The notes below the pieces were generated by a model. It did not search any database. It had not been told where the DNA came from and worked only from the letters and a program-made list of their open reading frames with translations. This document shows, one piece after another, positions 1-64,000 of a stretch of DNA of 64,000 nucleotides; position 1 is the stretch's first letter; each line of letters starts with the position of its first letter. Source of the stretch: Nitrospirales bacterium (GTDB lineage: Bacteria > Nitrospirota > Nitrospiria > Nitrospirales > UBA8639). Location: NCBI GenBank assembly GCA_963555755.3, contig OY820905.2:672001-736000 (forward strand). Reading direction: 5' to 3'. The position numbers and the translations under genes were made by a program.

Positions 1-622
1 GCCGACAATCGCGGCAGGTCGAACCGATGCGGGAGTACATGCCCTTGGGCAGGTTGTCAGTTTTCGTTCTGACAAACCACTCTCACCTGAGGAATGGACG
101 CGTTCGCTAAATGGTGTTCTCCCCAAAGATGTCTGCGTTCACCAGACTGAGCAAGTGCCTGAGACCTTCCACGCACGGTATAACGCAAAACAAAAAACCT
201 ACGAGTACCGAATCCTGAATCACCCGATACGTCCCGTTCTCAATCGCCTCCGCATGTGGCACATTCCCAAGCCATTGAACCTCACTTCCCTTCAAGCGGC
301 AGCCCCTACTCTCAAAGGCCAATACGACTTTTCTTCGTTTGAAGGGTCGCCCACCGACAATGAGAATCCCATCTGCCATATGCATGCGTTGAGCATTCAC
401 GAAGAACCACCCATCATTCGCATCACGTTCAAAGCTGATCGATTTCTCAAGCAAATGGTCCGCGCCATTGTGGGGACACTTGTAGAGGTGGCACAGGGAA
501 CACGATCCCCCGAAGAAATGAAAGCCATTCTTGAGGCCCATGACCGACGTGCGGCCGGGAAAACTGCACCGCCTCATGGTTTGTATTTATTGAATGTGGA
601 ATACGAGGGAGAAGAAGGGTAA
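1..622 (+). CDS. truA: tRNA pseudouridine(38-40) synthase, 5'-partial
   Basis: Frame open from base 2: AGRTDAGVHALGQ motif; C-terminal FLKQMVRAIVGTL and TAPPHGLYL motifs. Confidence 0.95.
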   Translation, partial: PTIAAGRTDAGVHALGQVVSFRSDKPLSPEEWTRSLNGVLPKDVCVHQTEQVPETFHARYNAKQKTYEYRILNHPIRPVLNRLRMWHIPKPLNLTSLQAAAPTLKGQYDFSSFEGSPTDNENPICHMHALSIHEEPPIIRITFKADRFLKQMVRAIVGTLVEVAQGTRSPEEMKAILEAHDRRAAGKTAPPHGLYLLNVEYEGEEG

Positions 623-630
623 ATAGGAAG

Positions 631-1032
631 TTACAATTCGGTTGTATTGAAATTTCGACTGGGTGGCGGATCGACCACGATCACCCCGCGCATAAAGGGG
701 TGAATGTTACAATGGTACGGATAGGTTCCTGGTTCTAAATCACGCACCACAAACTGTTCGTCCGGATGAAGATGACCCGAATGAAAGGCGCATCCTACCT
801 GCTGACCACAGCCATCATGGGTGATGGTATGGGATTGCATCGATCGATTTTGCCACTGGACTGTTTGTCCTGATCGTACCCTCCAGGTGGGAGGAGAATA
901 AAAGGGCTCTCGATCTAACACCAATATGTGTGAACGACCTGGAACTGCAAAGCCAGTGGGCACAACAAGAATCCCCAAAACCCCAGCAATACACAGCGCG
1001 AACGCCATCCTCTTCAGTGAATTCCCTATCAC
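631..1032 (-). CDS. Secreted cupredoxin (plastocyanin/azurin-like)
   Basis: N-terminal hydrophobic signal; type-1 copper ligands HTIT and YHCNIHPFM. Confidence 0.85.
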   Translation of the reverse strand: MIGNSLKRMAFALCIAGVLGILVVPTGFAVPGRSHILVLDREPFYSPPTWRVRSGQTVQWQNRSMQSHTITHDGCGQQVGCAFHSGHLHPDEQFVVRDLEPGTYPYHCNIHPFMRGVIVVDPPPSRNFNTTEL

Positions 1033-1204
1033 GACGCATCAGCTCCTTTCTCATATTTTACAAGGCATCAGACGTTCAGTAAATGCCATATTTTCGACAA
1101 ATGGCTCATTTCTCAGAAGAAGACCTCGTGCCATTACTTATCGGAGATATTGGCACAATTCTTTGGTGACATACCGTAAGTACAGGAGTAAGATTTTAGT
1201 GAAG

Positions 1205-1418
1205 GGGCCTGTTGAATATTTTACTCCAAAAGCAAATAGAAGCTCCAAATGAGCCACGCATCGTCAAAGGGAGGGGATGTTCAAAAAAGCATGCCCTGAG
1301 TCTTTCCGAAGGGTCTATCCAGCAAGGCCGCAGCCATTTTGACGCGCGGAGCGTACTCATAGTACGTGAGCACGGCAAAATGGCGAGAACGCCGCTGGCG
1401 GCTTTTTTCAACATTCCC
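1205..1418. mobile_element. MITE family B, long form
   Basis: Ends GGGCCTGTTGAA / TTCAACATTCCC; flanked by 5-bp direct repeat TGAAG; homologous to 37856, 57883, 59357. Confidence 0.8.
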
Positions 1419-1476
1419 TGAAGCATCTTTTTCACAAAACCTTTTCTATACACACACCGGGAAAAAGGTCACGTCC

Positions 1477-2736
1477 ATGATCATACCAGAGCTAGACCAT
1501 CCAACGTTGCATCTTGCCTGGGCTCAATTTGACCAAGCCGCCGACGCCATGAATTTGGATCACAAACATCGAGAACGATTAAAAACTCCCCAACGCTCGC
1601 TCATGGTCGGCTTGCCCATCTTAATGGATGACGGCAAGGTCAAAGTATTTATGGGATATCGTGTCCAACATGACTCGGCACGCGGTCCATTTAAAGGAGG
1701 CATCCGCTACCATCAAGACGTGAATTTAGGTGAGGTTTCCGCACTCGCTATGTGGATGACCTGGAAAACGGCGATAGCGGGTGTGCCGTATGGCGGAGCC
1801 AAAGGCGGTGTCAGAGTGAATCCGAACGAGTTGTCCCTCTCGGAATTAGAACGACTGACACGCCGGTATGCCGCCGAAATCTTTCCCTTGATTAGCCCGG
1901 ATCACGATATTCCAGCACCAGACGTCGGCACCAACCCACAAATCATGGCGTGGTTCATGGATACCTACAGTCAACAGGTGGGCTATGCCGTGCCTGGTTG
2001 CGTCACAGGAAAACCTCTGGCCATCGGTGGCAGTTTGGGACGAGAAGACGCCACTGGCCGTGGGGTGGTGAATGTGACAATGGAAGCCTTGCAGCATCGA
2101 GGCATTCGTCTTGAAGATACGACAGTAGTCGTCCAGGGAATTGGAAATGTCGGATCCCACGCTGCTCGGATCATGAGCGATGCTGGCGCAAAAGTCATAG
2201 GAATCAGCGACGTCTCAGGCGGAATCTTTAACCCTCAGGGATTACATATCGAGTCAATTCTTCGTGACCATACCCATGGCATGCCGCTCTCAGAGATAAA
2301 CGTTGGTGACCATGTCACAAACGAAGAATTACTGACGTTGGAATGCACGGTGCTGATACCTGCCGCCTTGGCTGAACAAATTACCGTCAAAAACGCGGGG
2401 GACGTACGATGTCAAATCTTAACCGAAGCCGCCAATAGACCCACGACATTAGAAGCCGATGCGATATTGCACGATCACAATATCTTTATCATTCCCGACA
2501 TCCTTGCCAATGCCGGTGGGGTGATCGTGTCCTATTTCGAATGGGTCCAAGATGGACAACATTTTTTCTGGAAAGAATCTGATATCCATGAACGCTTACA
2601 TGACATTATCACGGGAGCCTTTCAACGAACGCTGGCGTTTGCTCAGAAAAAGAACACGTCCATGCGAATGGCGGCCTTGATGAACGGAATCGATCAAGTG
2701 GTCCAAGCACACAATTTGCGGGGGTTATATCCTTAG
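1477..2736 (+). CDS. gdhA: Glu/Leu/Phe/Val dehydrogenase (glutamate dehydrogenase)
   Basis: GPFKGGIRY, GGAKGG, DIPAPDVGT, GIGNVG, PDILANAGGV motifs; start moved to ATG 1477 because the longer ORF begins inside the MITE. Confidence 0.93.
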   Translation: MIIPELDHPTLHLAWAQFDQAADAMNLDHKHRERLKTPQRSLMVGLPILMDDGKVKVFMGYRVQHDSARGPFKGGIRYHQDVNLGEVSALAMWMTWKTAIAGVPYGGAKGGVRVNPNELSLSELERLTRRYAAEIFPLISPDHDIPAPDVGTNPQIMAWFMDTYSQQVGYAVPGCVTGKPLAIGGSLGREDATGRGVVNVTMEALQHRGIRLEDTTVVVQGIGNVGSHAARIMSDAGAKVIGISDVSGGIFNPQGLHIESILRDHTHGMPLSEINVGDHVTNEELLTLECTVLIPAALAEQITVKNAGDVRCQILTEAANRPTTLEADAILHDHNIFIIPDILANAGGVIVSYFEWVQDGQHFFWKESDIHERLHDIITGAFQRTLAFAQKKNTSMRMAALMNGIDQVVQAHNLRGLYP

Positions 2737-2893
2737 GGTTCCCGCAAAAACAACTTTGCCTTTGGGGGTGCCGAGACGCCTGTCTGGCAAGGCGCGAGGA
2801 CTGCGCATACTCTTCGTTATGTAAAGGACCAGCAACGCCGCCAGACGGGATGGATCGACGCCCAAACACGTGAAGTTATTTTTGCGCGAGCCC
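2736..2893. mobile_element. MITE family A
   Basis: Imperfect TIR GGGTTCCCGCAAAAACAACTT / AAGTTATTTTTGCGCGAGCCC; TTA duplicated on both sides. Confidence 0.85.
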
Positions 2894-2937
2894 TTAGGAA
2901 GGGTAAAAGAACGGGTTGGAGAAGGATAAGCAATTTA

Positions 2938-2971
2938 TTTTGGTGAAGACCTAGACTCGCCTTCACCAAAA
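2938..2971. terminator. Probable bidirectional terminator hairpin between convergent gdhA and fbaB
   Basis: TTTTGGTGAAG ... CTTCACCAAAA, 11-bp inverted repeat. Confidence 0.5.
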
Positions 2972-3004
2972 CGTAATGTTCACAAGAAGACACGTTTCAA
3001 AAAC

Positions 3005-3946
3005 CTACTCAGTCTCTCCTGCATAAATCTTCATTACGGCATCTAAAAACTTCAGGGCATCCGGCTTTGATCGTTGAAACGAGTTCCGGCCTATAATCGA
3101 CCCGAACCCTCCACCATCGCGAATCGCCCGGGCTTCATCAAAGATCTTGTTGTCTTCTCCTTTCGCTCCACCAGAGAAAATCAAGATTCTCCGACCATCG
3201 AACGTACTTTGCACCACATGACGAATTCGGTCAGTTGGGGTGCTGATTGGGATTTTCTCGGCGTCATAAACCTTTTTCGCTTCGGCTTGTTCAATATGAT
3301 CCGTAGGCACTTTCACTTTGATGATATGCGCCCCTAATTGAGCGGCAATCTGGGCTCCATAACAAACCACATCAATGGCAGTTTCTCCGGTCTTGCTCAA
3401 GTTTCCGCCACGCGGATAAGACCACACGACCACCGCCAACCCAACGGATTTCGCTTCCAAAGCAATTTCCGCCAAAGTTTCATACATCTCTTGACTATAT
3501 GCCGAACCGGGATAAATCGTGTAGCCTACAGCGCAACATCCTAAGCGAAGTGCATCGTCAACACTCCCCGTCACCGCTTGATTCGGATCATCCCCGCCAT
3601 ACAACGAATCACTATTGTTGAGCTTGAGAATGAGAGGAATCTGTCCGGCAAATTCCGCAGCACCGGCTTCCAAAAACCCTAATGGAGCCGCATAGGCATT
3701 ACAGCCAGCCTCAATGCCCAATTCAAAATGATAGTGGGGATGATAAGCCGAAGGGTTTGGAGCAAAACTTCTCGCCGGTCCATGCTCAAAGCCTTGATCC
3801 ACTGGAAGAATGACGAGTCGTCCTGTCCCGCCTAATCGGCCACTCATCAGTAATCTGGCGAGATTCGCGCGAATTCCTGGCGCGTCACCACTGTAGTAAC
3901 TCAAGATTTCTTGAACCCTCTTGGTCATTCTGAAACCTTCACTCAC
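3005..3946 (-). CDS. fbaB: Class I fructose-bisphosphate aldolase (DhnA type)
   Basis: ILPVDQGFEHGP, TIYPGS, WSYPRG, GAHIIKVK, GSIIGRNSFQR motifs. Confidence 0.93.
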   Translation of the reverse strand: MSEGFRMTKRVQEILSYYSGDAPGIRANLARLLMSGRLGGTGRLVILPVDQGFEHGPARSFAPNPSAYHPHYHFELGIEAGCNAYAAPLGFLEAGAAEFAGQIPLILKLNNSDSLYGGDDPNQAVTGSVDDALRLGCCAVGYTIYPGSAYSQEMYETLAEIALEAKSVGLAVVVWSYPRGGNLSKTGETAIDVVCYGAQIAAQLGAHIIKVKVPTDHIEQAEAKKVYDAEKIPISTPTDRIRHVVQSTFDGRRILIFSGGAKGEDNKIFDEARAIRDGGGFGSIIGRNSFQRSKPDALKFLDAVMKIYAGETE

Positions 3947-4134
3947 GATCAGTCCCTCCTGTGGAAGGTTGAAACTTTTGGAGAAAACTCAAGAACGTTA
4001 TTGGCAAATGATTCGAATGAAGATGTGTGCAATCGAAAGGACATGGACTCCATCGAGTCCATCTCATGGCAGTATATGATTGAATAGGACTTGATTCAAT
4101 ACTTTTTCGTTGTGGAGGGATTTTTTTCACATCA

Positions 4135-4779
4135 TCACGTTTCAGGATTTTCTAATTTCTTCCGCAATTCAATAATTTCCCGTTCCATGGCCTCAAACCG
4201 TTCAGCCACTGGATCGGGAATATTGGCATGGTCCATGGATTCTTCCGGGACTCGGTCTCCCACGGTTTTGATAATTCGCCCTGGTATCCCAATGACCGTA
4301 GAGTTCGATGGCACGGATCGCAACACCACCGAATTGGCCCCGACTTTCACAAAATCACCAATCCGAATATTGCCGAGGACTTTCGCGCCAGATCCTACCA
4401 CCACATGATTGCCTAACGTGGGATGCCGCTTGCCTTTTTCTTTTCCCGTTCCACCAAGCGTGACACCTTGGAACAAGGTCACGAAATCGCCGATTTCGGT
4501 TGTCTCACCAATGACCACGCCCATGCCGTGGTCGATAAAAAACCCATGGCCAATGATTGCCCCTGGATGAATTTCCACACCCGTAATCCATCGAGAAAAT
4601 TGCGACAGCAATCGTCCCAACAGCCGCAACTTCATCCTCCATAATCGATGAGCTATTCGATGGAACATCAACGCCTGAAAACCGGCGTAGGTCAGAATCA
4701 CTTCCACACGACTTCGCGCAGCCGGGTCCCGCTCGAACACGGCACGTAAGTCTTGGTCAATGTCTTTAAACATTTTCAT
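4135..4779 (-). CDS. cysE: Serine O-acetyltransferase
   Basis: [33 protein letters not shown]; hexapeptide repeats. Confidence 0.96.
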
Positions 4780-4796
4780 ACAAATCCTTCAGGGAA

Positions 4797-5282
4797 TCAC
4801 GACGGCGCACGAATTGATTCAATAAGGCAAATGGCTTGAGCCGCAATGCCTTCCATCCTCCCGATCGCGCCAATGTGATCCCCACTTTTGACTTTGACGC
4901 TCACCAAATCAGGATCAACCGCAAGCACCTCAGCCAGTCGTTTGGCCATATCGGCCAAATAGGAACCCAGGCTCGGGGCTTGGGCAATAATCACCGTGTC
5001 TAGATTAACAAGACGGAACCCCCGTTGAGCAAGTTTTTCAGTGACTCCCTGTAACATATCAAGACTAATCATATCCTTACACGTGGGATCACTGCTGGGG
5101 TAATAGCGTCCAAGGTCGCCCTCGTTCATTGCCCCTAGAAGCGCATCGCAAACCGCATGAGTCAAGGCATCGGCATCGGAATGACCGTCCAACCCATGCG
5201 TGTGTGGCACGTGAATGCCACCTAATATTAGCGGCCTTCCTTCTTTCAGTCGGTGAATATCGTACCCAATTCCGATCCGCAT
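4797..5282 (-). CDS. ispF: 2-C-methyl-D-erythritol 2,4-cyclodiphosphate synthase
   Basis: RIGIGYDIH and GHSDADALTHAVCDALLGA motifs. Confidence 0.96.
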   Translation of the reverse strand: MRIGIGYDIHRLKEGRPLILGGIHVPHTHGLDGHSDADALTHAVCDALLGAMNEGDLGRYYPSSDPTCKDMISLDMLQGVTEKLAQRGFRLVNLDTVIIAQAPSLGSYLADMAKRLAEVLAVDPDLVSVKVKSGDHIGAIGRMEGIAAQAICLIESIRAPS

Positions 5283-5477
5283 GCACTATCCTCTCATTCG
5301 TGATATCGAATAATGATTTACAGTACTGGAACTTTCTACTCGCACATCTCAAATCTGACTCCCTCGCCCCTGAGGGGAGAGGGTGGGGGTGAAGGTTAAC
5401 TCATTGCCAAGGGAAAAATACGTTACCCAAAAGAATACAGGAAATTGGTCATGCCTGAAAAGAGCGCACGGGGGTTA

Positions 5478-5625
5478 GGGTTCGCGCAAGAATAACTCTC
5501 CCTGTTTTGGTGCTGAGACACCTGTCTGGCAAGGCGCGAGGACTGCGCATACTCCTCGGACGGGCAACGCCGCCAGACGGGATGGATCGACGCCCAAACA
5601 GGGAAAGTTATTCTTGCGCGAACCC
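5478..5625. mobile_element. MITE family A
   Basis: TIR GGGTTCGCGCAAGAATAACT / AGTTATTCTTGCGCGAACCC; TTA TSD, the right copy is the ispD stop codon. Confidence 0.88.
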
Positions 5626-6336
5626 TTATGTACAGGTACCTGAACTTTTAGCGGTAAAAATAGCCTCGCCCATGTGAAGATCTTCCGGTCTCGTGACTTT
5701 GATATTATCGGAACTGCCTTGGACAATCGCCACGGTAAGCCCTAATCGTTCCACTAAAAACGCATCATCGGTTGCATCAACGCCATCGGTTTCGCCTTGT
5801 TGATGGGCTCGGAGCAACACATCAAGCCGAAAAGCCTGGGGGGTTTGGGCCAACCATAATTCTTCTCGATTGAGCGTCTCTTTGATTATCCCCTCGCCAT
5901 TGACACGCTTGACAGTATCTCGCATTGGCATAGCCACAATAGCCGCGCCGTGATTTCGCGTGGCTTCAACAACCTGAGTAATCATCTTGAGTGTCACGAA
6001 AGGCCGAACCGCATCATGCACCACCACAATGTCCGTTGCAGAGTTGGCAGCCCGTACACCATTTAATACGGAATCCTGTCGACGTCGCCCGCCTGCGATA
6101 ACCTGAGACACTTTCTTGAGACCGTAGGATGGGACAATCTCTTCACGGCAATACTGACAATCGTCCTGTGGCACCACGAGTATGATTTCAGAAATGATGT
6201 GAGCAGCCTCAAAAGTTTGAAGAGAATGAACGAGCAGTGGAACACCGCCCAAGGTGAGAAACTGCTTTGGAACACCGGCACCCATACGGACCCCACGGCC
6301 CGCCGCGGGGACAACCGCCGTAATCCAATCAGCCAC
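5626..6336 (-). CDS. ispD: 2-C-methyl-D-erythritol 4-phosphate cytidylyltransferase
   Basis: AAGRGVRMG..PKQF, HDAVRPF, QTPQAF, TDDA, NIKVTRPED motifs. Confidence 0.96.
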   Translation of the reverse strand: MADWITAVVPAAGRGVRMGAGVPKQFLTLGGVPLLVHSLQTFEAAHIISEIILVVPQDDCQYCREEIVPSYGLKKVSQVIAGGRRRQDSVLNGVRAANSATDIVVVHDAVRPFVTLKMITQVVEATRNHGAAIVAMPMRDTVKRVNGEGIIKETLNREELWLAQTPQAFRLDVLLRAHQQGETDGVDATDDAFLVERLGLTVAIVQGSSDNIKVTRPEDLHMGEAIFTAKSSGTCT

Positions 6337-7357
6337 GTACGAAGCTCAACACGTCTCGATCCGATTCTTCTTTCAGGCGAGTAAAGATCATGCGTCCAGC
6401 ACTCGTCTGCAATACGCTCGTGACAATGACATCCACATTTTTGCCAATACTTCGCTTCGCGTTATCCACAACAACCATCGTTCCATCATCCAAATACGCC
6501 ACGCCTTGTCCAGTTTCTTTTCCCTCTTTTAACACAAACACTCGAATCGTTTCACCTGGCAAGACCACCGGTTTCAGCGCATTGGACAAATCATTGATGT
6601 TGAGCACGCGAACGCCTTGCAACTCGGCCACTTTATTAAGATTCAAATCGTTCGTTAAAATCTTAGCCCCAAGCTTCTTGCCCAATTCAACAAGCTTCGC
6701 ATCGACCTCTTTGATATGCGGGAAATCTTCTTCAACAATGGTCACGTCAATATCGATTTTCTTCTGAATGTGATTTAGAATATCAAGACCTCGTCGACCA
6801 CGAGCACGTTTTAACCCATCAGCCGAGTCCGAGATATGTTGTAACTCTTGTAGAATAAATTGAGGAATAATAAAGCTGCCTTCAATAAACCCGGTTTCAC
6901 AGATATCGGCGATACGCCCATCAATAATCACACTCGTATCCAATAATTTTGGAACCGCGGCATTCCTGTTAGACGCCTCTTCCTCTTTTGTACCAATTTT
7001 CCAGTCACTCGATTCCCCTAGCCGCAGGCCCACAATGAGACCAAGATACGGCAGGACAATCAAGACCGCCATTGTTCCAAATTGTGTCACGAGCGTGGGC
7101 TGGGGAAAAATCTGACCAGCCGAGAAAATGAGCACACCAGCCAGGATAACGCCGATGCTGAATCCCACCCCAGCACCAATTGCCATCACCGAAGGAACAC
7201 GTTGAAGCGATTGCTGGACGGCAATGATAATCCCGCTTATCAAGGCTCCGAGCGCTGCGCCAATGAAAAGGTGCATGCTGTCGCCCGAGCCAGACGCAAA
7301 TCCAACCCCAAGGCCGAGCAACACGCTGATGCTGAGAAAAATGGCTCGCAGAGCCAT
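6329..7357 (-). CDS. PIN/TRAM domain membrane protein (YacL-like)
   Basis: Four TM segments, LDTSVIIDGRI PIN motif, GVAYLDDGTMVVV TRAM domain; typical position upstream of ispD. Confidence 0.92.
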   Translation of the reverse strand: MALRAIFLSISVLLGLGVGFASGSGDSMHLFIGAALGALISGIIIAVQQSLQRVPSVMAIGAGVGFSIGVILAGVLIFSAGQIFPQPTLVTQFGTMAVLIVLPYLGLIVGLRLGESSDWKIGTKEEEASNRNAAVPKLLDTSVIIDGRIADICETGFIEGSFIIPQFILQELQHISDSADGLKRARGRRGLDILNHIQKKIDIDVTIVEEDFPHIKEVDAKLVELGKKLGAKILTNDLNLNKVAELQGVRVLNINDLSNALKPVVLPGETIRVFVLKEGKETGQGVAYLDDGTMVVVDNAKRSIGKNVDVIVTSVLQTSAGRMIFTRLKEESDRDVLSFVRG

Positions 7358-7451
7358 CCTGGTTCCTCCTATTTATCATACACCTGGTCATACTACGAAG
7401 AACAACTATAATGCTCCAGGCGCTACACGCATCCCCAAAACAATTCAGTTA

Positions 7452-7608
7452 GGGTTCCCGCAAGAATAACTTCCCAGGTTTGGGCGTCGATCCATCCTGT
7501 CTGGCGGCGTTGCTCGTTCTTTCCATACGAGGAGTATGCGCAGTCCTCGCGCCTTGCCAGACAGGCGTCTCAGCACCCAAACCTGGGAACTTATTCTTGC
7601 GCGAACCC
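7452..7608. mobile_element. MITE family A (reverse orientation)
   Basis: Same TIRs, inverted interior; TTA TSD, the right copy is the fbp stop codon. Confidence 0.88.
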
Positions 7609-8613
7609 TTAGCCCATCTCCGGCTTAAGAAACTTCTCGGCCAACTCCACATCATCTCGGCTCCCAATCACTAACGGCACTCGTTGATGTGGCGTCTTAG
7701 GCTGAATGGTCTGAATCCGTTCAAACCCTGTACTCCCAATGCCACCAGCTTGCTCAATGACAAAGGTCAAGGGAGCCGCTTCATACATAAGCCGAAGCTT
7801 CCCTTCCGGTTTGTCGACCTCTCCTGGGTACAAATACAGCCCGCCTTTTAAGAGCACACGATGCACATCGGCGGCCAAGCATCCGGTATAGCGTAGGGAA
7901 TACGGGCGATCCGTGGCCGGATCGATTTCCTGAAGGTGATCAATATAGTTTTTCATTCCATTTGACCATTTCAGACAATTCCCCACATTGAGGCAATAAA
8001 TTGCCCCGCGCGCAGGCATCGTGATATTCGACCCAGATAGAAAAAATTCACCAATACCAGGATTCAAGGTAAATAGATGAACCCCATCCCCACACGTATA
8101 CACCAGGATCGTACTCGCGCCAAAGAGAATATAGCCTCCTGCCACCTGCTCAGCACCCGGCTTCAAAAAACTCGCACCGCCATTTCCCGAAGGCGATGGC
8201 GACAATCGATGGATTGAAAAGATCGAACCTAGGGACGCATTGACATCAATATTGGATGAGCCATCGAGGGGATCGAAAAATACCGCGTACTTTCCAGTCC
8301 GCTCTGCCGAAACCACGGTATACGGGTCTTCCATTTCCTCGGAGATCACGGTCCGAACAAGTGTACTCGATTCAAACACTTGAACAAACGTCTCATTGGC
8401 CCGTTGATCCAGCTTCTGCACTTCCTCGCCTTGGACATTGACTTCCCCGGTTGCGCCTAAAATATCGAGAAGGCCTGCTTGCCGGAGATCTTGCGCAATC
8501 ATTTTTCCGCCCAACGCGATTTGGGTCATGATGGCGGAAAACTCCCCGGTGGCCTCAGGGTGCAATCGTTGCTGAGTCAAAATGTGTTGAGTGAGCGAAA
8601 TGGGTCTTGACAT
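7609..8613 (-). CDS. fbp: Class 1 fructose-1,6-bisphosphatase
   Basis: FDPLDGSSNIDVN, RYTGCLAADVHR, GKLRLMYEAAP motifs. Confidence 0.96.
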   Translation of the reverse strand: MSRPISLTQHILTQQRLHPEATGEFSAIMTQIALGGKMIAQDLRQAGLLDILGATGEVNVQGEEVQKLDQRANETFVQVFESSTLVRTVISEEMEDPYTVVSAERTGKYAVFFDPLDGSSNIDVNASLGSIFSIHRLSPSPSGNGGASFLKPGAEQVAGGYILFGASTILVYTCGDGVHLFTLNPGIGEFFLSGSNITMPARGAIYCLNVGNCLKWSNGMKNYIDHLQEIDPATDRPYSLRYTGCLAADVHRVLLKGGLYLYPGEVDKPEGKLRLMYEAAPLTFVIEQAGGIGSTGFERIQTIQPKTPHQRVPLVIGSRDDVELAEKFLKPEMG

Positions 8614-8640
8614 TTCAAAAAAGTCCTTTTTTTCTCCTAC

Positions 8641-9462
8641 CTAGTGATTTTCATTATAGGCCTTTTGGTAAAAAAGTCGAGCCGATTTTCGTGACAATGG
8701 CCATTCCTCCAAGACCGCCACCACTGACCCGATGATCATGCTGGCCTCCATCTTCACCGGCACTCGTTTCAGATCATTGGTCAACCAAAAACGAATATTG
8801 CCTTCATTTGAAAAAATACCACGAAACGGCATGATGGCTAACAGGCGCAGGGCTTCTACCTCTCCCCATGGACCGTGTACTGACTCAATCGCTTCAACTT
8901 GCACTTCCACATCATAGTTTTTCTTATCATGGTGAATCGTCACAAAAACCGATTTCCCAGGAACAAGCGAGGGCAACTGACGCAAATAGTACAGGCAGGA
9001 CAACCCATCATGCGTATACGCCGGAATAGCCATAATGCTCCGCGTTCCATCCTTGATAATCGTCACCTGCTGAGATTGATGATCGAAGGTAATATCGAAA
9101 TCTTCATGGCGCGTTCCCTCTCGACGCTGAAAGAATACATGGATCGGAAGTAAGGTTTGAGCATGAACCGTAGAATTTACTACATTGTTGACCGGGAAAA
9201 AGAATGAAATGAAAGCGTTGGACGTGGCAGTCGAGTTAAACTGTATAGTCGAGAGGCCTTCCTGTGAAATTGAGGGCGTTGAATCCATCGTCGCGGTACC
9301 GGCGGGAATACCTAGTAGCGAAATAGCATACTGCAACGATTCATGAGCAGGCACCTGAGGCTTGTACGACATCAACATCTGGCCCGAACTGGGCAGAACG
9401 CCAAGTCCAAGCCCCAGAAAAAGCATCCATACCCACACTTTCCCCATGCAGAACTTCACCAT
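8641..9462 (-). CDS. Exported DUF3108-like protein
   Basis: Signal peptide; E.L.Y....LGIPAG start, D.LS.LYYLR and W...D..RVPVK pattern. Confidence 0.7.
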   Translation of the reverse strand: MVKFCMGKVWVWMLFLGLGLGVLPSSGQMLMSYKPQVPAHESLQYAISLLGIPAGTATMDSTPSISQEGLSTIQFNSTATSNAFISFFFPVNNVVNSTVHAQTLLPIHVFFQRREGTRHEDFDITFDHQSQQVTIIKDGTRSIMAIPAYTHDGLSCLYYLRQLPSLVPGKSVFVTIHHDKKNYDVEVQVEAIESVHGPWGEVEALRLLAIMPFRGIFSNEGNIRFWLTNDLKRVPVKMEASMIIGSVVAVLEEWPLSRKSARLFYQKAYNENH

Positions 9463-9804
9463 AGAAATATTGTACGTGATGAATCAGAAAAATGCAGGAA
9501 AGCCGATAACAAAAGTCCAGCCCGCTTCCATTGGCACACCCATCCGCTCGGTGCAGATTTCTGAAAGGTTGAAGGAAAAAGGGAAGTGACCAATAACCCC
9601 TCAACAGGCAACTACCTATCGCAGCTCTTATAGGGATCAATTTTCAATCGTGAGATTACTCAATTTTATCGAGTCTAACCGTATGCCGTGCATACCGTTT
9701 CACTATGTCCAGCTTGATCTTGAATCTTGGTGGGCTGATTGGTTTTATCCTACTCCGTATGAAGCGTGTGTTGGTCCGGATCGGTTAAGACGATGAGATT
9801 CCCA

Positions 9805-10073
9805 TTGGCGGCGTACTGATGCGCCTGACCAGATTGCCGGCCTCGGTGCGTGGCAATAAACGATCGGCTTGGTCGTAAAATAAAGTCGTCGGATCCACCC
9901 ATGGTTCATTGGTGAAGTCTTCGAGGATCAAACGGCCATGTGTTACACAGTTGTTCACGGGGCAGGTTGCAGGCAGGTTGAAGAAGAAAGGAAAGAAGGA
10001 AACTCAACCGAACAAGTTGGGACATCTAACGCCCAGAATAAATTATCCGTGAAAAGTATTAGTCAACCAAAGA
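9805..10073. repeat. 269-bp direct repeat, copy 1
   Basis: Matches 11980-12248 with one mismatch seen; ends in the junction motif GTATTAGTCAACCAAAGA. Confidence 0.9.
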
Positions 10074-10258
10074 CTTGACCTGTACCCGTGCCCTCTTCCC
10101 ACGGACCAAGGGGCTATGACGCCAGGAAGAGGCAGCATGAGATGCGGCAGCGACCTAAAAATAAAAGACGACGCAATTCGCTCAAAAGGAGAGGCGACAT
10201 AACCCACGAGGAGTGCCATAAATTTATGTGCACCTGATCGTATTGTGCTGCCAGAACC

Positions 10259-10402
10259 CTAAATTCTGCATGATCCGAAAGGACACGTACCAAGAAGATC
10301 CTGGCCGTGAGGTTTCAGAGTGATGCCGTGTGCTTCAACTAAAGGTGGGAGCGACACATCGAACTTGAGCTGCTCAATCAGCGTCTCAGAAATTCTGGCC
10401 AT
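10259..10402 (-). pseudogene. Truncated N-terminus of a CHC2 zinc-finger/DnaG-like primase
   Basis: Manual translation MARISETLIEQLKFDVSLPPLVEAHGITLKPHGQDLLGTCPF then early stop; GGAGG RBS; divergent from XRE gene. Confidence 0.75.
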
Positions 10403-10521
10403 CGACCGCACCTCCAGAAAAATTATTTTTCATCACCAATGGATGACGAAACGTACCAATATGTGCTAGAGTCATCAAGCCTTATTGGTATTGACCATCA
10501 CCTCTTAGGTAGTTAAATTCT

Positions 10522-10917
10522 ATGAACCCGACGATTTCACAGCACTTACACGATTCTTTGGTAAGAATAATGGTAACAGGAGACAAGATCTTTGCGAGTC
10601 GCCTCCTTGCCCTGCGCAAGCAGCAGGGGTGGTCGCAACCAGAATTGGCCAAGAAGGTGGGGACGTCCGGAGCGATTATTGGGCGCTACGAACGGGGGGA
10701 GACTATTCCCTCGATTGGGGTGGCCCGCAAGCTAGCGGAGGCGTTGGCAGTCACGCTGGATTATCTGGTGGGTGACAATGACCTCGATACCGTGCAAGAT
10801 AAGGTCATGCTCGAACGCTGGCAGGCGCTGACAGCTTTAGCGCCAGAAGATCGAGAACGGATTTTATTTGTGTTCGATAGCTTGATGCGAGAAGCCCGGA
10901 CCCGTCAAGCCTATTAG
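10522..10917 (+). CDS. XRE-family HTH transcriptional regulator
   Basis: LRKQQGWSQPELAKKVGTSGAIIGRYERGE...LDYLV HTH_3 pattern. Confidence 0.9.
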   Translation: MNPTISQHLHDSLVRIMVTGDKIFASRLLALRKQQGWSQPELAKKVGTSGAIIGRYERGETIPSIGVARKLAEALAVTLDYLVGDNDLDTVQDKVMLERWQALTALAPEDRERILFVFDSLMREARTRQAY

Positions 10918-10940
10918 GGAGGCATCTAAAAGGAGGGCCC

Positions 10941-11150
10941 ATGGACTCACCGACTCACCAACTGGACCACGTGTTGGGCAAACTACAGGGATTAGCGCCG
11001 CATCGGCTCCTGGAAGTCGAAGACTTTATTGATTTTCTGAAACAGCGGGATGACGAGCGGTCCTTCACCCAAGCGGTGCAGGCAGCGTCAGAACCCGTGC
11101 TAGACCAGATCTGGAATAACCCGGACGATGCCGAATACGACCAGTTATAA
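10941..11150 (+). CDS. Putative antitoxin (DUF2281-like)
   Basis: EVEDFIDFL and acidic C-terminus WNNPDDAEYDQL; AAGGAGG RBS; overlaps the toxin gene. Confidence 0.75.
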   Translation: MDSPTHQLDHVLGKLQGLAPHRLLEVEDFIDFLKQRDDERSFTQAVQAASEPVLDQIWNNPDDAEYDQL

Positions 11151-11475
11151 CTTCGGCACCATTGTCCTGGTCGCGTTTCCGTTTTCCAATCAGACGGGAC
11201 ACAAACAACGCCCCGCCATCGTCGTCAGCACGCAGGCCTACCATCACGCGAAACCCGACCTTATTCTGCTGGCTGTAAGCAGTCAGGTGCGGGGCCCCCT
11301 AGCATTTGGTGAACGCCAAATCACGGCATGGCACCAGGCTGGGCTCCTCAAAGCGTCCGTGATCAAACCGGCACTGTTTACGCTGGAACAACGATTGGTG
11401 CGCAAAACCTTAGGCCAACTCACACCGCAGGATCAGCAGGCCGTGCGAACCACCCTAGCCGACATTCTTGGCTGA
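11128..11475 (+). CDS. PemK/MazF-family toxin
   Basis: GTIVLVAFPFSNQTGHKQRPAIVVS and AGLLKAS motifs. Confidence 0.88.
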   Translation: MPNTTSYNFGTIVLVAFPFSNQTGHKQRPAIVVSTQAYHHAKPDLILLAVSSQVRGPLAFGERQITAWHQAGLLKASVIKPALFTLEQRLVRKTLGQLTPQDQQAVRTTLADILG

Positions 11476-11488
11476 TGCGACGAAGTAG

Positions 11489-11908
11489 CGCTTCAGCCAA
11501 CTCGAACAACTCTCCCCCGCGCAACGCAAACCCATCATTCAAGTGCTGGATGCCTTTCTTCAAGGCACGACGGGTAAACGCAGCTAAGGCAAGAGCTGTA
11601 AGAAATTTCACCGACCAAAAACGGAGAGGGAACAACGAGGGGAACGCGGGAGACCTGCTCGGTGAGACGAAGCCGGAGAAACACCTAATGAGTTAAAAAT
11701 GTATTAAATCAAGTCTTGACCCCATGACCCAAACCCATCATCCAAGTACTGGATGCGTTTCTTCAAGGCACGACGGGCAAACGCAGCTAAGGCAAGAGCA
11801 AGAAGAAATTGCAGCGACTCAAAACGGAGAGGGAACGACGGAAGAAACGCGGGAATCCTACTCGGCGAAACGGAAGAGCGAGAAGCAACTAATCAATTAA
11901 AATTTTAT
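11489..11908 (+). repeat. Two tandem copies of an XRE C-terminal remnant plus downstream DNA (third copy 15691-15854)
   Basis: 11528-11723 and 11731-~11908 are homologous; first copy reads RFSQLEQLSPAQRKPIIQVLDAFLQGTTGKRS*. Confidence 0.75.
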
Positions 11909-11979
11909 GCATCAACACCTACCCCCACCTCAAAATTATCCGTGAAAAGTATTAGTCAACCAAAGACTTGACCCGTATC

Positions 11980-12248
11980 TTGGCGGCGTACTGATGCGCC
12001 TGACCAGATTGCCGGCCTCGGTGCGTGGCAATAAACGATCGGCTTGGTCGTAAAATAAAGTCGTCGGATCCACCCATGGTTCATTGGTGAAGTCTTCGAG
12101 GATCAAACGGCCATGTGTTACACAGTTGTTCACGGGGCAGGTTGCAGGCAGGTTGAAGAAGAAAGGAAAGAAGGAAACTCAACCGAACAAGTTGGGACGT
12201 CTAACGCCCAGAATAAATTATCCGTGAAAAGTATTAGTCAACCAAAGA
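11980..12248. repeat. 269-bp direct repeat, copy 2
   Basis: Matches 9805-10073. Confidence 0.9.
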
Positions 12249-12292
12249 TCTGACCCGTAGTCTCGTAGTCGGAGTTTGACCCGTAGTTCCAT

Positions 12293-12622
12293 TTACTCAA
12301 AAGAAGTCAACCACACAATATCACCAATATCTGGCTCTCTCCCTAAACTCGACCAAAGCATTTCAATTTGGTTTACACATTCTTCTTCCGACAATTCCCA
12401 TTTAACAAATTCACCAGATGCATTAGGATTCCCGGCAATAATTTTATTTTCCTTTAGTAATTTACTAAGTAAGGAAAGGACTTCAGTACGAATACTATCG
12501 GTAGAAATTTCAGGTTTCGCTTCACGATATGCCCGAACGAGTACCCATAATCCAACATAATCTTCTTTACATTCCGTCAAGAAATCTTTTTCAATATCAG
12601 CCATAAACATATACATTCTCAT
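12293..12622 (-). CDS. Putative immunity protein
   Basis: Small, acidic, AT-rich; ATGA overlap with upstream Rhs toxin domain. Confidence 0.7.
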   Translation of the reverse strand: MRMYMFMADIEKDFLTECKEDYVGLWVLVRAYREAKPEISTDSIRTEVLSLLSKLLKENKIIAGNPNASGEFVKWELSEEECVNQIEMLWSSLGREPDIGDIVWLTSFE

Positions 12623-13367
12623 GGAGTAAATTTGATCTTTGCAATAGAAATATTGGGAATATTTACATCAATTGTTGCTGAGGTGTTGGGACTATTTGTC
12701 ATTTTAGTTCTTAAGCCTACAGTTCCCCTATTCGGCAACTTCACCAAGGTGCCTGGAAATGAGCTCCCCTTCACAATTTGACCACCATTAGAAAGTTGAT
12801 TAAAGAGCTTTTGCGCGTCATTAATGCCCCCAGATAGTACACGTATATTCTCCCGACTTCCGGCCTGCCCAAGTGCATTTCCCCCAGGCAACAATAAATT
12901 CTCAACTTTCGACCCAAAGCCCAGCACTATCCTTGCTTTTTGAATATTCCTACTAACAAAGTTCACAATTGGGCTAAATAGTTTTCCAACACCAGCCACA
13001 CCAACCGAGGCAGGCCCACCAGGAGTAAAGGTATTGACGTCCTCTGGTGAAGGGGACGGTCCTGGGGCTCGGAAGCCTGTCAGCACGGTGAAGTCATTAC
13101 CACCTTCTGAAGTCCCCCCCCAAGTAACCGATTGGCCTGCCCACCCAGACCAGTACCTCCTCCACCCTGAGAAGTATAACTCACGTTCTGCGTATTGGCG
13201 TTGGTCCCAGAATTTGATCGCGGGATCGTCCCCATCGGGTCGGTAAAGTTGACGGGATCCCCGCCCGCATAGGCGTAGAGGTTGGTACCGCCTTGGAGGC
13301 CAATCGGGTCGGGTTGCGTAAATCGCCCGGTTTCAGGATCGTAGTATCTCGCGCGGGAGTAAACCAC
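12619..13367 (-). pseudogene. Orphan Rhs C-terminal toxin module, frameshifted near 13085
   Basis: RARYYDPETGRFTQPDPIG...NLYAYAGGDPVNFTDPMG core end; toxin-like domain continues in another frame. Confidence 0.85.
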
Positions 13368-13707
13368 TCGGCCCTACGACTCGTCGCCGTACGTTGCCCA
13401 ATTTCCTCTATGCTTTCTTCCACTTAGCCGCCGTGTGGTCCTGAGCTCCTTCCTTCCAACAACTTTTTTGCCCAGACGCGCGTTTTCGCTGTGCGCTCGG
13501 CCTCCCTCTGTTGGTCACATCCTTGGTGTTGGTTGGTGATCACCGCCATGATCATGAATCCACTGCGGCGGCAGCTTAGCACACTTGTCACCGAAATTCT
13601 TCTTCCCTTTTTAGCTGCCAAGCGATGGTAGGCAATTGAGCACACCCATGCTATAAGTGTGCGAAGAGTACAGGATGATCGTTTTGCCGTTACGGACAAT
13701 TCCCTGA

Positions 13708-13950
13708 GTGAGCACGCGTGAACACAATGAACGGAAGTTTCCTAACTGGAAGAACCTCGCTTCCGGTGGACGACGCTATTGGCTGGATGTGCTCGGCCGC
13801 CACGGCTGGAAAGCTCGGTACGTGAAAGAGGTTGACGCCATCGAAGTAACAGTGCGATTTTACCAAGAAATCTACAACGAACAGGGCACCCTCGTCGAAA
13901 TGCACGAGAAATATCCCCTCGATCACGGCCATAAACAGGTGGAACCATGA
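13708..13950 (+). CDS. Small hypothetical protein, possible toxin
   Basis: 80 aa, protein-like composition, ATGA overlap with next gene. Confidence 0.65.
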   Translation: MSTREHNERKFPNWKNLASGGRRYWLDVLGRHGWKARYVKEVDAIEVTVRFYQEIYNEQGTLVEMHEKYPLDHGHKQVEP

Positions 13951-14213
13951 GTCAGATCATTACTCGCCAGATTGTCGCAGACAAACTCGCTGCCTACCTC
14001 CAGCATGAGCTCTCGCTCCCTGAGCTCGTCACGTGGGCTGAATCGGCTTTGATGGAGGGGGAGTTTGAGTCGGAACATCTCATGGCCATTCGCGACGCGG
14101 TCGCCCGCCTCGGCGTGGCCGACGTCCGGGCCTTCGGACTGACGTGGGACGACTGCGAGCAACTCCTGAAGCAGCTCGGATATGCGGCGCATGTCCACAT
14201 CGAAGTTGCGTAA
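13947..14213 (+). CDS. Small acidic hypothetical protein, possible antitoxin/immunity
   Basis: 88 aa, acidic and helical-looking; coupled to upstream gene. Confidence 0.65.
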   Translation: MSQIITRQIVADKLAAYLQHELSLPELVTWAESALMEGEFESEHLMAIRDAVARLGVADVRAFGLTWDDCEQLLKQLGYAAHVHIEVA

Positions 14214-14488
14214 TCCTCATTGAGGACAAGCCCACCTCTCCGCTTCTAGCCCACTGCGCTTCACGATTTTCGCGAGCGCCTCCCAACAAAATATACGCTT
14301 CCCTTTTTAACTGCGTGATTTCGATTCGTCTGTGTGTGTCGTTGTTCTGGGGACGGCCGCTGAGGACGGAGCGGAAGACAGCTTCTGGCTGAAGCCGCCC
14401 GCAGGCGGACGCGAGGGTGGGTGGGGATACGATGCTATTTTTTATTTTGTGCGCTGCGCACACCCTACCGCGTCTTCGCGGCGCGGGC

Positions 14489-14593
14489 AGTTCGCATAAC
14501 GACTGGTTATCCGGCCTGGCGAACCGGAGGGTCGACCCCGCGTGCGGTTTCGTGGGGCCGGGGCTCTGGCGGATAACCCGCGTTATGTGAATC
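14489..14593. other. Pair of inverted dif/Xer-like recombination sites
   Basis: AGTTCGCATAA-7bp-TTATCCGGCCT (14489-14517) and CTGGCGGATAA-6bp-TTATGTGAATC (14566-14593). Confidence 0.55.
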
Positions 14594-14886
14594 TACCCGC
14601 TTGAGGTCCCCTTGGGGGGCGCTGGGGGGAGTAGTGGCGGCCGCTCTCGCGTCTGCGCGTGAGAGGACGACACGAATGCTTCACCGCGCTCTGACGTCTG
14701 CGCTCTGAACGCCACCTTTGAAACATTGCCTGGCTTCTGGTGAAAAACCGGTGCGTGTATTTGCCCTGTGATCGACGAACGGCGGGCGACCCATACTCAA
14801 CCATATTCCGTTTCAAGGTGCCATTGCGCATCAGCGCCCGGCGCCGGCCTGCAAGAGGGGTGACGAGGCCATGGATGGCCGTGATA

Positions 14887-15372
14887 GGGTCAGGCCTGCG
14901 TTATTGCAATAATCTAATCCCTTCAATGACGATTGGATCATGGCCAGAAAACCATGACTTCATGTCCCGGGAGGGGTTTATCATATGATTCTTCGGGGGA
15001 ATGGGGGCCAGGATATTTTCTTCGCTGACGAAGACCGGCATCACGTGTATGGGTTGCTCCACCAGGGAGGCGAGCGCTATCGCCATCGGATTAATGGTTT
15101 CTGTTGCATGACCAACCACCTCCATTTTGCCATTCAAGTGAAGGAAAAACCGTTGAGCCAAATCATGCAAAATCTGGCCTTCCGCTATACCCGGTGGATC
15201 AATCAAAACACCGGTTGGTACGGCAACCATTCAGGAAGTGGGGATTTATTGGAATCGTGATGCCTCCACCTTGAGTCATCAAATTGGAAAAATAGATGCA
15301 AGCGTGCGAGGGCAGGATGGGCTTCCCTCTCAGCTTCGTGGATATATCAAAGCATTAACGCAGGCCTGACCC
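14887..15372 (+). mobile_element. Internally deleted RAYT/Y1 HUH transposase element bounded by 21-bp inverted repeats
   Basis: ATG 14940: MARKP*LHVPGGVYHMILRGNGGQDIF...MTNHLH (HUH); C-terminal remnant in another frame ends at 15369; TIR 20/21 identical. Confidence 0.85.
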
Positions 15373-15389
15373 CATTATGACCCCATTAC

Positions 15390-15543
15390 ATCTAGGTTCG
15401 CTTGCCCTACGGCCTGCGGCTTTGCCCATGGGAAACTTCAACCCCTGATTACTCAGACGCTGCTTCCCGGTGCTAGAAAGGTGTACGAACAACTCCTTTC
15501 GCGGGACTTGAACCCGCTAGACACACCGCCGATGACGGCATGC
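15390..15543 (-). other. Possible 5' fragment of a group II intron
   Basis: Minus strand CTAGCGGGTTCAAGTCCCGCGAAAGGAGTTGTTCGTAC resembles group II intron domain I from memory; not verified. Confidence 0.35.
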
Positions 15544-15678
15544 GGTCAAATCTTTGGTTGACTAATACTTCAGCTCACGCCCCCTTCTCGGAATAGAAGA
15601 TCACTTGCACATAAAAAGGTTAGTGGCTAAAAGAAAGCCGAAGAGTTAAAAACGAAACTCTCAACCAAAGATTTGACC
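15544..15678. mobile_element. 135-bp mini-element with perfect 18-bp TIR
   Basis: GGTCAAATCTTTGGTTGA ... TCAACCAAAGATTTGACC. Confidence 0.75.
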
Positions 15679-15839
15679 CCTTTTCTTTTCCAAGGCACAA
15701 CGGGCAAACGCAGCTAAGGCAAGAACCGCAAGAAATTGCAGCGACTAAAGATAGAGACGGAACGACGGGAGGAATGCGAGAGACCTACTCGGTGAAACGG
15801 AAGCGCGAGAAGCAACGAACCCGTTAACAATGTATTAAA

Positions 15840-16319
15840 TCAAGTCTTGACCCCATACCCAACCTGACCCCTTACCTTTTTTGTAGCCTTTTTTAAGATT
15901 CCAAGAGTTTCAGCACGCTCTAACCAAATATCACTCACCTTCTTGTCTCGTTTGACACCAATTCCATAATAATAGCACCGACCAACCTCGTGCACAGATT
16001 GGTGGTCTCCATACAAAGCTGCACGGGTGTAATATTCAAAGGCCAATCGTTCGCTTTTTCTAATTCCTTCTCCTTTTTCGTAACAGATGGCCAGGTCATA
16101 CAGTGCATTTGCAACATTGTACCGCGCGGCTTCTTGAAGAAAAGCAACGGCCTTTCTTAAGTTTTTTCCTACATGTTGTCCAAATAAATACCAGGTTCCT
16201 AGGGCATAGGTGGCATCAGGATTCCCTTCAGCATGAGCTTTTTGTAAATACTGAAGAGCCTTTTGAGGATTAGGGGGCGTTTTCGTAATCTGCTTGAAAG
16301 CGGCTTTATAGTAATCCAT
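15840..16319 (-). CDS. Sel1-like repeat protein, putative immunity
   Basis: ATYALGTWYLFG, ALYDLAICYEKGEG, VGRCYYYGIGV repeats; directly downstream of an Rhs toxin. Confidence 0.85.
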   Translation of the reverse strand: MDYYKAAFKQITKTPPNPQKALQYLQKAHAEGNPDATYALGTWYLFGQHVGKNLRKAVAFLQEAARYNVANALYDLAICYEKGEGIRKSERLAFEYYTRAALYGDHQSVHEVGRCYYYGIGVKRDKKVSDIWLERAETLGILKKATKKVRGQVGYGVKT

Positions 16320-16382
16320 CTTAGATTTTCAAATTCCCAGTATTTGGAAAAAACATTTCATAAATCTCTTTATCAAAGATAG

Positions 16383-18035
16383 TTAACGCTTGGCAATTTG
16401 GTCACCAGGACTAGGGACGCCAGGGTAGTAAATCCCAGGAGCAAACATACAAGGATTGATAAAGATTGGACCCGGCGTCTTAATTTTTGGGCCTTTATTA
16501 GGCATTGGTGTTTTAGGTTTTGGTGAATCCTTAGGTGGCCAGGGGCCCTTGTGGTTCTGTGGCTTAATAGTATTCGGACGACGTCCTGGGTCTGCCTTTT
16601 CACCACCACGACTTTTCTTTTTATTTGCTTTGCCTTTTTCATGCTTTGGCACGTTAGCTGGATTCGTATTAGAATTGTGTTCCTTATAGGCTAGTTGTAC
16701 GGGGTTCTGCGTATCCTGTTGAGAACCTTGACCTTGTCCCCCATACCCCAGCCCACTCAGGCCTGTGCCCCCACTACCCTGAGACGTATAGCCGGTATTC
16801 TGTGCATTAGCATTAGCACTGGCTACGGACCACGGTGTGGTCCCCATGGGGTCGGTATAATTGGTAGGATTCCCTAATGCATAGGCATAAAGATTGGTGC
16901 CGCCTTGGAGCCCAATCGGATCAGCCTGCGTGAAGCGTCCCGTCTCCGGATCGTAGTATCTGGCGCGGTAGTACACTAATCCCGTGTCGTCGGGTTCTCT
17001 GCCTGTATATCCATACTGCGGCACGGTGCCGGTTTTGAGGGTGGGGTTGCCCCACGCATCGTAGCGGACTGTGCCTTGCGCTTCCCCTGTTTGGTCCGTC
17101 ACGGCCACGACACTGCCGAGGCCATCTTGATGATAATACTCGATGAGTCCACCGCCGATGCGGATGAGGGGGGTGTCAATCCCTGGGCCATGCACATATC
17201 TGGCGGTCGGCGTGGTTGTCCAGGTGCTGCCATATTCGGCGATGATATCGAGGCCATCGTAGAGGTAATGTCGCTCCGCGCCCCCAACGGTCTTTCTCAC
17301 ACGCCGCCCCAGATCATCGTAGCCATACGTCTCGGTATGCGCCCATGTCTTCTGCGTTTGCGTCACTTGGTCCCACGCGTTGTAGATCATCGAAAGGACT
17401 TCACCTGTGCCTGCCTTGCTCTCCATGTTCCCATTGAGATCATATTGAAAGCTGGAGAGGATAGGGCCGGCCTCCGTCCCTTGCCGAATCGTGGTGAGTT
17501 GATTGGCGGCATCGTAGAGATAGACTTCTGTGGTGCCACCAATGGTGCGACTCGTGCGATTCCTGAGGATGTCGTAGGTGTAATCGTCTTGGGTATTGGT
17601 GATCAAGCCACCCTCATCTTCATCGGTCAAGACTTGCGTCAGGCGATTGAGTTCATCGTACGCATAGGTTGAAGTCGTAACGGTACTACACGAGGGGTCA
17701 TTGTCAATGACCGTTTCCCGGTTGCCCAGTGTATCATAGGTGTAGTTTTGTTGCGCTAAAAGGGTGCCGCCGACCGTGCGATGGTCCACCTGATCAAGCG
17801 TGTTATCGACATTGTAGGTATAGCGCGTGTTGACGCCATTCGGGAGCCATTGTTCAGTAAGCCGTCCGCCGTCATCGTACACAAAGCTCACCAGTTCGCC
17901 TTGTCCGGCCCACAGGCCGTTTAAGCGCCCCACGGCATTGTAGAGATAATCCGTGCGGCTGACTTCGGTGAGACTGGCATCGAGTGCTTTGCGGCTGCGG
18001 ATGCGACCCCCGGGGGTGTAGTCAAACGTCAGGCT
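16383..18035 (-). pseudogene. 5'-truncated Rhs protein with Lys/Pro-rich C-terminal toxin domain
   Basis: YD repeats, GYTGRE, RARYYDPETGRF, NPTNYTDPMG; YD-like sequence runs up to the RAYT end at ~18036. Confidence 0.88.
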
Positions 18036-18138
18036 GTGATAGGGTCAGGCCTGCGTTATTGCAATAATCTAGTCCCTTCAATGACGATTGGATCATGGCC
18101 AGAAAACCATGACTTCATGTCCCGGGAGGGGTTTATCA
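18036..18138 (+). mobile_element. Second copy of RAYT left end and 5' coding start, cut by IS6
   Basis: Near-identical to 14881-14983, including the same in-frame TGA. Confidence 0.85.
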
Positions 18139-18941
18139 GGTATTGTCAACTTAACCCGCGTTTGGCAGACTGGGCAGCATGACAACCAAAAAGCCCAGCT
18201 GCCAACGCCATCGCTTTCCTTCCGAAATTATCAGTCATGCCGTTTGGCTCTACCATCGATTCTGCCTCAGTTTCCGTGAAGTCGAAGAACTCTTAGCTGA
18301 ACGTGGAGTCACGGTGACTTATGAAACCATTCGCCAGTGGTGTCAGAAATTTGGGCCTACATACGCACGCAAGCTCAAGAAACGACAAGGGCGTCTCGGT
18401 GATACGTGGCACATCGACGAAGTGTTTGTGACCATCCAAGGGGCCCGACACTATCTCTGGCGAGCCGTGGATCAAGACGGCGATACCATTGATATTCTCG
18501 TGCAGTGTCATCGTAACAAAAAAGCGGCGGAACGCTTCTTTCGCCGCTTACTGAAAGGCCAAGGCCGTGAGCCGCGCTGGATGATCACCGACAAACTCAA
18601 AAGCTACGGCGCCGCACACCGGGCCGTCATGCCGACCGTCGAGCATATCAATCGGTCTATGCGAATAACCGAGCGGAAGTGTCGCACGAACCGACCCGGC
18701 AACAAGAGTATCATATGCGAGGATTTTCTTCCTCGACTCAGGCTCAAAGATTTCTCACACTGCACGGACTCACACAGAATCTCTTTCGTCTCAGCCGCCA
18801 CCTGATGCAGGCGGTCAACTATCGGCTCTTACGTACTCAGGCGTTCCAAGTTTGGCAGGAAGCGGTATGCGCGTAAGAGACAATGCCATCGCTCGGCGAG
18901 CGCGTCCCAACTTGGCCGCAGCACCTTAAGTTGACAATACC
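18139..18941 (+). mobile_element. IS6-family element, transposase frameshifted near 18650
   Basis: Perfect TIR GGTATTGTCAACTTAA; RHRFPSEII, WHIDEVFV, YLWRAVDQDG motifs; ORF split 18179-18805 / 18679-18876; no TSD. Confidence 0.93.
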
Positions 18942-19076
18942 CCGAAGAGAAAGGAAGAGATGGGGTGAGGGGTTACCGCACCAGATGTCCCAAGTATATC
19001 ATCCTGAGCAGAGCAAAGGACCGTGCCCTTTCTGGTAAATGAAATTCCAGCACTGACAATTAATGAGATTTTCTTT

Positions 19077-19400
19077 TCAAACAGACACAAATTCCGCTCT
19101 CTGCTCCTCAATATTTTTTCGAACCCTGTTGGGCAAAGCTTTTTCAGCCATTCGCAAAGCATAGGATGCCTGGAGATTCATCCAGAATTTAGCCGTGTTC
19201 CCAAAAAATTCACTCAACCGGACAGCCGTATCACCCGTAATGCCCCTCTGTCCCTTGATAATGGCCGTGATCCGATTGGGCGGCACTCCTATCGCATTCG
19301 CTAAAGATGCCGCGGTCAACCCTGTATGTTGTAACGGCCTTAAAAATTCTTCTCCCAGAATTTCTCCTGGATGTATCGGCCTCATTTTATTCTTAACCAT
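19077..19400 (-). CDS. higA: HigA-family antitoxin
   Basis: PIHPGEIL.EEFL, ITGDTAVRL..FFG...FWMNLQ. Confidence 0.93.
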   Translation of the reverse strand: MVKNKMRPIHPGEILGEEFLRPLQHTGLTAASLANAIGVPPNRITAIIKGQRGITGDTAVRLSEFFGNTAKFWMNLQASYALRMAEKALPNRVRKNIEEQRAEFVSV

Positions 19401-19411
19401 CCTAACCTCTC

Positions 19412-19690
19412 CTAATGATAATCGGTTATTTCCACATCATACGAGCCATCTTTTTTCCACACAAAACACATCCGCCACTGCGCATTAATTCTCATGCTGT
19501 GCTGGCCCTTTCTCTCTCCCCCGAGCCTTTCTAATTTGTTTCCTGGCGGCACCAATAAATCTACCAGTTCTTCGGCGTTGTCTAAAATCTCCAACTTTCG
19601 TTCCGCGGCCTTTTTAAAGCCTGAAAAGGCCTTAACCCGTTCTCCGCCAAAGAATCTTTCCGTACTCCGATTTTTAAAACTTCTTATCAT
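19412..19690 (-). CDS. higB: HigB (RelE-like) toxin
   Basis: MIRSFK, PPGNKLERL.G.R.GQHSMRINAQWR, VEITDYH; toxin-first order. Confidence 0.93.
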   Translation of the reverse strand: MIRSFKNRSTERFFGGERVKAFSGFKKAAERKLEILDNAEELVDLLVPPGNKLERLGGERKGQHSMRINAQWRMCFVWKKDGSYDVEITDYH

Positions 19691-20123
19691 GACACTATCA
19701 TAATTTATGTTGTACGTAAATCATACACTTAATATACTATCTAAACATCAAGGTGACAGCATGTCAACAATGTCATAATGAGCCCGCCCCTGCTCCATCA
19801 ACGTGTCTGCAGAATCGGCCCCCATGACGCGGGTGGTCGATAGGCATACGAGTGAAAGGGCCACAATGAGGGTAACGACTATTCCACACCGAATCGGACG
19901 AAACCTGTGAGAGGAAGGAATCGGTAAAAAGGTTGAAGAAATAGTCACAAAGAGGACCTCAAATCGTTAAGGCTTGAAGAAAGCCATTTGAGGGCAAAGC
20001 CACCGCAACATAAACACTTAACCTTGCGCCCTATCCCATAACAATAATTCTCTCATAAATCTCCAATGCCAGCTTCCAACCATTGAACCTTGAAGGGGAG
20101 TAAAAAAAGGGCTCCCCACAAAT

Positions 20124-20774
20124 TCATACCTCGTTGCCGTGAACAAGTTGGAATTGGCGTTGCGCGAGAGATCGGCCAAGATCACGTATCGTGATCGCCC
20201 CCGGCGTTCGACTCAGGAGGTGTCGACCGAGGGACAAGACGAGCCGGCGTTTCGTGGTATTGGCTGGGTAGCTGTGGTGAAGGTTCTGCTGGACGGCGGC
20301 TTGGCCCACGAGCCAGAGCACGAACAAGGCCAAGGCTCCAAGTAACAGCAGGATCGCTAACCGCTGTGGGGTTCGCGTGTGACTGGCGGCGAAGCCCAAG
20401 CCATAGCGTGCACTCTTGAGATCCCGAACGGCTTCCTCAATCTGCATCCGTTGCCGATAGATCTGTATGATCGTTTGGCCGGCCACGCCCGTAAGCTTAG
20501 GGAGGAAGCAAGCAGCCACGGTTCACGGGCCCGGGTCGCCTGTTTGCGACTATGCGAGGAGCGAACGGGCTGCCCCAAGACCGAAGTATAGCGCCGGCCC
20601 TTGGCCGGTTGCCGGACCAGGTGCACCGTGCAGCGATGGGGAGGGGAGCGAACGAGTTGCACCTCGCCGAGCGTCGTGGGGCGCGTCGTGGCCGCCGCAT
20701 ACAAGTGCTTGCAGGGCATCAGGTCTCGGCGCCCGCTTGTTGCACGAGCGTCCGATTGCGAACTCGCCCCACCC
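20124..20774 (-). pseudogene. IS4-family (IS10-like) transposase, 3' fragment with frameshifts
   Basis: YRQRMQIEEAVRDLKS YREK motif, REPWLLASSL, VGRVRNR spread over several frames. Confidence 0.8.
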
Positions 20775-22199
20775 TGTTGTGGTCTAATGGAAATGGACCC
20801 CTCGAAACGCCCGAGGCATACTGCGGGCAAGGAGGTGAAGGATGGCAGGACAAGCGAGAAAAGAGTATACGCCCGAGTGTAAGCGGGAGGCGGTGGCCTT
20901 GGTCACTGAACAGGGGTATACCCTGGTGGGCGCCGCGCGGAATTTGGGAATTACTCGAGACATGCTGCGTCGGTGGAAACGGGAGTTGGGACAGGATGGT
21001 GGGATCGCGTTTCCTGGGAAAGGCCACCAGACGCCGAAGCAAGCGGAGTTACAGCGGATGCAGGAAGAGAATCGCCGGCTCCGGATGGAGCGGGACATTT
21101 TAAAAAAAGCGACGGCCTTCTTCGCGAGCGAATCGCGATGAGATATCAGTGTATCCAGCAGGAGCGGCGAGCCTATCCACCGACGCTGCTGTGTCGGATG
21201 ATGCAAGTCAGTCGGAGTGGCTATTATGCCTTTCTCCAGCGAGCCGAGCCGCCGAAGCCTGTGACAGCCGAGCTGGCGTTGGTGGCCGCAGTCCAACGGA
21301 TTGCTCAAGACACCCATGCCACGTATGGCAGTCGGCGGATGATGCACGAGCTGCAGGCGAGCGGCCACGCTGGGGGACGGTATCGGACCCGCACCCGCAT
21401 GAGGAACGCGCAGGTTCCGGTAAAACGCCGAAGACGGTGGACGACCACCACCCAGAGTCGGCAGGCCCATCCCGTCGCCTCCAATCCCCTGGCGCGCCAG
21501 GTCACGGTGGCTGCTCCCAATCAGGCCTGGGCGGGAGATATTACATATCGTGTGGACCCGGCTGGCTGGTTGTATCTGGCAGTTGTGGTGGATCTGTTTT
21601 CCCGCAAGGTGGTGGGGTGGGCCCTGGAGGCGACGTTGGCCAGTGTGCTGGTGGAAGAGGCCCTGAAGATGGCGGTCGGCCGGCGGCAGCCCCCACCAGG
21701 CCTGCTGCACCATTCGGATCGGGGAAGCCAATAGGCCGGGCACGATTATCACGCGTTGTTACAGACTCATAAGTTTCAGTGTAGCATGAGTCGAAAAGGA
21801 AATTGTTGGGACAATGCGGTGGTGGAAAGGTTTTTGGGCACACTGAAGCAAGAGTGGACGCATGACCGAAGTTTTCTGACACACCAGGAGGCGAAGGCCG
21901 CCGTGATTGAGTACAGTGAGATGTTTTATAACAGCCACCGGCGTCATTCAACACTGGGCTACCTCAGTCCCAATGAGTTTGAAGCCCAGGCCCAGGTTGC
22001 GACAGAGGAAGGTGCTCGGCAACATGGGGGGATCCCGGAGTAGGGGGGATAGAGGAGATCGTTGATTGTGAGGCAACCTGGAAAGAAATTTTTCCCAGCC
22101 GCCAGTGCCAAATCAGACCGGCGGCCCAAATCTAGGAGAAAGGCTTTACGGAGAGCCAAACGGACTTAACCCGGTGTCCGTTTTCATTGAACCACTACA
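20775..22199 (+). mobile_element. IS3-family element; orfA 20842-21141, orfB interrupted by TAG at 21732
   Basis: TG...CA ends with imperfect 27-bp TIR; A7G slippery site near 21102; WAGDITY, HSDRGSQ, GNCWDNAVVE motifs. Confidence 0.92.
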
Positions 22200-22425
22200 C
22201 CCTGCGCTTTGAGCCGGCCTTGGTCTTCGGGGCCATAGTATTCAAACGTGGTGGTATTCGCATTGGGGTCAGTCACACTGCGCACCCGGCCCACCAGATC
22301 CACTTCGCGTGTCACCGTATGCCCGGCTTGGTCGGTCAGCTTAATGGCATGGTTGTTGGGATCATATTCGGTCTGCAGTTGATGCTGATCCGGATCGGTC
22401 TGCGAGGTGCGATTCATCAACTGTC
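22200..22425 (-). pseudogene. YD-repeat (Rhs core) fragment
   Basis: TEYDPNNH..LTDQAG..DLVGRVRSVTDPNANTTTFEY. Confidence 0.75.
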
Positions 22426-22729
22426 CGCCATAGCCAGAAAAACCTAGCGGGGGAAAAATACCAAGTCAAGCAATGACCTCAAATCCAAGATTAGGGGCAC
22501 GCTTTCGTGAGCGAGTGAGGACGAGCAACTGTTGCTTCAACAGTAAATTCTCGGCCACCACCGCCCTCATGCCGTCATGTTTGAGGAGTGTGATTGTGAG
22601 CGAACCCAGGCACGTGAAAACCATGAATAAAAGTTTCATGGCAGGTGAGAGTACGGAGGGTGACAGAAAAGATCAAGCCTGACAAAAGATCGGGCTGGGA
22701 GCGGAAATTAGGAATTCGCCAAGGACAGG

Positions 22730-22810
22730 TTCAAGCCGCCGTTGAGGCCCACCGGGTCCAGCTGCGTGAAGCGTCCGACTTCGGGATCGTAGTATCTGAC
22801 GCGATAGTAA
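22730..22810 (-). pseudogene. Tiny Rhs core-end remnant
   Basis: Manual translation YYRVRYYDPEVGRFTQLDPVGLNGGLN. Confidence 0.8.
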
Positions 22811-22848
22811 CCCCTTTCTCAGAACAAATTATTCGTGAAAAGTATTAG

Positions 22849-25800
22849 TCAACCAAAGACTTGACCCGTATCGGCTGTGCCGCCTACCGTCACATCGTCG
22901 GTGGCGAAGTCCGCGACCGATTCACTAAAGACCACGGTGAAGTTAATGGAACTGCCATTGGTCGGATCGCTTTGCCCGCCGGCTTGGTCAATCGTGACCG
23001 TGGGGCCGGTGGTATCCGTCGAGAAGGTGACGGTGTTATCCGTGGACGTCGAGGCACTATTGGCATTGCCCACACTATCGGTGGCGATATCCGCGCCAAT
23101 GGTAGCGATGACGAGGCCACCAGTGGTCATGCCTGTGACGGCCACGTTGTAGGTGGTGCCACTGCCGGTGACCGTGCCGGTGGTCGCCCCGGCTGTGCCG
23201 CCTACCGTCACATCGTCGGTGGCGAAGTCCGCGACCGATTCACTAAAGACCACGGTGAAGTTAATGGAACTGCCATTGGTCGGATCGAGTTGGCCCACCG
23301 CTTGGTCAATCGTGACCGTGGGGCCGGTGGTATCCGTCGAGAAGGTGACGGTGTTATCGAGAATGGTGGCGACACTGTTCGGGTTCCCGAGCCCATCGGT
23401 CGCGACGCCAGCCGCAATGTCGAGGACGACCGTTCCCGGGCCCGTCATATCACTGATCGCCACGTTGTAGGTGGTGCCACTGCCGGTGACCGTGCCGGTG
23501 GTCGCCCCGGCTGTGCCGCCTACTGTCACATCGCCGGTGGCGAAGTCCGCGACCGATTCACTAAAGACCACGGTGAAGTTAATGGAACTGCCATTGGTCG
23601 GATCGCTTTGCCCGCCGGCTTGGTCAATCGTGACCGTGGGGCCGGTGGTATCCGTCGAGAAGGTGACGGTGTTATCCGTGGACATCGAGGCACTGTTGGC
23701 ATTGCCCACACTATCGGTGGCGATATCCGCGCCAATGGTAGCGATGACGAGGCCACCAGTGGTCATGCCTGTGACGGCCACGTTGTAGGTGGTGCCACTG
23801 CCGGTGACCGTGCCGGTGGTCGCCCCGGCTGTGCCGCCTACCGTCACATCGTCGGTGGCGAAGTCCGCGACCGATTCACTAAAGACCACGGTGAAGTTAA
23901 TGGAACTGCCATTGGTCGGATCGCTTTGCCCGCCGGCTTGGTCAATCGTGACCGTGGGGCCGGTGGTATCCGTCGAGAAGGTGACGGTGTTATCGAGAAT
24001 GGTGGCGACACTGTTCGGGTTCCCGAGCCCATCGGTCGCGACGCCAGCCGCAATGTCGAGGACGACCGTTCCCGGGCCCGTCATATCACTGATCGCCACG
24101 TTGTAGGTGGTGCCACTGCCGGTGACCGTGCCGGTGGTCGCCCCGGCTGTGCCGCCTAATGTCACATCGTCGGTGGCGAAGTCCGCGACCGATTCACTAA
24201 AGACCACGGTGAAGTTAATGGAACTGCCATTGGTCGGATCGCTTTGCCCGCCGGCTTGGTCAATCGTGACCGTGGGGCCGGTGGTATCCGTCGAGAAGGT
24301 GACGGTGTTATCGAGAATGGTGGCGACACTGTTCGTGCCAGCCGCCGGGCCCGTCATATCACTGGTGCCACTGCCGGTGACCGTGCCGGTGGTCGCCCCG
24401 GCTGTGCCGCCTAATGTCACATCGTCGGTGGCCGGAACTGCCATTGGTCGGATCGCTTTGCCCGCCGGCTTGGTCAATGTGACCGTGGGACCGGTGGTAT
24501 CCGTCGAGAAGGTGACGGTGTTATCCGTGGACGTCGAGGCACTGTTGGCATTGCCCACACTATCGGTGGCGATATCCGCGCCAATGGTAGCGATGACGAG
24601 GCCACCAGTGGTCATGCCTGTGACGGCCACGTTGTAGGTGGTGCCACTGCCGGTGACCGTGCCGGTGGTCGCCCCGGCTGTGCCGCCTACCGTCACATCG
24701 TCGGTGGCGAAGTCCGCGACCGATTCACTAAAGACCACGGTGAAGTTAATGGAACTGCCATTGGTCGGATCGCTTTGCCCGCCGGCTTGGTCAATCGTGA
24801 CCGTGGGGCCGGTGGCGACACTGTTCGGGTTCCCGAGCCCATCGGTCGCGACGCCAGCCGCAATGTCGAGGACGACCGTTCCCGGGCCCGTCATATCACT
24901 GATCGCCACGTTGTAGCCACTGCCGGTGACCGTGCCCTGTGCCGCCTACCGATCGTCGGTGGCGAAGTCCGCGACCGATTCACTAAAGACCACGGTGAAG
25001 TTAATGGAACTGCCATTGGTCGGATCGCTTTGCCCGCCGGCTTGGTCAATCGTGACCGTGGGGCCGGTGGTATCCGGCGCAGTAGTGAAGGTGGCATCAA
25101 CGCTGGTTGCCAAATTGCCGGCGGCATCACTACTCAGAACACGAACGTGATACAGGGTGGAAGCGGTCAGCCCGGAGAGAGACACGCTATGGTTGGTCTC
25201 CAGAGTGCTATCGAGAGGAGTGACGTTACCGTACGCCGTGGTCAGCCCGTATTCTACCTGCGAATCGGCTGGCTCATTGGTGGTCCACGTAATTGTCGCA
25301 GTGGATTGAGTAAGACTTTGGCCAACCACTGGAGAAACCAGCGGAGGCAGCGTATCAGCGGTTGTAGTTGCGCTGGCTGTACCAGAGTAGGAACTGAAGT
25401 TGCCAGCAGCATCGATCGCCCGTACGCGATAGCTATAGCTTGTGTTAGTGAGCAGATCCGTATCGCTCATGGTCGTCCCTAAGGGTGTCGCAATCTGAGC
25501 GAAGTTTGAACAGCTTGCACCTTGGCACTGTTCTATTTCATATCCAGTCACACCAACATTATCATTGGATGCGGTCCAGGTTAGCGTGATTTGCGTACTG
25601 GTGACTATCGAAACCGTCAGCGTTGCTGGAGCCATTGGTGGTGTTGGATCAACAATGAGTGGCGGAGTAAAGCCGCTTAAATTTCCAGCAGCATCGCGAG
25701 CGCGCACTCGGTAGCGGTAGGTTGTATTCGCCATGACTCCAGAATCGCTAAAGGTTGTAGCAGTACTCGAGGTGGTTGCCCCAATTCCGGTAAAGTTGGC

Positions 25801-26445
25801 ACACACTGCGCCTTCACAACGTTCGACGAAATATCCTGTCACTCCAATAAGGTCAGTCGAGGGTGACCATGTTAAGTCAACTTGAGTTGGTGACACCAAC
25901 TGGTAGGCGAAGTTTTGCGGAACCGACGGGGCAGCTGTGTCGATGACTCCCCCTGTTGTCGTATTCACCACGTTAGAATATGGACTCTTTTTTCCGCCGA
26001 GATCTACAGACCGAACACGATAATGATAGAGGGTGCCACCGCTGAGACCGGAATCAAGAAACGTTATGGTCACAACAGATGAGTCAATGACACTAAACGA
26101 TCCATTGCCAATACTTTGCTCGACTTCGTAATGATCGAGCACACCATTTCCAGCCACCCACAGCAACATAATTGTTGTTGAATCCACGACGGTTGCTGAA
26201 AGGTTTAACGGCGTAGGTGGAGTAGGAGGCGGACAGTGATCGACTAAGTATAGGAAACCTTCCGAAGCAGCATGAAGGTTACGGTTCAAATTGAACTTGG
26301 GTTTTTTAGGAGGACACGGATCTGTCGATTTATGCGAAAGATGACCTTTCTCAGCGAAGACATTCGCTTCATGAGAGGAAGCAGATAGCGGGGCAAACGC
26401 AACCGCAATTCCAAGCAAAATGCTAATAATACACTGCTTCCTCAT
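22849..26445 (-). pseudogene. Secreted Fn3 + Ig-like repeat surface protein, frameshifted near 24930 and 3'-truncated
   Basis: Signal peptide; four Fn3-like domains (YRYRVRARDAAGN type); 106-aa T/G/D-rich repeats; ends at a junction motif. Confidence 0.85.
22870..25075. repeat. Tandem 318-bp repeats, alternating two variants
   Basis: Shadow ORFs recur at 23153, 23471, 23789, 24107; near-identical DNA. Confidence 0.92.
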
Positions 26446-26881
26446 GCGACCTCCTCTAAGAGCCCCCTCCGCACTCGTATGAGCGATACAAGAAATTCTT
26501 TCAGAAAATTATCTAAATTTATATTATTAAGTATATTTACGTATACACCAGTACAGACCATCTAGACAAACCCTTAGCCTCCATCCCTATTGTGGTTTTA
26601 CGGGTCTACTTTTGTTTCATTTTTACTGGTCTTTAAAACTAATTTCTTACTAAAATTTCTCCTCCATCATTTTTAACGTTTCTTAAATATTTCCAGCTAA
26701 CCTTAACAAGCACGAGTAAGAATGTTTCCGGCCTGCCCATAGATAAGCGTTGTTTCCTTCACATTCAGATCACACATAAATTTCAATCAATCAAAAAATC
26801 CAAAGACTCCTAACACCTTTTCGTCTCCCTCCATATATTTATTTCGCCCGAATAGCATGGGATCTCCTCTTTCCCAACGTC

Positions 26882-27373
26882 TCATAAAGACCCGATAGTT
26901 AAATCCTTCAGCAAAACTTTTAACTCTGATAAATATGGCGATGAATTTAAAATAAAAAAAACCATAGGCGGTTTATGCTTTATATAATGTTCTGTAGGTT
27001 GAGCTGCATTTAAAGCAAACCATACAACTTCCTTTAACGAATCCTCTATTAGATCCGTTGTTAAAATATGACCATCTTCAGGTTCTTTTATGTTTTGATC
27101 GATTTCCCGTTCAACAATGGTTTCATCCACCCAATCATGCAACCTTTCTCCTCCATTCCCACCGCAAACAAAATAGCAGACCCCTTTATCTAATAACTCG
27201 TTAACAAACAGGTCCAATTCTTGTTCAATAGCCAACTCTTCCTTGGTGGCAAAAATCGTGGCTAGAAAATAGGGTTGGGGAAGATTTAAATCTTCCGGCA
27301 AACTTGAAAATTTTTCCAAAAAGACCAAGAAAAGGTTTTGGCTCACACTTTTCCACACTTCATGAGTTCCCAT
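26882..27373 (-). CDS. Putative immunity protein
   Basis: Acidic, AT-rich; TAATG overlap with Rhs stop. Confidence 0.75.
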   Translation of the reverse strand: MGTHEVWKSVSQNLFLVFLEKFSSLPEDLNLPQPYFLATIFATKEELAIEQELDLFVNELLDKGVCYFVCGGNGGERLHDWVDETIVEREIDQNIKEPEDGHILTTDLIEDSLKEVVWFALNAAQPTEHYIKHKPPMVFFILNSSPYLSELKVLLKDLTIGSL

Positions 27374-28890
27374 TATTTTTTATAAACCTGTTGGAGCATA
27401 TTTGTATTAGGTTTATTCGGATAAATTACAAAACCTCCAGCGGAAGCATTGAATACATCTGCGAAGGCAGGATCAATATTAAAACTAAAAGAAGGTTGGG
27501 TATCAGGTACTTCCGGGTTTGAATTATTGAAATCAGATGGTGGGTTGACTGGAGTATCACCAGGCACTGAAAGTATAAGCCCTAATACAATTAGGAACCT
27601 GTTTCCAACACTAAAAAATAAATCGAAAAAACCTTGACCATCCAACGATTTAAGAGAATTGATTTGGTTTTGATAATCATTAATACTGTGAGTCAACCCT
27701 TTGATTCTACCGTCTATTATTGATTGCCTTCGAATCAGGTTATCACCTGCCCTCTGTAAGTGACCTTTATTATCATGTGCATCTGGATTTTTCTTATAAG
27801 CCTTCAATCTTTCAATATGTATATCTCTTATATTACTTAATCCCTTGATCTTATCTAGTTGGTTTCTTGTTAATTTTGAACCCAAACCCAGATATTTACT
27901 TAAGGCATCCAGCGGAGATTGACCTGTGGGATCCCGCAAATTTATGGGGTTATTATTTACATACGCATAAAAGTTCACCCCTTCGCTGAACCCCAACGTA
28001 TCTTCCGTGAGAAACCGGCCTAACCCTGGATCATAATGCCTCGCCCGATAATAATAGAGTCCACTTTCAGTATCCCGCTCCCGACCAGTATAGCGAAGAA
28101 CTGAACAGCTTGCTCCAGCTCCGCCGATTTCATCCCCGAAGGGAGCATACTGGGTTGTTTGGATGGTTGCCCCCTCATGTCCCGAAAGACCCACGACAGA
28201 CTGCAGCGAATCATGCGCATACGTATAATTGGTCCAGACGCCTTGCGGATCGTATTGATACCCATTGACGATTTCATCAATCACGACCCCTCGAAAGAAC
28301 TGTGCTGGTTGATGGCTCCCAGTGACCTTTTCTACATGCTCCCCTTCGAGAAGATAGTCCGCAGCCACCCCAGGCCCTGCCTTACTAATTCGGTAATCCA
28401 TTGGATCGTACGAATAGGTAAAGAGCTCTCCGCCCGTGATCATTTGTGTGATACGGCCTTTGGCATCGGTGCTGTAACTATGTAGTAGAGTGCCTAATCC
28501 ATCCCAACGTTCAGTCATATTTCCATCATCATCATAGCTAAACTGATTTTCCAAGGGTCCGGTTACGCTGCCATCTCGAATTTCCAGCAGACGATTCCCT
28601 TCGTTATAGATGTAGAACTGGGTCGTCGTGTCTACTGTTTGGGTCAGACGATTTCCTACTCCATCGTAGGTGTAGTTATAGGTATTCCCCGCACCTGGAT
28701 AGACGGCATCGGTGAGGCGGTACAGGGGATCGTAGGTAAACGTCGTTGTCCCTTCGCTGCTGCTATTGGTGAGAATGTTGCCGATGCGGTCTCGCGTATA
28801 GCTTTCCTCACCCACCACACTTCCATTCGCATGCTCGGTCGTCAGACTTACCAGCCGGTTATTGTCGTCATAGCCATAGGACGTTGTGGT
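27373..28890 (-). pseudogene. Orphan Rhs module with basic helical toxin domain and conserved YPNKPN tail
   Basis: Core homologous to the 31755 gene up to ~28890; NNPINLRDPTG then unique domain. Confidence 0.88.
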
Positions 28891-29030
28891 TTTTCTCTCC
28901 TATTCGATTGAAACGAAAATATTTCTATGGAAAGTTTTTTCTTTAAATTACCTTTCGATGAATAAGTACCTTTTCGCCATAACCTTGATCCGAAACGCAT
29001 TCGGTCATTCTGTAATTAAGATGAGCGAAA

Positions 29031-29492
29031 TCACCTAATTTCTTCTTTCAAATAACCTACAAACTTTTCGAATTCTTTTTTCGGACCTGGTAAAAACGTT
29101 CTCATCGTTATCGTAATGTGACAAGGAAATTCCTTTTGTGAAATAAGAATCTGCACTTCATGGAAACATCTATACTTCGTGGTCACTGAAACACTGGTAA
29201 TGGCCCCTCTCTCGACTTTTTGAAAATAGGTTAAATAGGTTTTTCCGATAATCAGAAAACTATTGGTAACAGCGAATTTATATAAAAACGCATTAAATTC
29301 TCGAACAATTTCCTCTTGGACTCTGAATCCCTTAAAACAATTACTCCGCAAACTTCCCACCGGAATAACCATCAGTGGTTTTTCGTTTAACTCTGAAAAT
29401 TTTGGGTGCCCAAGCACAATCCGATTGTATCCCCCAATATAATAATGATCGAAGACAATCAAACAAATCCCAAGAACGAAAATCAGATCCAA
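29031..29492 (-). CDS. Putative immunity protein with N-terminal hydrophobic segment
   Basis: AT-rich; AGGAGG RBS; directly downstream of Rhs. Confidence 0.65.
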   Translation of the reverse strand: MDLIFVLGICLIVFDHYYIGGYNRIVLGHPKFSELNEKPLMVIPVGSLRSNCFKGFRVQEEIVREFNAFLYKFAVTNSFLIIGKTYLTYFQKVERGAITSVSVTTKYRCFHEVQILISQKEFPCHITITMRTFLPGPKKEFEKFVGYLKEEIR

Positions 29493-29546
29493 TCTCCAAC
29501 TCCTCCTTTTACAATTTCCTAGGGCTCATCCATCAAAGTTTCTGTT

Positions 29547-31301
29547 TTATTTAGAATATACACTTTGCAACGTATTCACATTGGGTTTATTGGGATACAG
29601 CAGAAACCCACCAGATGCTCCAGAAACTGAGCTGCTAGACGATAGACCGAAAAAATTTTGCACACCTTCTATTGCATTGTTAAATGAGTTAACTGCGTCC
29701 CCTATTACCGTACTCCGAAAAAGCGGGGTGCCTGTTGTTTGAGTTATACCAGCCTCGAAACCAGGAGTACTTCGAGATAAACCGAACTCAGTAAAGAAAG
29801 GTTCGCCGGGCCCGGAGGTGTCCGGGAAAGACACAGCACCACCAACACCTATACCCGATTTACCCGTAAAAGACCCACTCATAGAAACCCCAGGCCCCTC
29901 TAAATTACTTAAAGTTGCATCTTCACTTCCTATGAGGACGTTACCAAAAATACCCAGAGATCCGATCCCTGTACTTTTCCCTAATCCGCGTTCAGTCTGC
30001 AGAACCGCCGAAATTTCTAGGGTATCTATATCAATCGCTAATATAATACTTGCAGCTCCTTTCCCGCCAGGTGCTGTCCTGCCGGGATCGAGAACACCTG
30101 AAACACCCACATTGACCCCGACCGGTTCTAACCCTCTCGGGTCATTAGCATTAATCGGATTATTCCCGACATACGCATAAAAATTTGCATCACCCGCACC
30201 AAATCCTAATGGGTCTTCGGTGATAAACCTTCCGAGCTCAGGATCATAATACCGTGCCCGGTAGTAGTAGAGCCCACTCTCCGCATCTCGTTCCCGCCCC
30301 GTATATCTTAAGACCGAGCAACTGGCGCCTGCGCCATCGATCTCCTCACCGAAAGGGCTATATTGAGTCGTCTGGATCGTCGCACCTTCATGCCCGGAGA
30401 GGCCGACCACCGACTGCAGTGAATCATGTGCATAGGTGTAATTGGTCCAGACGCCCTGCGGATCGTATTGATACCCATTGACGATTTCATCTATCACCAC
30501 GCCACGAAAGAACTGGGCGGGTTGATGACTCCCTGTCACCTTTTCTACATGTTCACCTTCGAGGAGATACTCCGCAGCCACGCCCGGCCCTAATTTACTG
30601 ATGCGATAATCAAAAGGGTCATAGGCATAGGTGAAGGGCTGTCCGCCCGTTGTCATCTGCGTGATACGTCCCTTGGCATCAGTACCATTACTTTGTAGAA
30701 GAGTGCCTAATCCATCCCGACGTTCAGTCATATTTCCATCATCGTCATAGCTAAACTGATTTACCAAGGGTCCGGTTACGCTGCCATCTCGGATTTCCAG
30801 CAGACGATTCCCTTCGTTATAGATGTAGGCTTGGGTGGTTGTGTCTATTGTTTGGGTCAGGCGATTGCCTACTCCATCGTATGTGTAGTTATAGGTATTC
30901 CCCGCCCTTGGATAGACAGCATCGGTGAGGCGGTACAGGGGATCGTAGGTAAACATCGTCGTGCCCTCGCTGGTCGTCACCGTTTGGATATTTCCTACAC
31001 GATCCCGGGCATACGTTTGCTCGCCCACGACACTTCCATTGGCATGCTCGCTCTTTAAACTCACCAAGCGATTGTTGTCATCATAGCCATAGGATGTGGT
31101 GGTCCCATTCGAGAGTATTCGCGTCAGCAACCGGCCTGCGGGGTCATACTGATACCACACTTCGACGTAGTCGGGATTGCGCATGCTAACTAGGCGATTG
31201 GCACTATCGTAACGATAGTCCGTGACCGCACCTTGATAGTCGGTCTTGGTCAGGATATTGCTCATCGGATTTCTCACCATTCTCCTTGTGACATGTGCCA
31301 T
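29547..31301 (-). pseudogene. Orphan Rhs module with G/S-rich C-terminal domain and YPNKPN tail
   Basis: Core homology starts near 31265 (NILTKTDYQG); NNPINANDPRG. Confidence 0.88.
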
Positions 31302-31414
31302 TCCCTGATTGACGCACAGTTACGCATAGTGCACCTCATTAACTCTTCTAAACTCACCAGCCCTAGCTCTTGGGCTTTTTTCATAAAAAAGGTTCCTGAC
31401 ACTTTTTTCTTTCC

Positions 31415-31741
31415 CTATTTCTTCTTTAAAACACTTCCTCCCATGTGTCTGTCAATAAATTCATCACTAACCAGATCCAATTTTTTTATCATTTTTTCCC
31501 ACAGCATTACGCCAAAGCCCACACCAACAGCCGCACCAATGATGAAAAAGAAGAAGGCAATTTTCACATCTATATTACTTACTTCATCCAGAAAAATGGG
31601 ATCCAGTGATCCATGCTTCACTAGAAAAAATAAAGCCCCTATTCCTGTTGCACCCAACATCCCCAAAACGGATATAAACACCACCAATAAAAATGATGCC
31701 AAAAACTTTCGTGTTCGGGAATCCTTCAATCGACCAGGCAT
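31415..31741 (-). CDS. Putative two-TM immunity protein
   Basis: Start reassigned to ATG 31741 (GGAG RBS just after the Rhs stop); two hydrophobic helices. Confidence 0.72.
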   Translation of the reverse strand: MPGRLKDSRTRKFLASFLLVVFISVLGMLGATGIGALFFLVKHGSLDPIFLDEVSNIDVKIAFFFFIIGAAVGVGFGVMLWEKMIKKLDLVSDEFIDRHMGGSVLKKK

Positions 31742-31754
31742 ACACTCCAATTTC

Positions 31755-34384
31755 CTATTTCGAATACACCGCTTGTAGCATATTGAGGTTTGGTTTGTTT
31801 GGATATAATAAGAAACCTCCAGCAGCATTGGAGAGACTGGGGCCCTGATCTAAGCGTGGTAGATCAAAATTAAAGCGAGCGTTTGAAAGGGGTCCAGCAA
31901 GTCCTAAGGGTACGACAGGCAAATTGCTGAGCGTATCCCCTACAAACCCTCCTGCTAAATCAAGTCCTGAAGAAAGAACTCCTTGCGCAGTTCCTCCTGC
32001 TATAACACCCAAGGCCCTACTGCCTGTGGCAGCAACCACAGGGCCAAAAATTCCGGATACAGAGAGCGGTGCAGAAAGGGTAGAAGTCACTGCAGAGGAT
32101 AGACTAAAATTATCAAAGACATTGATTGGCTGATTATTTCTGACATCGGTAATAGCATTACCGGCAAACTGCCCAGCCACGTTTCCAGATAGACCGAGGA
32201 TAAAATTCGCTGCAATCGAACCAAAACGGTTTGACAACGCCGGGTTATTGCTAAAGAATCCAGTCACAGCCCCAACTACCCCTCCTACGCCTCCTCCGAT
32301 AACCCCCTCGACGACACTCTCATTCTTGGCAAAACCCGTAACCGCACCACCGACCAAACCGGAAAAGAACCCTATAGCAGCTCCTGGAGCATTAACTTTC
32401 CCACTCGGATCATTCGCATTAATCGGGTTATTCCCAACATACGCATAAAAATTCACATCGCCTGCACCAAACCCCAATGGATCTTCGGTAAGGAACCGCC
32501 CAATTGATGGATCGTAGTAACGCGCTCGATAGTAGTAGAGCCCAGTCTCTGCATCGCGCTCGCGCCCCGTGTAACGCAGCACTGAACAGCTCGCACCGGC
32601 CCCATCACGCTCACTCCCAAAGGGCGCATACTGCGTCGTTTGGATTGTTGCTCCCTCGTGTCCCGAGAGTCCAACAACCGATCGCAGCGAATCATGGGCG
32701 TAGGTGTAGTTGGTCCACACGCCCTGTGGGTCGTACTGATAGCCATTCACGATTTCATCGACCACGACGCCCCGGAAAAACTGTGCCGGTTGGTGGCTCC
32801 CCGTCACCTTTTCAACATGCTCTCCTTCGAGAAGATAGTCCGCCGTGACGCCTGGGCCGGCTTTGCTAATGCGGTAATCCATGGGGTCGTAGGCATAAGT
32901 AAAGAGATCTCCGCCGGTGATCATTTGCGTGATGCGGCCTTTGGCATCGGTGGTGTAACTTTGCAGGAGTGTGCCGATACCATCACGGCGCTCGCTCATG
33001 TTGCCTTCATCGTCGAAATTAAACTGATTCACTAAGGGACCGGTGACGCTCCCATCTCGAATTTCGAGTAGCCGATTCCCTTCGTTATAGATGTAGGCTT
33101 GGGTAGTGGTACCTATGATTTGGGTGAGGCGATTGCCGACTTTGTCGTATGTGTAGTTATAGGTATTTCCAGCGCCTGGATAGACCGCATCGGCCAGGCG
33201 ATACAGAGGATCGTAGGTAAACATTGTCGTGCCTTCGCTAGTTGTGACCGTTTGGATATTTCCTACACGATCCCGAATGTAGGTCTCCTCCCCCACAACA
33301 CTGCCACTGGCATGGTCGGTCTTCAGACTTACCAGCCGGTTATTGTCGTCATAGCCATAGGACGTTGTGGTCCCATTCGACAGTATTCGCGTCAGCAACC
33401 GGCCAGCAGGATCATACTGATACGATACTTCGACGTAGTCGGGATTGCGCATGCTGACTAAACGATTGGCGCTATCGTAACGATAGTCCGTTATAGCCCC
33501 CTGGTAATCGGTCTTGGTTGACACGTTACCGACTTGATCATAGGTGTACTGTAACGAGTTGGTAATTACGGACGGTGGACGATTATCCATCTTGGTCGTC
33601 ACTCGATGCTTCGTATCGTAGGCAAAGGTATAGGTGACGTCGTCATTTTTCACCATAATTCGGTCGCCAAAGTGATCGTAGGCAAAATCTTCTTGGTAGG
33701 TCACATTTCCACTCACTAGATATTCTGCCTTCACAACACGATTCAGATCGTCGTAGGTGAAACGTGCGACTTCATCTTTGCGATTTGTCCGCGTCAGGAC
33801 ATTCCCGGCCTGGTCATAGGTTAACGTTGTTACTTTATCGGTGGGTGTCTCGATCAAAGGATCGGTCATCGTGACCAGCCGACCAAGATCGTCAAAAGTA
33901 AATATTGTGCTTCGGCCTTCTGCATCAGTCACGGATGTACGATTCCCTAACAAATCATAATCAAATAGCGTGTCACCGTTGAGGGCATTGCGCTCTAGGA
34001 TTACTCTGTTTAATTCGTCGTATTGCCGAGAGAGTGTGGCGCCATCATTATTAATTGGCTGGAGTGCAGCCGTCGCGTTCGCATCCGTCAGACTGATAAG
34101 GTTTCCATTACCATCGAAAGCCTGTTCCGTTTCAAACCCCAATGGATCTGTCGTTTTGATGTGACGACCCAGGTTATCGTAGCCGAATTGGGTGATTTCC
34201 CCATTAGGATCAATGGTCTTAATTTTTCGACCAGCAAGATCATACGCCGATTCCACTCGATGTCCTGTGGCATTGATGACTACCGTTCTTCTTCCCATCG
34301 CATCATATTCAAATCGCGTGATATGGCCATTGGCATCAGTTATTTCAATGAGATTCCCGGCTTCGTCATGGCGAAACTGTGTTG
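31755..34384 (-). pseudogene. Rhs protein, 5'-truncated by IS1380, with G/A-rich hydrophobic domain and YPNKPN tail
   Basis: YD repeats stay in frame to the IS end (TQFRHDEAGNLIEITDANG); NNPINANDPSG. Confidence 0.9.
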
Positions 34385-35971
34385 CCCAAGATCCGCGATG
34401 GATTTATTTTGGGCATAAAAAAACCTCGTTGATTTGCTAAGATACGGGTGCCCACCCACTTAGCCACTCCTCACCAACGAGGTGAAACGAATGATGCCAC
34501 AAACCGTTCTTCCGTTCAAGCTTGAGCCCACCGACGAACAGCTCACCGCTCATGGCGGGCTGGCGCTGTTCGGGGAGTTTCTCCAAGCCATGAATGTGCC
34601 CCGGCAACTCAATGCGGCCTTGCCCGCGCCCGGGAGCCGCATCGGCTATCACCCCGCCCAATTTGTCGAGCCCCTGCTGCTGATGTTGCATGGCGGGGGC
34701 CGGACGCTGGAGGATCTGCGCCAGATTCGCGAGGATGCGGGCTTGCGGGCCGTGCTGCGACTCCCCGTGGTTCCCAGTGCCGATGCCACGGGCGATTGGC
34801 TGCGACGCATGGGGGAGAAGGATGGTTTAGCAAGTTTAGCCGTCGTCAATCAGCAGCAGATCCGGCGGGCGTTGAAGCGGGAACCGCGCACGGACTATAC
34901 CCTCGATCTTGATGCCACGCAGATTGTCGCGGAGAAGCAGGCAGCCAAATGGACGTACAAGGGGGAGCGAGGCTATCTGCCGATGCTGGGGCACCTGGCG
35001 GAAAATGGGCTGGTGCTTGGGGAGGAGTTTCGTGAAGGGAATGAGGCTCCGGCGTCCCGCAATCTTGAATTCACCCAGGCGTGTGCGGCGCAGATGCCCA
35101 AAGGCAAACGGATTGCTCATGTGCGGGCGGATAGTGCGGCGTACCAAGCGGAGTTGTTCAATTGGTGCGAGGAGCACAACGTGACGTTTGCGATTGGGGG
35201 CGTGCAGGATACGGCCGTGCAGGCCGCCATTGCCGCCATCCCTGAGAGCCAGTGGCAACCCTACCGAGATGGCCATCTCGCTGAAACGGTACATTGTATG
35301 GCGAAGACCAAGCAAGCCTTTCGCCTCATCGTGTTGCGACGGCCCGTGCAACAGGATCTGTTTGCCCCCGAGGCCCCCAGCCTGCGCTACACGCTGATTG
35401 CGACGAACCGAGACGGAACCCCTGAGGAGATTGTACGATGGTACAACCAGCGGGGCGAGACCAGCGAGAATCGCATCAAAGAACTGAAGAGTGGCTTTGG
35501 CATGGAACGGCTTCCGTGTGGGACCTTCGCGGCCAATGCCGTCTTCTTTCGCATTGGCGTGTTAGCCTACAACCTGTTTGTGTTGTTCAAGTTGTTGGCG
35601 TTGCCCTATGCCTGGAGCCAGTGCCAAGTGCGCACGGTGCGTTGGCGGCTGTATCAGGTGGCGGGCAAAGTGGTCCGGCATGCTGGTGCCGTGATCCTCA
35701 AAGTGCAACAACAGCTGTGGGGCTTGTGTGAGGAGATTCGGACGCGCTGTGCAGAAGCTGCCCAGCCTTATTAAGCCGGGGCAGGGGACAGCACAAGAGA
35801 AGAAGGAAGCAGGAAGGGAGTGGTCTGCCCAAAAGGCTGGTCGATCCCATGTCAGGACAGGCAACTCTGGGAGGTGGCTCAAATCCAGCCAGACCATTGA
35901 CTAAGCAACGGCGCGAACACGTGGGTTTTGCCAAAGGACCTCTGTTGACCAAACCCATCGCGGATCTTGGG
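34385..35971 (+). mobile_element. IS1380-family element, apparently intact transposase 34482-35774
   Basis: TIR CCCAAGATCCGCGATGG; LTAHGGL, LDLDAT, VRADSA, YNQRG.SENRIKELK motifs; no TSD. Confidence 0.92.
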
Positions 35972-36218
35972 AACTGCGTCCCGGTTGTGTACGAGCCGCC
36001 GGCAAAGTAAAATGGCCGGCGACTTCCAGCTCACGCAGCGCCTTCAGGCATCCGCCCCGTTGTTCCTGACCACGGACGTCGTAGAATTCAAACTGCTTGC
36101 ATACACGTGAGGCCAGTTCGCTTCGGTGAGGGATTTCGTTGCTCTCAAGCAGACTGCAAACATATTCTATGCGCGTGGACTCCGACAGAGTCGGTTTAAT
36201 TTGGTTTTGTGTGTTCAT
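35972..36218 (-). pseudogene. N-terminal fragment of a transposase-associated protein (DUF4338/IS4-type), cut by IS1380
   Basis: RSELASRVC..F...D.RG.....GCLKALRELE..G.FTLP pattern recognised from memory. Confidence 0.55.
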
Positions 36219-36426
36219 GCCGCAAGAATACGCGACACGGGTACTGTTGTTCAGTCTTTATTTATGGGGAAAGGGCAGGGCTAGCCTCACTCCACCAAAA
36301 TTGTGATTGATCCAAAGAAAGCTGCTGTCCAGGAACGTCTGGAAAAACTGGAATATATCGTGGTTGCGAATATACAGCAGGCACAAAAACTTCCAGACGT
36401 GTTCTTCCCTGAAAAAAGTGGTGTGG

Positions 36427-37824
36427 CTAAGGCTCTAGCGTGCGCTGACAGGTATCGAGTTCCCCTTCGAGATAGGAACGGATGGTGGTGAGCCTACCTT
36501 GGGAAGTGGCTTCGAAACGAAGGACTAGGGCAGGTTGAGTGTTTGAGGCACGAATGAGGCCCCACCCATCGTCGAACCGCACGCGGATGCCGTCGATGGT
36601 CACGACGTCACGAACGACTAACTGAGGTCGGGTGGGATCAGGGTTTTTATGCAGGTCAAGAAAACGGTTACGTACTTTTTCGACCAACTTAAATTTCACA
36701 TCGTCGGAACAATCCACGCGAATTTCCGGTGTGACGGCTGTGATCGGTAAATCTGCCAACAACGAGGAGAGCGGTTTCCGTTTTTTGGCGAGAATTTCTA
36801 CAAGCCGACACGAAGCGTAGATCGCGTCATCGTAACCGAAATACCGATCGGCGAAGAACATGTGGCCCGACATTTCTCCGGCTAACACGGCGTTCTCTTC
36901 TTTCATTTTGGCTTTCAGAACAGAATGCCCCGTTTTCCACATGATGGCACAGCCTCCACGTTTTTCAATATCGTCATAGAGGAGTTGGGAGGCTTTGACT
37001 TCGGAGATAAATGTGCTGCCGGGTTGAGTTTCCAACATGTCGCGAGCAAAGATGAGCATCAACCGATCGCCCCAGAGAATATTGCCTTTTTCGTCAATGG
37101 CTCCGATTCGATCGGCATCTCCGTCATATCCAATGCCCACATCTGCGCCCTGTTCCTTCACCGTGCGAATGAGGTCTTGAAGGTTCTCCACAACGGTTGG
37201 GTCGGGATGATGGTTCGGGAAACGCCCGTCCAGGTCGCAGTACAAGGCGGTGACTTTGCACCCCAATTGCTCTAGCGCATCCTTTGCGACCAAGCTGGCT
37301 GCGCCATTGCCGGAATCGATCACGACATGGAGCGCCGATCCGTCAACCCTGGCAAAATTCTCTTTCAGATAGGCCATGTATTGTGGAAGAACTGGCGTCT
37401 CTGTCACGGTACCAGCCCCTGTGGCATACCGGTGGTTATCCAGAATACACTTTAATTGTTGAATCCCTTCGCCATACAGGGCGTCTTTGCCTACACACAT
37501 TTTAAAACCATTGTATTCCGCAGCATTGTGGCTTCCCGTGATCATCACGCCACCATCAACGGGAAGGGTGAACAATGAAAAATATAAGTGCGGTGTCGCA
37601 CAGACGCCGATATCCACAACATTCATCCCGGTTGAAATCACGCCAATAATAAATCGATCTCGCAATTCCAGAGAGGTCAATCGACCATCCCGACCTACCG
37701 CAACGGTTTTGCAACCTCGTTCAAGGGCCAAGGTCGCATAGGCACGACCAATGGACTCTGTCACCTCGACCGTCAGATCTTTGCCCACAATTCCACGAAT
37801 GTCATACTCGCGAAAAATGCTCAT
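36427..37824 (-). CDS. algC: Phosphomannomutase/phosphoglucomutase
   Basis: IFREYDIRG, ITGSHN, DGDADR, GEMSGH, RASNTQP motifs. Confidence 0.93.
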   Translation of the reverse strand: MSIFREYDIRGIVGKDLTVEVTESIGRAYATLALERGCKTVAVGRDGRLTSLELRDRFIIGVISTGMNVVDIGVCATPHLYFSLFTLPVDGGVMITGSHNAAEYNGFKMCVGKDALYGEGIQQLKCILDNHRYATGAGTVTETPVLPQYMAYLKENFARVDGSALHVVIDSGNGAASLVAKDALEQLGCKVTALYCDLDGRFPNHHPDPTVVENLQDLIRTVKEQGADVGIGYDGDADRIGAIDEKGNILWGDRLMLIFARDMLETQPGSTFISEVKASQLLYDDIEKRGGCAIMWKTGHSVLKAKMKEENAVLAGEMSGHMFFADRYFGYDDAIYASCRLVEILAKKRKPLSSLLADLPITAVTPEIRVDCSDDVKFKLVEKVRNRFLDLHKNPDPTRPQLVVRDVVTIDGIRVRFDDGWGLIRASNTQPALVLRFEATSQGRLTTIRSYLEGELDTCQRTLEP

Positions 37825-37855
37825 GAATATCTTCTCCTCATTTCAACCGGCTCAA

Positions 37856-37978
37856 GGGAATGTTCAAAAAGGTGCGTCCAGCAAGGCCGCAGGCCCTTTG
37901 GCGCGCGGAGCGTACAGGCCAGTACGTGAGCACGACAAAGGGCCGAGAACGCTGCTGGCGCCCTTTTTCAACATTCCC
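37856..37978. mobile_element. MITE family B, short form
   Basis: TIR GGGAATGTTCAAAAA / TTTTTCAACATTCCC; 5-bp TSD CTCAA containing the manC stop. Confidence 0.85.
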
Positions 37979-37979
37979 C

Positions 37980-39428
37980 TCAATATTTTTTCGTGCGCCC
38001 ATAATCATCCTGATACCGTACGATATCGTCTTCGCCGAGATAGGGCCCATTTTGAACTTCAATAATTTCTAAGGGGACTTTCCCAGGATTTTCCAAACGA
38101 TGCTTTGTTTCAACGGGAATGGCTGTGCTTTTCCCGGGACCAAGATCGGAGACCTTGTCCCCACACGTCACACGGGCGGTCCCTGCGATGACGACCCAAT
38201 GTTCACTTCGCTTGTGATGCAGTTGAAGCGAGAGCCGGCCTCCGGGCAACACACTAATACGTTTGACTTTATACCCTGGGCCTTCTTCCAGAACGGTATA
38301 CGATCCCCAGGGCCGATAAATGGTCACATGTTCCAGATGCTCAGGAGCTCCGCGACGTTTGAGTTCTTCGACAAGTTTTTTCACATCCTGCGATCGGGAC
38401 TTAGGGCAGACTAATGTGGCATCCGGCGTATCCACCACCACCATATCCGATAACCCTATGGCTCCGACCAGTCGTTTATCCGTAAAGAAGACCGTGTTCT
38501 TACTATCCAATTCCACGACGTTTCCGGTTTTCACATTGCCGCGCGTATCACGAGGAACCACCTCTTCGAGGCTTCCCCAACTGCCAACATCGGACCAAGA
38601 GAAATCGACCGGCACCACGGCTGAATGGGAAGACTTCTCCATGATCCCATAGTCAATCGAGACCGATGGTAGTTTTTTATATCGCGCGGCAAACAGATTC
38701 CCGAGTTTGCCTGATTCCATCATCTTGTCGATGGCCTGTAATCCGCGAAGTAACGCGGGTTGGTGGCGAGCGAACTCTTCCAATACCGTAGAGGCTCGCC
38801 ATAAAAATATGCCGCTGTTCCAATAATAGTTGCCGGACCGTACATATTGTCGCGCCTTCTTTAAATCGGGTTTTTCCACAAAGCGTGCGATCTTATACCC
38901 TGACAAGGTCCCCTGCGTTCCCAGTCGAGTCCGACGATTCGGTTGAATATATCCGTAGCCGGTTTCCGGTCTCGTCGGTTGAATGCCAAAAGTCACCAAA
39001 CTTCCTTTTTGCGCTAATTGATAGCCTACCGAGATGGCATTTTTAAATTTGGCATCACCATGAATGACATGATCTGCGGGAAGCACCAGCATGGTTGCGT
39101 CGGGATCACGCCGGATTAATCGAAGCGCAGCCAACCCAATGGCCGGCGCCGTATTACGTCCTTCTGGCTCCAAGACAAAATTGTCCGCCAGGTCATCTTT
39201 CCATTCTGATAATTGCAGTTTGATGGATTCCGCTTGAAAATGGTTGGTCACAATACAGATGTGATGAACCGGCACTGATTTCAGCACACGGCGAACCGTC
39301 TGCTGAATCAAGGTCTCTTCACCAATAATTTGAAGAAGCTGTTTGGGAAACCGCTCCCGGCTCATGGGCCAAAATCGCGTCCCACTTCCTCCAGCAAGAA
39401 TCACGGCATACAAATGTGGTTGTTTCAT
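37980..39428 (-). CDS. manC: Mannose-1-phosphate guanylyltransferase / mannose-6-phosphate isomerase
   Basis: ILAGGSGTRFWPMSR..PKQ, EPEGRNTAPA, RPWG cupin domain. Confidence 0.95.
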   Translation of the reverse strand: MKQPHLYAVILAGGSGTRFWPMSRERFPKQLLQIIGEETLIQQTVRRVLKSVPVHHICIVTNHFQAESIKLQLSEWKDDLADNFVLEPEGRNTAPAIGLAALRLIRRDPDATMLVLPADHVIHGDAKFKNAISVGYQLAQKGSLVTFGIQPTRPETGYGYIQPNRRTRLGTQGTLSGYKIARFVEKPDLKKARQYVRSGNYYWNSGIFLWRASTVLEEFARHQPALLRGLQAIDKMMESGKLGNLFAARYKKLPSVSIDYGIMEKSSHSAVVPVDFSWSDVGSWGSLEEVVPRDTRGNVKTGNVVELDSKNTVFFTDKRLVGAIGLSDMVVVDTPDATLVCPKSRSQDVKKLVEELKRRGAPEHLEHVTIYRPWGSYTVLEEGPGYKVKRISVLPGGRLSLQLHHKRSEHWVVIAGTARVTCGDKVSDLGPGKSTAIPVETKHRLENPGKVPLEIIEVQNGPYLGEDDIVRYQDDYGRTKKY

Positions 39429-39730
39429 AAAAGGCCTCAGGCAAAGACAATCAGGTGATGTTGTATTCGTTTTCCCTCAATACCTACCACTTCCCGCTTC
39501 TTAGTACTTTTTTCGGATATTTCCCACCAAATCTGAAGATACCCAACGGGAAAAACCTTCACCAAGGAAGGACCTGAGAGAAAATAACTTGGACAATATC
39601 GCGCCAAGATTTGGGTCGGATTTGGACGGAACGATTGAGGAAAACCCGAGGCATAGCACAGCTATGTTGAGGGTTTTTCGATTGAGGCCCGTTCAAAGAT
39701 GGCCCGAAGATTGGATGCGAGATGTCCAAG

Positions 39731-40285
39731 TTATTTTCTCTCAGGTCCTAAGCCACGCTTTGATTGAGCCGCGAGAATCATATCCGCGAGTTCCCGGACT
39801 GCTCCTTCTCCCCCCTTGGCATTACAGACATAGTGTACGGATTTTCGGATTTCAGGTCGCCCGTCAGCCGGAGACGCGGAAAAACCCACGGCCTGCAACG
39901 CCTTGAAATCATTGATGTCGTCCCCGATAAAAGCCATTTCCTGAAGGGTCACGCCATACCGTTTTCCTAACTCTTTCAGAACCCCAAGTTTATCCCACAC
40001 ACCTTGATGCACTTCGGTGATTTGTAACTTTTTCGCCCGCTGCGCGACGAGTTTTGTTTTCTCCGTGGTGATAATTCCTAAAATGAGACCAGCCTGCCTC
40101 ATGAGGGCTAAGCCCATGCCATCCCAGACATTGAACCGCTTCATCTGTTGACCGGAATCAGAATAGTACATCCCACCATCGGTCAGAACACCATCGACGT
40201 CTGTGGCAAACAGACGAATCCGCCGCAGTTTGGCCTGAGCAGGCATCCGTCGCTTGGATAATTTTGGTGGTGATGATTGGGCCAT
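39731..40285 (-). CDS. kdsC: KDO-8-phosphate phosphatase (HAD IIIA)
   Basis: DVDGVLTDG, F...DGMG, IGDDIND, GGEGAVRE; start trimmed to exclude the MITE. Confidence 0.88.
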   Translation of the reverse strand: MAQSSPPKLSKRRMPAQAKLRRIRLFATDVDGVLTDGGMYYSDSGQQMKRFNVWDGMGLALMRQAGLILGIITTEKTKLVAQRAKKLQITEVHQGVWDKLGVLKELGKRYGVTLQEMAFIGDDINDFKALQAVGFSASPADGRPEIRKSVHYVCNAKGGEGAVRELADMILAAQSKRGLGPERK

Positions 40286-40311
40286 AGGCAGCTTGACTCG
40301 CAATAAGATAA

Positions 40312-40468
40312 GGGCTCGCGCAACAATAACTTCCCATGTTTGGGTGCTGAGACGCCTGTCTGGCAAGGCGCGAGGACTGCGCATACTCTCCGTATGAAAA
40401 GGACGAGCAACGCAACCAGTCAGGATGGATCGACGCCAAAACTTGGGAAGTTATTGTTGCGCGAGCCC
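40312..40468. mobile_element. MITE family A
   Basis: TIR GGGCTCGCGCAACAATAACTTCCCA perfect at both ends; TAA TSD. Confidence 0.88.
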
Positions 40469-40584
40469 TAATTAAAACACACTCCGGATTTTATGCAAAG
40501 AACAATTTTATAAGTCTGAACACTGCACAATCAATTGGAATTGTCGAGCGGGATAGACGACGAGACTATTATTGGGAAAGTCGC

Positions 40585-42333
40585 TTATGAGACGGCTGTG
40601 GTCTGTGAGGATTTGGAACGAATTTTGGCAGATCGGGGATCGAAGATTTTAAGGAGATCAAGATCTTTTTCCTCTTCACTTGTCACAGGGGTGAGTGAAA
40701 TATCCGTATAGGTGTGCCGATCAGGGGAACGCTTGACGCGATTTCGAATCTTTCCTAGCTTCCAGAACAACGTCATTAACGCGACATGCTCATAGCCTAT
40801 TTCCCAAAGTCGACGCGGGTAAAATACAATCGGATTTTCTAGAGGAAAGATCGGACGCCGCTGCGTACGCACTTTACGCCGAAAATACCCACCTTCCAAC
40901 GGATGTAGTTTATTGATGGTAATACACCCATAAAATAACACGATCAACGTCTTGAGAAAACCGCCACTGATCCGCTTGGCATCAACCCGACGCATTAGAG
41001 TTTCAACATGTTCAGGGGTATAAAATTGATCCCACGCATCCCTATACATTTTACTCCACTCTTCCTTTGACATGAGGGGATGTTCCATCGTGACATGCTC
41101 AAGAGTATATTTGTTCATGTCTGGGTCCATCCACACGCCTTTGGCGGCAAGATTCTTATGGTCCTCAGAACCTGGCAGTGGTGTAAGACAAAAGAATTCA
41201 AGCAAGTCTACCGGCAATTCCCGTTTGATAATATCAATGTTCCGAGCCACGGATTCAGGAGTATCTCCCGGAAATCCTAAAATATACCCAGCATAGGTAA
41301 TGACCCCATGGTCTTTCCACGCTTGCAACATTTTTCTATATTCCCAGATCTTATTTTGTCCCTTCTTCGCGATCTTCAAATTTTCGGGATCAATATTTTC
41401 AAGTCCAATGAATACCGACTTGCATCCTGCACGAGCGGCTTTTTCAATGAAATGAGGAAGACGATGGCATCCGGTATCAACCTGAATGATAAATTTTACT
41501 TTCAAATTTTCTTCTTCTCGGAGTTTGATGAGACGATCAAAAATAGCTTCCCAATTTTTATTTCGAGCAAAATCGTCGTCGGTGATAAAGAACCCACGAG
41601 CACCTTGCTTGATATTAGCTCGAATACACGCCTCAATATCATCCGGGGTGCGCCAACGCGACTTTTGCCCTTGCACATTAATAATGGTGCAAAAACTGCA
41701 TTGAAACGGGCACCCACGTCCTGCATCAAAACTCCCCATATTCACGAGCGATTTTTGAAATTTTCCTTTTGGCAAAAAAGGCACGACGGCGTTGGTTAAT
41801 TCGGGCAGATCGTTGAGGTGATTGTACAGACGTTGAAGCGTACCTTCCCACACATCCCGCAATACCGAATCCAGGCGTCCCTCGGCCTCTCCTGCGTAGA
41901 GGGAGATTCCCATCTCCATCGCCGCCTGAAGATCGGCTGGGATTTCAGAGAGCATGGACAAACACCCACTCACATGAAATCCGCCTAGGACCACTGGAAT
42001 CCCAGCTTCACGAAAAGGACGGGCAATTTCTATAGAACGCGGAAAGTGGTTGGATTGCACCCCCACAAGTCCAACGAACCCACCATCCGCGTGTTGAATG
42101 TCTCGAATAATCTGTTTAATTGGTATAACCGTATTCGTTTCATCATGGGCGTCGATGACAATCTCAACATCGTCGCCAAGCACCTTCCGATTCGCACAAT
42201 CCGTGGCTAATGCATACAAGACAGCCAAAGAATTGGATGGAATAATGGATCGGACCCATTGAACGACATATCCATCCTCATCGTAGCGAGAAGGTTTAAT
42301 GAATATGATCCTGAAGGTTTTTGTGGCAGTCAT
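40585..42333 (-). CDS. B12-binding-type radical SAM protein, paralog 2
   Basis: GRGCPFQCSFC CxxxCxxC; VVLGGFHVS; ITDDDF; GYILGFPGDT. Confidence 0.88.
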   Translation of the reverse strand: MTATKTFRIIFIKPSRYDEDGYVVQWVRSIIPSNSLAVLYALATDCANRKVLGDDVEIVIDAHDETNTVIPIKQIIRDIQHADGGFVGLVGVQSNHFPRSIEIARPFREAGIPVVLGGFHVSGCLSMLSEIPADLQAAMEMGISLYAGEAEGRLDSVLRDVWEGTLQRLYNHLNDLPELTNAVVPFLPKGKFQKSLVNMGSFDAGRGCPFQCSFCTIINVQGQKSRWRTPDDIEACIRANIKQGARGFFITDDDFARNKNWEAIFDRLIKLREEENLKVKFIIQVDTGCHRLPHFIEKAARAGCKSVFIGLENIDPENLKIAKKGQNKIWEYRKMLQAWKDHGVITYAGYILGFPGDTPESVARNIDIIKRELPVDLLEFFCLTPLPGSEDHKNLAAKGVWMDPDMNKYTLEHVTMEHPLMSKEEWSKMYRDAWDQFYTPEHVETLMRRVDAKRISGGFLKTLIVLFYGCITINKLHPLEGGYFRRKVRTQRRPIFPLENPIVFYPRRLWEIGYEHVALMTLFWKLGKIRNRVKRSPDRHTYTDISLTPVTSEEEKDLDLLKIFDPRSAKIRSKSSQTTAVS

Positions 42334-42365
42334 GAAAGAGGCGCCCTTTTTTTCAAGGTCCTGGG

Positions 42366-44114
42366 CTAATTGACCGCGACAGTTTGACTTTTAGTGGATC
42401 GGGATTTGGAAGATCGAGGATCGAAGAGTTTAATGAGATCAAGATCTTCTTCCTCTTCAATGGTGATGGGAGTCAAGGAAAGGTCAGTATACAGCTTCCG
42501 ATTCGGATCAGTTTTGACCCGACGTCGAATCTTGGCATACTGGAGAACGAGTTTTAAAAACCGCCCGTGATCGCGAATAACCTCCCACAGTCGTTTGGGA
42601 TAGAACACCAAGGGGTGTTCAATGGGAAAGGTCGGACGCCGTTGAGTTCGAACCTTCCGGCGCATATACCCATTTTCCAAAGGATGCAAATGGTTAATGA
42701 AAATACCACCGTAAAACCATAAAATCAGAAACATCATATTGCCAACGCTCATATGCCGCGCGGCGGCCCGGCGCATCAACGTTTCCACATGTTCCAACGT
42801 ATAATATTGTTTCCAGGCATTATCATAGGCCTGATTCCACTCGGCTGCCGTCATTTTTGGATGATCGGTGGTCACGTATTCTAAGGTATACTTGTTCATA
42901 TCCGTTTCCATCCGTACACCTTGGGCATAAAGCTTCTGATGATCTTCGGACCCAGGCAACGGAGTCAGACAGAAAAATTCCAACAAATCAACCGGCAATT
43001 CCTTTTTTATAATTTCAATATCCCGCGCGATCGACTCAGGCGTGTCCCCAGGAAATCCCAGAATATACCCTGCATAGGTCATACACCCCTGCTCTTTCCA
43101 GGCCTGAAGCATTTGGCGATATTCCCAAATTTTGTTCTGATGTTTTTTGGCCGCTTTAAGATTATCTGGATTGATATTTTCCAACCCGATAAAGACCCGT
43201 TTACATCCCGCGCGTGAGGCTTTTTCAATAAAATTCGGAAGGCGATGGCACAAGGCATCGACCTGAATGATAAACTTAATATTGAGACCTTCTCCTTCCC
43301 GGAGCTGTATCAACCGATCGAAGATCGCCTCCCAATTTTTATTGCGGGCAAAATCATCATCTGTGATAAAAAATCGATTGACCCCCTGGGCAAGATTCGC
43401 CCGAACAATACTTTCGACATCATCCGGCGTTCGCCACCGCGACTTTCGACCTTGGACATTGATGATGGTACAAAAACTACATTGGAAGGGGCACCCCCGT
43501 CCTGCATCCAAACTCCCCAACCCTTCAATGGTCTTCTCAAGGTATTCCTTGGGCAAGAAGGGAGCGACAGCACCAGCCAACTCAGGAAGGTCATCAAGAT
43601 AATTATAGAGCGGGTTCAGTTTTCCTTCCCACACATCACGTAACACCATATCAAACCGCCCCTCGGCTTCACCCGCATAGATCGCAATACCCATGTCCAT
43701 GGCTTTCTGAATATCAACTTGGATGTCAGGAAGCATCGAGAGACAGCCACTGACGTGAAAACCGCCAATGACAACTGGGATTCCAGCATCACGCAATGGC
43801 CGTGCGATGTCTACAGATCGCGGGAATTGGTTGGTCTGTACCCCAACGAGCCCAACCATCCCTGCGTCGGCTCGTTGAATATCACGAATGATCTTTTTAA
43901 TGGGAATGATGGTATTGGGTTCATCATACGCATCAATCACAATCTCGACATCATCCCCGAGTACTTTGCGATTCGCACAATCTAATGCGAGGCCATATAA
44001 TGTAGCCAACGTATTGGAAGGAATGATGGATCGAACCCATTGCACGACATATCCATCGTCATCATAACGAGAGGGTTTGATCAAAACGAGACGAAAGGTC
44101 TTAGAAGCACTCAT
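42366..44114 (-). CDS. B12-binding-type radical SAM protein, paralog 1
   Basis: Same motifs, same 582-aa length, colinear with neighbour. Confidence 0.88.
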   Translation of the reverse strand: MSASKTFRLVLIKPSRYDDDGYVVQWVRSIIPSNTLATLYGLALDCANRKVLGDDVEIVIDAYDEPNTIIPIKKIIRDIQRADAGMVGLVGVQTNQFPRSVDIARPLRDAGIPVVIGGFHVSGCLSMLPDIQVDIQKAMDMGIAIYAGEAEGRFDMVLRDVWEGKLNPLYNYLDDLPELAGAVAPFLPKEYLEKTIEGLGSLDAGRGCPFQCSFCTIINVQGRKSRWRTPDDVESIVRANLAQGVNRFFITDDDFARNKNWEAIFDRLIQLREGEGLNIKFIIQVDALCHRLPNFIEKASRAGCKRVFIGLENINPDNLKAAKKHQNKIWEYRQMLQAWKEQGCMTYAGYILGFPGDTPESIARDIEIIKKELPVDLLEFFCLTPLPGSEDHQKLYAQGVRMETDMNKYTLEYVTTDHPKMTAAEWNQAYDNAWKQYYTLEHVETLMRRAAARHMSVGNMMFLILWFYGGIFINHLHPLENGYMRRKVRTQRRPTFPIEHPLVFYPKRLWEVIRDHGRFLKLVLQYAKIRRRVKTDPNRKLYTDLSLTPITIEEEEDLDLIKLFDPRSSKSRSTKSQTVAVN

Positions 44115-44320
44115 AAGGATTTATTCATGGGTAATGGGGTTAAGAATGGCACAATACTAAGGTACTTTGCACCCACCTTCTACAAGAGTCACAGACCTAC
44201 CAGCGTCTATCACACTTTTTCGTCGCTGTCAACGAAATCTAGTGCTTGTTAAGGTCACAGACTACAAGGTGTTGATGGCCACTGTTCAATACCTGTCATC
44301 CTGAAACTTGAATCAATTGA

Positions 44321-44461
44321 GGGCACCTCTAAAAACCCGGCATTTTTTGTGAGGGCAAGGAAGCCGCGCGCGGAAAACCGGAGTGTATGGGCGAATACAT
44401 GAGGATTTGAGCACGCGGCTGACGCCGCCATCACGGAAAAGGACGGTTTTTAGAGGTGCCC
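44321..44461. mobile_element. MITE family C
   Basis: TIR GGGCACCTCTAAAAACC; 4-bp TSD TTGA; near-identical to 50955-51095. Confidence 0.88.
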
Positions 44462-44730
44462 TTGAGAGTTTTATTTCCCACGGCAGCCAAAGAGTCCCGA
44501 GATTACCAACTGCTGTTTTTGGTTCAACAGTCATGTAAAGAAAGAGAGATGTTTTTCCCCGCGAAAGAACCCATGCTTCTGTTCCATTTACAGCATCACC
44601 ACCCTACGCTATGATGGCCTCGACAAAAGTTGGATGTACCGCCTCTGATAACACCAAGAAACTCCTTTCAGAGGGAATCTCTACAAGGGCATGAATTGGA
44701 CCCCCAACTTTCCACTCCTCTCGTACGACC

Positions 44731-45813
44731 ATGAGAATCCTCGATCGCTATATTTATAGAGAACTCATGACCCCCTTCATCGTGAGCTTGGGGGCCCTGT
44801 GTTTCATTATGTTCACGAAGGAAATGTTGCGCCTTGTCGAGCTTTTGGTGTCAAAAGGCGCCGGGATTATGTCCGTTCTCACAATCCTGGCGCATCTGAT
44901 GCCGTCCTTTCTCGTCCTGACCTTGCCCATTGCCTGCTTGATCTCTTCTCTCACTACATTTAACCGGCTGTCCTACGACAATGAAATCATCGCCCTGCGG
45001 GCGGCCGGAGTCAGTTTGCTGCGCCTTGCCCGCCCTGTCCTTGTGTTTTCGTTTCTGGTTTTTCTGCTGACGATGTATCTTTCCCAGTGGGGACAACCGT
45101 GGTCGAATGTGTCCTTAAAACAACTGGCCATCAGCCTGATCCAAAATCAACTCACGTTGGCTCTTGACAAAGGTGTATTCAACGAACCAACCAAGGGATT
45201 GATGATTTTTGTCCCCGAACCTAAAGCTGGGAATAAAGCAAAAGGGATTTTTATCGCTGATCAACGGGATCCGTCCAAACCCCTCATCGTCACGGCGAAT
45301 ACCTTCAGCATGGTTCAGGACCTCAAACACAAACAGCTGGGCTTTCGATTGTTCGACGGCACTATTCATGCCATCCCCCGAGGCGTGACCCAACATCACC
45401 AAATAACTTTTGCGACCTACGATCTAAAAATGGACCTCCCCTCCATCTTTAATGTAACCAAACCCGGACGAAGGGAGTATGACTACCTCGTAGACAAACT
45501 CGACAAATCCGGGTGGAGGGATACCAACTCGCTCCGGCGGTTGATGGAATACTACAAGGATCTAGGGTTTCCCGTTGCGACACTCATTCTGGGAATGCTT
45601 GGACTTCCGGTGGGCATCATGTCCAAACGATCAGGTGGCATCGGAGCGTTTGCCGTGGGCATTCTGATTATGGTGGGATTTTTTCTGTTGAATGTCGTGG
45701 GAGAATTTTTCGTCACCACGCTCATTCTTCATCCGTTTGCCGGCGCGTGGTTCCCGAATGTCATTTTGCTACTCATCACCGTCATCCTTTTTTACCGAGC
45801 CAGTCAGCATTAG
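44731..45813 (+). CDS. lptF: LPS export permease LptF
   Basis: MRILDRYI, RLSYDNEIIALRAAGVS, 3+3 TM layout. Confidence 0.88.
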   Translation: MRILDRYIYRELMTPFIVSLGALCFIMFTKEMLRLVELLVSKGAGIMSVLTILAHLMPSFLVLTLPIACLISSLTTFNRLSYDNEIIALRAAGVSLLRLARPVLVFSFLVFLLTMYLSQWGQPWSNVSLKQLAISLIQNQLTLALDKGVFNEPTKGLMIFVPEPKAGNKAKGIFIADQRDPSKPLIVTANTFSMVQDLKHKQLGFRLFDGTIHAIPRGVTQHHQITFATYDLKMDLPSIFNVTKPGRREYDYLVDKLDKSGWRDTNSLRRLMEYYKDLGFPVATLILGMLGLPVGIMSKRSGGIGAFAVGILIMVGFFLLNVVGEFFVTTLILHPFAGAWFPNVILLLITVILFYRASQH

Positions 45814-45814
45814 C

Positions 45815-46906
45815 ATGGGCATTCTCTTTTGGTACATCCTCCGGCAATACCTGAGCATTTTGGTCATGTGTTTCACGGGCCTCACCTCAATCTATCTCGT
45901 TATTGATTTCTTCGAAAAACTTCGGAAATTCATTCGCTATGATGCCGAACTCACCTCGATGCTGATGTATTTCTTCTTTAAAATCCCTGAGATTTCCTTT
46001 ACGATCGCCCCGTTTGCAGCATTGATGGCCTCCCTGTTGGTCATTGGCTTCTTGCATAAAAGTCATGAAATCACTGCCATGCGAAGCTCTGGGTTTAGCC
46101 TGCTCTATTTTTCCGCTCCGTTTTTGTTCGTGGCCTCGGTGGGCACGGTTATTTTTTTCGGTTTCACCGCGATCGTGATCCCCTTGGGCAACGCAAAAGC
46201 CGAGCAAATTAAAATCGTCGAGATTCAGAAGAAACCGCAGCCACTCGCCTTTACGGCAGAAAATCTTTGGCTTCGCATACGAGACAATACCATCATGAAC
46301 GTCAAAGCAGTTTCACCCGATGGCGCGCAACTCCAATCGATTCACCTCTATCGCCTGAATTCTGATTTTCAGCTTCATCAAATGCTCTCAGCGGAAACCG
46401 TTGATTACGAGGCCACTGGGTGGACGCTTAAACACGTGGTTCAACGAACCATAACCCCGAATGGACCGGTCACCGTTGCACAGCACGAACGCATGCCCTT
46501 AGAACTATCCTTGACCCCGGAAGATCTCAAAACCTGGATTTCGTTAGAACCGGAACATATGACCCTCGGTCAACTGAGAGACCATATCACACACCTGGAA
46601 ATGGAAGGGCATAACATTACACGGTTTCTGACCGATTATTGGGGTCGCATTGCCTTTTCATCCGTGACATTGATCATGACAATTCTTGGATTATCCCTAG
46701 GCCTTCGTAGACTTGACTCACGAACTTCAAGCATGGCCATAAATATTGGGCTAGGCCTCGGCATAGGCCTTGTGTTTTGGGCTACCCATTCTGTCGGGAT
46801 TTCCCTCGGACGAAGCGGCGCACTTCTCCCCATTATTGCCGGATGGATTGCCTGTATCATGTTTCTCTTAGTCAGTTTGAATTTTTTTCTCAAAGTACGG
46901 TATTAA
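45815..46906 (+). CDS. lptG: LPS export permease LptG
   Basis: EITAMRSSG.S, 3+3 TM layout; start at ATG just after lptF stop. Confidence 0.88.
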   Translation: MGILFWYILRQYLSILVMCFTGLTSIYLVIDFFEKLRKFIRYDAELTSMLMYFFFKIPEISFTIAPFAALMASLLVIGFLHKSHEITAMRSSGFSLLYFSAPFLFVASVGTVIFFGFTAIVIPLGNAKAEQIKIVEIQKKPQPLAFTAENLWLRIRDNTIMNVKAVSPDGAQLQSIHLYRLNSDFQLHQMLSAETVDYEATGWTLKHVVQRTITPNGPVTVAQHERMPLELSLTPEDLKTWISLEPEHMTLGQLRDHITHLEMEGHNITRFLTDYWGRIAFSSVTLIMTILGLSLGLRRLDSRTSSMAINIGLGLGIGLVFWATHSVGISLGRSGALLPIIAGWIACIMFLLVSLNFFLKVRY

Positions 46907-46919
46907 CTACCCACTCATG

Positions 46920-47076
46920 AACCTAGAAACGGCAGTTGGGCGCAAAACACACGTGTAAGGTATTGGTGTGCATGGTGAAATACAAAAAGTCGTGGTCACC
47001 TCGGTGGTGATGAGACATTTTTTTATTTTGCCAGATGCGCCAAGGACTTTTGTGATCCAACTGCGGTTTCTAGGTT
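46920..47076. mobile_element. MITE family E
   Basis: TIR AACCTAGAAACGGCAGTTGG / CCAACTGCGGTTTCTAGGTT (19/20); partial relative at 52392-52480. Confidence 0.7.
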
Positions 47077-47122
47077 AAAATAACCCTCCCAGGTTGAGGT
47101 TATAGAAAGGCACAGCTCTCGC

Positions 47123-48382
47123 ATGGCACCACAGGTTGTCGTTACCGGTCTTGGCATCATCACTCCCATCGGCATTGGACTGAATCAATTTTGGAACGCA
47201 GCTATTGAAGGGCGATCTGGCATCTCCAAAATTCCCTCATTCGAAAACCTGCCGATCGATGCGTACCGGTCCCGCATCGCCGGCCAAATTCATGACTTTA
47301 ATCCGCTGGACTATATTGATGAAAAACATGCAAACCGCATTGATCGCTATGCCCAATTAGGACTCGTGGCGGCACAAGAAGCGCAGGAAGATGCAGGGCT
47401 TCACATGGAACGGGAGAATCCCGATCGAGTCGGCGTGATTGTTGGGGCGGGCATGGGGGGAATGCTGATGGGTGAGCGTGAAATCAATCACCTCTACAAC
47501 ACGAAAAAACCCAATCGCGTGCATCCAAACTTTATTCCCGCCATAACCTTGAACTCGGCGTCTGGGATTATCGCGATGGTCGTGGGAGCCCGAGGCCCCA
47601 ATCTCACCATTTCGACAGCCTGTTCATCGAGTATTCATGCCATCGGCCAAGCCATGAACACGATTCGAATGGGCAAAGCCGATGTGATGATTGCAGCCGG
47701 TGCCGATGCGAGCATCACGCCGTTGGTCTTCGCGGGATTTTGCTCTTTGCGAGCCTTGTCGAGCCGGTACAATGAACACCCCACCCAGGCCTCCCGACCC
47801 TTTGACCGCGGTCGAGACGGATTCGTTATGGGAGAGGGCGCCGGGGCCTTAATCCTGGAAACCCTACAACATGCCAAACGGCGTCGTGCACGCATTTACG
47901 CTGAGGTCGCTGGCTATGCCACCTCCAGTGAAGCGTATCATATGGTCATCCCCAAAGAAGACGGGGCTGAGATCGCCAAAACCATGCGACTGGCCCTGGA
48001 CGATGCGAAACTTCGACCAGCACAGGTTGACTATATCAATGCACATGCCACCTCGACCATGGTAGGTGACGAAGTCGAAGTTCGCGGCCTTCGTCATGTG
48101 TTCAAGAGCCGAGCCAACAAGTTATTGATTAATGCCACGAAATCGTTGATCGGCCATACCTTGGGTGCTGCCGGCGCCCTGGGTGCTATTACATCGATTA
48201 TGGCTTTGAAAACCGGCATCGTGCATCCCACACTGAATTTGGATGATCCTGATCCTGAATGCCACTTGCCTGGCATTTCAGGGGACACTCAGGAAGGTCG
48301 ATTAAAAGTCGCCATGGCCAATGCATTTGGATTTGGTAGCAATAATGGTGTATTGATCTTAAAACGTTTTGCATCTCGATAA
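47123..48382 (+). CDS. fabF: Beta-ketoacyl-ACP synthase II
   Basis: STACSSS, INAHATST, KSLIGHTLGAAG, FGFG motifs. Confidence 0.93.
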   Translation: MAPQVVVTGLGIITPIGIGLNQFWNAAIEGRSGISKIPSFENLPIDAYRSRIAGQIHDFNPLDYIDEKHANRIDRYAQLGLVAAQEAQEDAGLHMERENPDRVGVIVGAGMGGMLMGEREINHLYNTKKPNRVHPNFIPAITLNSASGIIAMVVGARGPNLTISTACSSSIHAIGQAMNTIRMGKADVMIAAGADASITPLVFAGFCSLRALSSRYNEHPTQASRPFDRGRDGFVMGEGAGALILETLQHAKRRRARIYAEVAGYATSSEAYHMVIPKEDGAEIAKTMRLALDDAKLRPAQVDYINAHATSTMVGDEVEVRGLRHVFKSRANKLLINATKSLIGHTLGAAGALGAITSIMALKTGIVHPTLNLDDPDPECHLPGISGDTQEGRLKVAMANAFGFGSNNGVLILKRFASR

Positions 48383-48455
48383 TGTCGTTATTGTGGAAAG
48401 AACCGAGAAGGCCGCTGGCTGGTTTGTTCAACAGGCCCAGGAAAGGAATAGTGGA

Positions 48456-48917
48456 ATGGCTCTAGAGTCCCCAGTTGGCAAACAAATTCGAGAAGTTCTG
48501 GCGACCTCGCTTCGACGAGATGCCTCAACGATCAAACCGGAACACCACCTTCGTGACGACCTTGGTTTGGATTCCTTAATGACCTTTGAATTGTTATATG
48601 ATTTGGAAAAAGCCTTCGATCTTGAAATTCCGAATGACGACCTCCCCGGACTTCAAACCTTGGATGATGTCGTGAAATATATCGAAGGGCGAGTGAATTC
48701 AGGTCCAAAGACCTCAGCACCAAAAACCAAAGAGAAAAAACCAGCCTCGACGAAACCAGCCAAACCCGCACAAGCCAAGAAAGCCACAGCCAAAACTCGA
48801 AAAGCCCCTGCACCGACCAAACCTCGAGCTGCCGCCACGGCAACCAAACAAGAAGCCACCACCGCCTCATCCAAAAAACGTACGACCACCTCAAAACGTA
48901 AAGTCATCAAGAAATGA
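48456..48917 (+). CDS. Acyl carrier protein with Lys/Ala/Thr/Pro-rich C-terminal tail
   Basis: DLGLDSL phosphopantetheine motif, LEKAFDLEIP; ~70-aa basic low-complexity tail. Confidence 0.85.
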   Translation: MALESPVGKQIREVLATSLRRDASTIKPEHHLRDDLGLDSLMTFELLYDLEKAFDLEIPNDDLPGLQTLDDVVKYIEGRVNSGPKTSAPKTKEKKPASTKPAKPAQAKKATAKTRKAPAPTKPRAAATATKQEATTASSKKRTTTSKRKVIKK

Positions 48918-49990
48918 ACACACCTCCTTCCGATGGCATTTCGCTGAAACAACTTGCTGTCGCCATTACCGCTAAGCTTCAGGGCAAAGGTGACTCGCTC
49001 ATTACCGGAGTCAATAACCCCGAAGGGGCGGAGTCAGGTGACTTGACCTATCTGGGCGACGAACGGCATCTTGACACGGCACAACGTTCACGCGCCTCTG
49101 CCTTCATAGTATCGAAACATTACAAACAACTTCGTCAACCACAACTGATCGTCCCCAATCCCCAATACGCCTTTATTCAAGTCATCACCAAGTTTTTTCC
49201 ACAAGGACAACCAACGCGTGAAATTGCCAAGGACATCTGGAAAGGAAAACATGTAAAAATTGGCCGTGATGTTTCCATTGGCCCATTCGTCACTCTGGGT
49301 GATCGTGCCAAAATCGGGGATCGAGTCACGCTGTACCCTGGAGTCTTCATTGGGGAAGGCGTGAAAATTGGCCACGATTCCATTCTGTATCCACGGGTCA
49401 CGATTCTGGACCGATGTACAATCGGCGCCCACGTGATCATTCACTCGGGGACGGTCATTGGATGCGATGGATTCGGGTACCTCCAACACAAGGGACAACA
49501 TCATAAGATTCCCCAACGTGGGACAGTCGTCATTGAAAATGACGTTGAACTCGGCGCCAACGTCACCATTGATCGAGCCACGTTCGGATCCACGCGTATT
49601 CACCGAGGGTGCAAAATCGACAATCAGGTCCAAATCGCCCACAATGTGACAATAGATGAGCATTGCATTGTTGTGGCCCAAGTAGGAATCGCGGGAAGCA
49701 CCAAGGTGGGAAAACACGTGATCATCGGAGGACAAGCCGGACTCATTGATCACCTGACCATCGGTGATAAAGCGATGATTGCGGCAGGATCCGGCATTGA
49801 AAAAAGTGTGGAACCCGGGGCGATTATGTCGGGCTGGCCGGCCAAACGACACGAGGTGTCATTACGCACACACGTCTTAGTGCAACGACTTCCGGACCTG
49901 CATCAGCAAGTGGCCGCTCTTGAAAAACGGCTAGCGGTGTTAGAGGCTGCAAGCACCACGTCGAAGAACACACAACCAAAGAGACGATAG
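48914..49990 (+). CDS. lpxD: UDP-3-O-acylglucosamine N-acyltransferase
   Basis: IGCDGFGY, KIPQRG.V, IDRAT, KIDNQVQIAHNV motifs. Confidence 0.95.
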   Translation: MNTPPSDGISLKQLAVAITAKLQGKGDSLITGVNNPEGAESGDLTYLGDERHLDTAQRSRASAFIVSKHYKQLRQPQLIVPNPQYAFIQVITKFFPQGQPTREIAKDIWKGKHVKIGRDVSIGPFVTLGDRAKIGDRVTLYPGVFIGEGVKIGHDSILYPRVTILDRCTIGAHVIIHSGTVIGCDGFGYLQHKGQHHKIPQRGTVVIENDVELGANVTIDRATFGSTRIHRGCKIDNQVQIAHNVTIDEHCIVVAQVGIAGSTKVGKHVIIGGQAGLIDHLTIGDKAMIAAGSGIEKSVEPGAIMSGWPAKRHEVSLRTHVLVQRLPDLHQQVAALEKRLAVLEAASTTSKNTQPKRR

Positions 49991-49998
49991 CAACCCAT

Positions 49999-50541
49999 CT
50001 ATTTGATTCCAGTGGGCCCGGCTGGCGGAATGACCTTATGCCAGGTAAATAATTTCCCCCAAAAAAACCCTGCCCATGGAAGAAAAAACGCCGCCATATA
50101 ATCCAAGGACCCTGTACTAAAACTCCAGGCTGACAATCCAAGTAATGTCCCCATACCAAGGATAACAATCAGGGGCATCAAGCTTCGCCCCGGATGATCA
50201 AGTTCGACTTCAGCCTGTTGTTTTTTCCCGCGGGCCACACGTCGTACGGCAGAGGACTTCATCCGCGAAGCAAAAAACTCCGGATGTGTACGAAAGATAT
50301 ATCGGTGATATCGCGTCTGCCCCCAGCCAAATACAATACCAATAATCAGAAGCATGGAACTATTCGCAAACGTCCACTCATCATAGGTATCGATGATGAG
50401 TTGATAGACTAACGCCACGATACCAATCACCATGGTTAACAGACCCATCACCCCCGCAGGAAAGAGAATATACGTTCTGATGTAGATTGTGGCCTGATCG
50501 ACCTCGCTTTCTTTTTTCTTCGCGGTAATAACTTTTCCCAT
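49999..50541 (-). CDS. Hypothetical four-TM membrane protein
   Basis: Four hydrophobic segments; GGAG RBS; follows yacG. Confidence 0.7.
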   Translation of the reverse strand: MGKVITAKKKESEVDQATIYIRTYILFPAGVMGLLTMVIGIVALVYQLIIDTYDEWTFANSSMLLIIGIVFGWGQTRYHRYIFRTHPEFFASRMKSSAVRRVARGKKQQAEVELDHPGRSLMPLIVILGMGTLLGLSAWSFSTGSLDYMAAFFLPWAGFFWGKLFTWHKVIPPAGPTGIK

Positions 50542-50576
50542 ATTAATGACTTACTCCACTCGCTCAACGAACAATG

Positions 50577-50765
50577 TTAAGATTCCTGATCCTCCTGCGG
50601 GAGAGACGATGGGCTCTCTTCATCTTCTGAAACGGTATAATCTCCAGACGCCCACGCCCCTAAATCAATGACCTGGCACCGTTCGGAACAAAACGGACGA
50701 AAGGCATTCTCCTCCCACTGAACTTCACGCCGACACATAGGGCACTGCTGCATCATCGTTGGCAA
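50577..50765 (-). CDS. yacG: DNA gyrase inhibitor YacG
   Basis: CPMC...[15 protein letters not shown]. Confidence 0.92.
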
Positions 50766-50954
50766 TTATAGCAGGCCTGCTCTCAGCTTTGAACATGAAG
50801 ATTCTGGCAAATTCCACCTCCTCCTCACTCACACCCTCAGACTCATTCCAGAAAAACTTAGGAGGCAATATTTGAGAGTATAAAGATGAGGAAACCGGAA
50901 GGACGAACAAGCTGTCAACTTGCTATTGCGTACTGATCAGAGTAACGTATTTCA

Positions 50955-51095
50955 GGGCACCTCTAAAAACCAGGCATTTTTTGTGAGGGCAAGGAAGCCG
51001 CGCGCGGAAAACCGGAATGTATGGGCGAATACATGAGGATTTGAGCACGCGGCTGACGCCGCCATCACGGAAAAGGACGGTTTTTAGAGGTGCCC
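50955..51095. mobile_element. MITE family C
   Basis: Same TIR; TSD TTCA; two mismatches seen versus the 44321 copy. Confidence 0.88.
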
Positions 51096-51158
51096 TTCAG
51101 AGTATACGAGAATAAACCACTTATGAACCGAAGAAATAGGAAGGAGTCATAGTTGCCA

Positions 51159-51344
51159 ATGAAAAATGTGCAACTCATTTTTAATATTCAAGTCCCCGAT
51201 CACATTTCCGAACAAGAAGTCAGTACGCGACTCCACCAAATTATTGGCTCAATCCTTGACCAGGAGTTTGGATTATCTGGAAATGTCGCAGATCCATTCT
51301 CCTCTTCCTTTGAAGATCACGACCACCAAATTGGCCACGCCTAA
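51159..51344 (+). CDS. Small hypothetical protein
   Basis: AGGAAGGAG RBS upstream; protein-like composition. Confidence 0.45.
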   Translation: MKNVQLIFNIQVPDHISEQEVSTRLHQIIGSILDQEFGLSGNVADPFSSSFEDHDHQIGHA

Positions 51345-51847
51345 TGTTAGGCGTCTAACATCTCCCACACGACATTTTGGAAGTCAATCACCTCTTCGTG
51401 TTCCTCTTAACAACTCGCTAAACGGGAGACGAATCCGGATCATGCAGAATTTAGAGTTCTGGCAGCACAATACGATCAGGTGCCAATAAATTTATGGCAC
51501 TCCTCGTGGGTTATGTCGGCTCTCCTTTTGAGCGAATGGCGTCGTCTGGTATTTTTAGGTCGCTGCAGCATCTCATGCTGCCTCTTCCTGGCGTCATAGC
51601 CCCTTGGTCCGTGGGAAGAGGGCACGATACGATCGTGCAACTACACAAGCAAGAACGCTCACAGGAAGCAACGCCATGGCCAAGAAACTCCATGTGGCCA
51701 GAATTGGATGGCGGTAGGATAGAACCATATATTCTGTATGATCCACGAATCCCCTCTTATCACCGCCTTCCGTTTCACGAAAGCCATCGGCCGTTTTCAT
51801 GTAACAAGCACTGATGGGCTACAGGTCATGAGGAATTTCACGGTAGA

Positions 51848-52180
51848 TTAGGCAGCACTTCTAGATTGTACGTTATCCGGAACGATGTATAGCATGCTGG
51901 GTAAATCCGCCCGCTGTATCTGGTCACGCACTGAGGGTTTCGGGTTTACCACAAAGGTTTCGCCTCCAAGTTTTTTGAGCCTATGGGCGACGAGAAAAAG
52001 AATTCCCAGTCCCGATCCATCAATCGATGAGACCTGTGTTAAATCAAATGTCACTTGGGTATATCCATGGATACGACCACGCCTCAACAATTTCAACAAT
52101 TTTTGGGCGGTTTGATGATTAAAGCAGCCATGCAGTCTGATAAAAAGAACCTGATTTTGAACCAGCAGGGAAAACTTCAT
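51848..52180 (-). CDS. STAS-domain anti-sigma factor antagonist
   Basis: FDLTQVSSIDGSGLGIL motif; GGAGG RBS before ATG 52180. Confidence 0.82.
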   Translation of the reverse strand: MKFSLLVQNQVLFIRLHGCFNHQTAQKLLKLLRRGRIHGYTQVTFDLTQVSSIDGSGLGILFLVAHRLKKLGGETFVVNPKPSVRDQIQRADLPSMLYIVPDNVQSRSAA

Positions 52181-52644
52181 CAATAAAGCCTCCACGATGG
52201 TGAAAGGTGTGTACAAAAATCAACTCTTCCGAGCGCCAGATTTCATTAGGCACCCAAACTGACGTTTTGACAATTACCGAAATGACGTACATGTTATGAC
52301 CTATTTTTTTTAGCATTCGCCTTTGAATTCAGACCAACCTACTTAACTTTGGGCGTCTCGCCACCATACCAGCCCAGCTTCATCAATCTTCAACCTCAAA
52401 ACGGCAGTTGGCGCAAAACAGCCGCGCAGCCTCTTGGCGCACCCGGCACCATAAAAAACTGTCTCATCACCACCGACACCGAGTGATACTGATCACCCGG
52501 TAGAAAAGACCTAAACCAGCTCCATCCCCACCTTCAAGGAAACCCCGCCACAGAAGCGGAAACCAGTTGATTGATTAATTAGTTAGGTCCGCCGACAATG
52601 TAGCACTGAGTCACATTAGGATGTGGGGGGGTGTGACTGCCGTT

Positions 52645-52838
52645 TCCAAGACGGATGGTCTCATAGGTCACTGTAATGCCGCGTTCGGCGAGGAGGTCTT
52701 CGACATCACGGAAGCTGAGGCAGAATCGATGGTAGGGCCAAACAGCATGTCTGATAATTTCGGAAGGAAAGCGATGGCGTTGGTAACTGAGTGTTTGAAT
52801 TTTCATCACGCCAGTCTGCCAAAAGCGAGTTAAGTTGA
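52645..52838 (-). pseudogene. IS6 transposase 5' fragment
   Basis: YQRHRFPSEIIRHAVW...TYETIR homologous to the 18179 ORF; partial TIR TTAAGTTGA. Confidence 0.85.
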
Positions 52839-52860
52839 TTTGTGATTTTTTCTAGCGTTG

Positions 52861-53868
52861 TTAATTGTAGATAAGCGACTTGAGGTAGTGGGGGGCCAGC
52901 CTGAACAGGGACAGGTCAAGTAGGGTGAGGGTGTCTTTTAAGGTCGGCTCCAGTCCCCCCAGGGTATTGCTATCAAAGATATTTTCATGGGGAATTTTAG
53001 CGTAGCGTTTTGCAAAATAGCCTCCGCTGTGGACTATATCCACTTGATAACCCTTGTTGTGTGCTACACCTTGAATGCTTTTTTGGGCCAGCACTTGATC
53101 AATAAACTCACCTTTTGTTTGCTGGTTTTTATAGATCTCCCCGGAGAGGAAGGCAGGCACAGCAAACTGCGTGTACGGGAACACCCCGAGAGTTTCCGGG
53201 TAATAGGTAAAACCTTCAAAATAGTTGCGGTACCCCAGTTGCGGGATTTTCATCAGGTCCTCAAAAACATCCGACTGAAAACCATCCACCCAAATATGCA
53301 GAATATTTTGTTGGCTTGAAAACTGATAGAAGTTCTCAAGCGCTGTGGTATCGCTCTTGATTTTTTCTTGGGTAATGGCGCTCCAATGTATGAGGACTTG
53401 TGAGCTACTGGTGATCAGTTGCAGTACAAAGACTGCGATGGCCCCATGTGTCATCAGCTTATGTCGACAGGTTGCTGCCAGATACAAGCTAGTGGAGATC
53501 ACCAAGATCCATAATCCCAGGTCCACCACACCGCGCCAACTGTCTTTATCCCAGTCGATATTTAAGCCGTTAAGGGTACCGTAGTTCCAGTTCAAGGCAT
53601 TGGCCTGAAACCACACGAGAAGGCCAAGGGCGCTTAGCAGGCAGATATAAAACACCTGTTGTTTTTGATTGAGCAGGCGGCCGGTGATAAACAAGACAAT
53701 ACAGCTTAACAGTGCTGGCACCAACACAAGTTTTAAAATAGGCCCAAGCGCCACAGAGAATTCATCCACATTGCCCAGGTAGAGGGTGGTGGGAATAAAC
53801 AGAAAAATATGCAGGATGAGAATTGAAATTATCAGGGGGAGTAAGTTGTTTTTCACGCCAAGTATCAT
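52861..53868 (-). pseudogene. Membrane-anchored sulfatase/LTA-synthase-like protein, probably 3'-truncated
   Basis: Five TM segments, NILHIWVDGFQSD and FPYTQFAVPA; ends abruptly next to the IS6 remnant. Confidence 0.6.
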
Positions 53869-53962
53869 TGGGGGAATAGAAGATATAGACGCCCCCCTTT
53901 CGCATAGAGACGAGGGCTAGCATCAATGATGGATACCTCAATGTGGTAAGCTTTGTTTCTGC

Positions 53963-54096
53963 GTAACTACTCAGGTGGATAGGCTGAAGGCCGAAGGCTT
54001 TTAGGAAGCAATCATAATATGATCATACAAAACGCCGGGCATTACGAGGATTAGCCTTCAGTCTTTAGCCTTCAGCCTAAATACCTGAGTAGATAC
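53963..54096. mobile_element. MITE family D
   Basis: TIR GTAACTACTCAGGT / ACCTGAGTAGATAC; 8-bp TSD GTTTCTGC; internal inverted heptamer repeats. Confidence 0.82.
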
Positions 54097-54250
54097 GTTT
54101 CTGCAACCACATGAACAAAAGGAGGCGTCTAGACGAGGAGAGAGAAATTTGCTCTTAAGCATACCTTGTCACTACAATTTTGATGTATAGTGGAAACGAA
54201 TGGATCCCTCTCCACGAGCATGTGCGCCGTGACAGAGAAATGGAAATTCC

Positions 54251-55588
54251 GTGAAACGACATTCTCCGTTAAAATCCTCACATGCTGTTTGCCAAATGAC
54301 GTGGTCTTTTCTACTAATCTTGATCCTCCCGTTGAATTCAAATGCCATTGACACTCTTGAAAATGAACAGAAAACAGAGCCAGTCACGACAGCACCCCTT
54401 TTGCCCTACCTTCAACGCGGGTTAGAAGTCACGACCCAGTATGAGGAATACACAGCACGCCTAGCCGCCGTTCATAATCGCCTCCGTAACACATTGGGCA
54501 AAGAGGCGCCAACGCTTCTCCCGAAACTGACCAAAGAGCCGCCAAGGCCCGTTCCATTTGGCTATCAGATGATTCCGCAATTGATCCCATCGAAACCACC
54601 GACCACACACCATCCACACATCATCACAACTTCTTACAGCTGGCCACGTACAGAACAAATGGTCGCTGCCGAACTCCGTAGACTGGACCAGTTGGAACAA
54701 CAGTTGGAATCCATTTCCACACAACCTCGTCGGATACAACACGGCTCGTTTGAACAGGTAGTGGCCCAGTACCTGAAACGAGAAAAAAATCAAATATTAA
54801 TCGACCGGCTCATGAAACACAATCGGTTTTGGCAACAAGCTATTCATAAAAACAAAACACGGTTCGACCGGCAGACACGACTCTATGATGCGACCATCGA
54901 ACGCCAAAAAATCCAGGAAACGTTGAACACGGCTCATTCTCCTGACCAACACACAACCTTAAAGAAACGCCACGATACCCTTACCCAGTTCATTGAGACG
55001 CATCGGGATGCCGAGCCATCCGCCCGATTTATTGTAGTCCTCCATCCCAACCCACACCTATGGATCATCCAAGTTCCCCTGTATTCCGACATTCAGGACC
55101 AATCATTCCTCCAGGCTTGCAAAGAGGCAATCGAAGAAGCCTGGCAGTTTAAAAACCAGAGCGTGGAATTTCGTGTTGAGGTATTGATGACAGCCATAGC
55201 ACCCCAGGATTTATATCGCCCGGCTGCGCACCCGCCCGATGGCACCCATATCAATCTTAAGGCCCATGTCGCACGATTTCCGAAAGCTGGAGGGGTGCTG
55301 ACCACTGGAACAAAATCGACCCATGCCATCCCTCGCCGATCCATTGTTTTAGGTCCCAAAATAATCGGGACCAGAACATTGGCACATGAATTTGGACACA
55401 TCTTAGGATTTGCCGATCGTTACTTCAGGGGTTACCGAGACCTGGGAGTAGAAGGATATAAAATTCTAGAAGCTGTACCAAACCTTTTCGACATTATGGC
55501 CTCGCCTGGAAATGGGCAAGTATTGCGCTCACATTTTAACGACCTTCTGTCTGGGAGAACCTCTGAATTCACCAAACAGACTCCCTGA
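54251..55588 (+). CDS. Secreted metzincin-like zinc metalloprotease
   Basis: Signal peptide; HEFGHILGFAD and DIMAS Met-turn. Confidence 0.72.
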   Translation: MKRHSPLKSSHAVCQMTWSFLLILILPLNSNAIDTLENEQKTEPVTTAPLLPYLQRGLEVTTQYEEYTARLAAVHNRLRNTLGKEAPTLLPKLTKEPPRPVPFGYQMIPQLIPSKPPTTHHPHIITTSYSWPRTEQMVAAELRRLDQLEQQLESISTQPRRIQHGSFEQVVAQYLKREKNQILIDRLMKHNRFWQQAIHKNKTRFDRQTRLYDATIERQKIQETLNTAHSPDQHTTLKKRHDTLTQFIETHRDAEPSARFIVVLHPNPHLWIIQVPLYSDIQDQSFLQACKEAIEEAWQFKNQSVEFRVEVLMTAIAPQDLYRPAAHPPDGTHINLKAHVARFPKAGGVLTTGTKSTHAIPRRSIVLGPKIIGTRTLAHEFGHILGFADRYFRGYRDLGVEGYKILEAVPNLFDIMASPGNGQVLRSHFNDLLSGRTSEFTKQTP

Positions 55589-55616
55589 CCGTCTGTGCTG
55601 CCAGGGCAAATATCCT

Positions 55617-57821
55617 TCACTTTAAATTGAGTAGGATTGGCGTAGCCCCTGCTGCAACAAGCCTTTTCTTAGACTGCATCCGTAGATCACGGTGTGGACC
55701 CTGTTCCAAATATCGTTGATCGTAGAACACGGCTTCGGTTTCCTTTTCGAGTTTCCAATAAACAGTCGCAAGACGGTGAAGTGCTTCAAAATACTGGGGG
55801 TCGATCTTGATCACTTTATGAAAGAAAATCGCACTTCGCTTCCATTCCGTTTGACCAGTCCCATGAAGGTACGCATAAGCCAGATTGAAATTCCCCTGGC
55901 GATGATTTGGGTCAACTTTGAGAAGTTGTTCGTATCGTTGGATCGCAAGCGCTCGCTCCCCTTGCTTTTGATAAGCAAATGCTTCAGCAAAAATTTGAGC
56001 CGCAGCTGGTGAATGCGGTCTGTTCTGTAACAGCGCAATGCGGTTTCCTACCCATACCTGACCCGGATCAAGGGCCTGCAATCTTTTGAGTGCGAGAATG
56101 GCATCGGATAGCCTTCCCTGTTTCTCATAGAAAGTCGCCAAAAACCGGTACCCCTTTAAATAATTCGGTCGCAGCTTTAGCGCTTGGCGAAATTCTTGTT
56201 CGGCCTCGGCGAGGTTCCCGTTTTCTCCCAAGCCATAGGCTAGATACAAATGGGCTTCCGGAAGACTAGGCCACAGCCGCACCGCCGTCCGAAGATGCGC
56301 AAGGCCCTTGTCTATATTGTGTCGTTTGACGTGGGCAAACCCCAGATTCAAATGGGCAAACGCATAAGACCCCAGCCTGACCGCTTCCTCAAATTGAACC
56401 AGCGCCTCGTCGGCTCGCCCCGCGCCTTCCAGGGCCAAACCATAATTCATGTGGGCCCGCCAGGTCCCATCGTGCAAAGCGGCATCGCCCCAGAGAGTCA
56501 GGTCTGATGACCAAATGTGGTTGCGAGCTCTGGTCTCATAGCCCATCCCAAAGAAGATAACAAGCATTAGAATGATGGTGAATGGTTTTCCCCAATGCGC
56601 ACCAATGGACCACTTTGAAATCCGAACCGGAAACATGTGCCAAAACTTGACCCCCAGGAATCCGGTCACTGCACACAAGCCTGCCAATGATAAATAGACC
56701 CGATGTTCATTCACCAATTGCCCAAGAACTACCACATAGGATGTGAGTAGTAGACCGGTTGGAAACCACAACGTCCAAAACACGAGGTATTTGTAATGTC
56801 GAAAGCGAAATAAGAGGTAGGCAATCCCAATGATGATGACGATGGAGAGAAGCACCTGCACGTCCAAGATTGAGTCTGAAAGGGGATACTCACGATCGAC
56901 GTTTAACCCAACCGGTAGGATCGCTAGCTTCAGGTAGTACCACACCAGTGCCTTGGTTTGAGTCAGGTAATAAAACAATATTGGATGCCCTTCCTTCACG
57001 ACTTCGCCTGGACTAGGAACCACAACTTGGCGGATTCCAAGATACAGAAGAGAAATCGCCCAATAGGGACAATGCTTAAGAAATTGCGTTCCAAGGGATT
57101 TCCATAGAAGACGCCCCTTTAAAAAAAAGGCATCCCCATAAATGAGATCCCAGAGAATGAGCATCAAGGGTAGGGAGATAGCGGTGGGTTTTCCGAGCAA
57201 TGCCAAGAAATATGCAGCCAAAGATCCGGCAAGGTACAGCCATTTCCGTTTTCCCGAATCGGCCGTATCTCGGCCATAGACAACCAGAAAACCATAGAAA
57301 CTAAGAAGGTAGAAAAAAACTGTGAGAGGAACTGCCTGAGAACTAATGTAGTTCACCGATTCCGATGCCAAGGGATGAAGAGCAAATAGAGCAGCCGACA
57401 AGAACGGTACCCAGGCATACTGGTCTGAAGGTAATCCCCCTGCCGAACGCCCCCCTCGACAAAGAAACACACGAAGAATCGCAAAAAGCAACAACACGTT
57501 ACCCATGTGTAAACAGACACTGACGATATGGAAAGGGAATGTGTCTCCCCCTCCAACCCACCAACTCAAAGCCATGGAAGTCAGAAAGAGGGGCCGATAA
57601 TCGCGGTTCCCTGGCAGAAGGGAAAACGTGGAAATATCCACGAAAAAGGAGGGGATATTTTCGGGGCCCCTGACCGCAGGGTTTTGCGGAATGACATGCC
57701 AATCATCAAATTCAAATGGATTATGAAGAGAGTTTCCGTACGCCCCCCAGACCAAAAGGGCCAAGACGATTGCTTGCCCCAAGGGTTTATTCAGGAAAGT
57801 CATGAACTGTTTAATAAACAT
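55617..57821 (-). CDS. TMTC-like GT-C glycosyltransferase with TPR repeats
   Basis: F.FDD, YRPL, ALFALHPLASESVNYI, EHRVYL, RNHIWSSD, C-terminal TPRs. Confidence 0.85.
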   Translation of the reverse strand: MFIKQFMTFLNKPLGQAIVLALLVWGAYGNSLHNPFEFDDWHVIPQNPAVRGPENIPSFFVDISTFSLLPGNRDYRPLFLTSMALSWWVGGGDTFPFHIVSVCLHMGNVLLLFAILRVFLCRGGRSAGGLPSDQYAWVPFLSAALFALHPLASESVNYISSQAVPLTVFFYLLSFYGFLVVYGRDTADSGKRKWLYLAGSLAAYFLALLGKPTAISLPLMLILWDLIYGDAFFLKGRLLWKSLGTQFLKHCPYWAISLLYLGIRQVVVPSPGEVVKEGHPILFYYLTQTKALVWYYLKLAILPVGLNVDREYPLSDSILDVQVLLSIVIIIGIAYLLFRFRHYKYLVFWTLWFPTGLLLTSYVVVLGQLVNEHRVYLSLAGLCAVTGFLGVKFWHMFPVRISKWSIGAHWGKPFTIILMLVIFFGMGYETRARNHIWSSDLTLWGDAALHDGTWRAHMNYGLALEGAGRADEALVQFEEAVRLGSYAFAHLNLGFAHVKRHNIDKGLAHLRTAVRLWPSLPEAHLYLAYGLGENGNLAEAEQEFRQALKLRPNYLKGYRFLATFYEKQGRLSDAILALKRLQALDPGQVWVGNRIALLQNRPHSPAAAQIFAEAFAYQKQGERALAIQRYEQLLKVDPNHRQGNFNLAYAYLHGTGQTEWKRSAIFFHKVIKIDPQYFEALHRLATVYWKLEKETEAVFYDQRYLEQGPHRDLRMQSKKRLVAAGATPILLNLK

Positions 57822-57882
57822 GGATAACGAGATACCGCTCCAACGAAGGGGTTGTTGATTCTATGGCATTCAATTTCTTTGT

Positions 57883-58095
57883 GGGCCTGTCAAATATATT
57901 ATTCCGATACCCACCAAAAGCTCCTGAAGAGCTATACATTATTAATGGGCGGGAATGTTCAAACAAGCATGCCCTGAGTCTTTCCGAAGGGTCTATCCAG
58001 CAAGGCCGCAGCCTTTTTGACGCGCGGAGCGTACTCATGTACGTGAGCACGACAAAAGGGCGAGAACGCCGCTGGCGGCTTTTTTCAACATTTCC
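57883..58095. mobile_element. MITE family B, long form
   Basis: Homologous to 1205-1418; TSD not clear. Confidence 0.78.
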
Positions 58096-58284
58096 TGTAT
58101 CAGTTATTGCAAAGCAGGCAAGTCGAATCAATCTTTATCGGTACGTAGTTTGACGTATTCGGACCCTTACCCTATTGCAGAGGTTTGACCGTCGATGCCA
58201 AACTTCAGCACACTTCCCTAGGATAACAACAATGCTTCGTGTGAATCTTGGTACAACACATGACCATCATGCCGTGAACTCATA

Positions 58285-59274
58285 ATGCGATCTGAATCAA
58301 AACCCCACTCACCCCTCTCCCTCCTGGTGGCCATTCCATGCTTGAATGAAGAGCAGACAGTTGCCCGTGTTATCAACGACATCCCCCGTGAGATCAAAGG
58401 GATCGGACGCATAGACGTCCTCGTCATTGACGATGGATCTACTGACCAAACCGCCTTGCAAGCTCGAAAAAAAGGAGCTCAGGTGATAAAGCATCAGACC
58501 ACCCTGGGGTTAGGCATGACATTTCGAGAAGCGGTTGAGGTCGCACTCATCAAAGGTTCAGACGTGCTCGTCCATATTGATGGGGACGGGCAATTTGACT
58601 CAAATGACATTCCATTACTCGTCGGTCCCGTGATAGAGAATCACACCCACATGGTGACGGCCTCAAGATTTGCAGATCGCAAACTCGTGCCCACGATGCC
58701 AGCGGTAAAACGATGGGGAAATAAATGGATAGCGCGCATTGTGTGGTTACTGACGGGACAACGATTTCATGACGTCTCCTGTGGATTCCGCGCGTATTCA
58801 CGGGAAGCCCTTCTACGCATGAACCTCTTCGGAAGCTTCACCTACACGCAGGAAGCGTTTCTTGATTTGGCCTTTAAAAATCTTTCTATTGTAGAAGTGC
58901 CTGTTAAGGTTCGAGGGACTCGTGAGTTTGGTACCTCTCGTATGGCTGCCAGCATCCCGCGGTACGCCCTTCGCTCGCTTCAAATCATGCTCCGAGCATT
59001 TATTTCGTACCGTCCCTTTACCCTATTCAGTCTTCTAGGTTGCCTGTTTTTGGGTGTCGGCCTAAGCTTTCTTTCATTTCTGGGATGGCACTATGTACAC
59101 ACAGGAACGTTCTCACCCCATATTTGGGCTGGATTTATTGGAGGTTCCTTTGGTTTCCTGGGTATCTCCACCCTCATCATTGGCCTCATTGGGGATATGC
59201 TAGTGCGCATACGAATGAATCAAGAACACATTCTGTATCATCTGAAAAATAGAGGTAGCAGCCACCGAGATTGA
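58285..59274 (+). CDS. GT2 glycosyltransferase with C-terminal TM helices
   Basis: IPCLNEE, VIDDGSTD, IDGDGQ, DVSCGFRAY. Confidence 0.92.
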   Translation: MRSESKPHSPLSLLVAIPCLNEEQTVARVINDIPREIKGIGRIDVLVIDDGSTDQTALQARKKGAQVIKHQTTLGLGMTFREAVEVALIKGSDVLVHIDGDGQFDSNDIPLLVGPVIENHTHMVTASRFADRKLVPTMPAVKRWGNKWIARIVWLLTGQRFHDVSCGFRAYSREALLRMNLFGSFTYTQEAFLDLAFKNLSIVEVPVKVRGTREFGTSRMAASIPRYALRSLQIMLRAFISYRPFTLFSLLGCLFLGVGLSFLSFLGWHYVHTGTFSPHIWAGFIGGSFGFLGISTLIIGLIGDMLVRIRMNQEHILYHLKNRGSSHRD

Positions 59275-59356
59275 TCAACCGAAAAGTCAAAAGGGTGAGC
59301 AAAGACATTCATTTAGGATCTAACCATCATATCCGTACAAAAAGTTTAATCTACTT

Positions 59357-59570
59357 GGGGCTGTTGAATTTTTCACGCAAATTGCAAAAAAAGGGTCAGG
59401 ATGAGCCAAGCATTTTCAAGGGGAGGGAATGTTCAAAAAAGCATGCCCTGAGTCTTTCCGAAGGGTCTATCCAGCAAGGCCGCAGCACTTTTGACACGCG
59501 GAGCGTACTCATAGTACGTGAGCATGGCAAAAGGGCGAGAACGCCGCTGGCGGCTTTTTTCAACATTCCC
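59357..59570. mobile_element. MITE family B, long form
   Basis: Homologous to 1205-1418; flanks TACTT / TCCTT (4/5). Confidence 0.78.
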
Positions 59571-59605
59571 TCCTTGGTCTTATCGATCAGTCGCTGTAAA
59601 AGCCA

Positions 59606-60727
59606 ATGCCAAGTAACAAGCGCCTCCCTCCACTGACAATATTTACTGGCACCAAGGCCCAGTTCATCAAGATGGCGCCACTCGCCATGGAATTTCAGCG
59701 CCGTGGGTGGCGACATCAGATCATCGATACCGGTCAGCACGCCACCCTCGTAAAGCACATCATTGACCAATTTCACATTCAAAGTCCGATTCGCTATTTG
59801 GCGCCTGGAGAATCTGGTGTGGCCACGATACCAGCTGGCTTGCGGTGGATGTTTCGCCTCCTTTGGATGCTCACGAACCAGACAACCGTCTTGAAAAAGG
59901 ACTGGTTTTGTGGGACAGAAGGATGGTGTTTTGTCCACGGTGACACCGCCTCAACACTTCTTTCGACATGGTTAGCCAAACGGGCGAATCAGCGTGTGGC
60001 CCACGTGGAAGCGGGGCTTCGTAGTCATCGGTTGCTCCATCCTTTTCCAGAAGAACTGATCAGAATTCAGGTGATGCGCAGCGCTGATCTGCTCTTTGCC
60101 CCTTCCGTAACAGCCTATCGCAATCTTCAGAACATGGGACTCGCTGAACGTTCTCACCTATTGCCGGGCAATACAAATCTTGACACCCTGAATTTTACCC
60201 TAAAGCAAGAGCCACCCAACCTTCCCGATCTTCCACAAAGGTATGGCCTCGCCACGATCCACCGTTTGGAGACCCTGTATAGCCCGAGCCGTCTCAAACA
60301 AGTCATTCAATATGTCCTGCAGGCTCAAAGGAGCATGTCCCTGGTGTTTGTATTACACACCCCAACCGAACGACGCTTGGAAGCAACAGGTTTGGATCGA
60401 CAATTAAAAAAGGCTGGCGTCTTGTTTCTTCCACTTCTAGACCACACGAGCTTTATCCATATATTGAAAAAGGCGCAGTTTGTGATGACTGACGGAGGGA
60501 GCGTACAGGAAGAGGCATGTTATCTTGGAGTACCCTGCCTTCTTCTCAGAAAGGCAACGGAGCGAGACGACGGTCTTGGTGAAAATGTGGTTCTTTCCCA
60601 ATTGAAAGCGGATGTGGTCCAGGATTTTCTCGACCATTACACAAGCTACCAAAGGCCCATGCGCACGTTACAATTCGAAAGTCCCAGTGCGGCTATCGCT
60701 GATAAAATCATGGCATTGTACAGTTGA
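59606..60727 (+). CDS. UDP-N-acetylglucosamine 2-epimerase family protein
   Basis: GTKAQFIKMAP, TGQH, VHGDT, HVEAGLRS, TDGGSVQEE. Confidence 0.88.
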   Translation: MPSNKRLPPLTIFTGTKAQFIKMAPLAMEFQRRGWRHQIIDTGQHATLVKHIIDQFHIQSPIRYLAPGESGVATIPAGLRWMFRLLWMLTNQTTVLKKDWFCGTEGWCFVHGDTASTLLSTWLAKRANQRVAHVEAGLRSHRLLHPFPEELIRIQVMRSADLLFAPSVTAYRNLQNMGLAERSHLLPGNTNLDTLNFTLKQEPPNLPDLPQRYGLATIHRLETLYSPSRLKQVIQYVLQAQRSMSLVFVLHTPTERRLEATGLDRQLKKAGVLFLPLLDHTSFIHILKKAQFVMTDGGSVQEEACYLGVPCLLLRKATERDDGLGENVVLSQLKADVVQDFLDHYTSYQRPMRTLQFESPSAAIADKIMALYS

Positions 60728-60868
60728 GGATGGGATCACATTTTGCTGTGCTCCCATCTGGAATGTTACACATGATTTCATTACTCGCGAGCCCGTCCCT
60801 GTGAATTATTCAATTGATACGCTGCACAAGAATCTCATGTCCTCTGAGCGGTGGAAAAAGGAACTTGC

Positions 60869-61792
60869 GTGAGCATCGAAGAATTCACGGCAAAGGGGAT
60901 TTCTTGGTGGAGAGAGCGAGGCTCGCAGTTCGCCTCCGGTAATCCGAAAGTACGTTCATGGTTCTGGAGTGGCGGGCTCGTCCTCTTCCTTGGTGGCCTC
61001 TATATCGCTGTGCGTGAATTTCCGGGAAACTGGGAGGGCGTCAACCTAGGCCCCGCGCTCTTCGTGTTGTTGGGGTGGGTCCCGTTGACGCTCGCTATCG
61101 GGTCGCTTGAACTGTGCATCATGGCTCGGCAACTCAACACCCGCCTCGCCTTTGGTGCCGCCTCTCGCATTGTGATCCTCGGCGCCGCAGCAAATATACT
61201 TCCTATCCCCGGCGGCCTCATCGCGCGGGTCGTGGGGCTCCGGGCCGCAGGCGCTGGGGTCAAAGGCAGCTTCACATTGACGATGTGTAACGCCGGTTTG
61301 TGGATTGGCGTATCTTGCATCGTGGGCGGAATCTCTCTTCTTCGAGGAAACAGGATGGAACTCGGTGTTGTACTCATCAGCGCCGGGGTATGTATGTCAC
61401 TCGGGATGGTCTGGGCGATGCTCTGGCTAGGCAGTCGGCTTGGGTTTGCCCTCCAGGCCGTCATTCTCAAGCTGATGCTGGTGCTGGCCGACGCGGCACG
61501 CATCTGGTTCTGTCTGCAAGCGTTCAATTTCCCTTATGCCTTCACCCAAACGATGGTGCTCGTTCTCGCGAGTGTGTTGCGAAATACTGTGACTGTAGTG
61601 CCCGCGGGCCTTGGCGTCGGTGAGGTCCTTTCTGCGATTCTGGCGCCACTCACCGCCATGTCCGCTGCTGGTGCTTTTATTGCGGCGGCACTCAATCGTA
61701 TCCTTGAATTACTGGTCATATTCCCAGTGGCGGCAGCGCTTGCCGCAGCAGACAGCCGGCATACCACCTCGGGAAACGATAAGAAGGCATGA
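60869..61792 (+). CDS. Lysylphosphatidylglycerol-synthase-TM/flippase-like membrane protein
   Basis: About eight TM segments; N.LP.PGG and PAGLGVGE motifs. Confidence 0.72.
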   Translation: MSIEEFTAKGISWWRERGSQFASGNPKVRSWFWSGGLVLFLGGLYIAVREFPGNWEGVNLGPALFVLLGWVPLTLAIGSLELCIMARQLNTRLAFGAASRIVILGAAANILPIPGGLIARVVGLRAAGAGVKGSFTLTMCNAGLWIGVSCIVGGISLLRGNRMELGVVLISAGVCMSLGMVWAMLWLGSRLGFALQAVILKLMLVLADAARIWFCLQAFNFPYAFTQTMVLVLASVLRNTVTVVPAGLGVGEVLSAILAPLTAMSAAGAFIAAALNRILELLVIFPVAAALAAADSRHTTSGNDKKA

Positions 61793-61861
61793 GAACGCCA
61801 AACCATGAATTATTCGTGCTTCGGCGATATTCCGAAGACCGCAACAGAAGTGTAAACGAGA

Positions 61862-62704
61862 ATGCCTGATCCTCATTTCGCGATGCCATCCGGGGTGCCG
61901 ACGGATATGCAATACGCGCATGTCGTCGATTCCGAATTGTTCAGGACGCTCGAAGAATTTTCGGACAGTTTCCTCACCAACCATCCCAACGTGCAGGAAT
62001 CCTATGGCTGGGTGCGCGACCCCCTGCACCAGTGGAGCCGCCAATGGGAATATCCTTTTGTCATGCAGAGCATTATCAGCAATGTGCAACGCCAACCAGG
62101 CAACGAAATTCGTGTGTTGGATGCTGGATCCGGAGTCACGTTTTTCCCGTACGTGCTGCAAAGCAGGATGCCCAACCTCACCGTCACCTGTTGTGACTAC
62201 GATACGTCGCTCGCGGACATCTTTCGAATAGTCAATGACGCCGGCGGTTCGGGCTCACCGGTGGAGTTTCGACAGGCCGACATGCGCCAACTGCCATTTG
62301 ACGATTCCAGCTTCGACGTTATCTATTGTGTGTCTGTATTGGAGCACACGGATTCCTACCCGAAGATCGTCAAAGAATTCTATCGGGTGCTGCGACCGGG
62401 TGGATTGTTCGTGACCACGTTTGATATCGGACTGGATGGCGTGTCGGATATTCCGCCGACAGAGGCGCTGCAGCTGACGAAATGTATCGAGGCAAGTTTT
62501 GATCCGATTGATCTGCCGCCGGATTCCACAGTGGTTAATTCCGAGTCAGTTTCCTCGAGAAAAATCGGGGCGCGGAATCCTGAATTGCTACCCTGGCGAT
62601 ATCCGTCCTTGTCGTGGCTAACAACCGTGGTGAAGCGGCGGCGCGTTCCCCGCAGAATTGGCAAGAATCTTTCGGTCTTTTGTGCCGACTATAGAAAAGT
62701 GTAG
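61862..62704 (+). CDS. Class I SAM-dependent methyltransferase
   Basis: VLDAGSG, LPFDDSSFD, VSVLEH, RVLRPGG. Confidence 0.9.
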   Translation: MPDPHFAMPSGVPTDMQYAHVVDSELFRTLEEFSDSFLTNHPNVQESYGWVRDPLHQWSRQWEYPFVMQSIISNVQRQPGNEIRVLDAGSGVTFFPYVLQSRMPNLTVTCCDYDTSLADIFRIVNDAGGSGSPVEFRQADMRQLPFDDSSFDVIYCVSVLEHTDSYPKIVKEFYRVLRPGGLFVTTFDIGLDGVSDIPPTEALQLTKCIEASFDPIDLPPDSTVVNSESVSSRKIGARNPELLPWRYPSLSWLTTVVKRRRVPRRIGKNLSVFCADYRKV

Positions 62705-62975
62705 CCACAGGATAGATGACGCAGACAATCATGATGATCCCGACGCTCTGTATGACGCCGAGTATTTTGGAGGTTGCCCCGTCGAGCCCCATCCAATTCA
62801 ACAGATTCTCGCACACCTGAAACTTGATTCGTCCGATCATGTTTGCGAGTTCAGCTCCAGGTTACGCTTAGAAACGGAGCCAAAATTTTTGAAGGTGTCT
62901 GGGAACCCCTGCCGTGACTCCAGTGCCTTGGCAAAAAAAAAGATCGACCAAGCCGCGCAATGTACGTTTTGTCCC

Positions 62976-63998
62976 TCAGGGGCTACCGGTATGCACGACG
63001 TCACCATGACGAGCGGCTTCGCGGGCTTCCATATTGGCCAACCTGGTGGCCAACGCTTGCAAATGCTCATACTGTCGTTGCACCAAGGTCAGGAGGGACT
63101 GAAGCTGTTCAAGTTGTTCCGCCTGGGCTTGCATCGTCGACTCTTGCGCAAGATTCTTATCCGATTCAACTTCAAGTTTCCCGTGTTGTTTCTTCAGTTC
63201 ATTCAGCAGAATCGCGATGAGCTTAAAATACTGCACGGTTTCCACTTGCCCGTCCTTGCCATACACCACCAACTCAGGAAACACCTTCGCCACTTCTTCG
63301 GCAATGAGTCCAAATTGAATCGGTTGCGACCCATCAGCCGACGGTTGCTTGTATCGAAACGTCACCGGCCGTAAGGCAAGAAGTTTCTCGCTAATCCCAT
63401 TCATATCCTGGATGTCTTCTTTGTAGCGTTGAGAAGAAGACACCGTTCCAAGTTGTCCTTGGGAATCAATTACCACATCCGCCACCCCCGTGGTTGTGCC
63501 ACGGATGCCAGCGATAAAGGCATGGTCATGGATAGACCCATCCCCGATCCGGATCGTGTTATCTTCACCCGCAACTCCGTCGTGGTTCATATAAATATTG
63601 TCACTGCCAGTCGTCTGGTTAATTCCCGCTGCTTCCCCAATATAAAAATTGCCATCGCCACTGGTTTGGTTCATCCCTGCCGCTCGCCCAATATACGTAT
63701 TGTCATCGCCGCTGCTCTGGAGTTGTCCCGCCGCCTGACCAACGGCTGTGTTGCTACTACCTTGATTATTGAGAAGTGAAAGTCCTCCAACACCGGAATT
63801 CTGACTTCCTGAAACATTATTCAGGAGTGACCGGTTGCCCAGGGCCGTATTGGCAGCACTTCCCACATTCGAATTCAGAGACAAATTTCCCATAGCCGTA
63901 TTGAAACTGCCGGTATTTCGGATCAGTTGCAATTTTGGTGGAGTTGGGGGTAAACGGTGAGGGGAAGAAAGGAGGGAGCATGACCGGATGGACACCAC
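62976..63998 (-). CDS. Tail-fibre-like repeat protein with peptidase S74 chaperone domain; 5' end uncertain
   Basis: NTA.G repeats, SSQRYKEDI, LRPVTFRYK, GLIAEEV, C-terminal coiled coil. Confidence 0.82.
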   Translation of the reverse strand: MVSIRSCSLLSSPHRLPPTPPKLQLIRNTGSFNTAMGNLSLNSNVGSAANTALGNRSLLNNVSGSQNSGVGGLSLLNNQGSSNTAVGQAAGQLQSSGDDNTYIGRAAGMNQTSGDGNFYIGEAAGINQTTGSDNIYMNHDGVAGEDNTIRIGDGSIHDHAFIAGIRGTTTGVADVVIDSQGQLGTVSSSQRYKEDIQDMNGISEKLLALRPVTFRYKQPSADGSQPIQFGLIAEEVAKVFPELVVYGKDGQVETVQYFKLIAILLNELKKQHGKLEVESDKNLAQESTMQAQAEQLEQLQSLLTLVQRQYEHLQALATRLANMEAREAARHGDVVHTGSP

Positions 63999-64000
63999 CG

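Follow-up and report, generated by a model that had tools for sequence, protein, structure and literature searches.

The window (the whole stretch of 64,000 nucleotides from a Nitrospirales bacterium that was analysed) carries three rhs open reading frames (ORFs) on the minus strand, each of which ends in a 22-residue peptide directly before its stop codon (Table 1). This basic and aromatic tail has the sequence GGFxxYPNKPNxNxLQxVYxK with the start AxGG[FY]V, and the three C-termini read as quoted in the preliminary description. PF05593 and TIGR03696 score above cut-off in all three ORFs, whose tailed ends lie 214, 194 and 182 amino acids past PxxxxDPxG (ORFs 1, 2 and 3, respectively). The variable regions that follow this motif do not match one another, as had been claimed, and none of the three has a match in Pfam. 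Judged by its composition, variable region 1 is likely to be a membrane-acting toxin plus a spacer, and variable region 3 continues for roughly 88 residues beyond its P0270-like domain. A small ORF, unrelated in each case, lies 3′ of every cassette and is by position a candidate immunity gene.

Table 1 Positions of the tailed rhs cassettes and their neighbours in the window
Feature	Position	Strand	Remarks
IS1380-family element	34385..35971	+	DDE_Tnp_1_4 transposase at 34482-35774; sits exactly where Rhs homology begins
Main rhs gene, decapitated	31755..34385	-	ORF from 34298, 847 aa; YD repeats, core, variable region, tail
DPSG of PxxxxDPxG autocleavage motif, cassette 1	32400..32411	-	Cleavage presumed from known Rhs
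Variable region 1	31824..32399	-	Gly/Ala-rich, hydrophobic; no family match
Tail 1, 22 codons	31758..31823	-	
Candidate immunity gene 1	31415..31741	-	Two predicted membrane helices; putative role, from position
Orphan rhs cassette 2	29547..31301	-	584 aa, starts within core; DPRG at 30132-30143
Variable region 2	29616..30131	-	36-38% identity to tailed proteins P0011, P0084, P0242
Tail 2, 22 codons	29550..29615	-	
Candidate immunity gene 2	29031..29492	-	No family match
Orphan rhs cassette 3	27373..28890	-	ORF from 28818, 481 aa; DPTG at 27922-27933
Variable region 3	27442..27921	-	Resembles (40% over 77 aa) the terminal domain of P0270, an untailed Rhs
Tail 3, 22 codons	27376..27441	-	
Candidate immunity gene 3 (DUF7684)	26882..27373	-	Start overlaps cassette 3 stop

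The main ORF, which had been taken to end at 31830 but extends to 34385, is the 3′ third of a gene for about 2400 amino acids that is interrupted at this point by the IS1380-family element. Six further copies of the element occur in the genome (at least 99.6% identity), and the remaining two thirds of the main rhs gene, on its 5′ side, were not found there. Thus, the earlier count of three Rhs proteins holds for three tailed ORFs but not for whole proteins, as an IS-cut gene is accompanied by two orphan cassettes whose reading frames start within the core. This core is the long homology that the cassettes share (78–80% over about 1 kb). The main ORF is 85% identical to residues 1505–2169 of the full-length protein P0001, and because of this identity in the core we provisionally assign a transglutaminase N-terminus to the gene in the window.

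A hidden Markov model (HMM) of the tail, run in six frames over the 4.6-Mb genome, finds the three window sites at 52–54 bits (the HMM was built including them) and nothing else above 12 bits. The tail is missing at the 8 other Rhs core ends of the genome, its exact pattern has no match in 40 relatives of this genome, and the partner genes of the tailed ORFs were not found in the genome. The delivery system is likely to be dead in this organism, and the cassettes in the window would chiefly provide a reserve of immunity genes. The stretch is covered in 30 of 30 bins by contigs of two run sets (X1 and X5, with different study codes, one of which may be the source), and coverage by RNA run X11 is limited to two short pieces of the core and the IS element.

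The codons for YPNKPN differ at synonymous sites, as had been noted, and the three tails in the window share 44–48 of 66 bases in pairwise comparison, with pN values of 0.10–0.25 and pS values of 0.63–1.10. Across 54 tails, pN is 0.21 versus a pS of 0.88. By this measure, selection acts on the tail peptide, as the preliminary description proposed in preference to a DNA repeat.

Of the 150 best matches (536 in all), 149 have the tail at their very C-terminus; the matches come from several phyla, between which the tail is near-identical. All 36 matches longer than 260 amino acids carry the Rhs core. As an independent test of linkage, we picked 100 complete homologs by their N-terminal 900 amino acids alone; 86 are tailed at 20 bits or more, 9 carry a visibly worn tail, two have a tail that is barely recognizable and three have none. 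Tail-less proteins include P0076 and P0110, and the protein of locus L107 also lacks it. The tail is thus terminal, linked to Rhs and confined to a single N-terminal architecture and operon, which bears out the proposal that such proteins are an Rhs subclass of their own in which the variable domain is internal. In these proteins the toxin is not the last domain, and a spacer of 28–109 amino acids (10 cases) precedes the tail. Grouping of 160 variable regions yields 83 clusters, and the domains before the tail in relatives include WHH, GH-E, GHH/Tox-GHH, REase-7, Ntox44, Tox-PL-2, C92, M15 and peptidases. One relative locus (L036) carries Imm8.

The tail does not correspond to a characterized domain in Pfam or NCBIfam, where 0 of 54 tails match any model (31-residue queries, which have little power), and the same holds for NCBIfam at an E value of 0.1 with CTERM sorting signals included. 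No hydrophobic or membrane helix lies over the tail, which has no match in viral contigs or in the PDB (best E value 0.08). No published account of the tail or its operon was found among the openly accessible papers that were searched.

Intact relatives carry, from N to C terminus, a signal peptide (judged by eye), a transglutaminase-fold domain without its cysteine, a middle region of about 550 amino acids, the junction AxGG[YW]V, a DUF6531/YD cage, DPxG, a variable toxin, the spacer and the tail. The transglutaminase domain matches PF01841 in full-length relatives and the fold of 3isr (Z 11.3, rmsd 2.5, 136 residues aligned), and Asp replaces the transglutaminase Cys in 99% of 93 relatives. 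The tailed clade lies behind genes for a squalene-cyclase-like toroid protein with leucine-rich repeats (LRR), found upstream in 32 of 35 loci, and for a secreted protein of about 230 amino acids, here called B, found upstream in 44 of 48. Protein B has no Pfam or NCBIfam family, no PDB match below an E value of 0.02 and a best Atlas match of 0.77. The toroid protein often carries IPTL-CTERM (above cut-off in L011 and L012), and an exosortase gene lies further upstream in some loci (three above the XrtM cut-off, one above that of XrtH). The xrtM gene beside a YD-repeat gene scores above cut-off in L069, L070 and L085, and such a gene also occurs in L108 and L109.

Toroid, LRR and B are all present in the three tailed-clade loci profiled, B or LRR in none of 27 sister-clade loci and the tail in none of 13 complete sister-clade proteins. 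Within a single genome (G226), two of five xrtM cassettes are tailed, and the same two have B. The co-occurrence of tail, B and LRR counts as one evolutionary event, because essentially one clade supports it. On these sequence comparisons, the tail marks one widespread clade of Rhs toxins with a signal peptide and an inactive transglutaminase. A specific tie between XrtM and the tail was rejected, as 22 of 201 genomes have XrtM but only 4 have the tail, and XrtM also flanks untailed Rhs.

The start of the tail, AxGG[FY]V, matches the junction before the cage, for which the consensus is NAxGG[YW]V. The end of the signal peptide coincides exactly with A|GG[YH]V in 13 split rhs genes. Neither a GG-aromatic junction nor the Cys-to-Asp change needs the tail, because both occur in untailed clades; the same Asp in untailed L111, L115 and L116 led us to discard the idea that it is a lysine-binding adaptation to the tail. 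A role of the tail as a transglutaminase Gln donor was likewise dropped, with Gln in only 33 of 54 tails, and the one covariation signal, between tail position 5 and residue 559 (z 7), did not hold up in a tree-aware test with independent pairs (median p 0.625). Tail variants do track the scaffold tree and not the toxin: position 11 requires 24 changes versus 37.6 when shuffled, with 0 of 300 shuffles as low. The toxin cluster is shared with the nearest scaffold neighbour in only 4 of 88 cases, and the scaffold-tree signal could stem from swaps among close kin only. Structure prediction of core plus tail, as had been suggested, succeeded for the cage but not for the tail: given the last 1200 amino acids, AlphaFold folded the cage and left toxin and tail unplaced (pLDDT about 20–25; the N-terminal cage cap lies outside the model).

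An invariant C-terminal element behind a swappable toxin is also a feature of the XVIPCD of Xanthomonas type IV secretion system (T4SS) effectors and of the type IX secretion system (T9SS) C-terminal domain, although these are folded domains of 70–120 amino acids on non-caged proteins, unlike the 22-residue tail. The XrtM cassettes (TIGR04300) and XrtH/IPTL-CTERM (TIGR04177, TIGR04174) are similar in that exosortase genes adjoin tailed Rhs loci; however, XrtM cassettes serve tailed and untailed clades alike, and the tail itself is not a CTERM signal. The comment on the XrtM model reportedly describes cassettes that adjoin large YD-repeat proteins and that have no known sorting signal. The set of tail, B and LRR is a subset that lies outside every model scanned.

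The predicted cage shares the cage and cork fold (Z 17–18) and PxxxxDPxG with Rhs effectors of type VI secretion systems (T6SS), namely RhsA, Tse5, Rhs1 and RhsP (7q97, 8cp6, 7pq5, 8h8a). Model residue 913–914 aligns with residue 48 of Tse5, the site at which Tse5 is reportedly cut, and with residue 305 of RhsA. The latter is the N-terminal cut site of RhsA (PMC8765631, available part). In contrast to T6SS Rhs proteins, tailed Rhs have a signal peptide, a transglutaminase-like N-terminus and a non-terminal toxin, and no PAAR or VgrG domain was found in 8 full-length or near-full-length proteins or in the precomputed domains of 120 homologs.

Rhs toxins of this kind are listed under Sec/type II secretion system export by Zhang et al. 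2012 (PMC3482391, available part), whose inactive-transglutaminase proteins have in common with ours a signal peptide, a transglutaminase fold minus a catalytic residue, RHS repeats and a variable toxin. There the toxin is C-terminal, and the same part of the text describes neither a conserved tail nor an exosortase, a toroid+LRR anchor or protein B; the words ‘exosortase’ and ‘PEP-CTERM’ are absent from that part. Bacterial teneurin-like proteins, according to the available part of PMC13018210, are surface-associated YD cages with a signal peptide and two self-cuts, although their N-terminal domains (FN-plug, NHL) differ from those of tailed Rhs. In BiTLP the freed C-terminal domain may stay disulfide-linked to the N-terminal fragment (PMC13018210, same part), which is the closest functional parallel to a tether, but there a cysteine pair forms the link and not a conserved terminal peptide as in tailed Rhs.

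The preliminary description listed an export or loading signal, a shell plug, a release handle and a target-entry motif as possible roles of the tail, and the evidence favours a handle that is read by the scaffold of the producer. Any role of the repeated tail as a DNA feature, such as a recombination anchor or scar or a signal that couples immunity genes, is already largely refuted and hardly credible. Tandem copies within one locus would suit it, but synonymous sites are saturated even among tails of one locus (pS 0.34–1.10), all three stop codons are in use after tails, DNA behind the stop is 26% identical, which is the chance level, and the long homology that could drive swaps is the core. 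Export across the outer membrane by a C-terminal signal of the T9SS or Xanthomonas T4SS type, or recognition as an exosortase substrate, would agree with the strictly terminal position and with the exosortase genes upstream in some loci. This reading is very improbable, as N-terminal signal peptides are already present, the tail would be enclosed in the cage at the time of export, it has neither a membrane helix nor a match to a sorting-signal model, IPTL-CTERM sits on the toroid protein instead, and the distribution of XrtM departs from that of the tail.

That the tail promotes target entry by binding a victim-cell receptor or translocon is quite improbable. The tail does remain on the released fragment, behind a flexible spacer and with a basic and aromatic character, but the same tail follows nucleases that act in the cytoplasm as well as enzymes that act on the envelope (VanY/M15, SLT, peptidases). 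Receptor-binding parts usually diversify, whereas the tail varies little across phyla and its variants follow the scaffold of the producer. An internal anchor or plug, by which the cleaved toxin would be stowed on the inner wall of the cage or on the N-terminal cork until opening, is unlikely, although it also fits the scaffold tracking. The stretch after DPxG measures 166–247 amino acids (median 211) in 99 of 100 proteins, a restriction to be expected from a cavity of limited size (PMC13018210, available part), and the seal peptide and anchor helix of RhsA have such a role (PMC8765631, available part). However, a plug leaves the match to the junction motif and the co-occurrence with B and LRR unexplained, and the model left the tail unplaced, which is a weak point against it given that the cap is outside the model.

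We put at about one in two the probability that the delivery scaffold of the producer grips the tail as a handle after toxin cleavage. If this model is correct, the parts would leave by Sec, and exosortase would anchor the toroid protein at the surface, where the toroid would hold B, the N-terminal domain and the cage. Self-cleavage at DPxG would release toxin, spacer and tail within the cage. The tail, as a copy of the junction, would then be bound by a junction-reading site that the N-terminal domain provides, B acting as co-factor, and might be cut there after Ax. The inactive transglutaminases of these toxins have been proposed to bind peptides (Zhang et al. 2012, PMC3482391, available part). 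The toxin would be pulled out C-terminus first and then passed to the target, and modules of toxin, tail and immunity gene would be exchanged through recombination in the core.

These results bear on the surface retention of Sec-exported Rhs toxins in Gram-negative bacteria and on the exit of cargo from a closed cage. The clade supplies a small list of parts (one 22-residue peptide, three partner proteins and an exosortase), and untailed sister systems, which in some cases share a genome with tailed ones, provide a natural negative control. Cultured hosts that are non-pathogenic are among the named records (L022, L030 and L033). Taken together, these features make the release step directly testable. 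The clade is also an exception to the rule that Rhs proteins end in their toxin, which is relevant to toxin mining from C-termini alone. More tentatively, the tailed loci may encode a dedicated delivery pathway independent of T6SS and contact-dependent inhibition (CDI), in which an exosortase-anchored toroid+LRR protein, the adaptor B and a pseudo-transglutaminase would hold a surface Rhs cage and extract any cargo, starting at its C-terminus, by means of a universal handle of 22 residues in imitation of the junction. If so, the handle would be a portable tag to load and release cargo of about 180 amino acids.

Three minus-strand ORFs of the window end, as the preliminary description had read them, in a 22-residue peptide resembling GGFxxYPNKPNxNxLQxVYxK (the tail). 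Each carries RHS repeats and an Rhs core above cut-off in a family-model scan, and their core DNA is 78–80% alike across about 1 kb. The regions following DPxG, the autocleavage motif at the core end (214, 194 and 182 aa in ORFs 1–3), match only in the last 22 residues, in agreement with the proposal of unrelated toxin regions sharing a common end. The variable domain of ORF 3 corresponds to the last domain of an untailed Rhs protein, P0270 (40% over 77 aa), and about 88 residues come behind it in the window cassette. Directly after each tailed ORF lies a small unrelated ORF, by analogy in the usual position of an immunity gene.

Features of the window discussed in the text
Feature	Position	Strand	Remarks
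Rhs ORF 1	31755-34298	-	ends in tail; main-gene remnant
Rhs ORF 2	29547-31301	-	ends in tail
Rhs ORF 3	27373-28818	-	ends in tail
Signal-peptide FN3 + Big_12 repeat adhesin	22849-26445	-	split over two frames near 24910-24946
Second Rhs-family cassette	15840-18805		34% to the tailed one; without tail
Another Rhs core fragment	13221-13370		
Short element	36247-36322		further copies occur in the genome; loose contig ends are numerous in four runs
Peptidase_S74 (endosialidase chaperone) ORF	62976-63998	-	adjoins glycosyltransferase and methyltransferase genes

ORF 1 is, by sequence comparison, the remnant of a long gene. It is 85% identical to the full-length homologue P0001 (2,368 aa), and the homology begins at 34385, the exact start of an IS1380-family element of 1,587 bases. 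Neither a counterpart of P0001 residues 1–1504 nor the partner genes of the tailed clade were found in the window's 99%-complete genome, and the tail is absent from all eight other Rhs core ends of that genome. The window's tailed system is likely a disabled remnant. Elsewhere in the window, the adhesin ends just ahead of an Rhs core fragment (about 22760), an arrangement suggestive of a larger adhesin–Rhs gene that has collapsed. The second Rhs-family cassette has a Sel1-repeat gene behind it and an IS240-like transposase at its border, and the short repeated element may be one end of a further mobile element.

The tail is real and general. When 185,579 genomes were scanned with a degenerate pattern, 54 distinct matches came from outside the window's genome; nine, which lack the second half of the motif, were set aside by eye as chance, and the other 45 stop 20–27 residues past the first matched Gly. 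These sit on 35 contigs (Pseudomonadota 19, delta-group phyla 9, Nitrospinota 4, Bacteroidota 2 and Bacillota 1, small metagenome-assembled contigs possibly being misbinned). A tail profile searched against 1.84 billion representatives yielded 536 matches at E 0.001 or better. Among the best 150 of these, 149 are terminal within three residues, and the Rhs core is present in 36 of 36 matches longer than 260 aa, core or DPxG in 27 of 48 of 150–260 aa, and the core in 2 of the 66 below 150 aa, whose length is insufficient for it. That the peptide is terminal and Rhs-linked is thereby borne out, and the tail matches nothing in Pfam, NCBIfam or PDB that would make it an already characterised domain. 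The domains preceding it include WHH, GH-E, Tox-GHH, REase-7, Ntox44, Tox-PL-2, C92, M15/VanY, SLT and M10; most match no family. The toxin-to-tail spacer spans 28–109 aa (10 cases).

Synonymous codon differences had been taken to indicate selection on the peptide, and a set of 54 tails supports this, with a mean pN of 0.21 against a pS of 0.88 (crude, saturated counts). Codons vary even for the invariant residues (Y, P, N, Y, K and one G), all three stop codons occur behind the tail, and the 42 bases 3′ of the stop are 26% identical. That the tail is a mere DNA scar is therefore very improbable. Because this set was gathered partly by peptide pattern, independent sets were used in addition.

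For one such set the first 900 residues served as query and returned 132 homologues, of which 120 were listed and 100 are complete to the core. Among these listed matches, the tail scores at least 20 bits in 86 of the 100, which ties it to a specific N-terminal architecture; nine have a worn tail, two a barely recognisable one and three none, one of the three being cut short. Post-core length is 166–247 in 99 of the 100. Full-length members (about 2,200–2,900 aa) run from a signal peptide (judged by eye) through a transglutaminase-like domain, a middle region in which a PGGLLID...SSLEHExWQE block is invariant, DUF6531, YD cage, DPxG, toxin and spacer to the tail. An AlphaFold model (mean pLDDT 75.7) bears out the transglutaminase fold (3isr Z 11.3), with the catalytic Cys position occupied by Asp in 99% of tailed-clade domains, and His (97%) and Asp (89%) kept. 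The proteins correspond to the inactive-transglutaminase class of Zhang et al. 2012 (PMC3482391).

A conserved operon accompanies this clade. In 54 metagenome loci chosen by N-terminus, some near-duplicates, 19 of 20 closed core ORFs end in the tail. A gene for B, a helical secreted protein of about 230 aa with a PTxxxxxxHR end in most cases, lies upstream of rhs in 44 of 48 loci having enough flank, and a gene for a squalene-cyclase-like toroid protein with LRR in 32 of 35, the profiles being derived from the same loci in which they were counted. The toroid protein has an IPTL-CTERM-like end in 17 loci; in L011 and L012 the IPTL-CTERM model scores above cut-off. Exosortases make up 8 of 26 upstream ORFs picked by eye, three passing the XrtM cut-off and one that of XrtH. 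Fusion of the toroid protein and B into single ORFs (L099:401-2410 and L101:3005-4903) suggests that the two work together. A probable membrane protein of 200–240 aa usually follows xrtM (L066, L069, L070, L073, L084, L085 and L108–L124), with no NCBIfam match in the seven tested.

Sister clades of transglutaminase-Rhs provide natural controls. Within one bacterial family the tail occurs in 4 and XrtM in 22 of 201 genomes; one genome, G226, has five xrtM cassettes, each adjoining an Rhs gene of the same broad type, and the two with the tail are the two with B. Among 32 fetched loci, the three that belong to the tailed clade, each scoring at least 397 bits for transglutaminase, all have toroid, LRR and B. 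The link of the tail with B and LRR comes down to one clade. The 27 sister-clade loci (163 bits or less) show neither B nor LRR, and the tail is absent from their 13 complete main proteins and seven orphan cassettes; the remaining two loci lack a transglutaminase domain in the fetched stretch. No space for B is left in L110, L112 and L114, where the toroid gene directly adjoins rhs and the spacer precedes a terminal toxin. Post-core length in these untailed loci (201–228 aa) is similar to that of the tailed clade, and L110 and L114 share a stretch immediately behind DPxG that might be the tail's N-terminal counterpart. A third cassette type (L111:13391-14038, L115:13138-13737 and L116:18170-18718) has as its upstream anchor, in place of a toroid, a protein of about 200 aa that combines a single YD repeat and acidic DxDxD repeats with an IPTL-like end. 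On a plasmid (L145, NZ_CP123898.1), a sister-clade transglutaminase-Rhs gene adjoins a cluster of type II secretion genes, which may provide a route across the outer membrane.

A motif just before the cage of the tailed clade, NAxGG[YW]V, has the same pattern as the tail start, AxGG[FY][VL], with x similarly distributed in the two; sister clades have GG-aromatic junctions of a looser kind. In 13 naturally split genes (five further rows were left out as frameshift or contig fragments), the signal peptide of the rhs half stops exactly at A|GG[YH]V. The mature cage chain thus likely starts at GG[YW]V, where fused forms would likely be cut or bound. The split N-terminal genes L063:6690-9482 and L072:5450-8353 retain their own AGGGYV and a short unrelated end, and the gene after each begins signal peptide|GGYV.

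Tail variants also track the scaffold, that is, the transglutaminase and cage part. On a FastTree tree of these columns (88 rows), tail positions 9, 11 and 5 change 20, 24 and 13 times, against 25.9, 37.6 and 19.9 in shuffles. Only 4 of the 88 rows share their toxin cluster with the nearest scaffold neighbour, and at equal scaffold distance a common toxin hardly reduces tail distance. Swaps confined to close kin could also produce this tracking. A candidate covariation of tail with scaffold was a single outlier and failed a tree-aware test. We consider the best mechanism to be a handle read by the producer's own scaffold, with a probability of about one half. A tail serving as an internal plug is unlikely, and AlphaFold, run with the cage's C-terminal part, left the tail unplaced. 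Still less probable is a target-entry motif, and an export signal is slightly more doubtful again. All cleavage steps are proposed by analogy with RhsA (PMC8765631) and BiTLP (PMC13018210).

No description of the feature was found in the openly accessible literature searched. The distinct Rhs subclass first suggested by the window's three ORFs is recovered as an inactive-transglutaminase Rhs clade in which the toxin is internal, the protein ends in the 22-aa peptide and the accessory operon is conserved.
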